Positions 1 to 64,000 of a stretch of 64,000 nt of DNA are shown here, piece after piece (positions within the stretch are counted from its first letter, which is position 1; each line of letters opens with the position of its first letter). Location: assembly GCA_964016885.1 (NCBI GenBank), contig OZ024742.1, positions 93,806,001 through 93,870,000 on the forward strand, written 5' to 3'. The notes beneath the pieces were generated by a model. That model had not been told where the DNA came from. It ran no database searches and saw only the letters and a program-made list of their open reading frames with translations. Origin of the DNA: Eledone cirrhosa. Lineage: Eukaryota. The position numbers and the translations under genes are program-made.

Positions 1-1450
1 TGGTATTGGTAAATGTGGAGTCATTGTGATGAAGAGGGGTAGGTTGAGCAGAAGTAACGGGATCCAGATACCAACAGGTGAGATGATAAAGGAAATTGAC
101 TCTGAGGAAGGATACAAGTATTTGGGCGTTCTGGAGGCTGATGGCATAAAGAACAAAAAAATGAAGGAATTGTTAAGAACTGAATACATTCGGAGAGTAA
201 GGAGCGTATTGAAGTCACATCTGAACAGCAGAAATGCCATAAGCGCAGTAAATTCCCGAGCTGTGTCTATTATTAGGTACAGTGCGGGAATTCTGAGATG
301 GAATGTTGCTGAACAGAAAGAAATGGATAGGAAGACTAGGAAGCTATTGACTATCTACAACATGTTCCACAAGAGGAGTGATGTCGATAGACTCTACCTA
401 AGGAGATCTGAGGGTGGAAGAGGTCTTATCAGCATAGAGGACTGTGTTCAGATGGAGAAAAACAACCTATACAAATACGTGACCTATAGTAAGGAGCCAA
501 TGCTCAGAACTGTACTGAAGGAGGGGACAGTAGGCCAGCGGATGTCCAGGGAAGAAATAACATCAAGGAGGAAGAGCAGCCTTAAGGGAAAACCCCTTCA
601 TAGTACCTTCTTTGAGAAAACTGAATTTAGAGATCCACAGACATGGAACTGGTTGAGAAGAGGAGACCTCAAAAAGGCTACAGAAGGAATGCTAATGGCT
701 GCGCAGGAGCAGGCCCTCAAAACGAAGTGGTTGAAGCACCATATCTACAAGGAGGAGGCTAGCCCACTGTGCAGGATCTGTGGAGAGAGAGAGGAGACTG
801 TGGCTCACATTGTGTCCGAGTGTAAACACCTAGCCCAGACCCACTATAAGGGCTGGAGACACGATGTGATGGGCAGGGTGATCCACTGGCACCTGTGCAA
901 AGTAAACAATCTACCACATTCTGAGAAATGGTATGAGCATAGGCCAGAGGCGGTGATGGAGAACAATCAGGTGAAGGTGCTGTGGGATTTTAGGATACAG
1001 ACGGACAAAAAACTGGAACACAATATACCTGACCTGGTGGTTGTGGACAAAGAAAAAAGATCGTGCCTGATTGTGGATGTGGCCTGCCCGTTCGACACGA
1101 GAGTGCAAGAGAAGGAGAGGGAGAAAATTAACCGATACCAGGACCTAAAGTGGGAGGTGAAAAGGATTTGGAACTGCCATGAAGTCAAAGTGATCCCGAT
1201 TGTCATAGGCGCACTGGGGACTATCTCCAAAAGTTTCCAGGGATGGTTAAAGAAAATCGGCCCCTTCACGCTTTTTGGAACGCTTCAAAAGGCATGCTTG
1301 CTTGGAACAGCAAGAACCCTCCGATACGTCCTGAATATCTGAGGCTGCAGGTAGTGGCTTGATATTCAATCCAACGGACTTTCCAGTTAACCAACATCAA
1401 TGACTGAGATTCAAGGAATAACAATAACAATAATAATAATAATAATAATA
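1..1450 (+). mobile_element. Non-LTR retrotransposon, R4/Dong-like (RLE endonuclease), 3' part; ORF 26-1342
   Basis: RT end YKYLG, CCHC knuckle CRICGEREETVAHIVSEC, RHD, PDLVV..D..P.D, EKINRY (RLE nuclease motifs); short 3' UTR ending in (TAA)n. Confidence 0.93.
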
Positions 1451-1452
1451 AA

Positions 1453-1847
1453 AATGATCGTGCCTGATTGTAGATGTAGCCTGCCCATTTGACACGAGAG
1501 TGCAAGAAAAGGAGAGGGAGAAAATTAATCGATACCAGGACTTAAAGTGGGAGTTAAAATGGATTTGGAACTGCCATGAAATCAAGGCCGTCCCGATTGT
1601 CATAGGCGCACTAGGTACTATCTCAAAGAGTTTCCAAGGATGGTTAAAGAAGATTAGTCCAGTCCCGCTCTTTGGAACACTTCAAAAAGCATGCTTGCTG
1701 GGAACAGCAAGAACCCTCCGATACGTCCTGAATATGAGGCTGCAGGTAGCGGCTTGATATTCATTTCAACAAACTTTCCAGTTAAATAACATCAATGACT
1801 GAGACTCAAAGAATAATACTAATAATTATTTAATAATAATAATAATA
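1453..1847 (+). mobile_element. 5'-truncated second copy of the same Dong/R4-like element
   Basis: Closely similar to 1059-1420 (ORF 1500-1757 plus UTR); starts in and ends with (TAA)n. Confidence 0.92.
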
Positions 1848-1965
1848 TTGTTTCTACTTCTGGCACAAGGCCAGTAATTACCCAGTGCATTACTGGTGCT
1901 TTATTTTATTGACCCCGTAATGATGAAAGGCAAAGTTAACCTGGCGCGATTTGAACTCAGAACGT
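1848..1965 (-). mobile_element. tRNA-derived SINE family A, partial
   Basis: Reverse complement of the B box GAGTTCAAATC and the 3' part ...GGCCTTGTGCC...GTAGAAACAAT. Confidence 0.8.
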
Positions 1966-1967
1966 AA

Positions 1968-3470
1968 TAATTTCTTTATTGTCCACTCAAGCCAAAACAA
2001 ATGACTTCAATAAAATAGAAAGAATGGGATTAACATAAGCGTGAAAGAAGAGAAAGAAAACAGATAACAAATGAAAACAGATAACAAATAAAAACAAATT
2101 GTATAAAAATGTTGATAACATCAGAATTTCTTAATTGGGAGATATACCTCCGAGAGGTAATTGAGAAGCTCCACAGATTGGAAATCACCCCTATAACCCA
2201 GAGGACTATAGACAGATGCCTCTATCCCATTTATTCTCTCCATCCAAGAAGTGTATATTTAGAGTATGTATATTCATTACTAGGGTTGTTGGAGCCCTGG
2301 TAATGGGGGCAGAGGAGAAATGCATTCCCCTGTTAATTTTTTGTCATGTGCAAAAAACTCTTAAATGGTTGGCATCATCACGTAAAAGAGGACATCGTTG
2401 CTTTCTGCCCTCAATCAAAACACACAACTTCACCGTATCTTAAAGCTGAATAAGATCTGGGAACTTTTCCAGGTGCTTTGGCTTGACCTGGAGCAAGTCA
2501 GGTTCTACCAAATGCCCAGCTCTGGAAGGAGACCAGAAATCCTGATCATTACTGTTCTTCTCAAATAATCAAATAAGAGAGGGAAATTAATCATTGCTCC
2601 GATGGGAGACCATAGAAGGTTTTAGGGCAAGAGCCTTGCATTTGAAATTCCATGCCTCCGAACTGCCCTATGCTGGTGACGTACTCTATACCTGGCCATA
2701 CATCTTTCAAGGCTTTCTTAATTTGGACGTGTGGTACTGCTTCTGGGGCCTCTTGCTTTTGCTGACATGCAACGATACAACACCGCTTTTCTGGCACTTG
2801 CTGCCAATACTTCTGACTGGATTGCTGATTTTTCATTTCTCCACTCCATTTTCCCTGACTTGATTGTTTGTGCTAAGTATGAGTCTTTATTGAATAGGGG
2901 GATTCTGAAGAGCTTCGCTATTTTTGCAGTCGTTGGTATGATGGAATCATTATTACTGATGTTGTTTTTAATTATAGTAGTTTGGCTGTTGTTGGAGATG
3001 GTATAATTGTTTTCTGTTGTAGTGGTGGTGAAGGTTTGGTTGTTGTTTTTGTTGTTGGAGCTGTTACCATTGCTGTTGTTATTGGTAGTGATAGTATTGT
3101 TTTATTGTTGTGGTAGTGGTGAAGGATGGTGGAAATGGTGACGCTAACTCTCAGTGCTGTTATTGAAAACAGAAGGGGTGGGAACCTGGTGACAACTCTA
3201 TTCCCCTTCCCCCATGCTGTTCATTGTTTTTGTTTTGGCATCAAATCTTGTGTTGCCATGACAGAACAATGGAAAATCTCCGATAAAATAAATGTTTAAA
3301 TAAGACGTTGACCCTTAGGGCTAAAGTTTTAAGCATCGTACCTTTTGTAAATAGAAAGTATATGACCACATTCACAATGTTATAATTATTTTGCAACTTG
3401 ACGTGTTACAAAAAGAAAAAACATGTAACGTGTGCCAACGTTCTGGAACAAAATGATGGCCATCTAATGT
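1968..3470 (-). mobile_element. Possible decayed or internally deleted LINE (L1/Tx1 ORF1-like) remnant
   Basis: Minus strand ends in AATAAAGAAATTATT; broken N/T-rich then coding-like frames; no diagnostic motif recognised. Confidence 0.3.
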
Positions 3471-3498
3471 AAACAAATACCAAAATAGTAATGATGAT

Positions 3499-3679
3499 AA
3501 TTGTTTCTACGTTTGGCACAAGGCCAGCAATTACCCAGTACTTTACTGGTACTTTATTTTATCGACCCCGTAAGGATGAAATCAAAGTTAACCTCGGCGG
3601 GATTTGAACTCAGAATGGCAAGGGCCGTAACTCTATGCGTCAAAGCATGGCGTCCGAGCCTCTACCGATACTGCCAATC
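3499..3679 (-). mobile_element. SINE family A
   Basis: A box TGGCAGTATCGG and B box GAGTTCAAATCC on the minus strand, conserved body. Confidence 0.9.
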
Positions 3680-4014
3680 ATGATAATAATAATCGCTATA
3701 TCAATCTATTATTTATTTATAGTTGTTGTTGTTGCTGGTGGTGTTGATGATATTAAGGATGATGATTGTGATGATGAGAATGATGTTGATGAGGATGATG
3801 ATAATAATGACTGTTGTGGTAATGATGGTGATGGCAAGAAAGCGTGTTTGTTTAATGTTATTAAATAGTTTTAATAAAGCCAAGAAGTTTGATAGGAAAG
3901 GATAATTAAAAACAAACTAAAACACACTATTGAACATACTTAGTAAGAATACATTAATTAAATAAGCAAATAAGCTGTAAAAGCTATATTTTTATTTGAT
4001 GAATAGAAAGACAT

Positions 4015-4133
4015 ACTGTGTGTCTCTCTATGTGCGTTTATGTTATATGTGTGTATTTGTTTATATATGTGTGTGTGTATTTGTGTCTATGTGTGTGTAT
4101 GTGTATATATATGTATGTGTGTGTGTGATGTGG

Positions 4134-4177
<44 letters not shown>

Positions 4178-4239
4178 ATTTGTGTCTATGTGTGTGTATG
4201 TGTATATATACGTATGTGTGTGTGTGATGGGGATATGTG

Positions 4240-4333
<94 letters not shown>

Positions 4334-4335
4334 AT
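4015..4335. repeat. (TG)n/(TA)n compound microsatellite
   Basis: Directly visible. Confidence 0.95.
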
Positions 4336-4565
4336 GATCATTGGATTTTCTTAAAAGTATTGTGGCATTAACGGTTGTTTATATTAGTGAAGTCAGCTGA
4401 CAAATATCATTGAAAATATTGAAAATATAATCAATTATTATCGGATACAATGAAGAAGGTGAGATATTTTATTTGTGATTATTTATTTTGACATTTACAT
4501 TGCTCGAACATACTGGGTTGCTGGTTCTACTTCTGCCCAATTTCTTGCAATTATATGTCATAGAG

Positions 4566-4782
4566 CAGGCATGTCAAACTGAGGGTACCCCCCAAGGGCC
4601 ACGTGGGTCACATATGTGTTTTCTAAGGGCCACACAACTAATTTTGCACATTACAACTATTTTTTATTTATTTTATATTATGAAGATAAAACATGCTCGC
4701 GTTGTAAAAACCTTCATGCGGGTTTCCTGTGTACTTGTAAAGGGCTGCATGCAGCCCCTGGGCCACATTTTTGGCATGCCTG
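4566..4782. mobile_element. hAT-type MITE
   Basis: TIRs CAGGCATGTCAAA / TTTGGCATGCCTG; perfect 8-bp TSD TCATAGAG at 4558-4565 and 4783-4790. Confidence 0.9.
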
Positions 4783-5297
4783 TCATAGAGAACAATATAG
4801 GACACACATTGTGTACCATGTATATTTATGTATGTCTGCCATTCAAATATAATTGTCCCAGATGCTCAATAACAACATTGTAAAGTATCTTGGGCAGTAT
4901 CTTCTTTGTGGTCACCCTTTCTTCCTGAGCCTAAAAATGAAGGGTATATATGTTTCATGTCCTGTACTAAAATCATGATAGCCATAATTAGAATACTGAT
5001 TGGACAATTCTATTTAAACAAATGATTCTAAGTAGAATTAAATAGAACTAAACAATAATAACAAAAGCAATAGTAATAATACAAATTATTTCATGTGTCT
5101 TTCTTTAACACTTTTAAGACAAAACTAATGGGTTATTATTAATGGAATGATAAATATATATTTATATGTATATATCTATATAAAAACCTTCCATCCTAAT
5201 TTCATATAAGCATCTTTGTAAAGTTATATTATTCATTATATCAATAGTTCAGAAGGGGCTGTTTCTCAATGAAGATAACAACAACAATAATAGTAAG

Positions 5298-5897
5298 GGT
5301 TTCAATTTTGGGGGAGAGGAAAGTCGATTAAATCAACTCGAGTGTGTTACTAGTACTTTATTTGATCAAATTCGGAAGGATGAAAGGCAAAGCTAACCTC
5401 AGCGGGATTTGAACTTAGAAAGCCAAGAGCCATAACTCTATGCTATGAAGCATATTGTCTGATGCTCTACCGATACTGCCAATAATAATTGTTTCTACTT
5501 TTGGCACAAGGCCAGCAATTATCCCAGTGTATTACTGGTACTTTATTTTATCTAGTACTTTATTTTAAGTTAACCTCAGTGGGATTTGAACTCAGACCAT
5601 AAAGGACCGTAACTCTTTGCTGCAAAGCATGCCGTCACACCCTCTACCGATACTGCCAATCCACCGCCAATAATAATAATGGTTTCTTATTTAGGCACAA
5701 GGCCAGCAATTTTGCGTGAGGGGAAAGTCGATTAAGTGGACCCCAGTGCGTGACTGGTACTTTATTTTATCGACCCTGTAAGGATGAAAGACAAAGTTAA
5801 CCTCAGCGGGATTTGAACTCAGATCATAGAGGGCCGTAACTCTTTGCTGCAAAGCATGGCATCCGATCCTCTACCAATACTGCCAACCCACTGCCAA
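5298..5897 (-). mobile_element. Three head-to-tail SINE family A copies (about 5298-5482, 5487-5669, 5679-5897)
   Basis: Repeated A/B boxes and body, separated by short (AAT)n. Confidence 0.9.
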
Positions 5898-5907
5898 TAA
5901 TAATAAT

Positions 5908-6286
5908 AAGGGGAGATATGAAGAGAGAGACAGAGGGTTTGTTTTAGCCATGCAAGATCAAGCACTAAGCACTAAATCAATGAAGAAGTTACATGGACAA
6001 AGCAATAACGACAAATGTAGGTTGTGTAGATCAAAAGTGGAGACTGTAACATACATTGTAAGTGGCTGTACTTTGCTTGTGTAGAATGATTACAAAAGAC
6101 ACGACAACAAGTTGTGCTTGCACTTGCATTGAAGGAGAAATGGTATCACCATGAATTGGAGAGTATAATCAAGAATGACAAAGCAAAGAGAATGTGGGAT
6201 CTGACTGTACAAACAGAGCTATTGAAGACTGGAGACTTGACCTTGTCTTGATTGAAAAAGAGGAGAGAAAGTGCTGGATAATTGAT

Positions 6287-6317
<31 letters not shown>

Positions 6318-6369
6318 AGCAGCAGCAGCGGAGCAATAGAATAGCAGTAGTAGTAGTAGTAGTAGTAGC

Positions 6370-6424
<55 letters not shown>

Positions 6425-6690
6425 TCCCTGGGGATCAGAGAATTGAAGAGAAGGAATGGGAAAAGATAAAGAAATATTCAGAGTTGAGAGTAGAAACAGA
6501 TAGGTTGTGAAATGTGCCAGCAAAGATGATTGGTGTACAACCTAACATTTCCTGCCTGCAAAAATCAGCTTTTCTTGTCTCAGCCCATATCCTGCGAAAG
6601 GTACTGGCTACCCGAGTTCTTCAGTTTGCTTACATCTCTCTGGTGAAAACAGTGAGGCAAAAGTGAAATGATAATAATAACTATAATAAT
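5908..6690 (+). pseudogene. Degenerate Dong/R4-like LINE 3' fragment, divergent from the copy at 1-1450
   Basis: Fragments QDQAL, CRLCRSKVETVTYIVSGC, RHD, IIDV..IPGD; stops and frameshifts; flanked by (TAA)n; (GTA)n at 6287-6423. Confidence 0.8.
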
Positions 6691-6819
6691 AAATTTAATT
6701 TCTTTGTCACAACAAGGACAACTACAGTGACAATAATAGGAATAAGGGGCAAGAATGCTTCTCTATCTGGGACAACTGGTTGTGGTTCAGTAGTAAGTCT
6801 ACCTAAACTGGCCACATTA

Positions 6820-7140
6820 TTGGATTGGCGGTATCGGTAGAGGGTCGGACGCCATGCTTTGCAGCACAGTTACGTCCCTTTATGGACTGAGTTCAAATCC
6901 CGCTGAGGTTAACTTTGCCTTTCATCCTTATAGGGTCGATAAAATAAAGTACCAGTAATACAATTGGATAATTGCTGGCCTTGTGCCAAAAGTAGAAACA
7001 ATTATTAATAGTATGTAGTTCATAGATCTGAGTTCAAATCTCGCCGAGGTTAACTTTGCCTTTCATCTTTACGGGGTCGATAAAATAAAGTACCAGTAAT
7101 ATACTGGGTAATTGCTTGTGCCAAAAGTAGAAACAATTAT
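6820..7140 (+). mobile_element. SINE family A, full copy plus tandem 3' half
   Basis: A/B boxes at 6820-6900; the part from the B box onward is repeated at 7027-7140. Confidence 0.9.
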
Positions 7141-7168
7141 TAATAGTATGTAGTAACATTGCTACCAT

Positions 7169-7171
7169 GAC

Positions 7172-7202
<31 letters not shown>

Positions 7203-7217
7203 TCCACCACCACCACT

Positions 7218-7290
<73 letters not shown>
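7169..7290. repeat. (CTA)n microsatellite
   Basis: Directly visible. Confidence 0.95.
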
Positions 7291-7291
<1 letters not shown>

Positions 7292-9569
7292 GTTGTTGCT
7301 GCGGGTATTTTACTTTATATACTTCAGAAGAATGAAAGGGAAAGTAGTCCTCAGTGGGATTTGAAATCAGAAAGTAAAAATCTGAAACAAATCTCGTAAA
7401 AGATTTTGGCTGGCACTTTAGCGATTCTGCCAATCTCTATAATGATAATAATAATAACAACAACAACAACAGCAATTGAGATCAACTGATAAACCCTATT
7501 CTGTTTGGATAGGTTCTGTTATCTGTTTCTAAACTTTATATAGATCTGTGCCAAAATATTTGTGGATATGAAGCGTTAATGGTAAAGCCTGTAGAGGCAG
7601 ATCCTGCCATATTTTTATGGCCAGATAAAGGAATTCTAGTATTTCAATAACAATACAAATAGCCAACAGCAGTTCAGTTGGCAATGTCCATTCTTTCTCT
7701 CAATTCTCTCAGTACATATTTGGAACCAATTTTTGGCATATATATATATATATATATATATACATACATACACATAAAAATATATGTGTATGTATGTATG
7801 CATACATACAAATATACATACATGCATGTATATATATATCTGTGTGTGAGTCCAGCCCATGCCAGTATGGAAAGCTGACAATGATGATGATAATGCTGTT
7901 ATATATATATAAACAGACTTGTGCATATACATAGTTTTGCTTATGTAAGTGTGTGTGTGTGTCTGCATATGTATGCGTTCATGTGTTTGTGTGTGAGTGT
8001 GCATGTATCTGTGTGTGTGTGAGTGTACATGTATCTGTGTGTGTGTGAGTGTGCATGTATCTGTGTGTGTGCATGCACATGCATGCGTTGGATGTTGATC
8101 AAATGAAATAAAACATTTTGCCTTCCTTTTATCTTTTTCTGCTAACATGGGTTGGAAAGCTTTGCAAATTTTCATATTTTTGCATGAATTACTGGAGAAA
8201 ATGTTTCACGCTTGAATAAAAGCCTCTAGTATAATGGTCAAGTGCTCAGAGTTAAAATTAACAAGGTTGAATCTAATATTAGCAAGTTTTAGTTCTTACA
8301 ATTTGAAGTTCAAATCACACATAAGTTCCTTAACAAACATTTTTCGCTCCATGTGGTTTTACTATATAAGTAAAGTAAGTCAGCATGTGGTGAACTAGCT
8401 CAATTGTTATAGTCTGAGTTATAGTGTTTTTCCAGGCTCTGAAGTACAGCATAGTTTTCCATGTTGTGAGTTAAAGGAATGTGTTTTTCCATGATGTGAG
8501 TTACAGTCTATTTTTCTATGATGTGAATTAAGGTTTATTTTTTTCATGCTTACAAGGGTTTGATGAAGCCCAGATATTACACCAATTTCAATTTGTGTTA
8601 AGCAACTGAGAGTACAAGATGTCAAGCCATTCTAAAACTAACTCTGAACTGCTACTGGTATTCCTTTTCTACTGTGCAAATTGGAGCAAGGAAAAAGATG
8701 TGCTTTATTCAAGGACACAACATGTTACTCAGTCTAGGAATTGACCCCACAACCTTATTATCTTAAACCAACTGTCCCTGAACTTTCGCATATAATGAAA
8801 AGAATATCATTAGAGCATAGAATAAAACATCCTTCAGTGCTTGTTCTGCCTTTCTGCATTCTGAGTACTTCTGTGCCCTACTTTGATGGTAGACATAATT
8901 TGTTTCTTAGCTTAACTCCCTGCCCCACGTGGTGTTTAAATCTGTTCATCATTCAACTCTGTTGTAAGATTTCAGTCAGCTCTCTGATTTGTGAATATCT
9001 TTCTCTAGCACCCCACAACCAGTCTCAGATGACCTGGCTGTTTATGACAAGCGTTTAGTGTTTTATTGTTAGATTTCAATTTTGCCAGACAGTATGATAC
9101 ATTTCCTGTTCCTATGTAACATTTTTTAAAACTGCATAATTCAGTGATGCCATTACTGATCATATTTTAGCTTCAACAAATACACATATTCAATTGAAAT
9201 TTAAGCATCAATTTATCTCTTTTAACTATCAGTTAATCAACTAATTAAGATTATTCTCTCCAGTCAAACCCTCATCAATTTCTTCAAGTACTACTTGAAG
9301 AGAAAGGTGAAGGTAGAGAGAAGCATTGCCTTCTAGTGTGATTCATGAAAGCAGCAAGATTGACGAAGCTGAATTGTCTTACTTTTACTATGCCTTTCTT
9401 AGCAGGAGGAAAGAAACAGGGAGGGGCCACTTTCAATGCACTTGATGCAACATAGTAATTACGGTATTTATTTGGAGTAAGTAGGTCCCTGCTATTACCC
9501 TAGGGTATCGCCCCCTACCTATTGGGGTAATGTTCTTTGTGGGCTTTTATTATATTATATGTATTATTA

Positions 9570-9759
9570 AGGGCGGTGGATTGGCAGTATCGGTGGAGGG
9601 TCGTACACAATGCTTTCCAGCATAGTTACGTCCCTTTACAATCTAAGTTCAAATCCCGCCGAGGTTGACTTTGCCTTTCAACCTTATGGGGTCGATAAAA
9701 TAAAGTACCAATAATGTACTGGGTAAGTGCTGGCCTTGTGCCTAAAGTAGAAACAATTA
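9570..9759 (+). mobile_element. SINE family A with TSD
   Basis: Full length, GGGCGGTGG to GAAACAATT; TATATTATATGTATTATT on both sides. Confidence 0.92.
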
Positions 9760-11329
9760 TATTATATGTATTATTTTAACTATTTATTATCCCTATTGTT
9801 AAATCTAATAGCCTCTTTGTTGATTTCTGCTTCACATTACTCCATGTAAACCATAACTTGAGCTGGCCTTGAGCCTAAATTAGTAACAATTTCTATTATT
9901 GGTTTTGTTCCTAATGTTGTCATCGTTATTGTTGTTGTTATCATCTCCATCGTCATTGCTGTTGTTATTGCTATTGTTATTATTGTTGCCATTGTATCCT
10001 TACTTCTGCAAGACATGCATTTGTCACAATTTGTTAACTTTTATAATAATATGTTTCTATACTTTATTTCCAGCATACCAACAGAAAATGAAACCAATCT
10101 TTTTACTAGAATAATGAAATGATAATTAAACAGAACATGTTTTGTGAATTTAAATGTAAAATGGGACAGAATTCATCATGGAATATAAAAGATCTTAATT
10201 TACAAGATCAATCCAAATAAAATTTACATAAATAAGTTTGTAAAAATGTGCACACAAATGTCAGACAATTTGTGTTGTTGGACATGTTATGGAAAATATA
10301 CGTTTATTTTCAGGTTTTACAAGGTCATTTAGATAACATGATATAGGCATGTACATATATAGTCTCTATTTTTTCCTCTTTTAGAAAGTTAATGTAATAA
10401 TGTGTTGTAGTCAAATGTGTGCAAGAATATGAAATGTTTTCTGTAAAGAGAAAATGTACAAATAAACATGTATATTTAAACTGGTAGAAATTATTCTACC
10501 AGAGAATTTGTGGGCCAAAGAGAGCTTGCTATTAAGAGAGCCTACAGAGACATTAGTACAAAAGATAGCTCTACTAGCATTTGATTAACCAAAGATTTTG
10601 ATTGACTATCAAAATACAATGAAACTAAACTGTCATCTATATAAGATTGCTATGCTTTGTTTATAGATGGCACCTGAAAGTCAATAAGTAAAAACATTTA
10701 CAGCATATTAACTATATTTGATAAGGGGACTAAGCATGGTCGTCTAACAAGATTGCTTTGCAATCATAAGGACCTAGATTCATTGTATGGCATCTTGTGA
10801 TGAAAATTTGGCAAACAGAAACTGTATAGAAGCCATTGGATAGTCTGTACCTGTAATTCAAAGGGCCAGCCATTTTACACAGTGTCAGTCTGATTTTGTA
10901 GTTGTTATTACTGATGTAATTGCAGATTGCTGTTTTTGTAATAGCTCTTGTCAGTGAGAAATCCAATCTTTTTAATAGGTGTTTTATCATTTCTTGAGTA
11001 TTCCTTGAGAATAATTTAAATGTGTATGGAAAGATTCAATTTGATAAATAGACACTTATGTACAAACATACTTGTACATGTGACCATGCACATGCAATGG
11101 ACATACCTAGGCACCAACATACAGACACATCACATATTGGAAAAAACAACAACATCAGATTGTGAAAGATTGATCAATAAATAAAGACAGATAGAAAGAA
11201 ATAGATAGGGAAATGTAGTTATGTGGATAGAGAAATCCATCGATATATATAATGGAATAGATAAATGAGTTGCTTAATACAGCATAATGAACAGCCAGAC
11301 AGGCATATAGAATCATAAATAGACAGGTG

Positions 11330-12005
11330 AATGGATGGAGAGGTGGCTATAAGGCTGAATTGATAGTTGGATGAATGGTTGGATAGATGAATGGAGGAAT
11401 GGATAATTGGATAGATGGTTGGATGGCTGGGTGAAGGTTTGGATGGATTGATGGAATGTTGGATGGATAGTTAGATGGGGGGATGGATGGGGGTAGATAC
11501 AGGAGGATAGATAGCTAGGTGGTAGATGAACGGGTAGAAAGACAACAGGATGGATGGTTTCAATTGATGACTAGATAGATGAAGGGGTGGATGGATGGTA
11601 AGGTAGATAGATGAATAGATAGATGCATGAATGGATTGCTTGACAGATAAATAGGTGGAAGGATTGATGGATGTTTGAATGGATGGATCGATGGTTGTAT
11701 AGAGGGATGGATTGATAGACGGAGGGATGAATGGTTGGATGAAAGGATGGATGGCTAGATGGAAAGATGAATAAATAAATTAATGACTAGATGAATGGAT
11801 GGATAGGACATGGATAATGGATTGATGGATGGTTGGATGGATAGATATGTAGAAGCATTGATGGATTGTTGTATATGTTGACAGTTTTTTCAATATATAG
11901 AGATATATTTAGATTGATAGATGTATAGAAATAGACATAGATAGGTTGGATATTGAAACATAGATATATGAAGAAGCAGTGAAAGATGGATAGATGAACA
12001 GATAG
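11330..12005. repeat. Degenerate (GGAT/AGAT)n tetranucleotide satellite
   Basis: Directly visible. Confidence 0.9.
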
Positions 12006-12192
12006 AAAGTTGAAGTGACTAGTTGTTAGAATTTTAACCATATATTCATCTATTTTTTTATTTTCAATTAAAATCTAGAGAAACTTTCAAAGAAGTTGCA
12101 TCAAGGAATTTCTTTTACATTAGTTATTTTTCATCAATCATTTTTAACAGTGTTGTGCATAAGGTTTTCTTCATTTAAATTGTCCCCATATC

Positions 12193-12286
<94 letters not shown>

Positions 12287-12321
12287 ATGTATATATGTAT
12301 ATACATATATATATAATATAT

Positions 12322-12369
<48 letters not shown>

Positions 12370-12370
<1 letters not shown>

Positions 12371-12589
12371 GAAGGAAATGTGGTAAGGAACCAGGTGGAC
12401 CATAATGCACCAAATTACTCAATACTTAAGGTAGTAGAGTGGGTAATAGGAACGAGTAGGACCCCGACGGCTGAGCTCAAGCCGTTTCAACGACTAATTC
12501 TGGACTAAAAAAAAAATTTTTTTTATTTTAGTCCAGAATTAGCCAGTGTAACGGCTTGAGTTCAGCTGTCGGGTCCTACTCGTTTCTAT
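12370..12589 (-). mobile_element. Short fold-back element (IR 12446-12589 plus tail) in (TA)n; same family as 34570-34772
   Basis: Imperfect palindrome; shares GGACCCCGACGGCTGA and TATTACCCACTCT with the 34.6 kb copy. Confidence 0.75.
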
Positions 12590-12637
12590 ATATATATATA
12601 TGTATATATATGTACATATATATACATATATATATAC

Positions 12638-12990
12638 ATAAAGAATGAATAATAACAGGTAGACATCATAAAAAAGGTAATTTATTCCGTGTGCTTACAG
12701 TGGTCACAGTATTTGATATTTGAGTTCTGCAAATAGTTGAAAATTTGCACATAGCATAACTAGGCTGTATTACCACCGTGGAAACATTTGTAAGCACACG
12801 GAATAAATTACCTTTTTTATGATGTCTACCTGTTATTATTCATTCTTTATCTACACTCCGGAATACAGAAGGATCAGGAACTAAGTTTCTTCAACAATTC
12901 TTCCATAACTCGTTGAGTAACCTCTCACCGTACGTCAACCATATCCAGTGTAGTAATTAACCATTACTACATCTAGGATAATCCTATACC
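12638..12990 (+). mobile_element. PLE-type fold-back remnant in (TA)n with the 3' half of an HHR
   Basis: Arms 12638-12699 and 12789-12850; GAAAC-ATTT-GTA at 12781-12792; AATAAA; unique tail. Confidence 0.7.
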
Positions 12991-13029
12991 TAATATATAT
13001 ATACATATATATATATATCTATATATATA

Positions 13030-13388
13030 TATAAAGAAAAAGAGATGAAATCGAAAATGCAACTGAAGTCGTATTTTTTTAAAAAATATATATATTTATT
13101 TGGTTCCTTTACCGGTTTCGCAGTTCTTCTGCTTTTCAAAAGGTGAGTTGAGATGGAGGGTCTGTGGTTTTTCTCACATGAGAAAAACCACAGACCCTCC
13201 ATCTCAACTCACCTTTTGAAAAGCAGAAGAATTGCGAAACCGGTAAAGGAACCAAATAAATATATATATTTTTAAAAAAAATAAGACTTCAGTTGCATTT
13301 TCGATTTCATTTCTTTTTCTTTATACTTCCACTCGTGTAGGACACCTCGGTTATTTTTCATTTTGTAAAAAAAACCTCACTTTCTAAT
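13030..13388 (+). mobile_element. Palindromic PLE-derived element (147-bp arms, 2-nt spacer) with tail
   Basis: IR 13030-13176 / 13179-13325; (TA)n on both sides; near-identical copy at 35620-35965. Confidence 0.88.
13212..13249 (+). ncRNA. Minimal type I hammerhead ribozyme motif, U3-A8 variant (mirror copy on the minus strand in the left arm)
   Basis: CCTT-TTGAAAA-GCAG(aagaa)TTGC-GAAA-CCGGT-A-AAGG: stem I, core, stem II, palindromic stem III. Confidence 0.7.
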
Positions 13389-13587
13389 ATATATATATAT
13401 ATATATAAATATATATATATATATTTATATATATATAATGTGATAGTGTGCTAATGAAAGGATACATGTAAGAAAATGAAGGTATGAAGAAAAACAGTGA
13501 CAAAAATAAAGATATTGCAACTGAGGGACTGTCATATAAATAACTGCATATAAAGAGTGAGAAATGAAATTTCGTTTTTTTTCTGTT

Positions 13588-13680
<93 letters not shown>

Positions 13681-14024
13681 ATATATAATGAGAGAGAGGG
13701 TGAGAGAGAGAATGAGAGAGAGTGAGTGAGTGATAAAGAGAGATAGAAAGTATATGAGTAAGCAAATATAAGAGGGAATAGAGAAATAAAAAAAATTGTA
13801 TAAATGAGATGAGTGGCATGTTTATTGCATTAGGAACAAAAAGTTTTAAAATAATGAATTATAAACACAAAATATAAAAATACATATAAAAATATCAGAA
13901 AATATAAAAATAAACATTAAAAACATATAGAAATATCATTTATAAAAATACATCGAAATATCAAATAAAAAAAATCACAAACAAAATACAAACACTAAAT
14001 AACTTGTTTTCTTGTCACTTCTAG

Positions 14025-14204
14025 AATCAGCAATTCATCATTTGTGCAGTGAGGTTGTTGTAGAGCACTGCTGTGCATTGTGCATAACAGAAATGATGGT
14101 AAAAGACCCCTGCATGCATGCCTCGTTTGTTCCGACGACGTGTGTGGAATACTTCTACATCTTCTCCAGACTAACCTCACCCTCACCAGTTTGGTACTAC
14201 TTTG
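14025..14204 (+). other. Candidate isolated 180-bp exon (phase 1-1, open frame)
   Basis: Acceptor ttttcttgtcacttctag, donor G|gtgagc, complex sequence amid low-complexity DNA; no family recognised. Confidence 0.3.
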
Positions 14205-14390
14205 GTGAGCATTGCTTGTGTCTTCTTTCTACCACAATTTTCCTTATTTTAATTTTTTTTCCCCTCCTTGCTGATACATCGATTCATACCTGGTTTCGGT
14301 TGTTGCTTTGTTGTTTCTGTAGCTGTTAACAATAATAATAATAATAATGATGATGATAACAACAACAACAACAACAACAACAACAACTAC

Positions 14391-14427
<37 letters not shown>

Positions 14428-14605
14428 GTTATTTTAATTGTCGTTGTTTTAGTTATTGAAGTTTGTGTTGTTTTGCTGTTAATGTTGTTTGCACTTTGTT
14501 TATTTTGGTTTAATTTTAATTAAAAATGAATAATGATAGTGATGGTGACAAAGATAAAGATGGTGGAGATATTGGTGATGCTGATGCTTATAATGATGGT
14601 GATAG

Positions 14606-14637
<32 letters not shown>

Positions 14638-14909
14638 GTGGTGGTAGTGGTGAAGAAAAAAAGAAGAAAAATGCCTAGCAAAATGAAGAAAAAGTAAGCA
14701 TAACAATATGATGAAACTATTCAGAGAAACACTCCAATGGCTATTTGCAATTCACGTATATACACATTGCACAATGCACACCTCTCATATATATGCACTT
14801 ATACACATGTCTCATATAACACACACACACATGCACACACACATATATATATATATACATATATATAGATATATAAATATATATATATGTACATACACAC
14901 ACACACATG

Positions 14910-14947
<38 letters not shown>

Positions 14948-15304
14948 TACATACACACACTGCTCATACACTTAAACATGTGAACACCCATATACACACA
15001 AAATAAGAAGCATTTTGTAAAAACCAGAGGCACGCATAGCCAAGTCTGTTGTTGCTGTGAATAATAATTACTTAATAAAGCATAATGTCTTTTGCAAGGC
15101 AAATGGAGTCAAGTGACTTGATCAAGTATGAAACAGAAGATCTGAATAATAATTTCTTTTAAAATATAACTTTTTTTTCTTTGCATAATAAGTGGAGGTG
15201 AGAGCCTTCCTTAGAACTGAAAGATGGCTAATACAAATGTATATACAAGTTGTACTTATCTGGCAAGTGACTTTATTGAGTCTTTGCATTTAAACAAAGG
15301 CAAC

Positions 15305-15443
15305 TACTGCAGAGAATAGTCATGTTAGCCAAGTAAAAACACACAAAAACTGTTAACTTTTATTTTATTTATTTCAACATCTATATAAAGTAAATGTTAA
15401 CAGTTTTTGTGTTATATAGCTAAAATTACTCTTCTATGCAGTA
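15305..15443. repeat. Imperfect inverted repeat (old MITE-like)
   Basis: ACACAAAAACTGTTAAC / GTTAACAGTTTTTGTGT with weaker outer pairing. Confidence 0.55.
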
Positions 15444-18064
15444 ATCATTTTAGTTTGAACACCCAATGAAATAAATGATTATATGAGGTAAAAGTTAACA
15501 GTTTTTTATGCTAAAATGATTTTTCCACACAAGAATATTTGCTTGAATGAATCTAGTTTGGTACCTTGAATTCTCCACATTTACAAAATATTGAGTGATT
15601 TTCTTCTTTAGAGGATGCTCTGAACATATTTGAGCTTATATACATAAAATAACCAAAGAAATATATCAAACTTTGGAGCTGTTCCTTTTGAGTGGTCAGA
15701 TAATTATTTTAGCATCTATACAAGAATGGTAAATTGATAGAATCATGACTGTCTCTGATAAAATGCCTAGTGGTATTTGTTCTAGCTCTATGATCTTAAT
15801 TCTACTCCTGTTAAGTTTAACTTTGCCTTTCATCTTTTTAGCCTATAAAATAAATGTTCCACCTCAGGACAGTATTTAGGTGCAATTCTAAAGGCATTAT
15901 ACTAAGCAGCTTATAAAATTTGTTCCAGATCTTCACATTCTAAGCTCAGCTGTGATGACAGTGGTACTGAGCTGTATTAACCTTTGTGTTACCCTTGGTA
16001 AACATTAAGGTGAGAAGCATAGGTAGTTGTTGATCTTCCAAACATCCTATAGAGAAATATTCCAGTTGCAGATACATGATCAACACAGACTGACAGACGA
16101 CTTAGATACACATAGATGTTGGAAATATCTTTGTTAAAAACTGAGTAGGTTTCACCTTGTTCAAATTCATGTATATGCAGGTGTTCCTTGATTTCTTTCC
16201 ACCTCCCAATATTAGTGACAGGATTGTTATCTATCAAGAGGTGTATTTTTTCAAGGGAATAGTTAAGAACACTTTAAGACAGATATCATCAGCAGGTAGT
16301 GGACATGACTACAAGGATGTAATAGCATATATACTTCATCACCAATATTTCTCCCTAGGTAAATATTTCTAACTTAGACATATCACATATTTGCAGGGAG
16401 AATATAGTTCCTGACTGCAACATTACTTTTATCAATATTAGAAGGCTGGAAAATTACAAACTCATTTCTAGCATGATGTGAAAAAAGAAAAAAATCTTTA
16501 TATAGATGTCACCAATAGTCAACTGCAACACAGAGCTGAAAATTAAAGCTATGTTTTTATGCTTACAGCAAAGTATGAGTCCTCATGAACATTTTTCAAT
16601 TAGTATTTCAGAATATGGATTATTGATGTTTTGGGACTAATTACTTCCTATGAGAGGAAAACCTGCTGGTGAAGAGGTATACTATCTGCTATTTGTAACT
16701 TCTGAGAGAAGTGCCACCACTGTTCCAGTGACAAGAAGTGAGATTGAACTCAAAACCATCATAGCAACTGCAGATACTAAAAAGCATCTCATCAAAGTCT
16801 TTTGAAGATTAGATATAACATAATCAATTTTGAATCCAACAGATGATAATTGGTGAGGGGAGATTCATGTCAATCATTTTATTGCTTCGTTTGTGTCTCA
16901 ACCTCATCTTTAGAGATAAGTACCATAACTTCACTAGGGGGAAAATGACATAACTTACATGTTATGTAAGCGTGGAAAATGGACGTTAAACGAAGATGAT
17001 GATGATGATGATGAAAGGATTTGAATTTTACTTGTTTATCCATTTTGATACCAAATCTCTTGAAACCACTCCTGATTCTATGATACTAAGCTGTTTATTT
17101 TAAAGCATGTATATTTTTTTCAAAAAACTTCCATCATAATTTTATGCAAGAAGCTTTGATAAGTTATGCTCCAATCCAGATAAATAATGGAAAGATTTGT
17201 TATATTACTAAATTACTCAAAATTCTTGATTATTTTCAAAATTATTTGAAGGGGTTAATAGTAGAGTACACAGACCCAGCCCAGGATCAACTGCTCATAA
17301 AATTTGTTCATTAACAAAAATATAATTATAGTACTAAATCCATCTAAATTTTTGATTATTTTCAAAATGGTTTTAGAAACACAAGCAGAATCTTTTTATT
17401 AGAAATGTGTTAATTAAAGTGTTAATGGTACAGAAACCAGGCCAGGATCAAATACTGACCAAGTGTCTCCCTATGAAAAGGGCTATTAACTAAAATACAT
17501 GAGGTGAATGAAATCATTTTAGATTGTGTACTCATTACTGCCATTTTATTGTTCTCATACACAACAGCTGTATGTTCTTGTAACTGTAAGATAGGTACTT
17601 AGCTGTGAACAAGAATAATATTCTAATTTTGTGATAAAGTAGTAAGCAGTGATAACAATGTTAGAATGTAAAAAGCAGCTGCTTCAGTGTGATAAAATAA
17701 ACATAAATATATTCATTGTATGATTAATTTGCCTATTTAGTGTTGTAATATACTGAACAGTAAAACCATTTGTAACATGTGGTCAATAAAATTAAATTAG
17801 AAAAGTGTTTACACTTCATGATGAAATATCCAACAAAGTTATATTAGAAAAATATATATCTTAAGTGAATATTTTACCACTTGTTAAATAATTTAATCTG
17901 TGGAAAAGAGACTGTGTCTAGAATGTCCACAGCTTTTCAGGGCTAGACAGGAGAAGAAGGGAGAGTTGAAAAAGATAAATTTGTTATTCTTTTATTATTC
18001 AACTGGTTTTAGTTATTAGTCTGCTGTCAAGCTATGGCATAACCTTGAAGAGATTTTAATCAAT

Positions 18065-18278
18065 TACTGTTTATACTCGAATATAGGCCAATCCAAATAT
18101 AAGCACCTCCACATCTATTTTATGTCTGAGAAATGGGCAAAACTCTAGACCTCATTTATAAGCCGAGGTAGCTAATAAACAGGTTGTTTAAATGGCATAT
18201 ATAAGCCAACCTCTCCTTCATTTTACCATCGATTTTTTGGTCAAATATTCTTCAGCTTATATTTAAATACATACAGTA
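18065..18278. mobile_element. Tc1/mariner-pogo-like MITE, degenerate
   Basis: Ends TACTGTTTATACTCGAATATA / TATATTTAAATACATACAGTA; internal homology to 29458-29846. Confidence 0.6.
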
Positions 18279-18426
18279 TATCCAATAAATGCTTAATTTA
18301 TTGGTTTGTGTGATAAACACACTAAACTTACCCAGAATTAAGAACTTATATACTGTAATAAACAGTCAATATAATATTGTTATTAAAGCAACTATTTACT
18401 TCAAAGTTTGGCCAATATTATTTTGT

Positions 18427-18607
18427 GAATTGGCAGTATCGGTAGAGGGTCAGACATGCTTTCCAGCACAGTTACGTCGCTTTATGATCTGAGTTCAAAT
18501 CCCGCCGAGGTTAACTTTGCCTTTCATCCTTACGAGGTCAATAAAATAATGTACCAGTAATGTACTGGGTAATTGCTGGCCTTGTGCCAAAAGTAGGAAA
18601 CAATTAT
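18427..18607 (+). mobile_element. SINE family A
   Basis: A/B boxes and body. Confidence 0.9.
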
Positions 18608-19602
18608 TTTATGGTGTCAGAATGTAACAGCTTATGTGTGGTTTTTGAATGACTTAAATAATACTTCCTCAATGTAATTACTTTATGGATATTGTTTTAG
18701 AAATTTTTGGTATTTACATGTTTTTGTTGTTTAGCCACGGGTTGATTTTGATTGAGCAAAACTGTGATCCAAATGTTTCCAGTAACGAGTATCCCATCTT
18801 TTGCTCGAGTATAGTTTATATATTGAGAACTACATTAAGTAATATGTTCTTTTTTTTCAGACAACAGAGTATAATTAGAGGGAAATGTGGCTGCTATTTA
18901 TAGCAGAGCAAGTCACCATATTGAGACTCACTCATCATTTTTACAGCAGAAAGTTCATCTTACCTACTGCTACTAACTGAATTGTAGTTGGAGTCTTATC
19001 TTTCAGCATTTTTGTGGACTGATGCTTTCTTACTAACCCTTTGTTTACTATATTTATAACTATATTTCTAATGAAATATACTGATTTTCAATGAAATCTT
19101 AAAACCATTAAAATGTTAAAGGAATTTAGGAATATCACATAAATTTACCATTATTAAGATGGTATTCGGGCATAAATTTAACAAAGGGTCTTACTTAAAA
19201 TTATTTCAAGTAAATATAAACACTTTAAAGCAAACAGTAGTGGATCATAATATCAAGAGAGGCTTCATGTAGTTTAGAATCAAAAGTGTTAATGTACATT
19301 TACCTAGATGTATAATAAAATGGATGTTGTAACTATAGTTATCTTTCCTTTCATTTGTATATAGTATTCTGAAACAGAGCACATGAAATATATGGCTTTT
19401 ATTTCTGAAAGATTAAAGGACTATTTTAAAGGGAAACATGTCTGCTACAATCAGAATGTGATAACATAGATGATGTATCACTAGATTCATTACTACACTG
19501 AACTGGCTTCTTGTGGAAGGTTTTAAACAACTTCCAGTGCACCTGACAAAATCATAATCACCCACATCAATCAACTTAACCTTTCTCAAAACTACTCTAG
19601 AT

Positions 19603-19907
19603 TAGGGGTGGCAAACATTTTAAATTTGAAGAACCCTTTATAGCTAAAAGTATAATTGAAACTATTGGAGGTGCATAGTTTATTATAAACAAAAATATAT
19701 AAGAGAAAATATGCATTTAGCTAGGTCAATGCGATATTTGGCTGTGAATCACATCTAAAATTATTGCAATGTTCATATGATAAAGCATAGCTGTTATTTT
19801 AAATTAAGATTGAAGATTTAATTTAAAAACTAATCAGAGTGTTTAAGTCAAGCAAGATTGGTTAATGAGTCATATGGGTCTTCAGAGCCATAGGTTTCCA
19901 GCTCCTG
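19603..19907. mobile_element. Old hAT-like MITE
   Basis: TAGGGGTGGCAAAC / GTTTCCAGCTCCTG; decayed TSD CTCTAGAT / CTCAAGGA. Confidence 0.45.
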
Positions 19908-20373
19908 CTCAAGGACAAACCATTTTATCTAGAAGTGGCCTATGGACCTTTTTGTGGGTAGTGTGTAGGTGGGAGTGGGGGTTTAAATAGAAAAGAAACA
20001 AAACTAAAAAAAAAGAAAAAAAAGAAAAATTATTCAAAACATCAATCTCTTTAAAAATATACATGCTGAGTGCAAAACAGCATGAATGTGCAGTATAACA
20101 AAGATCACATGGTGGCAGAGTAGACTAGTGCACATAATATCTATGCTGCATGATCTAAAGGTTGTTTTTTAAGAATTTAATTGGGTACTTTGGCAATTTG
20201 GCAAAGTCATAAAAACGTCAAATGGAATGTTCCACAGTTTTTGTTCTGGCTCTCTGGACTCTATGACTTCAATCCCACTGAGATCAACATTTACTTTTAT
20301 CCTTTCAAGGTCAATAAAAAAAATAACAGTTTAGTACTGGAATCGATTTTTCCTCTATATCTATTTCTCACTT

Positions 20374-20375
<2 letters not shown>

Positions 20376-20465
<90 letters not shown>
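20376..20465. repeat. (CT)n microsatellite
   Basis: Directly visible. Confidence 0.97.
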
Positions 20466-20470
<5 letters not shown>

Positions 20471-21781
20471 CTGGTAGAAATAATCTGTATTCAGACCTGG
20501 AGAGAGGATGGGTTTAAAGTCGCCAAGACTTGCTGTATGTCTAGACAGTACCCCTTCGACCTGATCAGAAGTTACGTATCCATACATACTTAACAACAAC
20601 ATTATCAAAAGTAACAACAATGATATGTCATTAGTGAAATCAAGTATTGGTACTTGGTCTTGATCACTGTGTTCAGATCTGAGTTCAAATCCCACCAAGT
20701 TCATTTTTGTCATTAACCCTTTTGGAGTTGACAAATAAAGAAACATTCCAGGAATGTTGGATTTGGCAAACTTTTTAAGAGCCTGACAAGATGCTTTATA
20801 GCATCTGATCAGGTTATGTGTTTGTCCTGAGCCCATATCCCACATCAGCCTCCGATAGGTTGTGACCAACAGATAGTATCAACAATGGAAATACTAATGA
20901 ATACATTGTTTCCATAGTTCAATCTAAAAACACTTCTTTTCTTTTCCTTTCTTTTAGAGAGATTTAAACATTTAGTACTCAGACCAATTTTGGAAAGATA
21001 GATTGGAACATGTCATCTACATAAGTGTACCAGAAGGAGGCAAAGTAATTGCGCTTCTTGTTTCAGTTGGCTTTGTTGTTAGGTATTGTTGTTGTTGTTG
21101 TTGTTTAACCCCAATTCAACTCTGATCTAAAACATTCCAGCCATGAAAACCTCATTTTTTCCAACATGTAAGGAATCCAGGATCATATTATCCAGTGGCT
21201 CCTTCTAAGTCAGTGAGATATGATATGAGGGGGATCTGGTTGCTATTTCTAACATACCAAGTAACCATGTACGAACTACTTTATTGGTTTGAGTTGGTTT
21301 ATTTGCTAAAACATGGTGCAATCACATTATATTTGAGATGTTGGCAGTATGGCGGACAGCTAACAAGCTGAAATGCTAACAAATATATTATGTTTGGAGA
21401 TATGATATCTTTTATACTATAATGCAGTTTCAAACTTCCATAGATATAATTTCTTTAATCTTTCACTCTTATACTGGTTTCAGTCAACAGACTATAGCTA
21501 CGATAACACTCCACCTTCAAGAGATTTAGTCAATCATATCAACCACAGAGTTTATTTTTTCAAATGCATATTTATCAATCTCTATTTTGATGAGCTGCTA
21601 AGTTACAAGACATAGACAAACATAAACACTGACATTGACCTGCACACACTATACATACATATACACACACTTATTTATAAATATACATACATACATATAC
21701 AATAAGGGTGTGTAGTGTGCATGTCAATATCTGTGTTTGCGTTTACTATTTGTTTATGTCCTGTAAATTATATATATATAT

Positions 21782-23888
21782 AGTAATAATAATAAATTTG
21801 AAGACTAAAATCTAAAGAGGGCTCCATAAGGATAAATATATATCAAATATATAAGAACCGTAGAGCAAATATTTAGTAAAATAACAGATTAAAGTTTAAG
21901 CAAAGAATCGCTGCTTTCACCCTTAACGGGATCTTCTGAAACTAACAAATTCAATCTGTGAACGCAGAAGTGAATATTTTAAAAAAACGTTGCAACCGGA
22001 GGAAGACAGGAATACGATACTTTCGTTCGTGGAGACGTTCCCTGGCAAAGAACGGGAAAAAATGAATATAACACGTCATTATTTAGAGCGGTGAAAAACA
22101 ATTACACGCAAAGACAAAACCACGTTTATGGTATAAAAGAAGTCGTAGACTAATATTCTATTAGGTGGTTCATAGAGACGTTCTCTGGCAATGAACGGTA
22201 AAAACGAAGATAATACGTCATATGTGGAGCGGGGAGAACAATTGCACGCAAAGTCCAAACCACGTAAATGGTATAACTGAAGTCGTAGACTAAAATTCTC
22301 ACTAGGAAACCGATTGATTCTCGGCTTCAGAGTTAAGAATAAAGTAAATAAAATCCAGAGGTAATTGAAATTAAATAAGTACATACACGCATCCATAACG
22401 TACATACACAAGCATACGCGGAAACACTCGCCATAGGTATACAAATACACGCACATACACAAAAATTGAAAAAAACCCGCACGCACATACAGAACTCACG
22501 CAACGCCTGTACCCGCACGCATACGAATGTAACACCAAATACACATAAAAAATATATATAAAAATAAATGGCTTGCATTACCCGTATAGAAAGCCGAGTG
22601 ATACGCTTAATTACATAAATAAGCATTCTAACCATCCTTCCAGCATAACCAAGAACCTGGTAAGAAACGGTTCTTTGAGGCTTTCCCATCTATCTACTAA
22701 CGAGGATATTTTCAACGACCATTCCACATATTACAATGAAGCTCTTGCTCGGAGTGGATTTGTCGATAAGGTAGCATATACAGAGTACGAGAATAGACCT
22801 AGAAGAAATAGATCTCGACGCATTATATGGTATAACCCACCATATAATATGGAGGTGGCCACACCATTAGCTAAGATCTTTCTCTCCCTTATTATGAAGC
22901 ATTTTCCCCCTACACATAAATATAGTAACATTTTTAATAGAAATACTATTAAAATTTCTTACTCTACGACTCCTAACATTGCACATAACATCACAGCTTC
23001 AAATTTAGCTAAACTACCTAGCCGTAGGAACACGTGCAACCCTGTAGTTAGAACTAACTGTAATTGTAGGAACCGGGTTGACTGCCCCCTATCCGGGAAA
23101 TGCCTCTCTAGTAACATTGTATACAAATGTAAGTTTGAAACACCCACGTCCCGTAGGGCCTACATAGGGTTAACCGCCAATAGATTCAAGCAGCGTCTTT
23201 ACATGCATACCCATTCTTTTCGTTACTCTTTAAGAAGGAATATGACGTCACTTTCAGCTTATATCTGGAGTCTAAAAGACAACCACACCCAATATAAGTT
23301 ACACTGGGGGATCCTAGTTAGGGCTAGATCGTATAACGGAAATAAAAGAACATGTGACCTCTGCGCCGCTGAGGCCCTGGAAATACTCTACGCCAAAGAC
23401 CACATCTTAAACAAAAAATCTGAGGCAATTTCGGCTTGTAAACATAAATTGAACAAAACTTTCCTGTATTACAGCCCCACTTTATACCCTAACGGATAGT
23501 ACGAACTATACGCGGATGAGTTACGTATTGATGTGGAAGCTAAGTATATTTTATGTTTATACCATTACTTATTTGTATAGGTAAGTATATATCACCTGTA
23601 TGTTTGTGAAGGTACGTATACTTTGTCGTACGCATATTTGATTGTATATGTTATGGCGTATATATTATATATTCTGGTACATATGCTTTTGGTTATGTGT
23701 ATACGTGAGTTTTGCGTCTGTGTGAGTATGCGGGTTCATACGTATGTAGAGTGTGTGTATGTGTGTACTTCGTGTTTTGGTTGACGTAGTCTCCGAACAT
23801 ATGTGTATTTACATGTAGGTATGTGTGTGCGCTTGTTATATACGTATTTATTTATTTATATACGTTTATTTAATTATATGTATACACG

Positions 23889-23919
<31 letters not shown>

Positions 23920-24603
23920 TTTTTATATATATTTGTATGTGTATTTGGTGTTACATTCGTATGCATGCAGGCGTTGCGTGGGTTCTGTATGTGCGTGAGG
24001 GTTTTTTTTGTGTGTGTGTATGTGCGTGTATCTGTATACCTATGGCGAGTATTCCCGCGTATGCTTGTGTATGTACGTTATGGATGCGTGTATGTACTTA
24101 TTTAATTTCAATTACCTCCGTATTTTATTTACTTTATTCTTAACTCTGAAGCCGAGAATCATTCGGTTTCCTAGTTAGAATTTTAGTCTACGAATCAGTT
24201 ATACCATTTACGTAGTTTGTCTTTGCGTGCAATTGTTCTCTTCACTCCACATATGACGTATTATCTTCGTTTTTTCCGTTCATTGTCAGAGAACCTCTCT
24301 ATGAACCACCTAATAGAATATTAGTCTACAACTTCTTTTATACCATAAACGTGGTTCTGTCTTTGCGCGTAATTGTTTTTCACCGCTCCAATTAATGACG
24401 TATTATATTCGTTTTTTCCCGTTCTTTGCCAGGGAACGTTTCCACGAACCAAAGTATCGTCTTCCTGTCTTCCTCCGGTTGCAACGTTTTTTGAAATATT
24501 CACTTCTGCGTTCACAGATTGACTTTGTTAGTTTCAGAAGATCCCGTTAAGGGTGAAAGCAGCGATTCTTTGCTTAAACTTTAATCTGTTATTTTATTAA
24601 ATA
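21782..24603 (+). mobile_element. Penelope-like element, 5'-truncated, with inverted ~700-bp pseudo-LTR arms, in (TA)n
   Basis: About 21868-22562 is the reverse complement of about 23915-24603; GIY-YIG ORF between; unique tail 21782-21867. Confidence 0.9.
22573..23499 (+). CDS. PLE RT thumb + Cys linker + GIY-YIG endonuclease (5'-truncated, probably Naiad-like)
   Basis: PYRKP, SNHP, WYNPPY, CNC-x5-CPLSGKC, IVY..YIGLT..FKQR..H, CDLC..E, LNKKSE..CKH. Confidence 0.9.
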   Translation: MHYPYRKPSDTLNYINKHSNHPSSITKNLVRNGSLRLSHLSTNEDIFNDHSTYYNEALARSGFVDKVAYTEYENRPRRNRSRRIIWYNPPYNMEVATPLAKIFLSLIMKHFPPTHKYSNIFNRNTIKISYSTTPNIAHNITASNLAKLPSRRNTCNPVVRTNCNCRNRVDCPLSGKCLSSNIVYKCKFETPTSRRAYIGLTANRFKQRLYMHTHSFRYSLRRNMTSLSAYIWSLKDNHTQYKLHWGILVRARSYNGNKRTCDLCAAEALEILYAKDHILNKKSEAISACKHKLNKTFLYYSPTLYPNG

Positions 24604-25271
24604 TATATATATATATATGTGTGTGTGTCATGGGATTTGACAGTTTCTGTTAACCAAATTTCACTCAACCCACAGTTATAGTAAAAGACAACTAATTGCC
24701 CAAGTAAAACTGGACTTGAAAGCTCTTTTTTGCAAACTGTTTAACTATATAGCCATGTCTGCAACTATAAAGCCATGTCTATCAGATGCAATAGAAAGAT
24801 AAATGTTTTTTTAAGATAAAAGAGAGAAGTATTTGACCAACCATGTCTGGCAAGAGAAATCTTTGGCTAAATTGTGAAGCTATTTTCTAAATCTTTTCCC
24901 CATCTCTTGGTTTAAAAGCTTCTTGTTAAGTTATACTATTCCAGTGGTTGATTTCAGGAGCTCTCATGTTTTCTCTGGCCAACCCATCTTCTAATAACAC
25001 TAGTATAAGTTTAAGGTATGTCTTGTGGAATTTTTTCTCCTGTACATTAGTGAATGACATATTATTATCTTTTTAATATTTCTATATTATAGCAAAAGTA
25101 AGTAAATGTCTCAATTTTAGAAAGCTAATATACTTTTGTTGGACATTATGGAAACAACAGAGTAAAACAGTTTTCAAAAATATTTCCTTGAGTTTAATAC
25201 TGGCAAAAATATTGATATTCCAACAACAATTGACAAGAAGCAGCATAACTAATGCTTTGTTCTTCTTAATG

Positions 25272-25331
25272 CTAACCGACCCATATCTGCCTCTGGTTCC
25301 ATGAAACAAAACCATCCATTTTAAAGGATTT
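25272..25331 (-). CDS. Candidate terminal coding exon of unknown host gene
   Basis: Acceptor tttttatttcaaacag; phase 0, KSFKMDGFVSWNQRQIWVG*. Confidence 0.3.
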   Translation of the reverse strand, partial: KSFKMDGFVSWNQRQIWVG

Positions 25332-25442
25332 CTGTTTGAAATAAAAACTTCCAATATAATTTTATATATCATCTTAATAACAAAACAATTAATAGAAGAG
25401 AATTAGAATTTAGCTTCGAGCATAGCTTTATACAGATATGTA

Positions 25443-25651
25443 TTGGAATTTCGTATTTCTAAAGAAATACGGTATTTTTATAAATAAACATTTAGGAGGG
25501 ATCATCTTGACAAGAACCAGTTCAGTTCGAAATGCATTGACGATTGTCCCCCTTACTTCTGCTGGACACCGCCAGTGTTTTTGCATAGCTAAGGCTTTCT
25601 AAATGTTTATTTATAAACATACCATATTTCGTTAGAAATATGAAATTCCAA
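25443..25651 (+). mobile_element. Fold-back element with an HHR-like motif in its spacer
   Basis: Arms about 25443-25495 and 25599-25651; TTGACAA-GAAC..GTTC-GAAA-TGCAT-T at 25507-25538. Confidence 0.6.
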
Positions 25652-25765
25652 ATCAAAACAATTAGCAATTTTATTTAACAATTATTCATTTTAGTAAATA
25701 CTTTCATATTCCTCACAAATGTATTCAAGTACTGTGTATTTAATTATATATATGGTAACAAGGTT

Positions 25766-25970
25766 GGGATTGATAGATTTGTTAGAATGTCAGACAAAAT
25801 CTTTATGGTATTTGTTATGACTTTTTATGTTCTAAGTTCAAATCCTGATGAGGTCAACTTTGCCTTTCATCCTTCCAAGGGTAAATAAAATAAAGTAGTA
25901 GTCAAGTACCTTGTTTTAATTGATTTTCCCTTCTCCATAATATTGACCTTGTGCCGAAATTAGAAATTAT
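25766..25970 (+). mobile_element. Older SINE family A-related copy (similar at about 28590-28800, 32340-32500, 51207-51400)
   Basis: AGTTCAAATCC..GGTCAACTTTGCCTTTCATCC..AAAATAAAGTA. Confidence 0.7.
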
Positions 25971-26441
25971 CATAAAAATGGTAACAAAGGGTTTAAGAAA
26001 AATTTCTCTGTCAAAATCTGAAGTAAACCTGTAGGGCCCAGTGACAGGCGTAATGAAACTCATCATCAGATTTTATTCAGGCAATGTTTTATAGCTGAAT
26101 TCTCTTCCTGTACCAACACTTTTAGTCACCTCTTACCATATGCAGGGATATGGCATCATCATCATCATTTAATGTCCATTTTCCCTGCTAGCAAGAGTTG
26201 TACCTAATCTAATTTGGACACATGCACAACAATGAACGTGAGATAACACAGAGTTATAAAACCAAAACCAAAAACAAAAAAAAAAAGGAATGTAATTAAA
26301 CATGAAGATGAGGAATACACACACGTGTGTGCTGTTGATGTTGGTTTTATAGTCTATGCTTAACAATAGTATTCAGAATCATGTAATAAATGAGGTGTCA
26401 TTTTATTTCCTCTCCATATCTTTGCAGCTTTGGAATCTTAC

Positions 26442-26571
26442 AAATGGTAATTCTCCTTTGTATCTAAATGTAATTATCAAAGCTTTCCATTTAGCAATTT
26501 TGGTCAGAATAGCATTCAGGTATCTTATGCATGCATCATAGTCTCTGGAGACTATTCTTTGGTAATTCATT
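26442..26571 (-). CDS. Candidate coding exon of unknown host gene (130 bp, phase 2-0)
   Basis: tttcatag| ... |gtaaga; open frame MNYQRIVSRDYDACIRYLNAILTKIAKWKALIITFRYKGELPF. Confidence 0.4.
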
Positions 26572-26967
26572 CTATGAAATAGTTACTTCATGTAATCATA
26601 GTCTCAGAACCTAACTTAGCTTTCAATAAAACATTAACAATTTTCTTCTCTCTTATTCTCATTATGTATAGAAAATGAATATCAGTAGATACAAACAGCA
26701 GGGACTATTATATTGTGAAATTTAATTTACAGAGAGTTTGGAATTAATTTTCATTTGAAAAGGAGCCAAAAAGGAAACCGCAATTACATTAATTTATCTG
26801 TAATTAGCAAGTTACTAACACATATATTTCATATGGAGTATAAAAGAAGAACCCATTTTATGTCCAAGCAGAAGTCTTAAATTTTTGAATTTTGTATTAT
26901 TAATACTTAACATAATACAAAGTAATATTTTCTGGCATAATGCTTTATTACTTGGACTATTGTCAGG

Positions 26968-27215
26968 AGATGCATGTGGCTTAGGAGTAAGTCTGCTGTG
27001 TTAATAATTGTAGGACTGTGAGTTCAATTCCCAGATTGGATGATACATTGTGTCCTTGATCAAGACATTTTATTTCACATTGCTTCAGTTCACTTGGCTG
27101 GTAAAAATAAAATGTACCTATAATTCAAGGAGACAGGCTTGTCACACACTGTGTCCAGCAGAATCTTCCTAAAAGCTACATTAAAGGTGTATGTGTTTAT
27201 GAATTGTTCAGAAAT
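26968..27215 (+). mobile_element. tRNA-derived SINE family B with CORE-like box (also about 30545-30800 +, 39517-39652 -, 43508-43760 +)
   Basis: GAGTTCAATTC B box, then TGTCCTTGA(G/T)CAAGACA-TTTATTTCACATTGCT. Confidence 0.7.
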
Positions 27216-29457
27216 AACTGAGGTCCAACAATAACCTCCATTCTACTTTTATTGTTATCTCTTTTGATATGGAAAATAGACACTTTCCAGGTTTATTTGG
27301 TTTATTTTTCATGTTTGTATATATCTTTAGTAATCAGATGTTTTGTTATATATGAGCTATATATTGTGTTAGAGTGTTACGTTAAAAGTTAACTTGTGTA
27401 ATGATGTTGTATTGTGTTTAAGGTTGTATCCTATATTCATCTCTTGAGGTACATCTGCTGACTTTGGAATTATAATAAATATTCTCTCTATTGAGCGATA
27501 TCTGCTGTTTAGGGTGATACACTAAACTGTGTCCTCAGTTTTCATCTGTTGAGATATATCTTCTATCAATGATGTTACTCTAAAGTTTGTTCCAGCTTTC
27601 ATTTGTTGATCTACTTTTCTCTGTCAAAAGTGTTACACTGACAATTATCTGTTGTGTTCATCTGTGGAGCTAAATTAGTTGTTTATGGTGTTACAATAAA
27701 GGTTGTCACCAATTGTCCTTTGATGTTACACAAAAGGTTGTCTCTAGTTTTCATCTATTGTATTACTTCCACTGCCCATGCTTTTATTGTAAAGACTATC
27801 TCTAGTTTTATTCATGAAGCCATATTGGATATGGTAGAAGTTACTTGCTCAGTACATATTTCTGGCCTTCACAGTCAATGTGCTGTGCTTAATGTTATTA
27901 TCAGTATTTATGTTTTGCTATGTTTGATTTGTAGGATTTTCTCTTGCAATGGATTTTCCAGAATTTGTATCTCAATTTTACAGGTTTGGGGAGGTTTATG
28001 AAGTTTTGATGTCTGTGAAATTTGTGTTTGGTTTCTTAGCAAGAATCAGTGACATTATGTATTTTGTATAACTTTGTTGTTTGTACTTGATTATTCTTAA
28101 TGTGTAGATATTAATGTGTAGGTAGGTGGTAGTTTAAAGACAATGTCATGGAGCACAAAATAAATTAATTTCAAAAACACAAAACACTGCAAACCACAGT
28201 GAGGGAAATCCATCTAAGAGAAGAGTGACTTTGAATAATTACTTGCATAAATGATGGTATAAATAGGAAAGTTGTAACGCAGTATAAACACGCTACAAAG
28301 GAAATGGGAACACCATAATCCCTAAAGAAGGCAACCTATCGAGGAGAGCAGTGACTTTGTATAAAAACTGCAAAGGAGACAGAGATGTTATAAGCTATAA
28401 GGAAGGCAGTAACTCCGAATAAAAATTGACATAAAGGGGGAGGATAAAAATTAGAGGGGGGGATTTCAGTTTTGACAGGGATCTCTTCTAGTGCTGATGT
28501 TACAATAAAAGCACTCAATCGATTTGGTATTTTCAAGGCATCAAGTCAGTAGAACCATGCAAGTAAGGTGAAAAGAAAGTGTGGTAGATGTCAAAATAAG
28601 TAGCATGCTAGACCAATGCCTTGTGGTGTTGGATCATTCCTATTTAAATTCTAATTTCAAATCCCACCAAAGTTAATATTTGCTTTTTCATCCTTTGAAG
28701 AATTATAAAATAAGTATCAGACAAATATTGGAATCGATTTAATCGATTGTATCCCTCCCCACAGAAATTTTGACCTCAACTCAATGAGAGGAATCATTTT
28801 AGAAACACCAAAATCACTCAAGTACTCCTGATATAAATTAAGATATTTTTCAAGCATTGAATTTGAACTACTTCAAGTTTTACATTGATCGAATATTATT
28901 GGGAAAAGCTCAAGTAGTTGATCGATAAATACTCTATTATTTAATTGTAAGATTCATAAAACAAACAGGGTTTACCTTAATACTGGTGTTGAAAGCCTAT
29001 AGTAACCATGGTAACTATGTATATCTGAACTATTAAAAAAAATGCGTATTTTAATATCAAAATCGAAATCAATTAAAATAAGATTTAATTGATGATTTCA
29101 AAATTAATTTAATTTAACTTGATTTAATTTCTTAAATTCAATGTAGTAATATTTTAATTAATTGAATTTTGTATTCATTTGTATTTATATTTGGTTTCCT
29201 TAGGTTCTAATAATGTTTCAAGGCTGATCTTAAGGTTAGCAAAACAGTTTCTTCAACAATAGTATTTAGGAATGCCTTTGTTGTTGATATTATTGTTATT
29301 ATCTTGTTGTTGTTGTGATTGTTGATGCTGTGATTGTGGTTGTTGTTTAGCCCCAGTTCAGCCATGATACAACAAACCTATGAGCAAATGCACCCCGCCT
29401 GTAACTCTCACATATATATATATTAGACTATATATGCCATTATTCTTTTAAGAAAGA

Positions 29458-29846
29458 AGCATATATTCTTGAATATAAGACGAGGAATTAGTGACCAAAT
29501 TATCAATGGTAAAAGCGGGTTGGATTATATTCAGGGTCAATATTTTGACAATTTTCACCAACTCCAAATTCTCTGTAAATAAGGTTTAGACTTTTGCCCA
29601 TTTCTCAGTCATAAAATAATTGTTTCTACTTTTGGCACAAGGCCAGCAATTATCCCTATGCATTACTGGTACTTTATTTTATCGACCCCATAAGGATGAA
29701 AGGCAAAGTTAAACTCGGCAGGATTTGAACTCAGACCATAAAGGTCTTTGCTGCAAAGCATGGCGTCCGACCCTCTACCGATACTGCCAATCCACCGCCC
29801 TAGTCATAAAATAATGGGATCTGTTTATATTCAAGTATATATGGTA
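29458..29846. mobile_element. Pogo-like MITE interrupted by a SINE A copy (29621-29801, minus strand)
   Basis: 14-bp TSD AGTCATAAAATAAT at 29607-29620 and 29802-29815; MITE end TATATTCAAGTATATATGGTA. Confidence 0.75.
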
Positions 29847-30835
29847 GACCATGATGTGAAAGAGGTTTAGCTGCTTTCTCTAGCAGGCTGATACTATGTT
29901 GTTTGCTAGTATCTAGTGTTGTGCAGGATAAAATAACTACAAAGAGGTAGTTTGTGATCAAATTATTGAGAGTTTGGCTGTAGAAATCTAAATATTTCAG
30001 TTATAAAGTTATTTTTTGTTCCCAGGTTAGGCCTGATCAAGAAGACATGCCATCAAATCCATTCTAGCCATGTCCTTCATACATATTTTGCAACTATAGT
30101 TTATGTATGATTAGACTATCCAATGAGTCATCTTTGGTTTTCAAAGTGACTTAATCATTTTGATTCCCAAACTATCCATTTTATATGTTTCTTATTTAAA
30201 CTTTCACTAAATTCTTTGCTAATTAATTCAAATACAGTGTATTTCATTAAAATATGAAAAAAAAAAGACTTATAGAGATGTGGTTATTATTTCAAGCAAG
30301 TCCAGGGGCTTCTATATTTCCAAAGTGAAGTACCAGTAATATATTGAGTAAGTCTTTTCACCTTTTGTCTGCCCTAAAATCTGACTTTCTGCTCATCAGA
30401 AGAAACCAACCAACACTATTATTTCATTATGCAACTAATTCATTTATATTCCTAAAGCACAGATGTCATAACTTCTCTTTCTACACTGAATTTTTTAAAT
30501 TATAATTTGATACAATTTAATATTATATACTGTTGCTTACTGTTAGGGGTTTGCGGCTTATGATCGTGATATCATGGGTCTGATTCGTGGACTGGGTTGT
30601 GTGTTGTGTTCTGGAGGCAAACACATCATTTCACATTGCTCCAGTATATTCAGCTGAAACATTGAGTACCAGCAGCAATAGCTGGAGCTTTAATGCAGTG
30701 ATGGCCTGGTCTCCTGTCCAGGGGGAGTCATGTACTCTCAATTGCTTCACACTATGAAAATTGGAATAAGCACTAGCCTAAAGAGACTCTCTGCTCAAGA
30801 CAGACTTCAGGTTATGGAGGAAGAAGAGGAAGATA

Positions 30836-31265
30836 AGCTCTCAGGAGTAATCAATACTGAGTTGAAATGTGATGGATATAAAACGAAGTCTTAACTCTCA
30901 AGAGCACCAAAATTGAGATAAACTATGGAAAATATCACTCAGAAAAAGCCTAAACTCTCAGGAGTCCCAGTATTGAGATGAACTATGGTGAGTATCACTC
31001 ACAAAAAACTCTCAGCATAGTTATAAGTTATGAGTATTTTTATGAAACTCTGACCTCCCAGTATTAAGATGAGCTTTGCTAGACAGACATAAAAATCTAG
31101 CTACACAAATTATCATTATTGAGATGAGATACAGTGACTATTATTAAGAAAAGCCTAAACTCTCAGCAGTAATAGTATAGAGATGAGCTGTGATGAGTAT
31201 CACTGAGCAAAGATTAATTTCCCAGGGCTATTAGTATTGTGTTGATCTGTGGTCAATATCAATAA
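30836..31265. repeat. Degenerate ~58-60 bp minisatellite
   Basis: Recurring AACTCTCAG..AGTATTGAGATGA..TATCACT units. Confidence 0.7.
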
Positions 31266-33949
31266 GCAGATTATTGTTGCTGTAGTTGTTTCTGTCATTC
31301 TTTGTTGTTCTGGGAATATTCAGGTGTTCATATACTGCAACATTTCTCCAAATTCATTTATCATACTGGAATAATGATCATAACAATACAATATATTCAC
31401 TAATATAATTTATACACACTCTCCAGTCCCTCCTTTCCTCCTCTCTGCCCAACACTTTGCTCTTCAGAGAATTCAATTAAACACAACATTTAACAAGGTC
31501 GTTTTCAAAACGACGCTATCTCTCACCAGTGGCATTCAAGCAGATGGCCTTTCATCGGGCCATTTAATTGCGACATTTTAGTCAAGCCATTTAGGTTGGT
31601 CATTTAACTTAAAATGTTGATACGATAAAATGATTTTCTATCTCAGTAAGACATTGGGGGTGAATCATAGGACATTTGCATAACAGTGCTGGGGTGTTGT
31701 CGAGGTGAATTAAATTTAGATCTTAGTACAATCGATATAGCGAAGATTGATAAATGACTGTAATTAGAGATTTGTTCAGCTTGTGACTAAGATCTCATAT
31801 ATACCGTGCCTCTGTTGCTGTGGTATTGTGTCAGACATTATGATTATCATTTACATCATCATCATCATCACCAGCACCATCACTATCATCATCATCATCA
31901 CCATTATTATCAATCTATAAATACATATGTTATAGGGAGTCCTATGCCATATATTTAACACTTTTCAAAACATTTTTTTTTGTAAGTATGTATATTTATC
32001 TAAATTCCTACCATCATAATGTTATGTAAGATCTTCTGTTAAGTTATGTTCCAAATATTAGCTTACTAATGAACAAGTTATTTTATTAAATCCCTCCAAA
32101 CTCATGATTAATTTTCAAATTATTTGAAAATCATTGACGTTATCCTTTCTTAGAAATCTTTTAGTGAAAAGGTAAAAATGTTTATATTTATCTTAAAATC
32201 TTTCATTTTATGTTAGAAATGAGTTATCCCCCACCCCCCTCCCCGAAAAATAATAAAAGAAAATAGTTATTGTAGTAAATCCCTCTGAAAATTATTTGAG
32301 AATGATGGACAGTGTCTTTCATTAGAAATGTAATAATAGCTTCTGATTTAGCCATGCAGCCAAACAATTTTGGGGTAGGAGAAACTTGATTAAATCAACC
32401 CCAGTATGTTACAGGTGCTTTATTTTATCGACTCCCATAATGATGAAATGCAAAGCTAACTGCAGCAGGATTTGAACTCAGAAGATAAAGGAACATAACT
32501 CTAAGTCGTATAAAATAATTCCATATTTTATTCCTTTTATTCTTATAGCGATTTCAGTCATTAAATGTGGCCATGTTAGGGTACCACCTCGAATGGATTT
32601 AGTCAATGATGTTAACTCTTGGATTTATGTGTTTGATATTCAAATCTTGCATCTTGTCATGGAAGAAAAGGGCAGCATCTAAAAACCCAAATGGTTAGAA
32701 ATGAGGCAAAATGGAGAGATTTTAAATAATGAAAGCTATACCCATTTTCACAAGAGAAGACATCTCTCACCCACCCCAAAGGCTATTGCAAATCTCCCTG
32801 TCTGCTGGGGAGAGTTGACAGGTCTGATGGTATGATTGCGGCCCCTATCATTACAACATCAAAATGACCTCATACAACAATCAACTTCACATGTGTGAGC
32901 CATAACAACATCAATACATATACATAAGTAATTTTTTATAAATCAACATTTTATATCGATTTTTCTGTGTTGAAATTTTAGTTATTACTAAATTAGCTTT
33001 AGTTTCTGGGCATTGTTTTTATCAATGACCACACAACCAGGAATGCAAAGTGAATCATATTTGTCATAGAGGTGTAGTTTGTGAAGCAAAGTAAAATTCT
33101 TTGCCTTGTGAACACTGTAGGTACAGTAGTGTGGTTTGAATATAAAACAATACAGCATCTTAAACATGCTACTACAGATTTGCTATACACACAACTGTGT
33201 GACTCTGTATGTGTGCATATAATCTATCTATCTGACTCTTTCTGTCTGTATGTGTAACCCATGCTAGCGTTGAAGCATGGATGTAAAACGGTGATGACAT
33301 TTTGCCTAAATACATATATACATATATGTGTGTGTGTGTATGTGTGTGTGTGTGTATCTTGGTCTTTATCAAATTGACTATATTTTTTTAAGAAAGAAAT
33401 GGTGCAACAGCATCCAACATTACTACGCTCATTCATCCTCAGAACCAATTGGCACAGATCACTAAATAGTTGTTAGTAAATGCAAACTGCACCACAGAAA
33501 AATTCCATCAGTAAATCTTAAATGGAATTCTTTGTCTAACTCAAAAGTTGAAAATGAAATAATAGAAAAATAGACAATCTCACCTGTGAAATCATACACA
33601 ATTTTATTGAAATCAACACTGAGATAGGAAAGCAAACCCTTCCCCAAAAGTAAAAAAATCTTGTTTTCAGAACCCCACTCAGTAATTGCAACTAACTTCA
33701 ATATCTTCCTCTCTAATGGTCCCGACAAACATCTACAAAATGTGTATTGTGAGGAAAAAACCAAAGAATCAATATCCTCCTCATCACCTTCAACTATTGC
33801 AAGTCTACTGACACCCAAAACAATGCATGGCAAAAAAAATTACCAGGTAAAAAGAACTTGGGTGTTACATTTATCAAGAATAAGAAATGTCTGCAAAATG
33901 CTGCAAAGACTGAGTCACTTGTCTTCTAAAGGAACCCAGTGCAGTGGAG

Positions 33950-34556
33950 TTTCACTGAACCATGTGGAGAAGTTCAAGTATCTCAGGGTTGTGTTCTCAT
34001 GTGATAGGAGGCTGAATTAAATGCAACAATTGCAGGAGCTGTTGCAGTTATACTCCAGCTTCAGCATTTGGTCATCGAAAGATAGGAGGCAGGTGTAAAA
34101 GCCATACTTGCTATTTTCCATTCGGTAATTGTGCCAACCCTTACCTATGGTCATGCATCTTGGGTAATGACTGAAAGAATACGATTGTGAATACAATTGG
34201 CTGAAATGGGTTTCCTCCAAACGCTCATTGGATTAATGTTACTTGATAGTATGCATAACTCAGAGATCATGGTGTCACTCCAGTTAGAGCTGCTACTTCT
34301 CCTAATTGCGAAATCACAGTCTGCTATTATGAACATGTTTAGAATGTCTCAGAAAAGAATCAGTGGACACATTTTACAGGCAAAACCAACAGGCAGAAGA
34401 CAAAGGGGTAGATGCCAATCAAGATGGCTGAATAACATCCCTACACTCAGCTGGTTTCTGTTAGGTATCCAGCCAGATCAATTGGAGATCATTGCTTCTG
34501 ACAGGATCTACTGGAAGGCATGCTCGAAAACTCCAACACCACAACCCTCCAAGGAA
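33950..34556 (+). pseudogene. Degenerate RTE-clade LINE 3' fragment
   Basis: VEKFKYL, PTLTYG, AEMGFL, KPTGRRQRGRCQSRW; many frameshifts. Confidence 0.8.
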
Positions 34557-34569
34557 TTTATATATATAT

Positions 34570-34772
34570 ATATGAAAAAAGTCAGGACCCCGACGGCTGA
34601 TTTCCGGTCGTTTTGACAGTTAGATCCAAACAGTTCGGATCTAGCTGTTGAAACGGCTGAAGCTCAGCCATCCGGGACCTGACTTTTTTCATATTACCCA
34701 CTCTAGGTACTCTTAGTACTTAGGGTACTAAGTATCAAGTACTATGGTATCTTACAACACCTTCTTTGTTTG
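34570..34772 (+). mobile_element. Short fold-back element, same family as 12370-12589
   Basis: IR 34570-34693 plus homologous tail; (TA)n flanks. Confidence 0.75.
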
Positions 34773-34905
34773 TTATATATATATATCAGGGGCAAAGGGT
34801 CCGTGCAGGCAGTGCATGCGTTATAGAGTCTTGAGTTGATCAATTGCATCGGTTGAAACAAGCAGAATTTTGGCCGCTTACTAAATCGTAGACACATAAA
34901 AAGAT

Positions 34906-34936
<31 letters not shown>

Positions 34937-35182
34937 ACAAACACACAACAACTTTGGGGCAAGCAGAATTTTGACTGCTTACTAAATCGTAGATACATAA
35001 AAAGATAACACACACATACACACACACTAGATATATAACACTACATGCGGCTTTGACCGGGAGGGTCATTTAGAGGGAACTGGGAGGGGGGTAAAGCTAC
35101 ACAGCCCCACTTTCTTCCATGGCGATTGGACTGCTTTCTAGGTTACCCTTCACTACAGATATATATATATATATATATATAC

Positions 35183-35600
35183 ATAAATTAATAAAAACAA
35201 TGAAATAAAAATAAAGAACAAGTTCCTTATATTAAAAAAATCATCATTTTACGATCGTTTCTGGGATGTATATGTGTGTTGGTATGCATATCATATAGAT
35301 CTATGTAAAAATATTACAAATTTTCAGAGGAAATATACATACCTTCACATATACATAGATCTATATGATATACATACCAACACACATATACATCCCAGAA
35401 ACGATCGTAAAATGATGAATTTTTTAATATAAGGAACTTGTTCTTTGTTTTTATTTCATTGTTTTTATTAATTTATCTTGACTCTGTTTTCCTATCGTAA
35501 ATTTTTGAATGCATCTTCTCTTTTCATATCTTCTATATTTGGATTACATTGAGTTCTTCATACTGATTGGACACTACCGTATATTTTGGTAAATTTATCT
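35183..35600 (+). mobile_element. PLE-type fold-back remnant in (TA)n
   Basis: Arms 35183-35307 and 35352-35476; GAAAC-GATC-GTA at 35398-35409; tail. Confidence 0.75.
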
Positions 35601-35619
35601 ACATATATATATATATATA

Positions 35620-35957
35620 TATAAAGAAAAAGGGATGAAATCGAAAATGCAACTGAAGTCTTATTTTTTAAAAAAATATATATATTTATTTGGTTCCTTT
35701 ACCGGTTTCGCAGTTCTTCTGCTTTTCAAAAGGTGAGTTGAGATGTGAGAAAAACCACAGACCCTCCATCTCAACTCACCTTTTGAAAAGCAGAAGAACT
35801 GCGAAACCGGTAAAGGAACCAAATAAATATATATATTTAAAAAAAAAATAAGACTTCAGTTGCATTTTCGATTTCATCCCTTTTTCTTTATACTTCCACT
35901 CGTGTAGGACACCTCGGTTATTTTTCATTTTGTAAAAAAAAAAAAAAAAAACCTCAC

Positions 35958-35965
<8 letters not shown>
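35620..35965 (+). mobile_element. Second copy of the HHR-bearing palindromic element at 13030-13388
   Basis: Arms 35620-35745 and 35767-35892; HHR 35779-35816; same tail. Confidence 0.88.
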
Positions 35966-36006
<41 letters not shown>

Positions 36007-36258
36007 CAAAAGTGACATAAACAGATACTTAAGTTTGGTTGAGTTATACAGCTAAACTCATTCAGCCTGTTATATAAAAAGAAAGGGCTACCTCCACAGA
36101 TTAATTTGAGGATTTAGAAAAATACATGAGAGTTCTTCAAGGGCATGTCGTATTTAGCTATAAATAAATAAAACTTTTAGATAGTGTAAAGTTAGGTAAC
36201 TCTCAAAAAGAGGGGAAATTTATGCAAAGTTAGTAATTCAAAGAAATTAAATTCCTTG

Positions 36259-36351
<93 letters not shown>

Positions 36352-36354
<3 letters not shown>

Positions 36355-38910
36355 GAGTCGGACAATATAGAGGGACAGTGGGAATTTTTGAAAGCAAACC
36401 TGCTGATGGCGACAGACTAAGTCTGTGGCTGGAGCAGGCCTGTTGGCAGGAGGAGAGTAACATGGTGGTGGAACAGTAAGGTGGAGGGGTCAATTAAGGC
36501 CAAAAAAGCAGGTTTGGAAAGTATGGCGGGATGGGGGAAGTAGAGAAGACTATCAAGTGGCCAGGAGGGAAGCTAGGAGACAAGTGTACTTTGCAAGAAG
36601 GGAAGCAGAGGAAAGAAAGTTCAAGCATGTTCTACGATGCGAGGACCAAAAACGTGAGGTGTTCAGGATTGCTAGGCAATGTGTCAAGGAAAACCGTGAT
36701 ATTGTCGGGGAGAAGTGTGTACTTAATGATGACGGCGTACTTGCCATCACCGATGCTGATAAGAAGGTAGCTTGGAAGTGTCACTATGAAAGGCTAATAA
36801 ATGAGGAGAATAAATGGGAGAAAGACAGTCTCCCCCACATCGACCCAATAGAGGGACCAGCAGTGTTAGTCGAGGGTAGTATAATAAGTAAGGCAATCAA
36901 GGATATGAAGACGAGTAAGGCGGCTGGGCCTTCGGAAATAGTTGCTGAGATGCTGAAGGCATCTGGCACGGTGGGACACACCATGGTCACCCGGATAGTT
37001 AACCAAGTCGTACAGAATGGGGTTGTTCCGAAGGACTGGCATAGCAGCATCATCGTTAACTGTTATAAGGGTAAAGGAGATGCCCTAGATAGGAGTAACT
37101 ATAGAGGCATTAAATTAATCGACCAGGTCATGAAGGTCACGGAAAAAGTAATAGCGCAACTAATCAGAGAGAAAATTGACCTAGATGAAATGCAGTTCGG
37201 GTTTGTGTCAGGCAAAAGTACCACAGACGCTGTTTTCATTGTACATCAACTACAGGAGAAGTACCTAGCTAAAGGTAAACCCCTCTACTTAGCTTTTGTC
37301 GACTTGGAGAAAGCCTTCGACAGAGTCCCCCGTTCCATTATCTGGTGGTCCCTTAGAAAACTAGGTGTTGACGAATGGCTTGTGAGAGCTATGCAAGCCA
37401 TGTATAAAGAAACAGTCAGCAAGGTTAGAATTAACAACGAATATAGTGAAGAGTTTAGCGTAAAAGTTGGCGTCCATCAGGGCTCTGTTCTCAGCCCCCT
37501 ACTATTTATTATTGCCCTTCAGGCTATAACAGAGGAGTTCAAGACCGGCTGCCCATGGGAACTCCTATACGCAGACGACCTGACACTCGTAGCTGAATCA
37601 ATGGCCGAGCTAGAGAAGAAATTCCAAACATGGAAGCATGGCCTAGAATCAAAAGGCCTTAAAATTAACCTGGCTAAGACTAAAGTTCTAGTTTGTAGGA
37701 AAGAAAATAAGGCGGCGGTCCCTTCCGGGAAATGGCCATGCTCAGTGTGTAGGAAAGGCGTAGGTAGAAACTCCCTTTTATGTCCCAAATGCAAAGTATG
37801 GGTGCATAAAAGATGTAGTGGGATCACAGGTAAGCTAACTAAGAACTTAGATTTTACATGTGGGCGGTGCTCTGGGGCAATAAGTAGCAGCAAGTGCCCA
37901 CAAAAATACTAGCTCTTACAACTGCGCAGAGGGCTCTATAGAAATAGTGGACAGCTTCCGTTACCTGGGTGACAAAATCAGCAATGGGGGAGGGTGCTCT
38001 GAAAGTACAGTAGCTAGAGTCAGAACTGGATGGAAAAAGTTCAGAGAGCTTATACCACTATTAGCTGCTAAAGGGTTCTCCCTAAAAATGAAAGGCAGGT
38101 TGTATGATGCCTGCATACGAACAGCAATGTTGCATGGCAGTGAGACCTGGGCATTGTGTGCAGAGGATATACGCAGACTAGAGAGGAACGAAGCTTGCAT
38201 GCTCCGCTGGATGTGTAATAGTAATATACGTGAATGGCAAAGCTTAAACGAACTAAGGAAAAAATTAGAAATAAGAGGGATCAGATGTTGTTTACTCGAG
38301 AGAAGGCTACGTTGGTACGGACACGTGATGCACATGAAAGTCGATAGCTGTATAACAAAGTGCAGGGCAATAAAGATAGATGGTAGCCACGGAATAGGTA
38401 GACCTAGAAAATCCTGGGACGAGCTGATAAACTCCGACCTCACGCACTTACACCTCTCCAAGACAATGTCACTGGACCGAGACCTTTGGCGGTACTCAAT
38501 AATAGAGAAGACCCGCCTTACCTAAATACATAGTAAAACCTACTACAGCCAGTAGGCATCTCTAACAAAATACACCCCCGTCCCACCACCCCCACCCCAT
38601 CCACACCACCCCCTCCTATGTAAAGTTATGTTGGTGCCACACCATCCAGGCCGAAACAAATGAGATCGTGTAGGTGTCACGACAAATAAACACACAGTCC
38701 ACGCTGTAATGTGGCCGTGTAGGCAACACGGTAAAAACCTCCCAGACCCACACTGTAAATGTGGTTGGTGTTAGGAAGGGCATCCAACTGTAGAAAACCT
38801 GCCAGACAGTCATATGCGAGCAAGACAATCACTCTTGCCTCAAGTGGGAATACCCCCGTCCAAACCCATGCAAGCGTGGAACACGGACGTTAAACGTTGA
38901 TGATGATGAT
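36352..38910 (+). mobile_element. RTE-clade LINE, 5'-truncated; RT ORF 36557-37912, frameshift, then 37947-38525; (GAT)n tail
   Basis: NYRGIKL, QFGF, FVDLEKAFD, GVHQGSVLSP, LLYADD, FRYLG, RRLRWYGH, GRPRK; C4HC3 finger after the RT. Confidence 0.95.
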
Positions 38911-38913
38911 ATA

Positions 38914-39075
38914 TCATCACCATTTTACGTCAATTTCTTCACGCTAGCATGGGTTAGACAAGTTGTGGGCAATGCTAGGTCAGGTGACCATATCTTGAAC
39001 GTATAGAAATGATTTTGGCTTGGTTTTCACAGCTGGATGCCCTTCCTAATGCCAACCTAAGTTACAGTGAGTGCA
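38914..39075 (-). mobile_element. RTE 3' UTR fragment (related pieces at 39340-39495 -, 40093-40204 +, 50630-50840 +)
   Basis: Shares GGAAGGGCATCCAGCTGT and CCCATGCTAGC..GACGT..(GAT)n with the RTE UTRs. Confidence 0.75.
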
Positions 39076-40327
39076 ATCAATATATATATGTATATGTAAA
39101 TGTAGTGTGTATGTATATAATAATAAGCAGGTGGGAACAAGTATTAATTTAGCATCTTATACATATTTTATTGAAACTTAACGTAACGTGTGTTTCACAA
39201 TCAATCAGCTCAATATAGGTTATTTATATATAGATAGATATAGAGATATAAATATATAAACGTGGCTATGTATACATATATATATATATATATCTCAACA
39301 ATTAAGCTATCTCTCTCTATACTTTCTTTTTTTCTTTTTTACGTCCACTTTTCCCTGCTTGCAAGGGTGGGATAGGAACTGATTCTGGCTTGATTTCTAC
39401 AGCTGGATGTCCTTCCTAACACCAACATCATTTACAGTGAGTGCTGGGTGCTTTTTTGCCGTGGCACCTCTACGACCACTTTGCAGTGGAATGATAGGGA
39501 CCCAGTCCCTATCATCCCATTTCTACAGCTGAGTAAACTGTAGCAATGTGAAATAAAGTGTCTTGCTCAAGGAAACAACACATCACCCGGTCTGAGAATT
39601 GAACTCACAACCTTTCGATTGCAAAGCCAATGCTCTAACCACTAAAACATGTGATATATATATGTGTGTGTATATATACAGAGAGAGAAAAAGGGAGGGA
39701 GAGAGAAATTAAGTTTTGAGATTTTTTAGTCTGGAGTTTCACCTGTGAGGTCACAGGATATTCTGACAAGACTAAATTTTCAAGAGCAGGGACAGTATGA
39801 ATGAAGATCCTCATTTCTTCCTCTCTCTTTCTCTCTCTTCGTTCCCATTATATTTTTATTCTACTACTTTTTGTTTTTTCTTTTTTTCCTTTTCCTTCTC
39901 TTTCTATTCCTGTCCCTTCCTGTTTCCTCATTACTCCTTTCTTCCACCCGACGATACCTTTTCCTCTTTCCTTGCCAACTCTTTTGATTTTCTCTCTATT
40001 CTTCCTCACTCCTTGGTCTCCTCACATTTTATCATTTTTTCTTTCTTATTTCTTTTTCTTTTTCACCTTCCTTCTTTCCCTTATATCTCATAGCCTCGGG
40101 ACACGGTCATTCGACCAATCTTGCCTCAAGTGGGACAATTCCCGTCTAACCCATGCTAGCATGGAAGATAGACGTTAAACGATGATGATGATGGTGATGA
40201 TGATATACCTATATATATATGGCCAACTGAATACGCACATGTGTTTTTTTTTTCTCCCCAATTTTTTTCTCATTTTCCACATTCCTTCCTCTCATCATTC
40301 TTTATCTTCTATTTCTAACTCTATTTT

Positions 40328-40351
40328 CTGATGAAGGACTATTGTCCGAAA
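40328..40351 (+). ncRNA. Decayed HHR core (probable PLE pLTR remnant)
   Basis: CTGATGA-A-GGAC(tatt)GTCC-GAAA; stems I and III degraded. Confidence 0.45.
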
Positions 40352-40445
40352 TTTTAAGACTCTCTTCCTGCTATTTCAAGCATTAAGCTAATATACTTCT
40401 TCCATGTAGTGTGCCACTTGTTTCGTTATTTTTGTTATTACTTTT

Positions 40446-40486
<41 letters not shown>

Positions 40487-41543
40487 AACCCAGATTCATT
40501 GCAAGCAGGCATGTCTCCATGAATACAAAATTCATAATACACATTTTTCTCTTTTTTTACAAAAAGTACACAAACCCTACCCCATCTACATAACTGCCAG
40601 GAACAACAAAAACCATGACCAAACACAACTACAAAACCATCCTGACTAAATATCACCACAGCCACCATCATCACCAAAGGCAACAACAACACCACCACAT
40701 ACAACAACAACAACAACAACAAAAAAAACCTTCATCTTCACCAGCACCATCACCAACCAAAGACAACATTACCACTATTACAGTAACAGTTGCAATAAAA
40801 CCACCACCAACAACAACATCATCAATATCTTGATGATAAAAATGAGGATGGCCACCATCACTATCACCATCACCACTCACAAGAACAGTAATAACAACAA
40901 TAACAAACAAGAAAAATAACATCAACATTAAAAGCCTCAGCAACCAACAATAACTAACTGAAATCTAGTTAGAAGCAGAAGGAAGACTTTAACAGATTAT
41001 TGCTCCCCAATCTAGAATCTTTTAACATAAAGTATGTGTGAAAATCACCTCATTTCTGCTCTTTGATTCAGTAAAAGAAAGAAAAAAATATAGAATGATG
41101 GGATTTCTTCTTCTTCTTCTTCTTCTTCTTCTTCTTCTTCTTCTCCCTCACCACTGCCATCACCACCACCACTTTCATAATCCCCCTTCTCCTCCCCCTC
41201 CTCCTCATCATCATCACCATCATCGTTGTCATCATCATCAACATCAACACTATCAACATCATCAGCATCATCAACACCATCATCATCATTGTTATCATCA
41301 TCATCCCCACCACCACTATCATCCTTATTATTATTATCTATGATGCTATATTCTCTTTGAATAACACCAGTATTTTAAGGGCTATTATTTATATATTGCT
41401 TCCAAATTTGCCTTATCCCATTTGAGTTATAAACACATGTTTGTATGTAGGTAGACTATCATCATCATTGTAAGCATTTAACTTCCTTTTTTTCCCCTGT
41501 TGTCAAGAGTTGGTCTCATGGTCTCTCTCTCTCTCTCTCTCTC

Positions 41544-41604
<61 letters not shown>

Positions 41605-41696
41605 GTATATATATATATATACGTGTGTGTATGTGTGTGTTCATGTGTGTTTATATGCAACTGTGTTTATTTGTATGTGTCCATAGTTAGGTTCAA

Positions 41697-41755
<59 letters not shown>

Positions 41756-42323
41756 TATATATATATATGCACGCCAAAATTGAAACATACATACCTAGAT
41801 ACTTACATATGCACTCACCTAGATTCATACATGTACACACACTTCTACATACATTGATATACGCCTCATATAAACATACACCTATATGAATATACACACA
41901 AAATAGGCTTTTTATGCTATGTTATCACTTTGTGCCTTACTTTCTGTTCCATACACCCTATAATCCTTTGAAATAGTAATAAATGATACACTAAAAAATG
42001 AAATAGATATAAAATGCATTATGTATTAATAATACATAGATAATATTTATTCATAATATATATATATTTAATGCAAAACATAACATATATTCACAATTTC
42101 TATTTCTATTTCCGTTTCTTTTGCTTTTGATTCTATTTTGTTCTAGAAATTTCTGTAACATTTTGTTCTTCAAAGATGACTTATGATTCTGGGTGAAAAA
42201 ATATATACATATACATAAGTACACATTTACACAAACAAACACTCATCTGTCGTACTTGAAACATCGGAAGTATGTAAATCTCTTCTTTTATTTCCAACTA
42301 TATATATGTTACATTAATTATGT

Positions 42324-42535
42324 AGATTGGCAGTATCGATAGAGTGTCGAACAACATGCTTCACAGCATAGAGTTACGGCCCTTTATGTTCTGTGTTCAA
42401 ATCCTGCCATGGTTAGCTTTGCATTTCATCCTTACAGGGTCAATAAAATAAAGCACCAGTAGTGTGCTGGGGTCAATTAAACGACTTTCCCCTCCCCCCA
42501 ACATTATTGGCCTAGTGCTTAAATCAGAAACCATT
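42324..42535 (+). mobile_element. SINE family A
   Basis: A/B boxes and body. Confidence 0.88.
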
Positions 42536-42647
42536 AATTACATTATTCTTCAGGTCATATAATTTTACTTAAGGTTATTCTCATTCTGTAAAGGCTCTTG
42601 TCTCTCCCTTTCATATGTTTTCCCTACTCCTCAATTGGTGCAGTAAA

Positions 42648-42697
42648 TACTACTACTACTACTACTACTACTGCTACTACTACTGCTGCTGCTCCTG

Positions 42698-42729
<32 letters not shown>

Positions 42730-42759
42730 ACTACTACTGCTGCTCTGCTGCTGCTGCTG

Positions 42760-42851
<92 letters not shown>

Positions 42852-42903
42852 ACTACTACTACTGCTGCTGCTGCTACTGCTACTACTACTACTACTACTA
42901 CTA
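42648..42903. repeat. (CTA)n/(CTG)n compound microsatellite
   Basis: Directly visible. Confidence 0.95.
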
Positions 42904-43089
42904 ACTGTTGCTATGGGCCTGATTGTTGTTTTGTATGGCAAATGGACTACAAGGGTAGAGCATTCTTAAACGATCACGTGAACTCTCGTCTTTATTTGAG
43001 ACATGGAAAACCAACACCAATCATCTCTAACTCCCCTCCCTAGGTTTTCATCTTCTTCCTCTTACTCAAAAAGTGAACTGTATAACTCA

Positions 43090-43245
43090 GAGCTGGCACC
43101 ATCAATGTAAGAATGATGAAAGGAAGATCAGGAGAAATTGTACAGATGCTAGAGAGAGAGATGGATAGATAAGGTAATTGCTGTAAATAAAGTAAACAGC
43201 AGAATCATTAAATTTAGACTAGTCCTATATAGAACAACTGTAACG
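43090..43245 (+). pseudogene. APE endonuclease N-terminal fragment of an RTE-like LINE
   Basis: Translates GTINVRMMKGRSGEIVQMLER. Confidence 0.55.
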
Positions 43246-43249
43246 ATTT

Positions 43250-43309
<60 letters not shown>

Positions 43310-44201
43310 CACGCCTATCGAGACTGTCAGATGAACTAAAAGATAGGTTTCACAAATCCCTAATCCCCACTACTTATCCAACATGCGAGAGAGACTTCAT
43401 AATTATCCACTGATAAACAAGGATGAGCTGACTAACAGTAGCAGTCTGGACCCCATAAGAAGAGCTGGATACATTTAAATAGTGATTTTCTGTTCTGTGA
43501 ATATGAAGGTGCATGGCTTAGTTAGGCTTTTCAGATCACACATCATGTCTAATTCATGGTTCCACATCATTTCCTTGAGCGAAACACTTTATGTCTTAAT
43601 GATCCAGTCCACTAAGCTGGAAAAATGAGCTGTATCTGTGATTCAAAAGCCAGACTTGTCAGGCACTGTGTCATGCAAAATCTCTCTGAGAATTACATTA
43701 TGTGTACATGTGTTTGGAGAATGCACAAAAAGTTGCATATTAACTTCATGAGTAAACTGTTCTATTTTTCACACAACTGGAAAGCTCATTGTCAGAACAA
43801 ACAGAGGGTCAAGAAACCCCAAACAAAAGTTTTGTGAATGGCATTGAGACACACTATATAGTCATTCCCCCCTCCCTGCTCTCTCTCAGTTTCGATAATG
43901 AAATAACTATGCCACAAGAATGTTGTTACATTGTTGCATGCATGAAACAGAGTGCAGTGAGAGAGGGTGGGGATTTGGTGGAGGTTCTGGTGTGATATGG
44001 TTTTGTGAGTATAATTATGTGGCTAGAGGTAATGAGGGAAGAGTGTACGGTGTGGTATAATAGGTTAGTATATTCATCCACTACACTATGAGAGGCATTA
44101 GTATGAGAGCTGTTAGTTTGAAAAACAAGGAATGGAAGCAGGTATATATATATATATATATGGTTGTGTGTGTGTGTGTGTTTGTGTACATATATTTGTG
44201 C

Positions 44202-44248
<47 letters not shown>

Positions 44249-44345
44249 TATGTGTGTGTGTGTCTGTGTACATATATTTGTGCATGTGTATATATATATA
44301 TATATATGTGTGTGTGTGAGTGTGTCTGTGTACATATATTTGTGC

Positions 44346-44404
<59 letters not shown>

Positions 44405-44613
44405 CAAACATACATGCGTGTATATACTCCATAAGGAATATACTGATAATCACATGCAATAATGTATTGTACAGAAAATTTGTATTAAGTTCTAATCCAA
44501 TCTAAATTAAATATTACACAAACACATGCACACACACACACACTCACAGACACACACACACACACACACTCACACATGCACACACACTCACACTTACTCA
44601 AACACACATACAC

Positions 44614-44646
<33 letters not shown>

Positions 44647-44655
44647 CATATGCAT

Positions 44656-44700
<45 letters not shown>

Positions 44701-45310
44701 CATGCATATATACATACAAAGAAACATACAATAATACCTCAATTCCTCTATTGCTCCATTCACAATAAGTCTCTTTCTCCAGAAAATAAAATGCCTCAGG
44801 TCATAAAATAGCAGACATGTCACAGAGAAGCCGGATATTCCAATTTTAATCAGGGAAACTGTTTTGAAATTTCCTTGTCGTTAAATTAATGAGGAGCAGA
44901 CATGGAAACATGGAATTTAAGAAAATCAAATCCTTACATCTAATTTCACTTCATTTATTGATTATATATTCTCCCAGTTATCATCAGAATTTCTATCTGC
45001 CACTCCTCTTCTCTCCCTCTCATTCTCTTTCTACCTCTCTGCCTGTCAATCTCTCCCTCATTCCTTATTTCTCTCTGTATCTTTCTGTCAGTTATTCTCT
45101 CTCTCTCTCCCCCTCCCCCATTTCCTTCTCTTCTCTCCCATCATTTACTGATACTGATAGGAAATGTTAATTTTATATCAGTGTTCCATGTTTTCAGGAT
45201 TGAATCAAGAGTAAATTGTAGAGAACAATTTAAGAAAAGATATTATTATCACCTTGTTTCCTCTCATTGGCACACAAAGACATAGACACACACATACACA
45301 CACACATACA

Positions 45311-45364
<54 letters not shown>

Positions 45365-45365
<1 letters not shown>

Positions 45366-48300
45366 TCATTGCTGAGTGCTATGCAAGCATTTTTACTGTT
45401 GAAAACCAGAATGTACCATCTCCATCATCTCTAACATCAAATTCCATAACAACTATGGAATTTACACCTCCAATGCTGACATGTCACCTTAAGAATAAAC
45501 GCAACTATGCCTCCCCTGGTCTTGATGGTGTTACATACGTGCTTCTCAAACGGGGCGGGTACTTCCTTTTGCAGCAGCTTTCTTTCTTTTTTCAATACTG
45601 TCTCAACAATGGTGCTACTCCAGAGCAGTGGAAAACTACCAGTGTCATTCCCCTGTTCAAAAAGGGCAACTGCACGTCACCTGTCAACTATCGTCCAGTC
45701 AGTCTTATTAGCTGTATTGCCAAACTGATGGAATCCTGTGTCAGAGAAACACTTTGGAACTTCTGGAGCTCTCACAGCCTCATCCGGCCCTCACAATTTG
45801 GATTTATCCCTAACTCCAGCTGCTGTGATCAGCTTATCGAGTTCCTTGAAGACATTACCCGGATCACTGATGGCGGCTCATGGGTGAATGTTGTTTACCT
45901 TGACAGGTAGGCTTTTAATTCTGTGCCACACAAAAGACTTATGGCGAAACTCTCTGCAATGAGTGTGAGGGATGATCTTTTTAACTGGTTAAAATCCTTC
46001 ATTCTCAGCCGAAAAGAGGTAGTCATGGTTCTAGGACAGCATTCTTCCCCATATGAGATGTCATCTGGTGTACCACAGGGATCTGTTCTTGGTCCCCTTT
46101 TGTTTTTTGCATACATTAATGACATAGGTGCCAACTTAAAGAATGCCACAGTACTGAAATATGCAGATGACAGGTCTATGGCTGGAGTAGAACCACAAAC
46201 AGGAGGAGAGTGACTTGGTGGTGGAACAATAAGGTAGATGAGGCAGTTAAGGCCAAGAGACAGGCATGGAAAGAATGGAAGAATGGGGAGGAGCAGGGTA
46301 CATTACATAGAGACCAAGAGGGAAGCTAGGCGACAAGTATACTTAGCTAGGAGGGAAGCAGAGGATAGAAAATTCAAGCATGTTTTGCAACGTGAGGACC
46401 AGAAACAGGAGGTGTTCAAGATTGCAAGGCAGTGTGTCAGAGAGAATTGTGATGTCATTGGAGAGAAGTGTATCTGGAATGATAAAGGTGAGCTTGCCCT
46501 CACAAGTGCTGAGAAGAAAGATGCATAGAAGAGTCATTATGATAGATTACTAAATGAGGAGAATGCATGGGAAGAAGAGACCCTACCCCAAGTAGACCCT
46601 CTAGAGGGGCCAGCAGTACAAGTCAGCAGCAGCGTAGTAAGTAAGGCAATCAAAGATATTAAGATGGGGAAGGCAACCGGTCCATCGGGTATAGCTGCCG
46701 AGATGCTGAAGGCATCTAGGTCTGTAGGTCACACTAGAACCACACGTATTGTTAACCAGGTAATACTAGAAGGTGTCATACCAAAGGATTTGTGCAGTAG
46801 CATCATTGTCAAATGCTACAAAGGTAAAGGTGATGCACTCGATAGAGGAAACTATAGAGGTATAAAGCTGATGGACCAGGTCATGAAAGTAACAGAAAGA
46901 GTTATAGCACAGTTGATTAGGGACCGGGTGAAACTAGATGAGATGCAATTTGGGTTTGTACCAGGAAGAGGCAGCACTCATACCCTCTTCCTTGTGAGGC
47001 AGTTACAGGAAAAGTACCTAGCTAAAAGTAAGCCACTCTACCTGGCATTCGTCGATCTCGGGAAAGCCTTTGACAGAGTTCCACGTGTGTAATCTGGTGG
47101 GCTCTTAGAAAACGAGGAGTAGTTGAATGGCTTGTGAAAGCTGTACAAGCCATGTATAGGGGAGTAGTCAGCAAAGTTAGGATTAGCAATGAGTATAGCG
47201 AGGAATTTAGCGTACATGTTGGGGTCCACCAGGGCTCTGTTCTTAGCCCTCTCCTGTTCATCATAGTCCTGCAGGCAATAACGGAGGAGTTTAAGACCAG
47301 ATGCCCATGGTAACTCCTGTATGCTGATGACCTCGCACTTATAGCTGAATCTATGGTAGAACTAGAGAAGAAATTCCAAACGTAGAAGCAGGGACTAGAA
47401 AGAAAGGGTCTCAAAGTCAACATGACAAAGACTAAGGTCCTTGTAAGTAGACGAGAAAACAGAACCCAGATCCCCTCAGGGAAATGGCCTTGCTCAGTAT
47501 GTAGGAAAGGTGTAGGTAGGAACTCCATTCTCTGCCCCAAATGCAAACAATGGGTACACAAGAGTTGTAGCGGGATCTCAGGAAGCTTAATTAAGAATGT
47601 AGGCTTCACATGCAGCAGCTGTACTGGGGCAGCAAACAGCCACAGGAAACAAGTACCACCAATCTCTGAGAGGGCTCTGTAGAGACAGTAGACAGCTTCT
47701 GCTACCTAGGTGACCGAATTAGCAGCGGAGATGGGTGTTCAGAAAGTACAATAACTAGGGTAAGAACGGGATGGAAGAAGTTCAGGGAATTACTGCCACT
47801 GCTAGCTGCAAAAGGCTTCTCCCTCAAAATGAAAGGCAGACTGTATGATGCGTGTATCCGAACAGCAATGTTACATGGTAGTGAGACCTGGGCGCTGAAG
47901 GTGGGAGACTTAAGTATATTAGAGAGAAACGAAGCCTGCATGCTCCGGTGGATGTGTTATAGTAATATACGCGAACGACAAAGCATAAATGAATTGAGAG
48001 AGAGACTGAGCATAAGAGGAATCAAATGCTGTGTGCAGGAGAGGCGGATGCGTTGGTATGGACATGTGATGCGTATGAAGGATGACAGCTGCATAAAAAG
48101 GTGCAGAGCACTAGAAGTCGATGGAAACGCGGAGTGGGGAGACCCAAGATGACCTGGGATGAGGTGATAAAAGCCGACCTTACCCAATTACACCTCTCAA
48201 AGGCGATGACACACGACCGTGACCTCTGGCATCACGCAGTAATACAGAGTACCCAACCTCCCATGGGTACAAGCTGAAGCATATAGACAATATGACCCCC

Positions 48301-49491
48301 CCCCTCCCACTGCAAGGTCGTCGTGGAGGTGCCACGGCAAAAAAGCACCTAGCCCGCACCCAGCCCACACTGTAAAGTGGACGTGTAGGCGCCACGGAAA
48401 ATAAATCACCCAGCACTCACTGTAAATGAGGTTGGTGTTAGGAAGGGCATCCAGCTGTAGAAATCGACCCAAATCAGTTCCTGTATAAGCAAGGCATGGT
48501 CAGCCAACCAGACACTGCCCACAACAGGACAACCCGTCTAACCCATGCTAGCGTGAAAGAAAGGACGTAAAATAGTGATGATGATGATGATGATGACATC
48601 AAGCTGTACCTTGAAATCAACAGGATAGAACCTGAAATCTATAACTCTTTCTTACAATCAGACCTGGACATAATGCAGCAATGGATCACAGACTGGCAGC
48701 TGAAGTTGGCTGTGGACAACTGTACCACCATGCATTTTTGGAGGAAAAATCCAGCGTCCACATACTCCCTCCACAACACTGATATCAAGAAGTCCACTTG
48801 TGAATGTGACCTGGGCATTACTGTCAGCAGCGATTTGCGTTAAACAAAGCACATCTTTAAAATTGTCAAGAAGGTCGAGGGTGCCTTGGCATCACTCAGC
48901 AAGACATTTGTTAGCCCCTCTCCAGCCATCTATTTAAAGCTGTATACAGCTATGATACGACCACACTTGGAATTTGGATCTTCAGTCTGGAACCCCTATC
49001 TTGCTCAGAACATTGACCTCCTGGAAAGTGTTCAGAGACGTGCAACCAAGTGCATACCCTCCACCAGACACCTAACATACTCTGAACGCGTTGCTTCCCT
49101 GGCCATGGATTCATTGAAGCTCCGACATCTGGCAATGGACTTGGTAAACACCCACAAAGTTATTAACCATCTCGCTTTTTGATCTCCATGTGTCTATCAC
49201 ACGTGGACATGCCTACAAAGTCAGAAAACAGCACAGCTCCCATGACTTTCGGAAACATTTTTTCATGCTCAGAGTTGCTGAAGCATGGAACAAACTACCT
49301 GCGTCAGTTGTTAGCTGCCAAGACACTGCATCCTTTAAAACCCTCATGCTTCCCGAAATTCGCCAAAACTACACCTGTGTATATCATGACTCATGCACTG
49401 TTCATTTTCCTGACGTTTGTGCATTACCCTATGTACTATACATACACTTTTGATGAGTTGTAGTGCACCTGAACACATACACAATATTTTC

Positions 49492-49500
<9 letters not shown>
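45365..49500 (+). mobile_element. CR1-type LINE, 5'-truncated, split by an RTE insertion (halves 45365-46172 and 48592-49500)
   Basis: SPGLDG, PLFKKG, NYRPVSL, QFGF, GVPQGSVLGP, KYADD|IKLY, IRPHLEF, VQRRATK, TRGH, WNKLP. Confidence 0.93.
46173..48591 (+). mobile_element. RTE-clade LINE, degenerate, related to 36352-38910
   Basis: Colinear homology including the C4HC3 finger; stops and frameshifts; (GAT)n tail; TSD GATGACA. Confidence 0.95.
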
Positions 49501-49560
<60 letters not shown>

Positions 49561-49561
49561 A

Positions 49562-50597
49562 ATGTAATAAAATATAGAGAAAAATACTGCAGGTAGCACA
49601 TGGATAACATGTAATAAAATGAGTCCCTCATCAGTGATTTGCCGACGATCATAGATATTTCATTGCATTAAAAATCATATACCTCACGTCGGTGCAATAA
49701 TAACTAAAATAAGTTATTAGGACAATTGAAACGCGTAAAGCGAGTGAGACAGGAGAACAACAAAGAGTATAGCTAACCGTAGGGGAAAGAAACAAGCTTC
49801 AAAAATTATTCTGTTTAGCATAAGCTAGGTGAATATATGAGCGTTTTTAGAACAGACCCGACACGAGCGATGGCTATGTGAGAAGAGAGAAAAATAGCCT
49901 TCGTGGTGTACAGGATGAAATGAAGAGAAGAGAAACAGTGAGTGAGTGAAAGTGTGAGGAAGAGTTAACTGACATGACAGAGGGGGAGAAACAGAGAGAA
50001 TGGGGGAACAGTAAGAGAGAGAGAGAAAAAAACACAGAATCGCAATGGTAAATATATGTAATAAAATATAGAGAAAAATACTGCAGGTAGCACATGGATA
50101 ACATGTAATAAAATGAGTCCCTCATCAGGGATTTGCCGACGATCATAGATATTTCATTGCATTAAAAATCATATACCTCACGTCGGTGCAATAGTAACCA
50201 AAATAAGTTATTAGGACAATTGAAACGCGTAAAGCGAGTGAGACAGGAGAACAACAAAGAGTATAGATAACCGTAGGGGAAAGAAACAAGCTTCAAAAAT
50301 TATTCTGTTTAGCATAAGCTAGGTGAATATATGAGCGCTTTTAGAACAGACCCGACACGAGCGATGGCTATGTGAGAAGAGAGAAAAATAGCCTTCGTGG
50401 TGTACAGGATGAAATGAAGAGAAGAGAAACAGTGAGTGAGTGAAAGTGTGAGGAAGAGTTAACTGACATGACAGAGGGGGAGAAACAGAGAGAATGGGGG
50501 AACAGTAAGAGATAGAGAGAAAAAAACACAGAATCGCAGTGGTAAATATATGTAATAAAATATAGAGAAAAATACTGCAGGTAGCACATGGATAACA

Positions 50598-50599
<2 letters not shown>
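49562..50599. repeat. Tandem array of 2 x 494 bp plus 50 bp, between (TA)n tracts
   Basis: CTGCAGGTAG recurs at 49587, 50081 and 50575; units nearly identical. Confidence 0.93.
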
Positions 50600-50633
<34 letters not shown>

Positions 50634-52200
50634 CCATGACAAAATGTGCCCAGCCCACACTGTAAAGTGGTCATATTGGTGCCACAATAAAAGGGACACA
50701 GTCCACACTGTAAATGTAGTTGGTCTCAGGAAGGGCATCAGGCTGTAGAAACCAACCCAAAAACAGTCCTGTGTGACAACCCGTCTAACCCATGGTAATG
50801 TGGAAAATGGACATTAAACAGTGATGATGATGATGATGATATATAGTTGTCCTTACCACCCTCTAATTGTGCCACATTTGAGACAAATTATCAAGTCATC
50901 TGCCCCGCGCCCATAGTGTAGAGGAATTTTTTTTAAGATGTGTGAATGACTAACAAACTCATTAGCATTGGTGCCATGACAAAATGCATCCAGTACACTC
51001 TGTAAAATTATTTGTCATAGTAAAGGCATCAACTATAGAAATCTTGCCAAACAAAAGCTCAGGAGAACTATTCAATTATGTCAAAGACATGACAAGCTTC
51101 CTAGTGCTAGTGCTATGAGAAAACACACCCACTAGACTCCATAATGAGATGTGTACCCCAGCATAAAGTTTAGGCAAGTGTTAGTATCATTTTCTTGATT
51201 TTGGGAGGTGGATGGATAGAGCATCAGATAAAAGGCTTTCTGTTATTTGTTCCAGTTCTTTGAGTTCAAATACTGCTATGGTCAATTTTACATTTCATCC
51301 TTCTGGGACCAATAAAATATATTCCAGTATATTACTGAGATCAATATTATCAACTTTCCTACTCACAAAAGTTTCTGTCCTTGTGCCTAAATTAGAAATC
51401 ATTAGAACTCCTGGTGTTTGTGGTCCATGGACCCTTGTCTGTCTTTGCTAAATTGGGATGGCGGTATTACATTTGCAGAAGTAGCCCCATGAGCTTGGAT
51501 AGCTAATGCAGCAAGTATCATTGGTGTTTCCTGCAGTAATGCTCGTAACATCTTATCCACGGAGCATAGCAGAGAAATACTGTATAGCTAAAAATGTCAA
51601 GCCCCCTTATTATCCCCCTCATATTTTTTCCTATCTTTTTCTTTTTCTTTCTCTTTCTGGTCTTGTATGAATTTAATTTAGCATAGTTACACTATATAAT
51701 AAATGTCTAAACTGGCTGCCACTAGGAAAGGCACCCAGTCATAAAACATGGCTTCAAAACGGACCATGACAGATTCTAAGACAAACTTCATTCTTGTCAT
51801 AGAATCTGCAAGACTAACAATCTCTGCTTTAGCAGGGGAAAATCCTTAAAATTGCTTTTGTTGCCATTATATCAAATAAAATTCTATAACCACTTAAAAA
51901 CTTGACCTTCTCTATTAATTATATTGAATTGACACTATCACACATACATCCTCACGAAAACCATTGTTGGCATTATTTGCATTTTTTTTTACTGGCAAAA
52001 TTGTCAGATAGCCCAAAAGCATGATGGTTGGTATTGGGGATCCATATGGATCATTTGGTGTCAGTTGCTCCTCATAGGACCCTCTTGAAGATGTCTGAAG
52101 ACTCTGCACCTAATAATCCTCTAAGGAAGAAGAAGAAAAGAAGAAGAAGAAGATATGGCTTACCTTGTTACTAATGCTAGTGCTGCAGCTATTCGAAATA

Positions 52201-52520
52201 ATTTCTGATTTAGGCACAAGGCCAACAATTTGTGGGGTGGGGTGGGTGGGGGGTGAGGAGAGTTTATTAGATCGCCCCAATGCATTACAGATACTTTATT
52301 TTATCGATCCTGGAAGGATGAAAGGCAAAACTAACCTCAGTGAGATTTACACCCAGAACATAAAGGAACATAACTATATCTTGTGAAGTATGGCGTCGGA
52401 TGCTCTATTGATGCTGCTACTACAAATAACTGTTTCTACTTTTGACACAAGGCCAGCAATTACCGAGTGCATTACTGGTACTTCATTTTATAAGGATGAA
52501 AGGCAAAGTCAACCTCGGCA
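52201..52520 (-). mobile_element. SINE family A copy plus partial copy
   Basis: Conserved body. Confidence 0.8.
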
Positions 52521-53087
52521 TAATACCAACAACATTGGAATCTAAAAACATTCCCATACCACTCCTGCTATCAACTCACTTCCTCCTCCACCTTCTCCTC
52601 TCCTCCTCCCCTGCCTACTTCTCCTCTCCTCCTCCTCCTCTAACTCCTGGGTCTCCTCAGTTCCCTTTATCATCACAATCATCATCATTAGAATCGTTGT
52701 TTTCATCCCCACCACCACCACCACCATCACCATCATCATCATCACCACCACCACAACCAACATCATCATCATCACATGCTTCATCATTATCATTATCATC
52801 AGTTAGATTTGCATCACCTTTCACTCATCTTCAATTCACCTTTCCTTTTTTCCTCCAGACATCTTTATATCTGCAGTGGACAAAGCAATATTTACAGCAA
52901 ATATTCAATTTTCTCCCCTTCCTCTTCTTTTCAAAAATGAATGCATCTTATTTAAAATGTCTTCAAGGAAATTTCACAATGAAATCATTTTTAGTTTAAA
53001 TAGTTCTTGCTTAATTATTTGATTAAATCATTGTGGATAGACGTAGAATATTGAGAAGATTTAATTAACTTTTACTCACACAGTTAC

Positions 53088-53159
53088 TCAACTGCAGTAA
53101 CTGCACTGTATACGTTGGTAAGATCTTTCAGGAAATTTTCCTTAAAGTAACTACACACC
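53088..53159 (-). CDS. Candidate coding exon of unknown host gene (72 bp, phase 2-2)
   Basis: catttag| ... |gtaact; (W)VCSYFKENFLKDLTNVYSAVTAV, in frame with the 54324-54484 exon. Confidence 0.5.
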
Positions 53160-53454
53160 CTAAATGTACCATCATCATCATTTTCGTCATCTTCGTTACC
53201 GTTCTTGATGTATAAAAAATGTTTGATTTAAAAAAAAAAATATTTTCTATTTTCTCCTTTATCAATTGAGTAAAATGTTTTTGTACAAAATGAGGAAATT
53301 CTTTTTTTGAACATATCTTTTTCAAGAAATATCTTTTGTTTTATATTATATTTTTTTCTTAATAATTCTAAACTCAATAAACTTGATAAATGTACTCGTA
53401 TGTACGTACATATATACAAATATATGTATGTATATTTTTGAATATATATATATA

Positions 53455-54145
53455 GTGGTGGAACACCGAAAGGTAATATCCGTAGTGGTAGAGCACTCAG
53501 TCCATGGGACGAGTTAGGTAGAAGTGGTTACACAACAGTTAGTTCACCATACCGAGAACAATTGTTTCACCTTAGCGGATCCTCAGCTCGGAATGGGCAT
53601 GGTTATAAAAAACAGGAAGGACAACCGTACGAACGCGCATGCGCAGAAACCCGGTCACTTCACACAGGCAATACTAGACTGCGTGCGAGAGGTGTAAGGG
53701 AGATAACTGCGAAAGTTCGAACAGTTTTTAGGTTGAAAATAAAATTACAAAGAATCAGGGGAAATCCGATGTGTGGTTTATGTATTGACGAACGAATAAC
53801 TATTCTAAAGAGATTACGCAATAGTGATTGCCTAAACACGAGAAATGAATTTTTCACACGTTGTCCACACGTCGCCAAACACCTATTGCATAACTACAAG
53901 ACTCCGGACTGATTCTTTGTAATTTTATTTTCAACCTAATATTTTTTCGGACTTTCGCAGTTATCTCCCTTACACCTCTCGCGCGCAGTCTAGTATTGCC
54001 TGTGTGAAGTGACCGGGTTTCAGCACATGCGCATTCGTACGGTTGTCCTTCCTGTTCCTATAACCATGCCCATTTCGAGCTGAGTATCCGCTAAGGTGAA
54101 ACAATTGTCCTCGGTATGGTGAACTAACTGTTGTGTAACCACTTC

Positions 54146-54147
<2 letters not shown>
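53455..54147 (+). mobile_element. PLE 3' remnant with ~240-bp inverted arms in (TA)n; spacer encodes a GIY-YIG C-terminus
   Basis: Arms 53519-53758 and 53909-54147; CGLCIDERITIL..LNTRNE..CPH*; tail 53455-53518. Confidence 0.9.
53552..53591 (-). ncRNA. Type I hammerhead ribozyme motif (mirror copy 54076-54113 on plus with core CTGAGTA)
   Basis: Minus strand: CCGAG-CTGAGGA-TCC(gctaa)GGT-GAAAC-AATT-GTT-CTCGG. Confidence 0.8.
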
Positions 54148-54187
<40 letters not shown>

Positions 54188-54323
54188 TATATATAAAGAC
54201 ACACACATACCACATATACGCATTTTACATACATCAGTGTATCAGTTCATATGTAAACCAAAAAGGCATGTAATAGGTAAAAGGAGACACTAATATAAGA
54301 TATCTGTACAAATAGTTACCTAC

Positions 54324-54484
54324 CATTCTGTGGTATTGGTCGATTGCACTATATAGCCTAAGTAATACACAATATGTAGCACATGAAAATCTTCACAAAG
54401 TGTCATTTCATCCACGCCAATTCTATTCGTACTTTGAGAGAATGGCTGACAAAAGCGAACACCAAAAATGTGTGCATCTGTTGT
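54324..54484 (-). CDS. Candidate coding exon of unknown host gene (161 bp, phase 0-2)
   Basis: ttttattttag| ... G|gtaggt; open frame TTDAHIFGVRFCQPFSQSTNRIGVDEMTLCEDFHVLHIVYYLGYIVQSTNTTE. Confidence 0.55.
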
Positions 54485-54569
54485 CTAAAATAAAATTTTA
54501 TTTCATCAAATATCAAATTTGAAATTGTCTTCAAATCTTTAGATCATTTGTGGAAATTACAGGGATATA

Positions 54570-54945
54570 ATAATAATAAAATAATAATAATGAAATTATT
54601 GTGTACAGTGCTCAGGTGCACTACATCTCATCAAAGGTGCATATATAGTACATAGAATAATATACAAATGTCTGGAAAATGAATATTGTATGAATCATGA
54701 TATACATGTGTGCGTGTGTATGGAGGTGGAGGGTATCAGGTATAATGTTGGCGATATTTCAGGAAGCATGGAAGTTTTAAAAGATGCAGTGTCTTGGCAT
54801 CTAACAGCTGATGCAGGTAGTTTGTTCCATGCTTCAGCATCTCTGAGCATGAAAAAATGTTTCCGAAAGTCATGGGTGCTGTGCTGTTTTCTGACTTTGT
54901 AGGTATGCCCACGTGTGTTAGACACATGGAATTCGAAAAGGTACT
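54570..54945 (-). mobile_element. CR1-type LINE 3' fragment
   Basis: TRGHTYKVRKQHSTHDFRKHFFMLR..WNKLP; UTR homologous to 49180-49500; (ATT)n tail. Confidence 0.9.
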
Positions 54946-55071
54946 CAGGGTTGCACAAAAAGATGATGAAACACTTATGAACTACAGAATGTTTGTGTGT
55001 AGATGAATTGTATGTTAGAAAAGATAAACTGTATGATTGTTGATGGCATGTATTGAATGCCATGTAAACAC

Positions 55072-55171
<100 letters not shown>

Positions 55172-55766
55172 CTAATAATGGGAGTGAAGAAATTAGAGAG
55201 TATAAGAGATAGACATGACAGGCTAACATAGTCAATTGACCTATGAAGAGGAGTGGCTCAGTAGGTGAGAACCAACTCTGCTACTATTGGATATCTGCTA
55301 CCAAAGAAACTGTGGGTCGTATCTCTGCTTCTCCTTTTATGATTCTTGCTACAGTGTAGTTAAATGTGTATGTATATATATAAAATGATGATACATTCCT
55401 CCATCCAATCATAGGCCCTGACCTTTTAATCCAATTGTATGGGTACTCTGATAACATAATCTATGTCTTCAGCATTTAAACCTGTTAAAGATTATACCTC
55501 TCCAGGTCTGCATTTTAAGATGTCATGTTATGCTTGGTCAATTGGTAAGATTTTAGTAAAATCTTAGTTATATATTAATGTGCCAAAACATTCAATTAAA
55601 AAATAGGTATTGATTTGAAGACAACAACAAAGTGTTTACATTCAATTTTAATACATACATACATACATACATACACACATACATGCATAAAAGTTTATTG
55701 ATATTCGACTTTTAGATAAAATTCCTCCACTAAAACAAATTATAGGGTGCTGTGTGGAGCAAGTAC

Positions 55767-55821
<55 letters not shown>

Positions 55822-55894
55822 GTGTGTGTGTGTGTATGTATATATATATGTGTGTGTGTGTATGTATATATAGACATATACATATATATATATA

Positions 55895-56327
55895 TCATCA
55901 TCATCATCATCATCAACGTTTAACGTCCGTGTTCCACGCTTGCATGGGTTTGGACGGGGGTAGTCCCACTTGAGGCAAGAGTGATTGTCTTGCTCGCATA
56001 GGACTGTCTGGCAGGTTTTCTACAGTTGGATGCCCTTCCTAACACCAACCACATTTACAGTGTGGGTCTGGGAGGTTTTTACCGTGTTGCCTACACGGCC
56101 ACATTACAGCGTGGACTGTGTGTTTTTTTGTCGTGACACCTACATGATCTCATTTGTTTCGGCCTGGATGGTGTGGCACCAACATAACTTTACATAGAAC
56201 GGGGTGGTGTGGATGGGGTGGGGGTGGTGGGACGGGGGGGGGGGGTATTTTGTTAGAGATGCCTACTGGCTGTAGTAGGTTTTACTATGTATTTAGGTAC
56301 GGCGGGTCGTCTCTGTTACTGAGTACC
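55895..56327 (-). mobile_element. RTE 3' end, near-identical to about 38490-38910
   Basis: Reverse complement of the 3' UTR and (GAT)n tail. Confidence 0.92.
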
Positions 56328-56349
56328 ACCAGTACATACATATACATAT

Positions 56350-56556
56350 ATATCATGACTCATACACTATTCACTTCCCTGACATTTGTATATTATTCTA
56401 TGTACTATACATGCACCTTTGACGAGTTGTAGTGCACCTGAGCACTTTACGCCGAGGTTGACTTTGCCTTTCATCCTTACGGGGTCTATAAAATAAAGTA
56501 CCAGTAATGAACTGGATAATTGCTGGCCTTGTGCCTAAAGTAGAAACAATTATTAT

Positions 56557-56558
<2 letters not shown>
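56350..56558 (+). mobile_element. CR1 3' UTR fragment joined directly to a SINE A 3' half
   Basis: ...GTAGTGCACCTGAGCACT then CGCCGAGGTTGACTTTGCC... Confidence 0.75.
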
Positions 56559-56609
<51 letters not shown>

Positions 56610-57318
56610 TATATATATACACACACACATATACATATATGTAAAATTGTATATGTATATGTGTGTGTGTGTGTATATATTATATATATGTTGATTTATT
56701 CATTTTCCTACAATATACTTACAATGTTTCAGAAAACCGAGTTTTCGCTAAGCTTCATAAATCAATCTATATGATTACTCCAATATAAATATTGAGTTCT
56801 TCTTCTTTTGTGAACTACTAAGATCACTAGATCAGAACACCAGAACTCCATATATATATATATATGTGTGATATACATATATATATATATATATATACAT
56901 AAACACACCGACTGTAAATTCCATAAATCTGTGCATAGATGCATTTCAACAATATATTGTGTGCGTGTATATGTGTGCCTGTCCCTTTTACTTTCTCTCT
57001 CTCTAGGTATATATATATGTGTTTATATATATATATACATAGAGAGAGAGAGAGAGGGGGGGGGGATCATGTGGTTGAATATTTATATTGAGACACTTAT
57101 ATATATGGAGTTATATGTAAAATGATCTTTACATGTGTAAATGCATCTCTAAATATAAGCATGATATCTGTATATGTCTGTAGATGTGTGTGTATATGAG
57201 GCAAATGTAGATTTGAGTAGATATAATGTGTTTGGCGATGTGTGGGGGTCTGTCTATATATACATACACTTATATATATGTATGTATATATATGGGAGTG
57301 TATGTGTGTGATTTTATG

Positions 57319-57363
<45 letters not shown>

Positions 57364-57686
57364 GTGTGAGATAACTTTGTATATATATATATATATTTAT
57401 GCCTGGATATACATGACTCATATGATTTACACAATCATATATTCACACAATAATATGTAACCACCATTACCAAATTCCTTTGATAAAAACCAGAGTGGTG
57501 TCTCATCTTTAGAACAGAATTCTTGTTTTATTACTCTTCAGGCCACCAGGTGGTTGTATGAACTGTAATTTTCTTGTTTAGCAATCTCTATTCTTGCATA
57601 GAATCATATATTCGTAACAACTCAGAAATGACAAATGTGTATATATATATTTATATATATATGTTATGTTGATTTTGTGTATGAAC

Positions 57687-57718
<32 letters not shown>

Positions 57719-58384
57719 GCATGTCTATTTTCTAATGTAATTTAGATGATGTGTCTGTTTGTATAAGTAATGATGCAGTAAATCCCCTTTATCATCATTA
57801 TCATCCTCATCATCGTCTTTGTTGTCATCAACATCACCGTCATCATGATCATCTACATCAGTGTTTCTCAAGGTGGGATATAGCAATATTTTGGTGGGGT
57901 GTATAAGAAGACATATACTATGCCATATACAAATTTTGTCTGATCATGGTGCAGAGAATCGTCATTATTTTGTATGCATCTGTCCATGATAGTACGTGTT
58001 AGATGGGTCAAGGAACAATATCTTACTCAATACATTCCATGTTTGGCACTGTTTCTATGGATGGATGCTTTTCTTAATGCCAACTACTACTTAAAGTATA
58101 CTGGATTCATTTTAACCCATGCTTCTCCAGGTCTGAATACAGATGTTTTTTTTCCGGAGAAAAAGAACAAAAGTTAGAGAGTGAAAGAGAGGGGTAGAGA
58201 AATATATATAGAGAGGAAAGATTGAGAAAGAGAAGAGATAAAGAGAGATAAAGAAGAATTATCCTCAATACTGGACTGGTACATTATTTATTGAATTCAA
58301 ATGAATCAAAGCGAAAGTTGATATAGACAGAATGCTGGAGTGAACATCACAATATATTTTACCCTACATTATAATTATCATCAA

Positions 58385-58576
58385 GGGCGGTGAATTCACA
58401 GTATTAGTAGAGTGTCCGACACCATGCTTTGACACATAGAGTTACACCCCTTTATCGTCTGAGTTCAAATCCCGCGGAGGTTAACTTTGCCTTTCATCCT
58501 TACGGGTTCGATAAAATAAAGTAGCAGTAATGCACTGGGATAATTGCTGGCCTTGTGCCAAAAGTAGAAACAATTA
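58385..58576 (+). mobile_element. SINE family A
   Basis: GGGCGGTG start, B box, conserved 3' end. Confidence 0.9.
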
Positions 58577-58734
58577 TAATTTTCATCATCATCATCATAA
58601 TAATTTAATGTTAGTTTTTCCATCTAAGAAAGGTTGGACAGGTTTTCACAAATAAAGTCAGATTTTAATCAGGGCTAACTTCTCAGATGGGCCAGTGACT
58701 ACATTTAGCTTACATTATCACATTTTAAAGTATA

Positions 58735-59140
58735 TTCTTTTTGAGATCTGAAACCAGACCCCAAATTAAAGAACAACCATGATGTGACATACACTTGAAT
58801 GCTGTACATAGTGTTGAACAGGTCCTGGAAGCAGCATTCCTTGAATGAGCAGCTATATGGACAGATCCCTCCTGTATTAGCTTTAGTTAGGGAAATAAGG
58901 ATAAGATATGCTGGGCACTGCTACCAAAGCAAAGATGAACTTGCTAGTAATCTTCTTTTGTGGATGCCAACCCATAGACATTCTTGCAACAGGCAACCTC
59001 AGGTGACTTATATTGACCAACTGACTAAAGATGTTGGTTTGATAATCATGAAAACATGAATACAGCAATGAGGAACAGAGACATCTGGAGAGGGAGAATG
59101 GAGTTGACCTGAGAAATTTGCTCGATCCAATGATGATGAT
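58735..59140 (+). pseudogene. Degenerate RTE-like LINE 3' fragment (different family)
   Basis: RIRYAGHCYQSKDELASNLLLW..TYIDQL; (GAT)n tail. Confidence 0.75.
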
Positions 59141-62100
59141 AGTGTGTACTGAAAATTTCACTCAACCCTTTGTTTATCAAGTTTTTTATAGCTGGATGTC
59201 CTTCCTGACATCAACCACTTTTCAGAGTGTACTGCGTCTGTTTTATCATGGGGAAACACTATGGAAGTTGTCCTGTTCTTGATATACCTGAAGTGTTTCT
59301 CATCCCTTTTATGGCAAGTTTACTATGGCTTGATGTCCTTCATAATGCCAAACATTTTACAGAATTTTCTTAACAGTCACTACTTGACTGAAGAGCCCTT
59401 TCTTGTCTATGAGGAATAGATGATGACTTGTTGAGAATGAGACAAGTTTACGTGAAAGAAAGAAGGAAAAGTAAGAAGGATGATAATTTTGACTTCATGG
59501 GTGTAAAGAGGGTGATATAAGGGAGATAATGGGTGAAAAGGTATGGCAATTATGAGGATGTGAGAGAGGAAAGGGGTAAAGGTGATTTCAAATAGAGATA
59601 TGATACACTAATGTTAAACAGCTATGACTGGAGTGGTGAGGTTTAACGGGTAGAAAAGGCACTGAAAGCAACACTCAGTACAATGGTGGAGGGTTTCAGT
59701 AATTGTGAAAATATTTACAAGGAGTGGGATAGTGGGTGTGAATGGGTCACATCACATTCTTATTCAGCTACAATGCCATGTTGTTAATTATGTAAGTATA
59801 TGTTTAAAATGACAATACATCCCTCCATCCATCCAAGGGCCCTGAACACTTAATCAAGTTGTAGGGCACTCTCGTAACATACTGAATATCTTCAGCATTT
59901 AAACCTTGTAGAGATTATTCTTCTCCAGATCTGATTCATCTAGAGAAACAAAGAAAACAGGATAGAAAGTGAAAAAGAGTGACAGAGGAAGAAATGGTCC
60001 CAATGCTGCGCAAGTAGATAAATTATTATTGTTAGTTGTAGTATTTCGTATATCATCATAATCATCATTGTCGTTGTAACATCTGCTTTTCCTGCTAGCA
60101 ATGGTGGGGTGGGTTTACAGAGACCAAGTAAGTACAGAAGTAGAGCCACTGATCTCCCAGGCAGATCAGGAAACTATGTCTTGCTTTATGTATGGTTGAC
60201 ACTCCACTGAGCACAAAGAAGTTGTCATTTCTTTGACACAGCTGAGGCTCCTCTCGACCCTTTCATTTGGCAAGATTTCTATGGCTGGATGCCATTCCTA
60301 TCACCAACTACTTTACAGCATGTACTGAGTGCATTTATTGTGTAGATCAACTAACACTAGAGTATCTGCCATGTCCTTGACATGACTGAAAGGTCCTGTC
60401 AATCCTTTATTTGTTTAGCCCTCCATGGTTGAATGTACTTCCCATCACCAACCACTTCACAGGAGGGTGTGGTATCTGCTAGGAATGTGGAGAGGCAGTT
60501 GTAGTATTTTGTATGCTAACAAAAAAAAAAAATTTTTTTGTAAGGAAAATAAATATTTTTCTCGATTTTCCTCAGTGAATATACCACAGAATTGCCAGTA
60601 TCGTTGAGAATGTCAGACAACGCTGTTTCAAGATTTGTTAATCTTTCATCAGTGACACCTTAGCCTGTTCTCACATATATATGTTAGGGGCTTCCACACT
60701 GTTTCCATCTACAAAATTTCATTCACAATGTATTGGTCAACCTAAGGCTATAGTAGCAAACACTTACCCAAAGTACCATACAGTGGGTCTTAACCTATGT
60801 TGTTGCAAAGCAATCTCCTTTAATCACACAAGCATGCCTGCACTATATAATATCTGTGTGTATCCAGTTTATAGTAGGGATACACCATAACCCTGCTTGT
60901 AAGAGGTAACTAAACGTGTTCATGCTAGGAAAGACATCCAGTTGTAAAACTGCTTAAAAAAAGACCATACGATGAGTATGAAATCTATGACGGGGTTATT
61001 CAAGGCTAATGCCTGCTTTGACAGGAAAAATGGTCTTAAAACACTAATTGTTGCTGTTGTTGTTTTAGTTGTTGTTATAGTATATTTATTTAACAGCTAG
61101 ATTCAACATATAGTTTTACCCTTGAGATTTAGATAGAGACATCATCCATTTGATAAGAGCCTGTCTCAATGATAATAAAGGAACTGTATGTCTGTTCAGT
61201 CCAGTCATCCGACAGCTGGACACTTTCTGAGTGTATCTAGTCAACACCTAGACGCTGTGCCTAGCGAGTCAGAAAATACTATTTACCAAAAATAGAAAAA
61301 TGAAAGGAGATGAAGAGTAAAGTTCAATAGTTGTGTTTTCATGAATTTATCTTCAATCTTCATCAACAAAAGATTCAATAATTAAAATATAAAAAAAAAT
61401 ATTCAATAATTAAAGTACAATGAACATAGGAATAGCAGAAATGCCATTGTGTTCCGTAGTTATTGAACCATTATTTTATTAATCGTCTCTTATGTATTAT
61501 TCACGCCATAATTGCGATTTCAATATTCTATTCTTGTCAGTCATCTGTTTATTTAGATCAAGAGAACCAGTGTGTCCTTTTCTTTCCTTTCCTTTTCCTT
61601 TTCGTTTTGTTTTCTTTTTTGTTTTTGTTTCATTATATACTGTATTTTAAGTTTATTTGTGTTTTATTGGTTGCTACCGATTAATCTCTTTCTAAATCTT
61701 CAGTTATGTATTTCATAGAAACCAATATAAATACCTAAATTGAGTGTCAGGGTATTGTTTTCTTGGCCATGTGTTCATATAATTCTTATGTTCTTCCTTC
61801 CTGTGTATATAAAGCAAATATTCAATAACATTTCTAGTCATTTTACTGTGTAGATAATGTATCAAATAGCTGACTGTTAGGTTAACATTTCAAATTCTGC
61901 TAAAACTATTCTGTTTTGTATGTGCAATACTTTGTATGTGCATTTGTATGTATGAATGTATGTATGCATGTATGAATGTATATATGTGTTTCTAGTTTTA
62001 TTATTTCATAAATTTCTACCAAGAATGAGAGAGAGAGAGGGGGGAGATAGAAACAAGATACATTCATTGAAATTTAGACAACAACAACATATGTATGTAT

Positions 62101-62355
62101 ATCTGTGTTTGTGTGTGTATGTGTTTATGTCGGGAGGGATTTTATTGCATGTGAGGATCTGTATGCCTTGAGTTATATGTTTACATGCCATATGTTTCTG
62201 TATCTATACATGTGTATATGCAGTTATTACATGCTGAATTTCTGAAATGTTTTAACATATGTTTACTGTTTTCATTAATTGACTTAAACTATGACATATC
62301 CCACTCTTGGCAGCATAGAGAAATAGAGAACAAACATAAAATTACGATGATGATG

Positions 62356-62407
<52 letters not shown>

Positions 62408-62513
62408 CATACACACACACACATATATATATATATATACATACATACACACACACACATATATATATATGCTAGAATCACTTTGACTCATTTATATATA
62501 TATATATATATAT

Positions 62514-63022
62514 ATAAAATTGAAAAAGTGAAGAATAACAAGGTCAACAGTACAAACAAGGAAATTTATTTACAATCTAACAATTGTTTCCATGATAGAG
62601 ATGTCTAGAAATTGCTAATCGCTGAAGGCAGTGGCACTCAATTTAAAATACATGCAACCTCCATCTTACCGTTATGCATATATTTTGTATTTTCTATTAG
62701 TCTCTGACGAAATGATAGAGGTTGCATGTTTTTAAATTGAGTGCCATTGCCTTCAGTGTTTAGGATTTTCTAGACATCTCTATCATGGAAACAATTATTA
62801 GACTGCAAATAAATTTCCTTGTTTGTACTGTTGACCATGTTTTTCTTCACTTTTTCTATTTTATCACTCCAAGACATATTTACATGGGAATACAAGTGAA
62901 GTCATTAACTCACCATCCACATAAACCTCTTGTTGAGTCACACAACACCGTACACTTAAACTATCCATGATAAGTAGTTTTCACAACCTCTTATTGGATT
63001 ACCTTTAACGATATATTGTTTT

Positions 63023-63025
<3 letters not shown>
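62514..63025 (+). mobile_element. PLE-type fold-back element in (TA)n with HHR
   Basis: Arms about 62514-62661 and 62718-62864; tail to 63025. Confidence 0.8.
62699..62804 (+). ncRNA. Type I HHR motif with enlarged helix II loop
   Basis: AGTCT-CTGACGA-a-ATGATAGAG..57 nt..CTCTATCAT-g-GAAAC-AATT-ATT-AGACT (the left arm keeps GTT). Confidence 0.7.
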
Positions 63026-63060
<35 letters not shown>

Positions 63061-64000
63061 TACAAATATATATACATACAAATATATATACATATATAAT
63101 TCAAAATGTAAATTATACCTTTTTAATAAACATGCAGGTTGGTGTCCCAATCTAGGTTGTTATAGACATAAATTTCATGCTGCTGTGGCAAGAAATATAA
63201 AGGTGAAACCAGTTACCCACTGAATAAAGGGCTAGAGCAGCAGCAGGTGTTTTAAAGTCATTTTCCCCTGCAGGTCAATTCATGTCCATTAATGAGGGAT
63301 TTTTTAATACCATATTTTTCAGCTGGGTACCTTCTTAACCCTACCATTTTAGTTTACTCTTATATTTGAGGATACAATGTACTTATTCTCAACTAAATAC
63401 CTATGGTATAAATATTACTCTAGAAGAACATCATAACCTTGTGATTCATGAGAATACAGAGAAATCAGACATGGTTAAACATTGGTGGAAGTCGCAAAAG
63501 GACGCCACCAAGCCTTGTAGATGAAAGTCAAAATATATAGGGTGTAATTTAAAGAAAATTTGATGGCTGTTTCTTGCAAAATAAGTGAACACTGAGGACT
63601 TAAGCAATAATTAAGTAAAGATAAATAAAATAAAACAAACTAAATGTAAACATAAATCAAAAACAAAAGAGAATAAGTTGGTGATAACAATACATTTGGA
63701 ATGGAACCACAATGCTTTTGAATATGTAATGAACAGAGAACAGTGGAGATTGGTCATATTATGATTGCATTTATTTGTATGCCATATCTAAGGTAAAATA
63801 ATGTTTCCCCATGAAATACTGAAGCATTGAATAAATATTGAGTGAGAGAGAGTGAGTGAGAGATAAAGTGAGGAAGAGAAAAGGAGGAAGAAAGAGAGAG
63901 TGAGTGAGTTGGAGAAAGAGAAAGAGAGAGAGAGAGATCTATGTTTTTCACCGACCTTACAGTTTCATTCACTCATACAAATCATTTTATTACAATTTAT

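What the first reader, a model, noticed from the sequence alone, without database searches (positions are those of the whole stretch)
13030..13388. Short non-coding ribozyme element with a fixed 5' start and variable fold-back point
Seen: near-identical copies at 13030 and 35620. Both sense strands begin at (ATG)TGAGAAAAACC and end in the same tail, but the inverted arms differ (spacer 2 nt versus 21 nt, the latter at an ATG microhomology). Inference: two independent insertions of a defined ~210-nt non-autonomous RNA (PLE-mobilised, SINE- or retrozyme-like). Random truncation would rarely give the same start.
Basis: partly seen in the sequence, partly recalled or inferred. Interest (0 to 1): 0.72.

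Follow-up and report, generated by a model that had tools for sequence, protein, structure and literature searches.

The report
Penelope retroelement leader run-off hairpins
The two hairpins are short back-to-back stubs of the front end of an ordinary protein-coding Penelope-like jumping gene, and about half of the sampled copies stop at one sharp boundary 30 bases below a TATA box, likely because two DNA copies ran off the start of the element's own RNA and were joined, which would make it testable how these elements build their inverted ends.

Summary
Both hairpins are real, independent insertions, and the shared start is not chance. Positions count from the ribozyme core. In a chromosome-1 sample, 39 of 79 insertions reach furthest upstream at -45..-39; only 1 does so in the next 7 nt. 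The segment is not a separate non-coding element. It is the ~215-nt 5' leader and pseudo-LTR of an autonomous Neptune-type Penelope-like element (RT + GIY-YIG, 4.7-kb unit, 11,143 core matches). 23 of 79 copies run far into it, and all four main haplotypes have short and long copies. The boundary lies 29-30 nt below a TATA box that the stubs lack. Most likely, reverse transcription starts at two fixed sites (+107, +169) in the leader, runs off the RNA start, and the two cDNAs are joined by microhomology. A junction with a one-base centre recurs 397 times, which argues against snap-back. The hammerhead motif is a known variant, and its cut site rarely marks a start (3 of 100). No RNA data were available, so the start site is inferred. 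The scan noted this reading before for other Penelope families, here and in other genomes.

The parts
13030..13179 (-). Locus A inverted arm: leader positions -42 to +107 (short fixed 3' end, no tail)
   Evidence: (I7)
13179..13387 (+). Locus A sense arm: leader positions -39 to +169 (tail end); shares base 13179 with the inverted arm
13212..13249 (+). Minimal type I hammerhead motif, U3-A8 core variant, palindromic helix III, predicted cut after 13245; here one helix II pair is G-U
   Evidence: sequence; variant described in PMC4209133
13106..13143 (-). Hammerhead motif copy in the inverted arm of A
13326..13387 (+). 62-nt tail between the two fixed 3' ends, on one arm only
35620..35745 (-). 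Locus B inverted arm: leader positions -18 to +107 (short end)
   Evidence: (I14)
35741..35964 (+). Locus B sense arm: leader positions -44 to +169, i.e. almost the whole inferred run-off product; same core haplotype as 9 of 9 intact leaders
35741..35745 (.). 5-nt microhomology joining the two arms of B
35779..35816 (+). Hammerhead motif in the sense arm of B
35696..35733 (-). Hammerhead motif copy in the inverted arm of B
35893..35964 (+). Tail of B with an expanded A-run
12988..13029 (.). (TA)n target tract left of A (a similar tract follows 13388)
35604..35619 (.). (TA)n target tract left of B (a similar tract follows 35965)

Best explanation
The hairpins are promoterless stubs of the 5' leader of an autonomous Neptune-type Penelope-like element, likely made when two reverse transcripts primed at two fixed sites in the leader ran off the start of the element's RNA and were joined head to head. 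Shown: the same segment lies directly in front of ORF1 in full-length copies and again at their 3' end; copies end at two fixed 3' sites (+107, +169), as a rule one per arm; 5' ends pile up at -45..-39 behind a sharp edge; a TATAAAA lies at -74 and is missing from the stubs. Inferred: (1) Pol II starts at -45/-44 from a promoter carried in the 3' UTR of the preceding copy; (2) the GIY-YIG domain nicks both strands of a (TA)n tract and each end primes on the same RNA, one at +107 and one at +169; (3) when the leader copy of these sites is used instead of the 3' copy, both cDNAs reach the RNA's 5' end after only 150 and 215 nt; (4) the two cDNA ends are trimmed and joined by microhomology, which gives the variable inversion point, or one end is joined straight to the target, which gives a single arm. 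The hammerhead is carried along and mostly read through uncut. The stubs would be dead ends that cannot be transcribed from their own promoter.
For: Leader position and ORFs: (first ATG of ORF1 at +196; unit 4,672-4,689 nt in 4 tandem copies), Pfam RVT_1 and GIY-YIG. Boundary: 39 of 79 core-ascertained insertions at -45..-39 and 1 at -52..-46; 45 of 100 and 1 of 100 tail-ascertained rows (overlaps the first sample); 5,502 vs 3,123 exact matches. At A/T-flanked junctions that include C(-45), 95 of the 100 listed stop exactly there and 4 carry C(-46) (hand tally; 229 matches in all). TATA motif in 31 of 32 arms that reach -80, CCAAT at -123. Extra G before A(-44) in 17 of 100 listed, against 4 of 100 before T(-41) (hand tallies; Fisher p = 0.005), as expected from cap copying (described for L1 in PMC11702581, passage). 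By-product, not own lineage: each of the 4 main haplotypes holds short and long arms. Same template for both arms: identical at core sites in 19 of 23 pairs against 5.4 in shuffles; both arms long 9, one long 2, neither 31 of 42. Two cDNAs rather than snap-back: 5'-most arm is tail type 12, short type 10, unclear 2 of 24; a palindromic junction with a one-base centre has 397 exact copies, and both centre letters occur relative to the tail (5 and 3 of 19 junctions), as expected if two ends at -45 anneal over 3 nt with a central mismatch. Two adjacent internal initiation sites and extension of both target strands are shown in vitro for another PLE (PMC11167929, parts 1-2 of 4 read).
Against: No RNA evidence for the start site. 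The edge is at C(-45), one base upstream of the A expected for a pyrimidine-purine initiator, and C precedes A(-44) more often (43 of 100) than G (17 of 100). An extra G before C(-45) is seen in only 1 of 100, which does not fit a capped start at -45. The extra G could also come from repeated copying of the end or from (TG)/(GA) flanks. 4 of 23 arm pairs differ at core sites, and gene conversion between arms could produce the concordance. Junction asymmetry could partly be later deletion at palindrome centres. The mapped D. virilis Penelope promoter is internal and TATA-less (PMC2377424, passages). Breakpoint samples come only from the first 35-44 Mb of contig C1. The data cannot tell whether the template was full-length mRNA or a transcript from an ORF-less copy that kept the promoter.
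Confidence: 0.7

Rival explanations
1. One reading: a separate ~210-nt non-autonomous RNA (SINE- or retrozyme-like) that propagates from its own short master copies using the PLE protein.
For: Fixed 5' and 3' ends; short copies outnumber long ones; non-autonomous PLE derivatives exist (PMC8557442 passage; bioRxiv 10.64898/2026.07.22.740005).
Against: Identical to the leader of coding copies; none of the 4 main haplotypes is short-only; TATA lies outside the stub; no A/B box or tRNA; nearest same-strand core matches among the first 100 are 1.9 kb apart; starts at the ribozyme cut are rare, 3 of 100.
Confidence: 0.07
2. The boundary is not the RNA start but a site-specific stop or cut: a protein or structural roadblock for the RT, or RNA/DNA cleavage at -45, on a longer template.
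For: The edge is at C(-45) with almost no extra G; PLE endonucleases cut AT-rich DNA in their own pLTR region (PMC11167929).
Against: TATA 29-30 nt upstream; G excess before A(-44); about 3,100 arms read straight through the site, so a roadblock would have to be leaky.
Confidence: 0.13
3. Same template, but the inverted arm comes from snap-back self-priming of a single cDNA, or from an antisense template as proposed in PMC3846280, followed by deletions at the centre.
For: Arms match each other and have correlated lengths (Spearman 0.59); one recurring junction (-45/-39) fits a 2-bp stem with a 4-nt loop.
Against: A cDNA primed at +107 cannot copy a tail by folding back, yet the short arm is the 5'-most in 10 of 24 clear cases, including a -45/-39 junction (L016/L017); centres of 0-1 nt cannot be hairpin loops.
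Confidence: 0.08
4. The two window loci are one insertion duplicated and then deleted at the centre.
For: B differs from A mainly by loss of 23 nt at an ATG.
Against: Flanks unrelated (best local scores 22 and 27); different haplotype in both arms; B's junction includes bases -44/-43 that A lacks.
Confidence: 0.02

Closest known systems
Inverted 5'-truncated pLTR plus one-sided tail of canonical EN+ Penelope-like elements, Neptune/Nematis type (Craig et al. 2021, PMC8557442, passages; Arkhipova et al. 2013, PMC3846280, passages)
   Same: RT with C-terminal GIY-YIG, CX4CxxC linker, partial tandems forming pLTRs, adjacent inverted truncated copy, tail on one side, (TA)n targets, hammerhead in the pLTR, TATA in the pLTR (A. 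vaga).
   Different: Tail is 62 nt rather than 30-40. About half of the insertions stop at one 5' boundary; the passages read describe 5' truncation as frequent but name no fixed stop. ORF1 is separated from RT-EN by a -1 overlap.
PAc, Poseidon element of Anolis carolinensis (Frangieh et al. 2024, PMC11167929, abstract and parts 1-2 of 4)
   Same: Two adjacent internal RT start sites whose distance is the tail; both target strands cut and extended; AT-rich targets; hammerhead cleavage not needed for insertion.
   Different: Other clade; there the start sites lie inside the ORF, here upstream of the ATG. The parts read do not treat head-to-head pairs or run-off at the RNA start.
Minimal type I hammerheads of metazoan PLEs (Cervera and de la Pena 2014, PMC4209133, parts 1-2 of 4)
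   Same: Short helix I, G10.1-C11.1 pair, palindromic helix III, U3-A8 core covariation; dual motifs 100-700 bp apart on opposite strands noted there.
   Different: That paper calls dispersed motifs probably truncated PLEs and does not map their 5' ends. Activity of this motif is untested.
Animal non-LTR retrozymes (bioRxiv 10.64898/2026.07.22.740005, part 1 of 5 and passages)
   Same: Short, non-coding, type I hammerhead, related to PLE pLTRs.
   Different: Retrozymes are head-to-tail arrays processed at the ribozyme; these stubs are head-to-head or single, start 72 nt upstream of the cut site, and share haplotypes with coding copies.
L1 twin priming and cap-derived extra G (PMC11702581, passages); minus-strand strong-stop DNA of LTR elements (recalled)
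   Same: Both target ends prime on one RNA and are joined by microhomology; extra G at full-length 5' junctions; a short product running off the RNA 5' end.
   Different: L1 twin priming inverts without duplicating, whereas both arms here cover the same sequence. Strong-stop DNA is a tRNA-primed intermediate, not an integrated end product.

Membership tests
EN+ Penelope-like element (parent) | RT followed by C-terminal GIY-YIG endonuclease | tested here: met
   Pfam RVT_1 E 1.5e-06 (just under the curated cut-off) and GIY-YIG E 3e-06 on the 775-codon ORF; DKG and YLDD motifs
EN+ Penelope-like element (parent) | Partial tandem forming pLTRs, with the segment in front of the ORF and at the 3' end | tested here: met
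EN+ Penelope-like element (parent) | Inverted 5'-truncated copy and one-sided tail | tested here: met
   42 of 79 insertions two-armed, as a rule one short end and one tail end; tail 62 nt
EN+ Penelope-like element (parent) | Single ORF | tested here: not met
   Two ORFs overlapping in the -1 frame in 9 of 9 copies examined; Fig. 1 legend of PMC8557442 allows ORF1 separated by a frameshift in some PLE types
Neptune/Nematis clades | CX2-5CxxC linker and CCHH motif in the endonuclease | tested here: met
   CX4CxxC before the EN, two Cys inside the GIY-YIG core and downstream His, read by eye; excludes Hydra and Penelope/Poseidon by the criteria of PMC8557442
Neptune/Nematis clades | Phylogenetic placement with reference RTs (Neptune versus Nematis) | not tested
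   No named reference among the 120 listed of 717 hits
Minimal type I hammerhead | Helix I, core box, helix II, GAAA, palindromic helix III, NUH cut site | tested here: met
   Helices I and II in the monomer fold; dimer -22.5 against 2 x -7.5 kcal/mol through the palindrome; U3-A8 variant. Monomer z-scores are not significant and Rfam found no hammerhead
Minimal type I hammerhead | Self-cleavage | not testable with these tools
   Weak hint only: 86 A/T-flanked starts near +28 against 16 at -19, patterns not equivalent; 3 of 100
Non-LTR retrozyme | Head-to-tail tandem monomers each with a hammerhead | tested here: not met
   one duplicated whole hairpin (L245) among 100 tail rows
Non-LTR retrozyme | Unit ends set by the ribozyme cut | tested here: not met
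   45 of 100 start at -45..-39, 3 of 100 at +25..+31
Non-LTR retrozyme | Circular monomeric RNA | not testable with these tools
   no RNA holder listed
SINE | Internal Pol III promoter or tRNA-derived head | tested here: not met
   No A box, B box or tRNA
SINE | Own lineage of short master copies | tested here: not met
   All 4 main haplotypes shared with long copies; only 5 variable sites, so resolution is coarse

The most novel reading that the evidence does not exclude
Penelope-like elements have a strong-stop product: the commonest outcome of their retrotransposition is a pair of cDNAs primed from both cut target strands at two fixed leader sites on one sense, capped RNA, run off at the transcription start and fused end to end. 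The genome then holds thousands of single-base records of the start site, and inverted pLTRs and tails arise by duplicative twin priming, not by self-priming on an antisense template.
Probability: 0.55. Interest if true: 0.65.

Novelty: new variant of a known kind. Interest (0 to 1): 0.48.

Why it matters
How Penelope-like elements, the sister group of telomerase, make their inverted repeats and one-sided tails is open: PMC3846280 proposes self-priming on an antisense template, PMC8557442 endonuclease resolution, and PMC11167929 leaves the later steps unvalidated. If the reading here holds, the template is the sense RNA, both target ends prime, and the start site is predicted to within a base, which one 5' RACE or CAGE experiment can test. 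In practice it also warns that abundant short hammerhead-bearing repeats with fixed ends need not be SINEs or retrozymes. The element family and its architecture are of a known kind.

Tried and rejected
Rfam gave only sub-threshold microRNA hairpin hits, no hammerhead. RNA: no RNA holder listed; laying X1, X2, X6, X7 on a full-length leader gave contigs only, X1 with two short pieces, so nothing on start, strand or splicing; the depth step in X2 was not used, since contig depth is no copy number and X2 may be the source sample. Start at the hammerhead cut as the main 5' end: rejected. Splice-acceptor or trans-splicing explanation for the boundary: rejected, because copies include the CAG at -45..-43. 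Twin hairpins beside the two 3' ends (lead from e1-8804728): not seen by simple folding; both ends lie at short TATA runs instead. Intron-less copies of the putative 97-nt leader intron: 0 in 245 held loci, uninformative without RNA. An unmasked all-against-all BLAST timed out. Look-up of earlier notes by this sequence found none. Literature: seven searches returned no paper whose listing or read passages describe a fixed run-off boundary in PLE insertions; subscription papers (for example Arkhipova 2006) and all supplements were not seen and may hold it.

Full report
Coordinates. Positions are given relative to the first base of a 32-nt core inside the hammerhead motif (0 = window 13218 in locus A, 35785 in locus B).

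1. The observation. Both loci exist as described. A has arms of 147 nt with a 2-nt spacer, B arms of 126 nt with a 21-nt spacer. Each has one arm ending at +107 and one carrying a 62-nt tail to +169, and both sit in (TA)n. The starts are close but not equal: A -42 (inverted arm) and -39, B -44 and -18 (inverted arm), with a 5-nt microhomology in B. The flanks are unrelated. A and B carry different haplotypes, each in both arms. They are independent insertions.

2. The ribozyme. The sense arm holds a minimal type I hammerhead at -6..+31: 4-bp helix I, core with U3 and A8, 4-bp helix II, GAAA, a palindromic helix III and a GUA cut site after +27. The U3-A8 covariation and dimer-dependent helix III are described for PLEs in PMC4209133 (parts 1-2 of 4 read). 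Folding recovers helices I and II in B, but not better than shuffles; two copies pair through the palindrome. Rfam found no hammerhead. Activity is untested.

3. The family. The core has 11,143 exact matches in the 3.0-Gb genome and a 30-mer of the tail 7,255. I fetched all of the first 100 core matches on contig C1. Several run far upstream. L079 extends 3,352 nt into an ORF with RT and GIY-YIG domains. A search with the ORF's 5' part (407 candidates, 40 scored, 30 fetched) showed the same segment directly in front of the ORF in partial tandems. In 15 larger regions the unit is 4,672-4,689 nt (4 tandem copies), the first ATG lies at +196, and a 400-aa ORF1 is followed by a 775-codon RT-EN frame. 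A CX4CxxC linker, a CCHH-type endonuclease and DKG place it with Neptune/Nematis by the criteria of PMC8557442 (passages); no tree was made. So the short element is the 5' leader and pseudo-LTR of an autonomous PLE.

4. The fixed start is real. The 100 arms form 79 insertions. Their 5'-most base lies at -45..-39 in 39, at -52..-46 in 1, at -145..-46 in 7, beyond -145 in 23 and at -38..-1 in 10. The stop rate is 9.8% per nt in the peak and 0.27% per nt upstream. A second sample chosen by the tail (all 100 listed rows, overlapping the first sample) gave 45, 1, and 20 beyond -145, with 3 at the ribozyme cut. My partner rule missed a few inverted arms (for example L013, L204, L214, L241). Genome-wide, equal-length 27-mers starting at -44 and -51 have 5,502 and 3,123 matches. 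At junctions flanked by six A/T that include C(-45), 95 of the 100 listed stop there, 4 carry C(-46) and 1 has G (hand tally).

5. What the boundary is. Long copies have TATAAAA at -74, CCAAT at -123, an E2F-like word at -153 and an E-box at -314 (the last two labels are recalled). The TATA motif is kept in 31 of 32 arms. The boundary is 29-30 nt below it, the usual distance to a Pol II start (general knowledge). The base before A(-44) at A/T-flanked junctions is C 43, T 32, G 17, A 8 of 100 listed; before T(-41) it is G in 4 of 100 (p = 0.005). An extra G marks cap copying in L1 (PMC11702581, passage). Against this: G precedes C(-45) in only 1 of 100, the G could come from reiterated copying or flank repeats, and the D. 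virilis promoter is internal and TATA-less (PMC2377424, passages), although A. vaga pLTRs have a TATA (PMC3846280, passages). The start site is therefore inferred; no RNA run was available.

6. By-product, not lineage. At five variable sites, each of the four main haplotypes contains short and long arms (15/5, 17/9, 13/8, 10/4), and B matches 9 of 9 intact leaders. The stubs lack the TATA box and have no Pol III boxes. The nearest same-strand core matches among the first 100 are 1.9 kb apart. This is not how a retrozyme (bioRxiv 10.64898/2026.07.22.740005, part 1 and passages) or a SINE looks. It remains possible that ORF-less copies which kept the promoter supply some templates in trans.

7. 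The inversion. 42 of 79 insertions are two-armed, as a rule with one +107 end and one +169 end. Both arms are long in 9, one in 2, neither in 31, and arms agree at core sites in 19 of 23 pairs against 5.4 in shuffles, so both derive from one source. The 5'-most arm is the tail arm in 12, the short arm in 10 and unclear in 2 of 24 clear cases. A cDNA primed at +107 cannot gain the tail by folding back. The commonest junction is a palindrome with a one-base centre: 397 exact copies, with both centre letters relative to the tail. That fits two cDNA ends at -45 annealing over three bases with a central mismatch, and it does not fit a hairpin loop. PMC11167929 (parts 1-2 of 4) shows for another PLE two adjacent internal start sites, extension of both target strands, and insertion without ribozyme cleavage. 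Later deletion and gene conversion in palindromes could blur these signals.

8. Verdict. The best reading is leader run-off with two-sided priming (0.7). The architecture and ribozyme are known PLE features. The run-off boundary was not in the passages I read (searches; supplements and subscription papers not seen). The scan has reached the same reading for other PLE families in this and other genomes; I had noted the run-off idea before the look-ups, and these notes are not counted as support.

Noticed in passing
L149:2847-2937 (also L150-L152, L154, L157-L159, L162): The parent PLE has two ORFs overlapping by about 90 nt in the -1 frame in 9 of 9 copies examined, with an in-register T TTT TTA heptamer and a weak downstream stem: a candidate programmed -1 frameshift. 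PMC8557442 Fig. 1 legend mentions frameshift-separated ORF1 in some PLE types. L079 is 5'-truncated right at this site.
   Followed up: partly
window 13243-13339 (+); L149 leader +25..+121: A possible 97-nt intron in the leader: the donor GT coincides with the GU of the hammerhead cut triplet, and a pyrimidine tract ends in TAG inside the tail. 0 intron-less copies in 245 loci.
   Followed up: partly
leader +103..+107 and +169..+175 (L149): Both fixed 3' ends lie at short TATA runs that could pair with the nicked (TA)n target, but a longer TA run at +42..+52 is not a usual end, so complementarity alone does not choose the sites.
   Followed up: no
window 12635-12990 and 35183-35600: Two other inverted repeats with one-sided tails, unrelated to this family and to each other, lie directly upstream of A and B; their (TA)n ends apparently served as targets. 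L104 shows a relative of the second next to another copy.
   Followed up: partly
L170, L173, L174, L189, L192, L193: Internal duplications in which the sequence restarts near +28, the predicted ribozyme cut, after running to +40..+60; may record template jumps at cleaved RNA ends, but the search selected for this position.
   Followed up: partly
L133/L134, L132, L053, L060, L026: Short reiterations of the first 15-30 nt of the leader at the 5' junction, as if the RT re-engaged the RNA start after running off.
   Followed up: no
window 21869-24604, 53611-54056, 62514-62864, 12456-12581: Further inverted-repeat elements (for the last), not examined; probably other PLE families.
   Followed up: no
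P0012, P0038, P0042, P0060: Close relatives of the RT-EN protein (45-50% identity) are deposited under bacterial symbiont names, likely host PLE contamination in metagenome bins.
   Followed up: no
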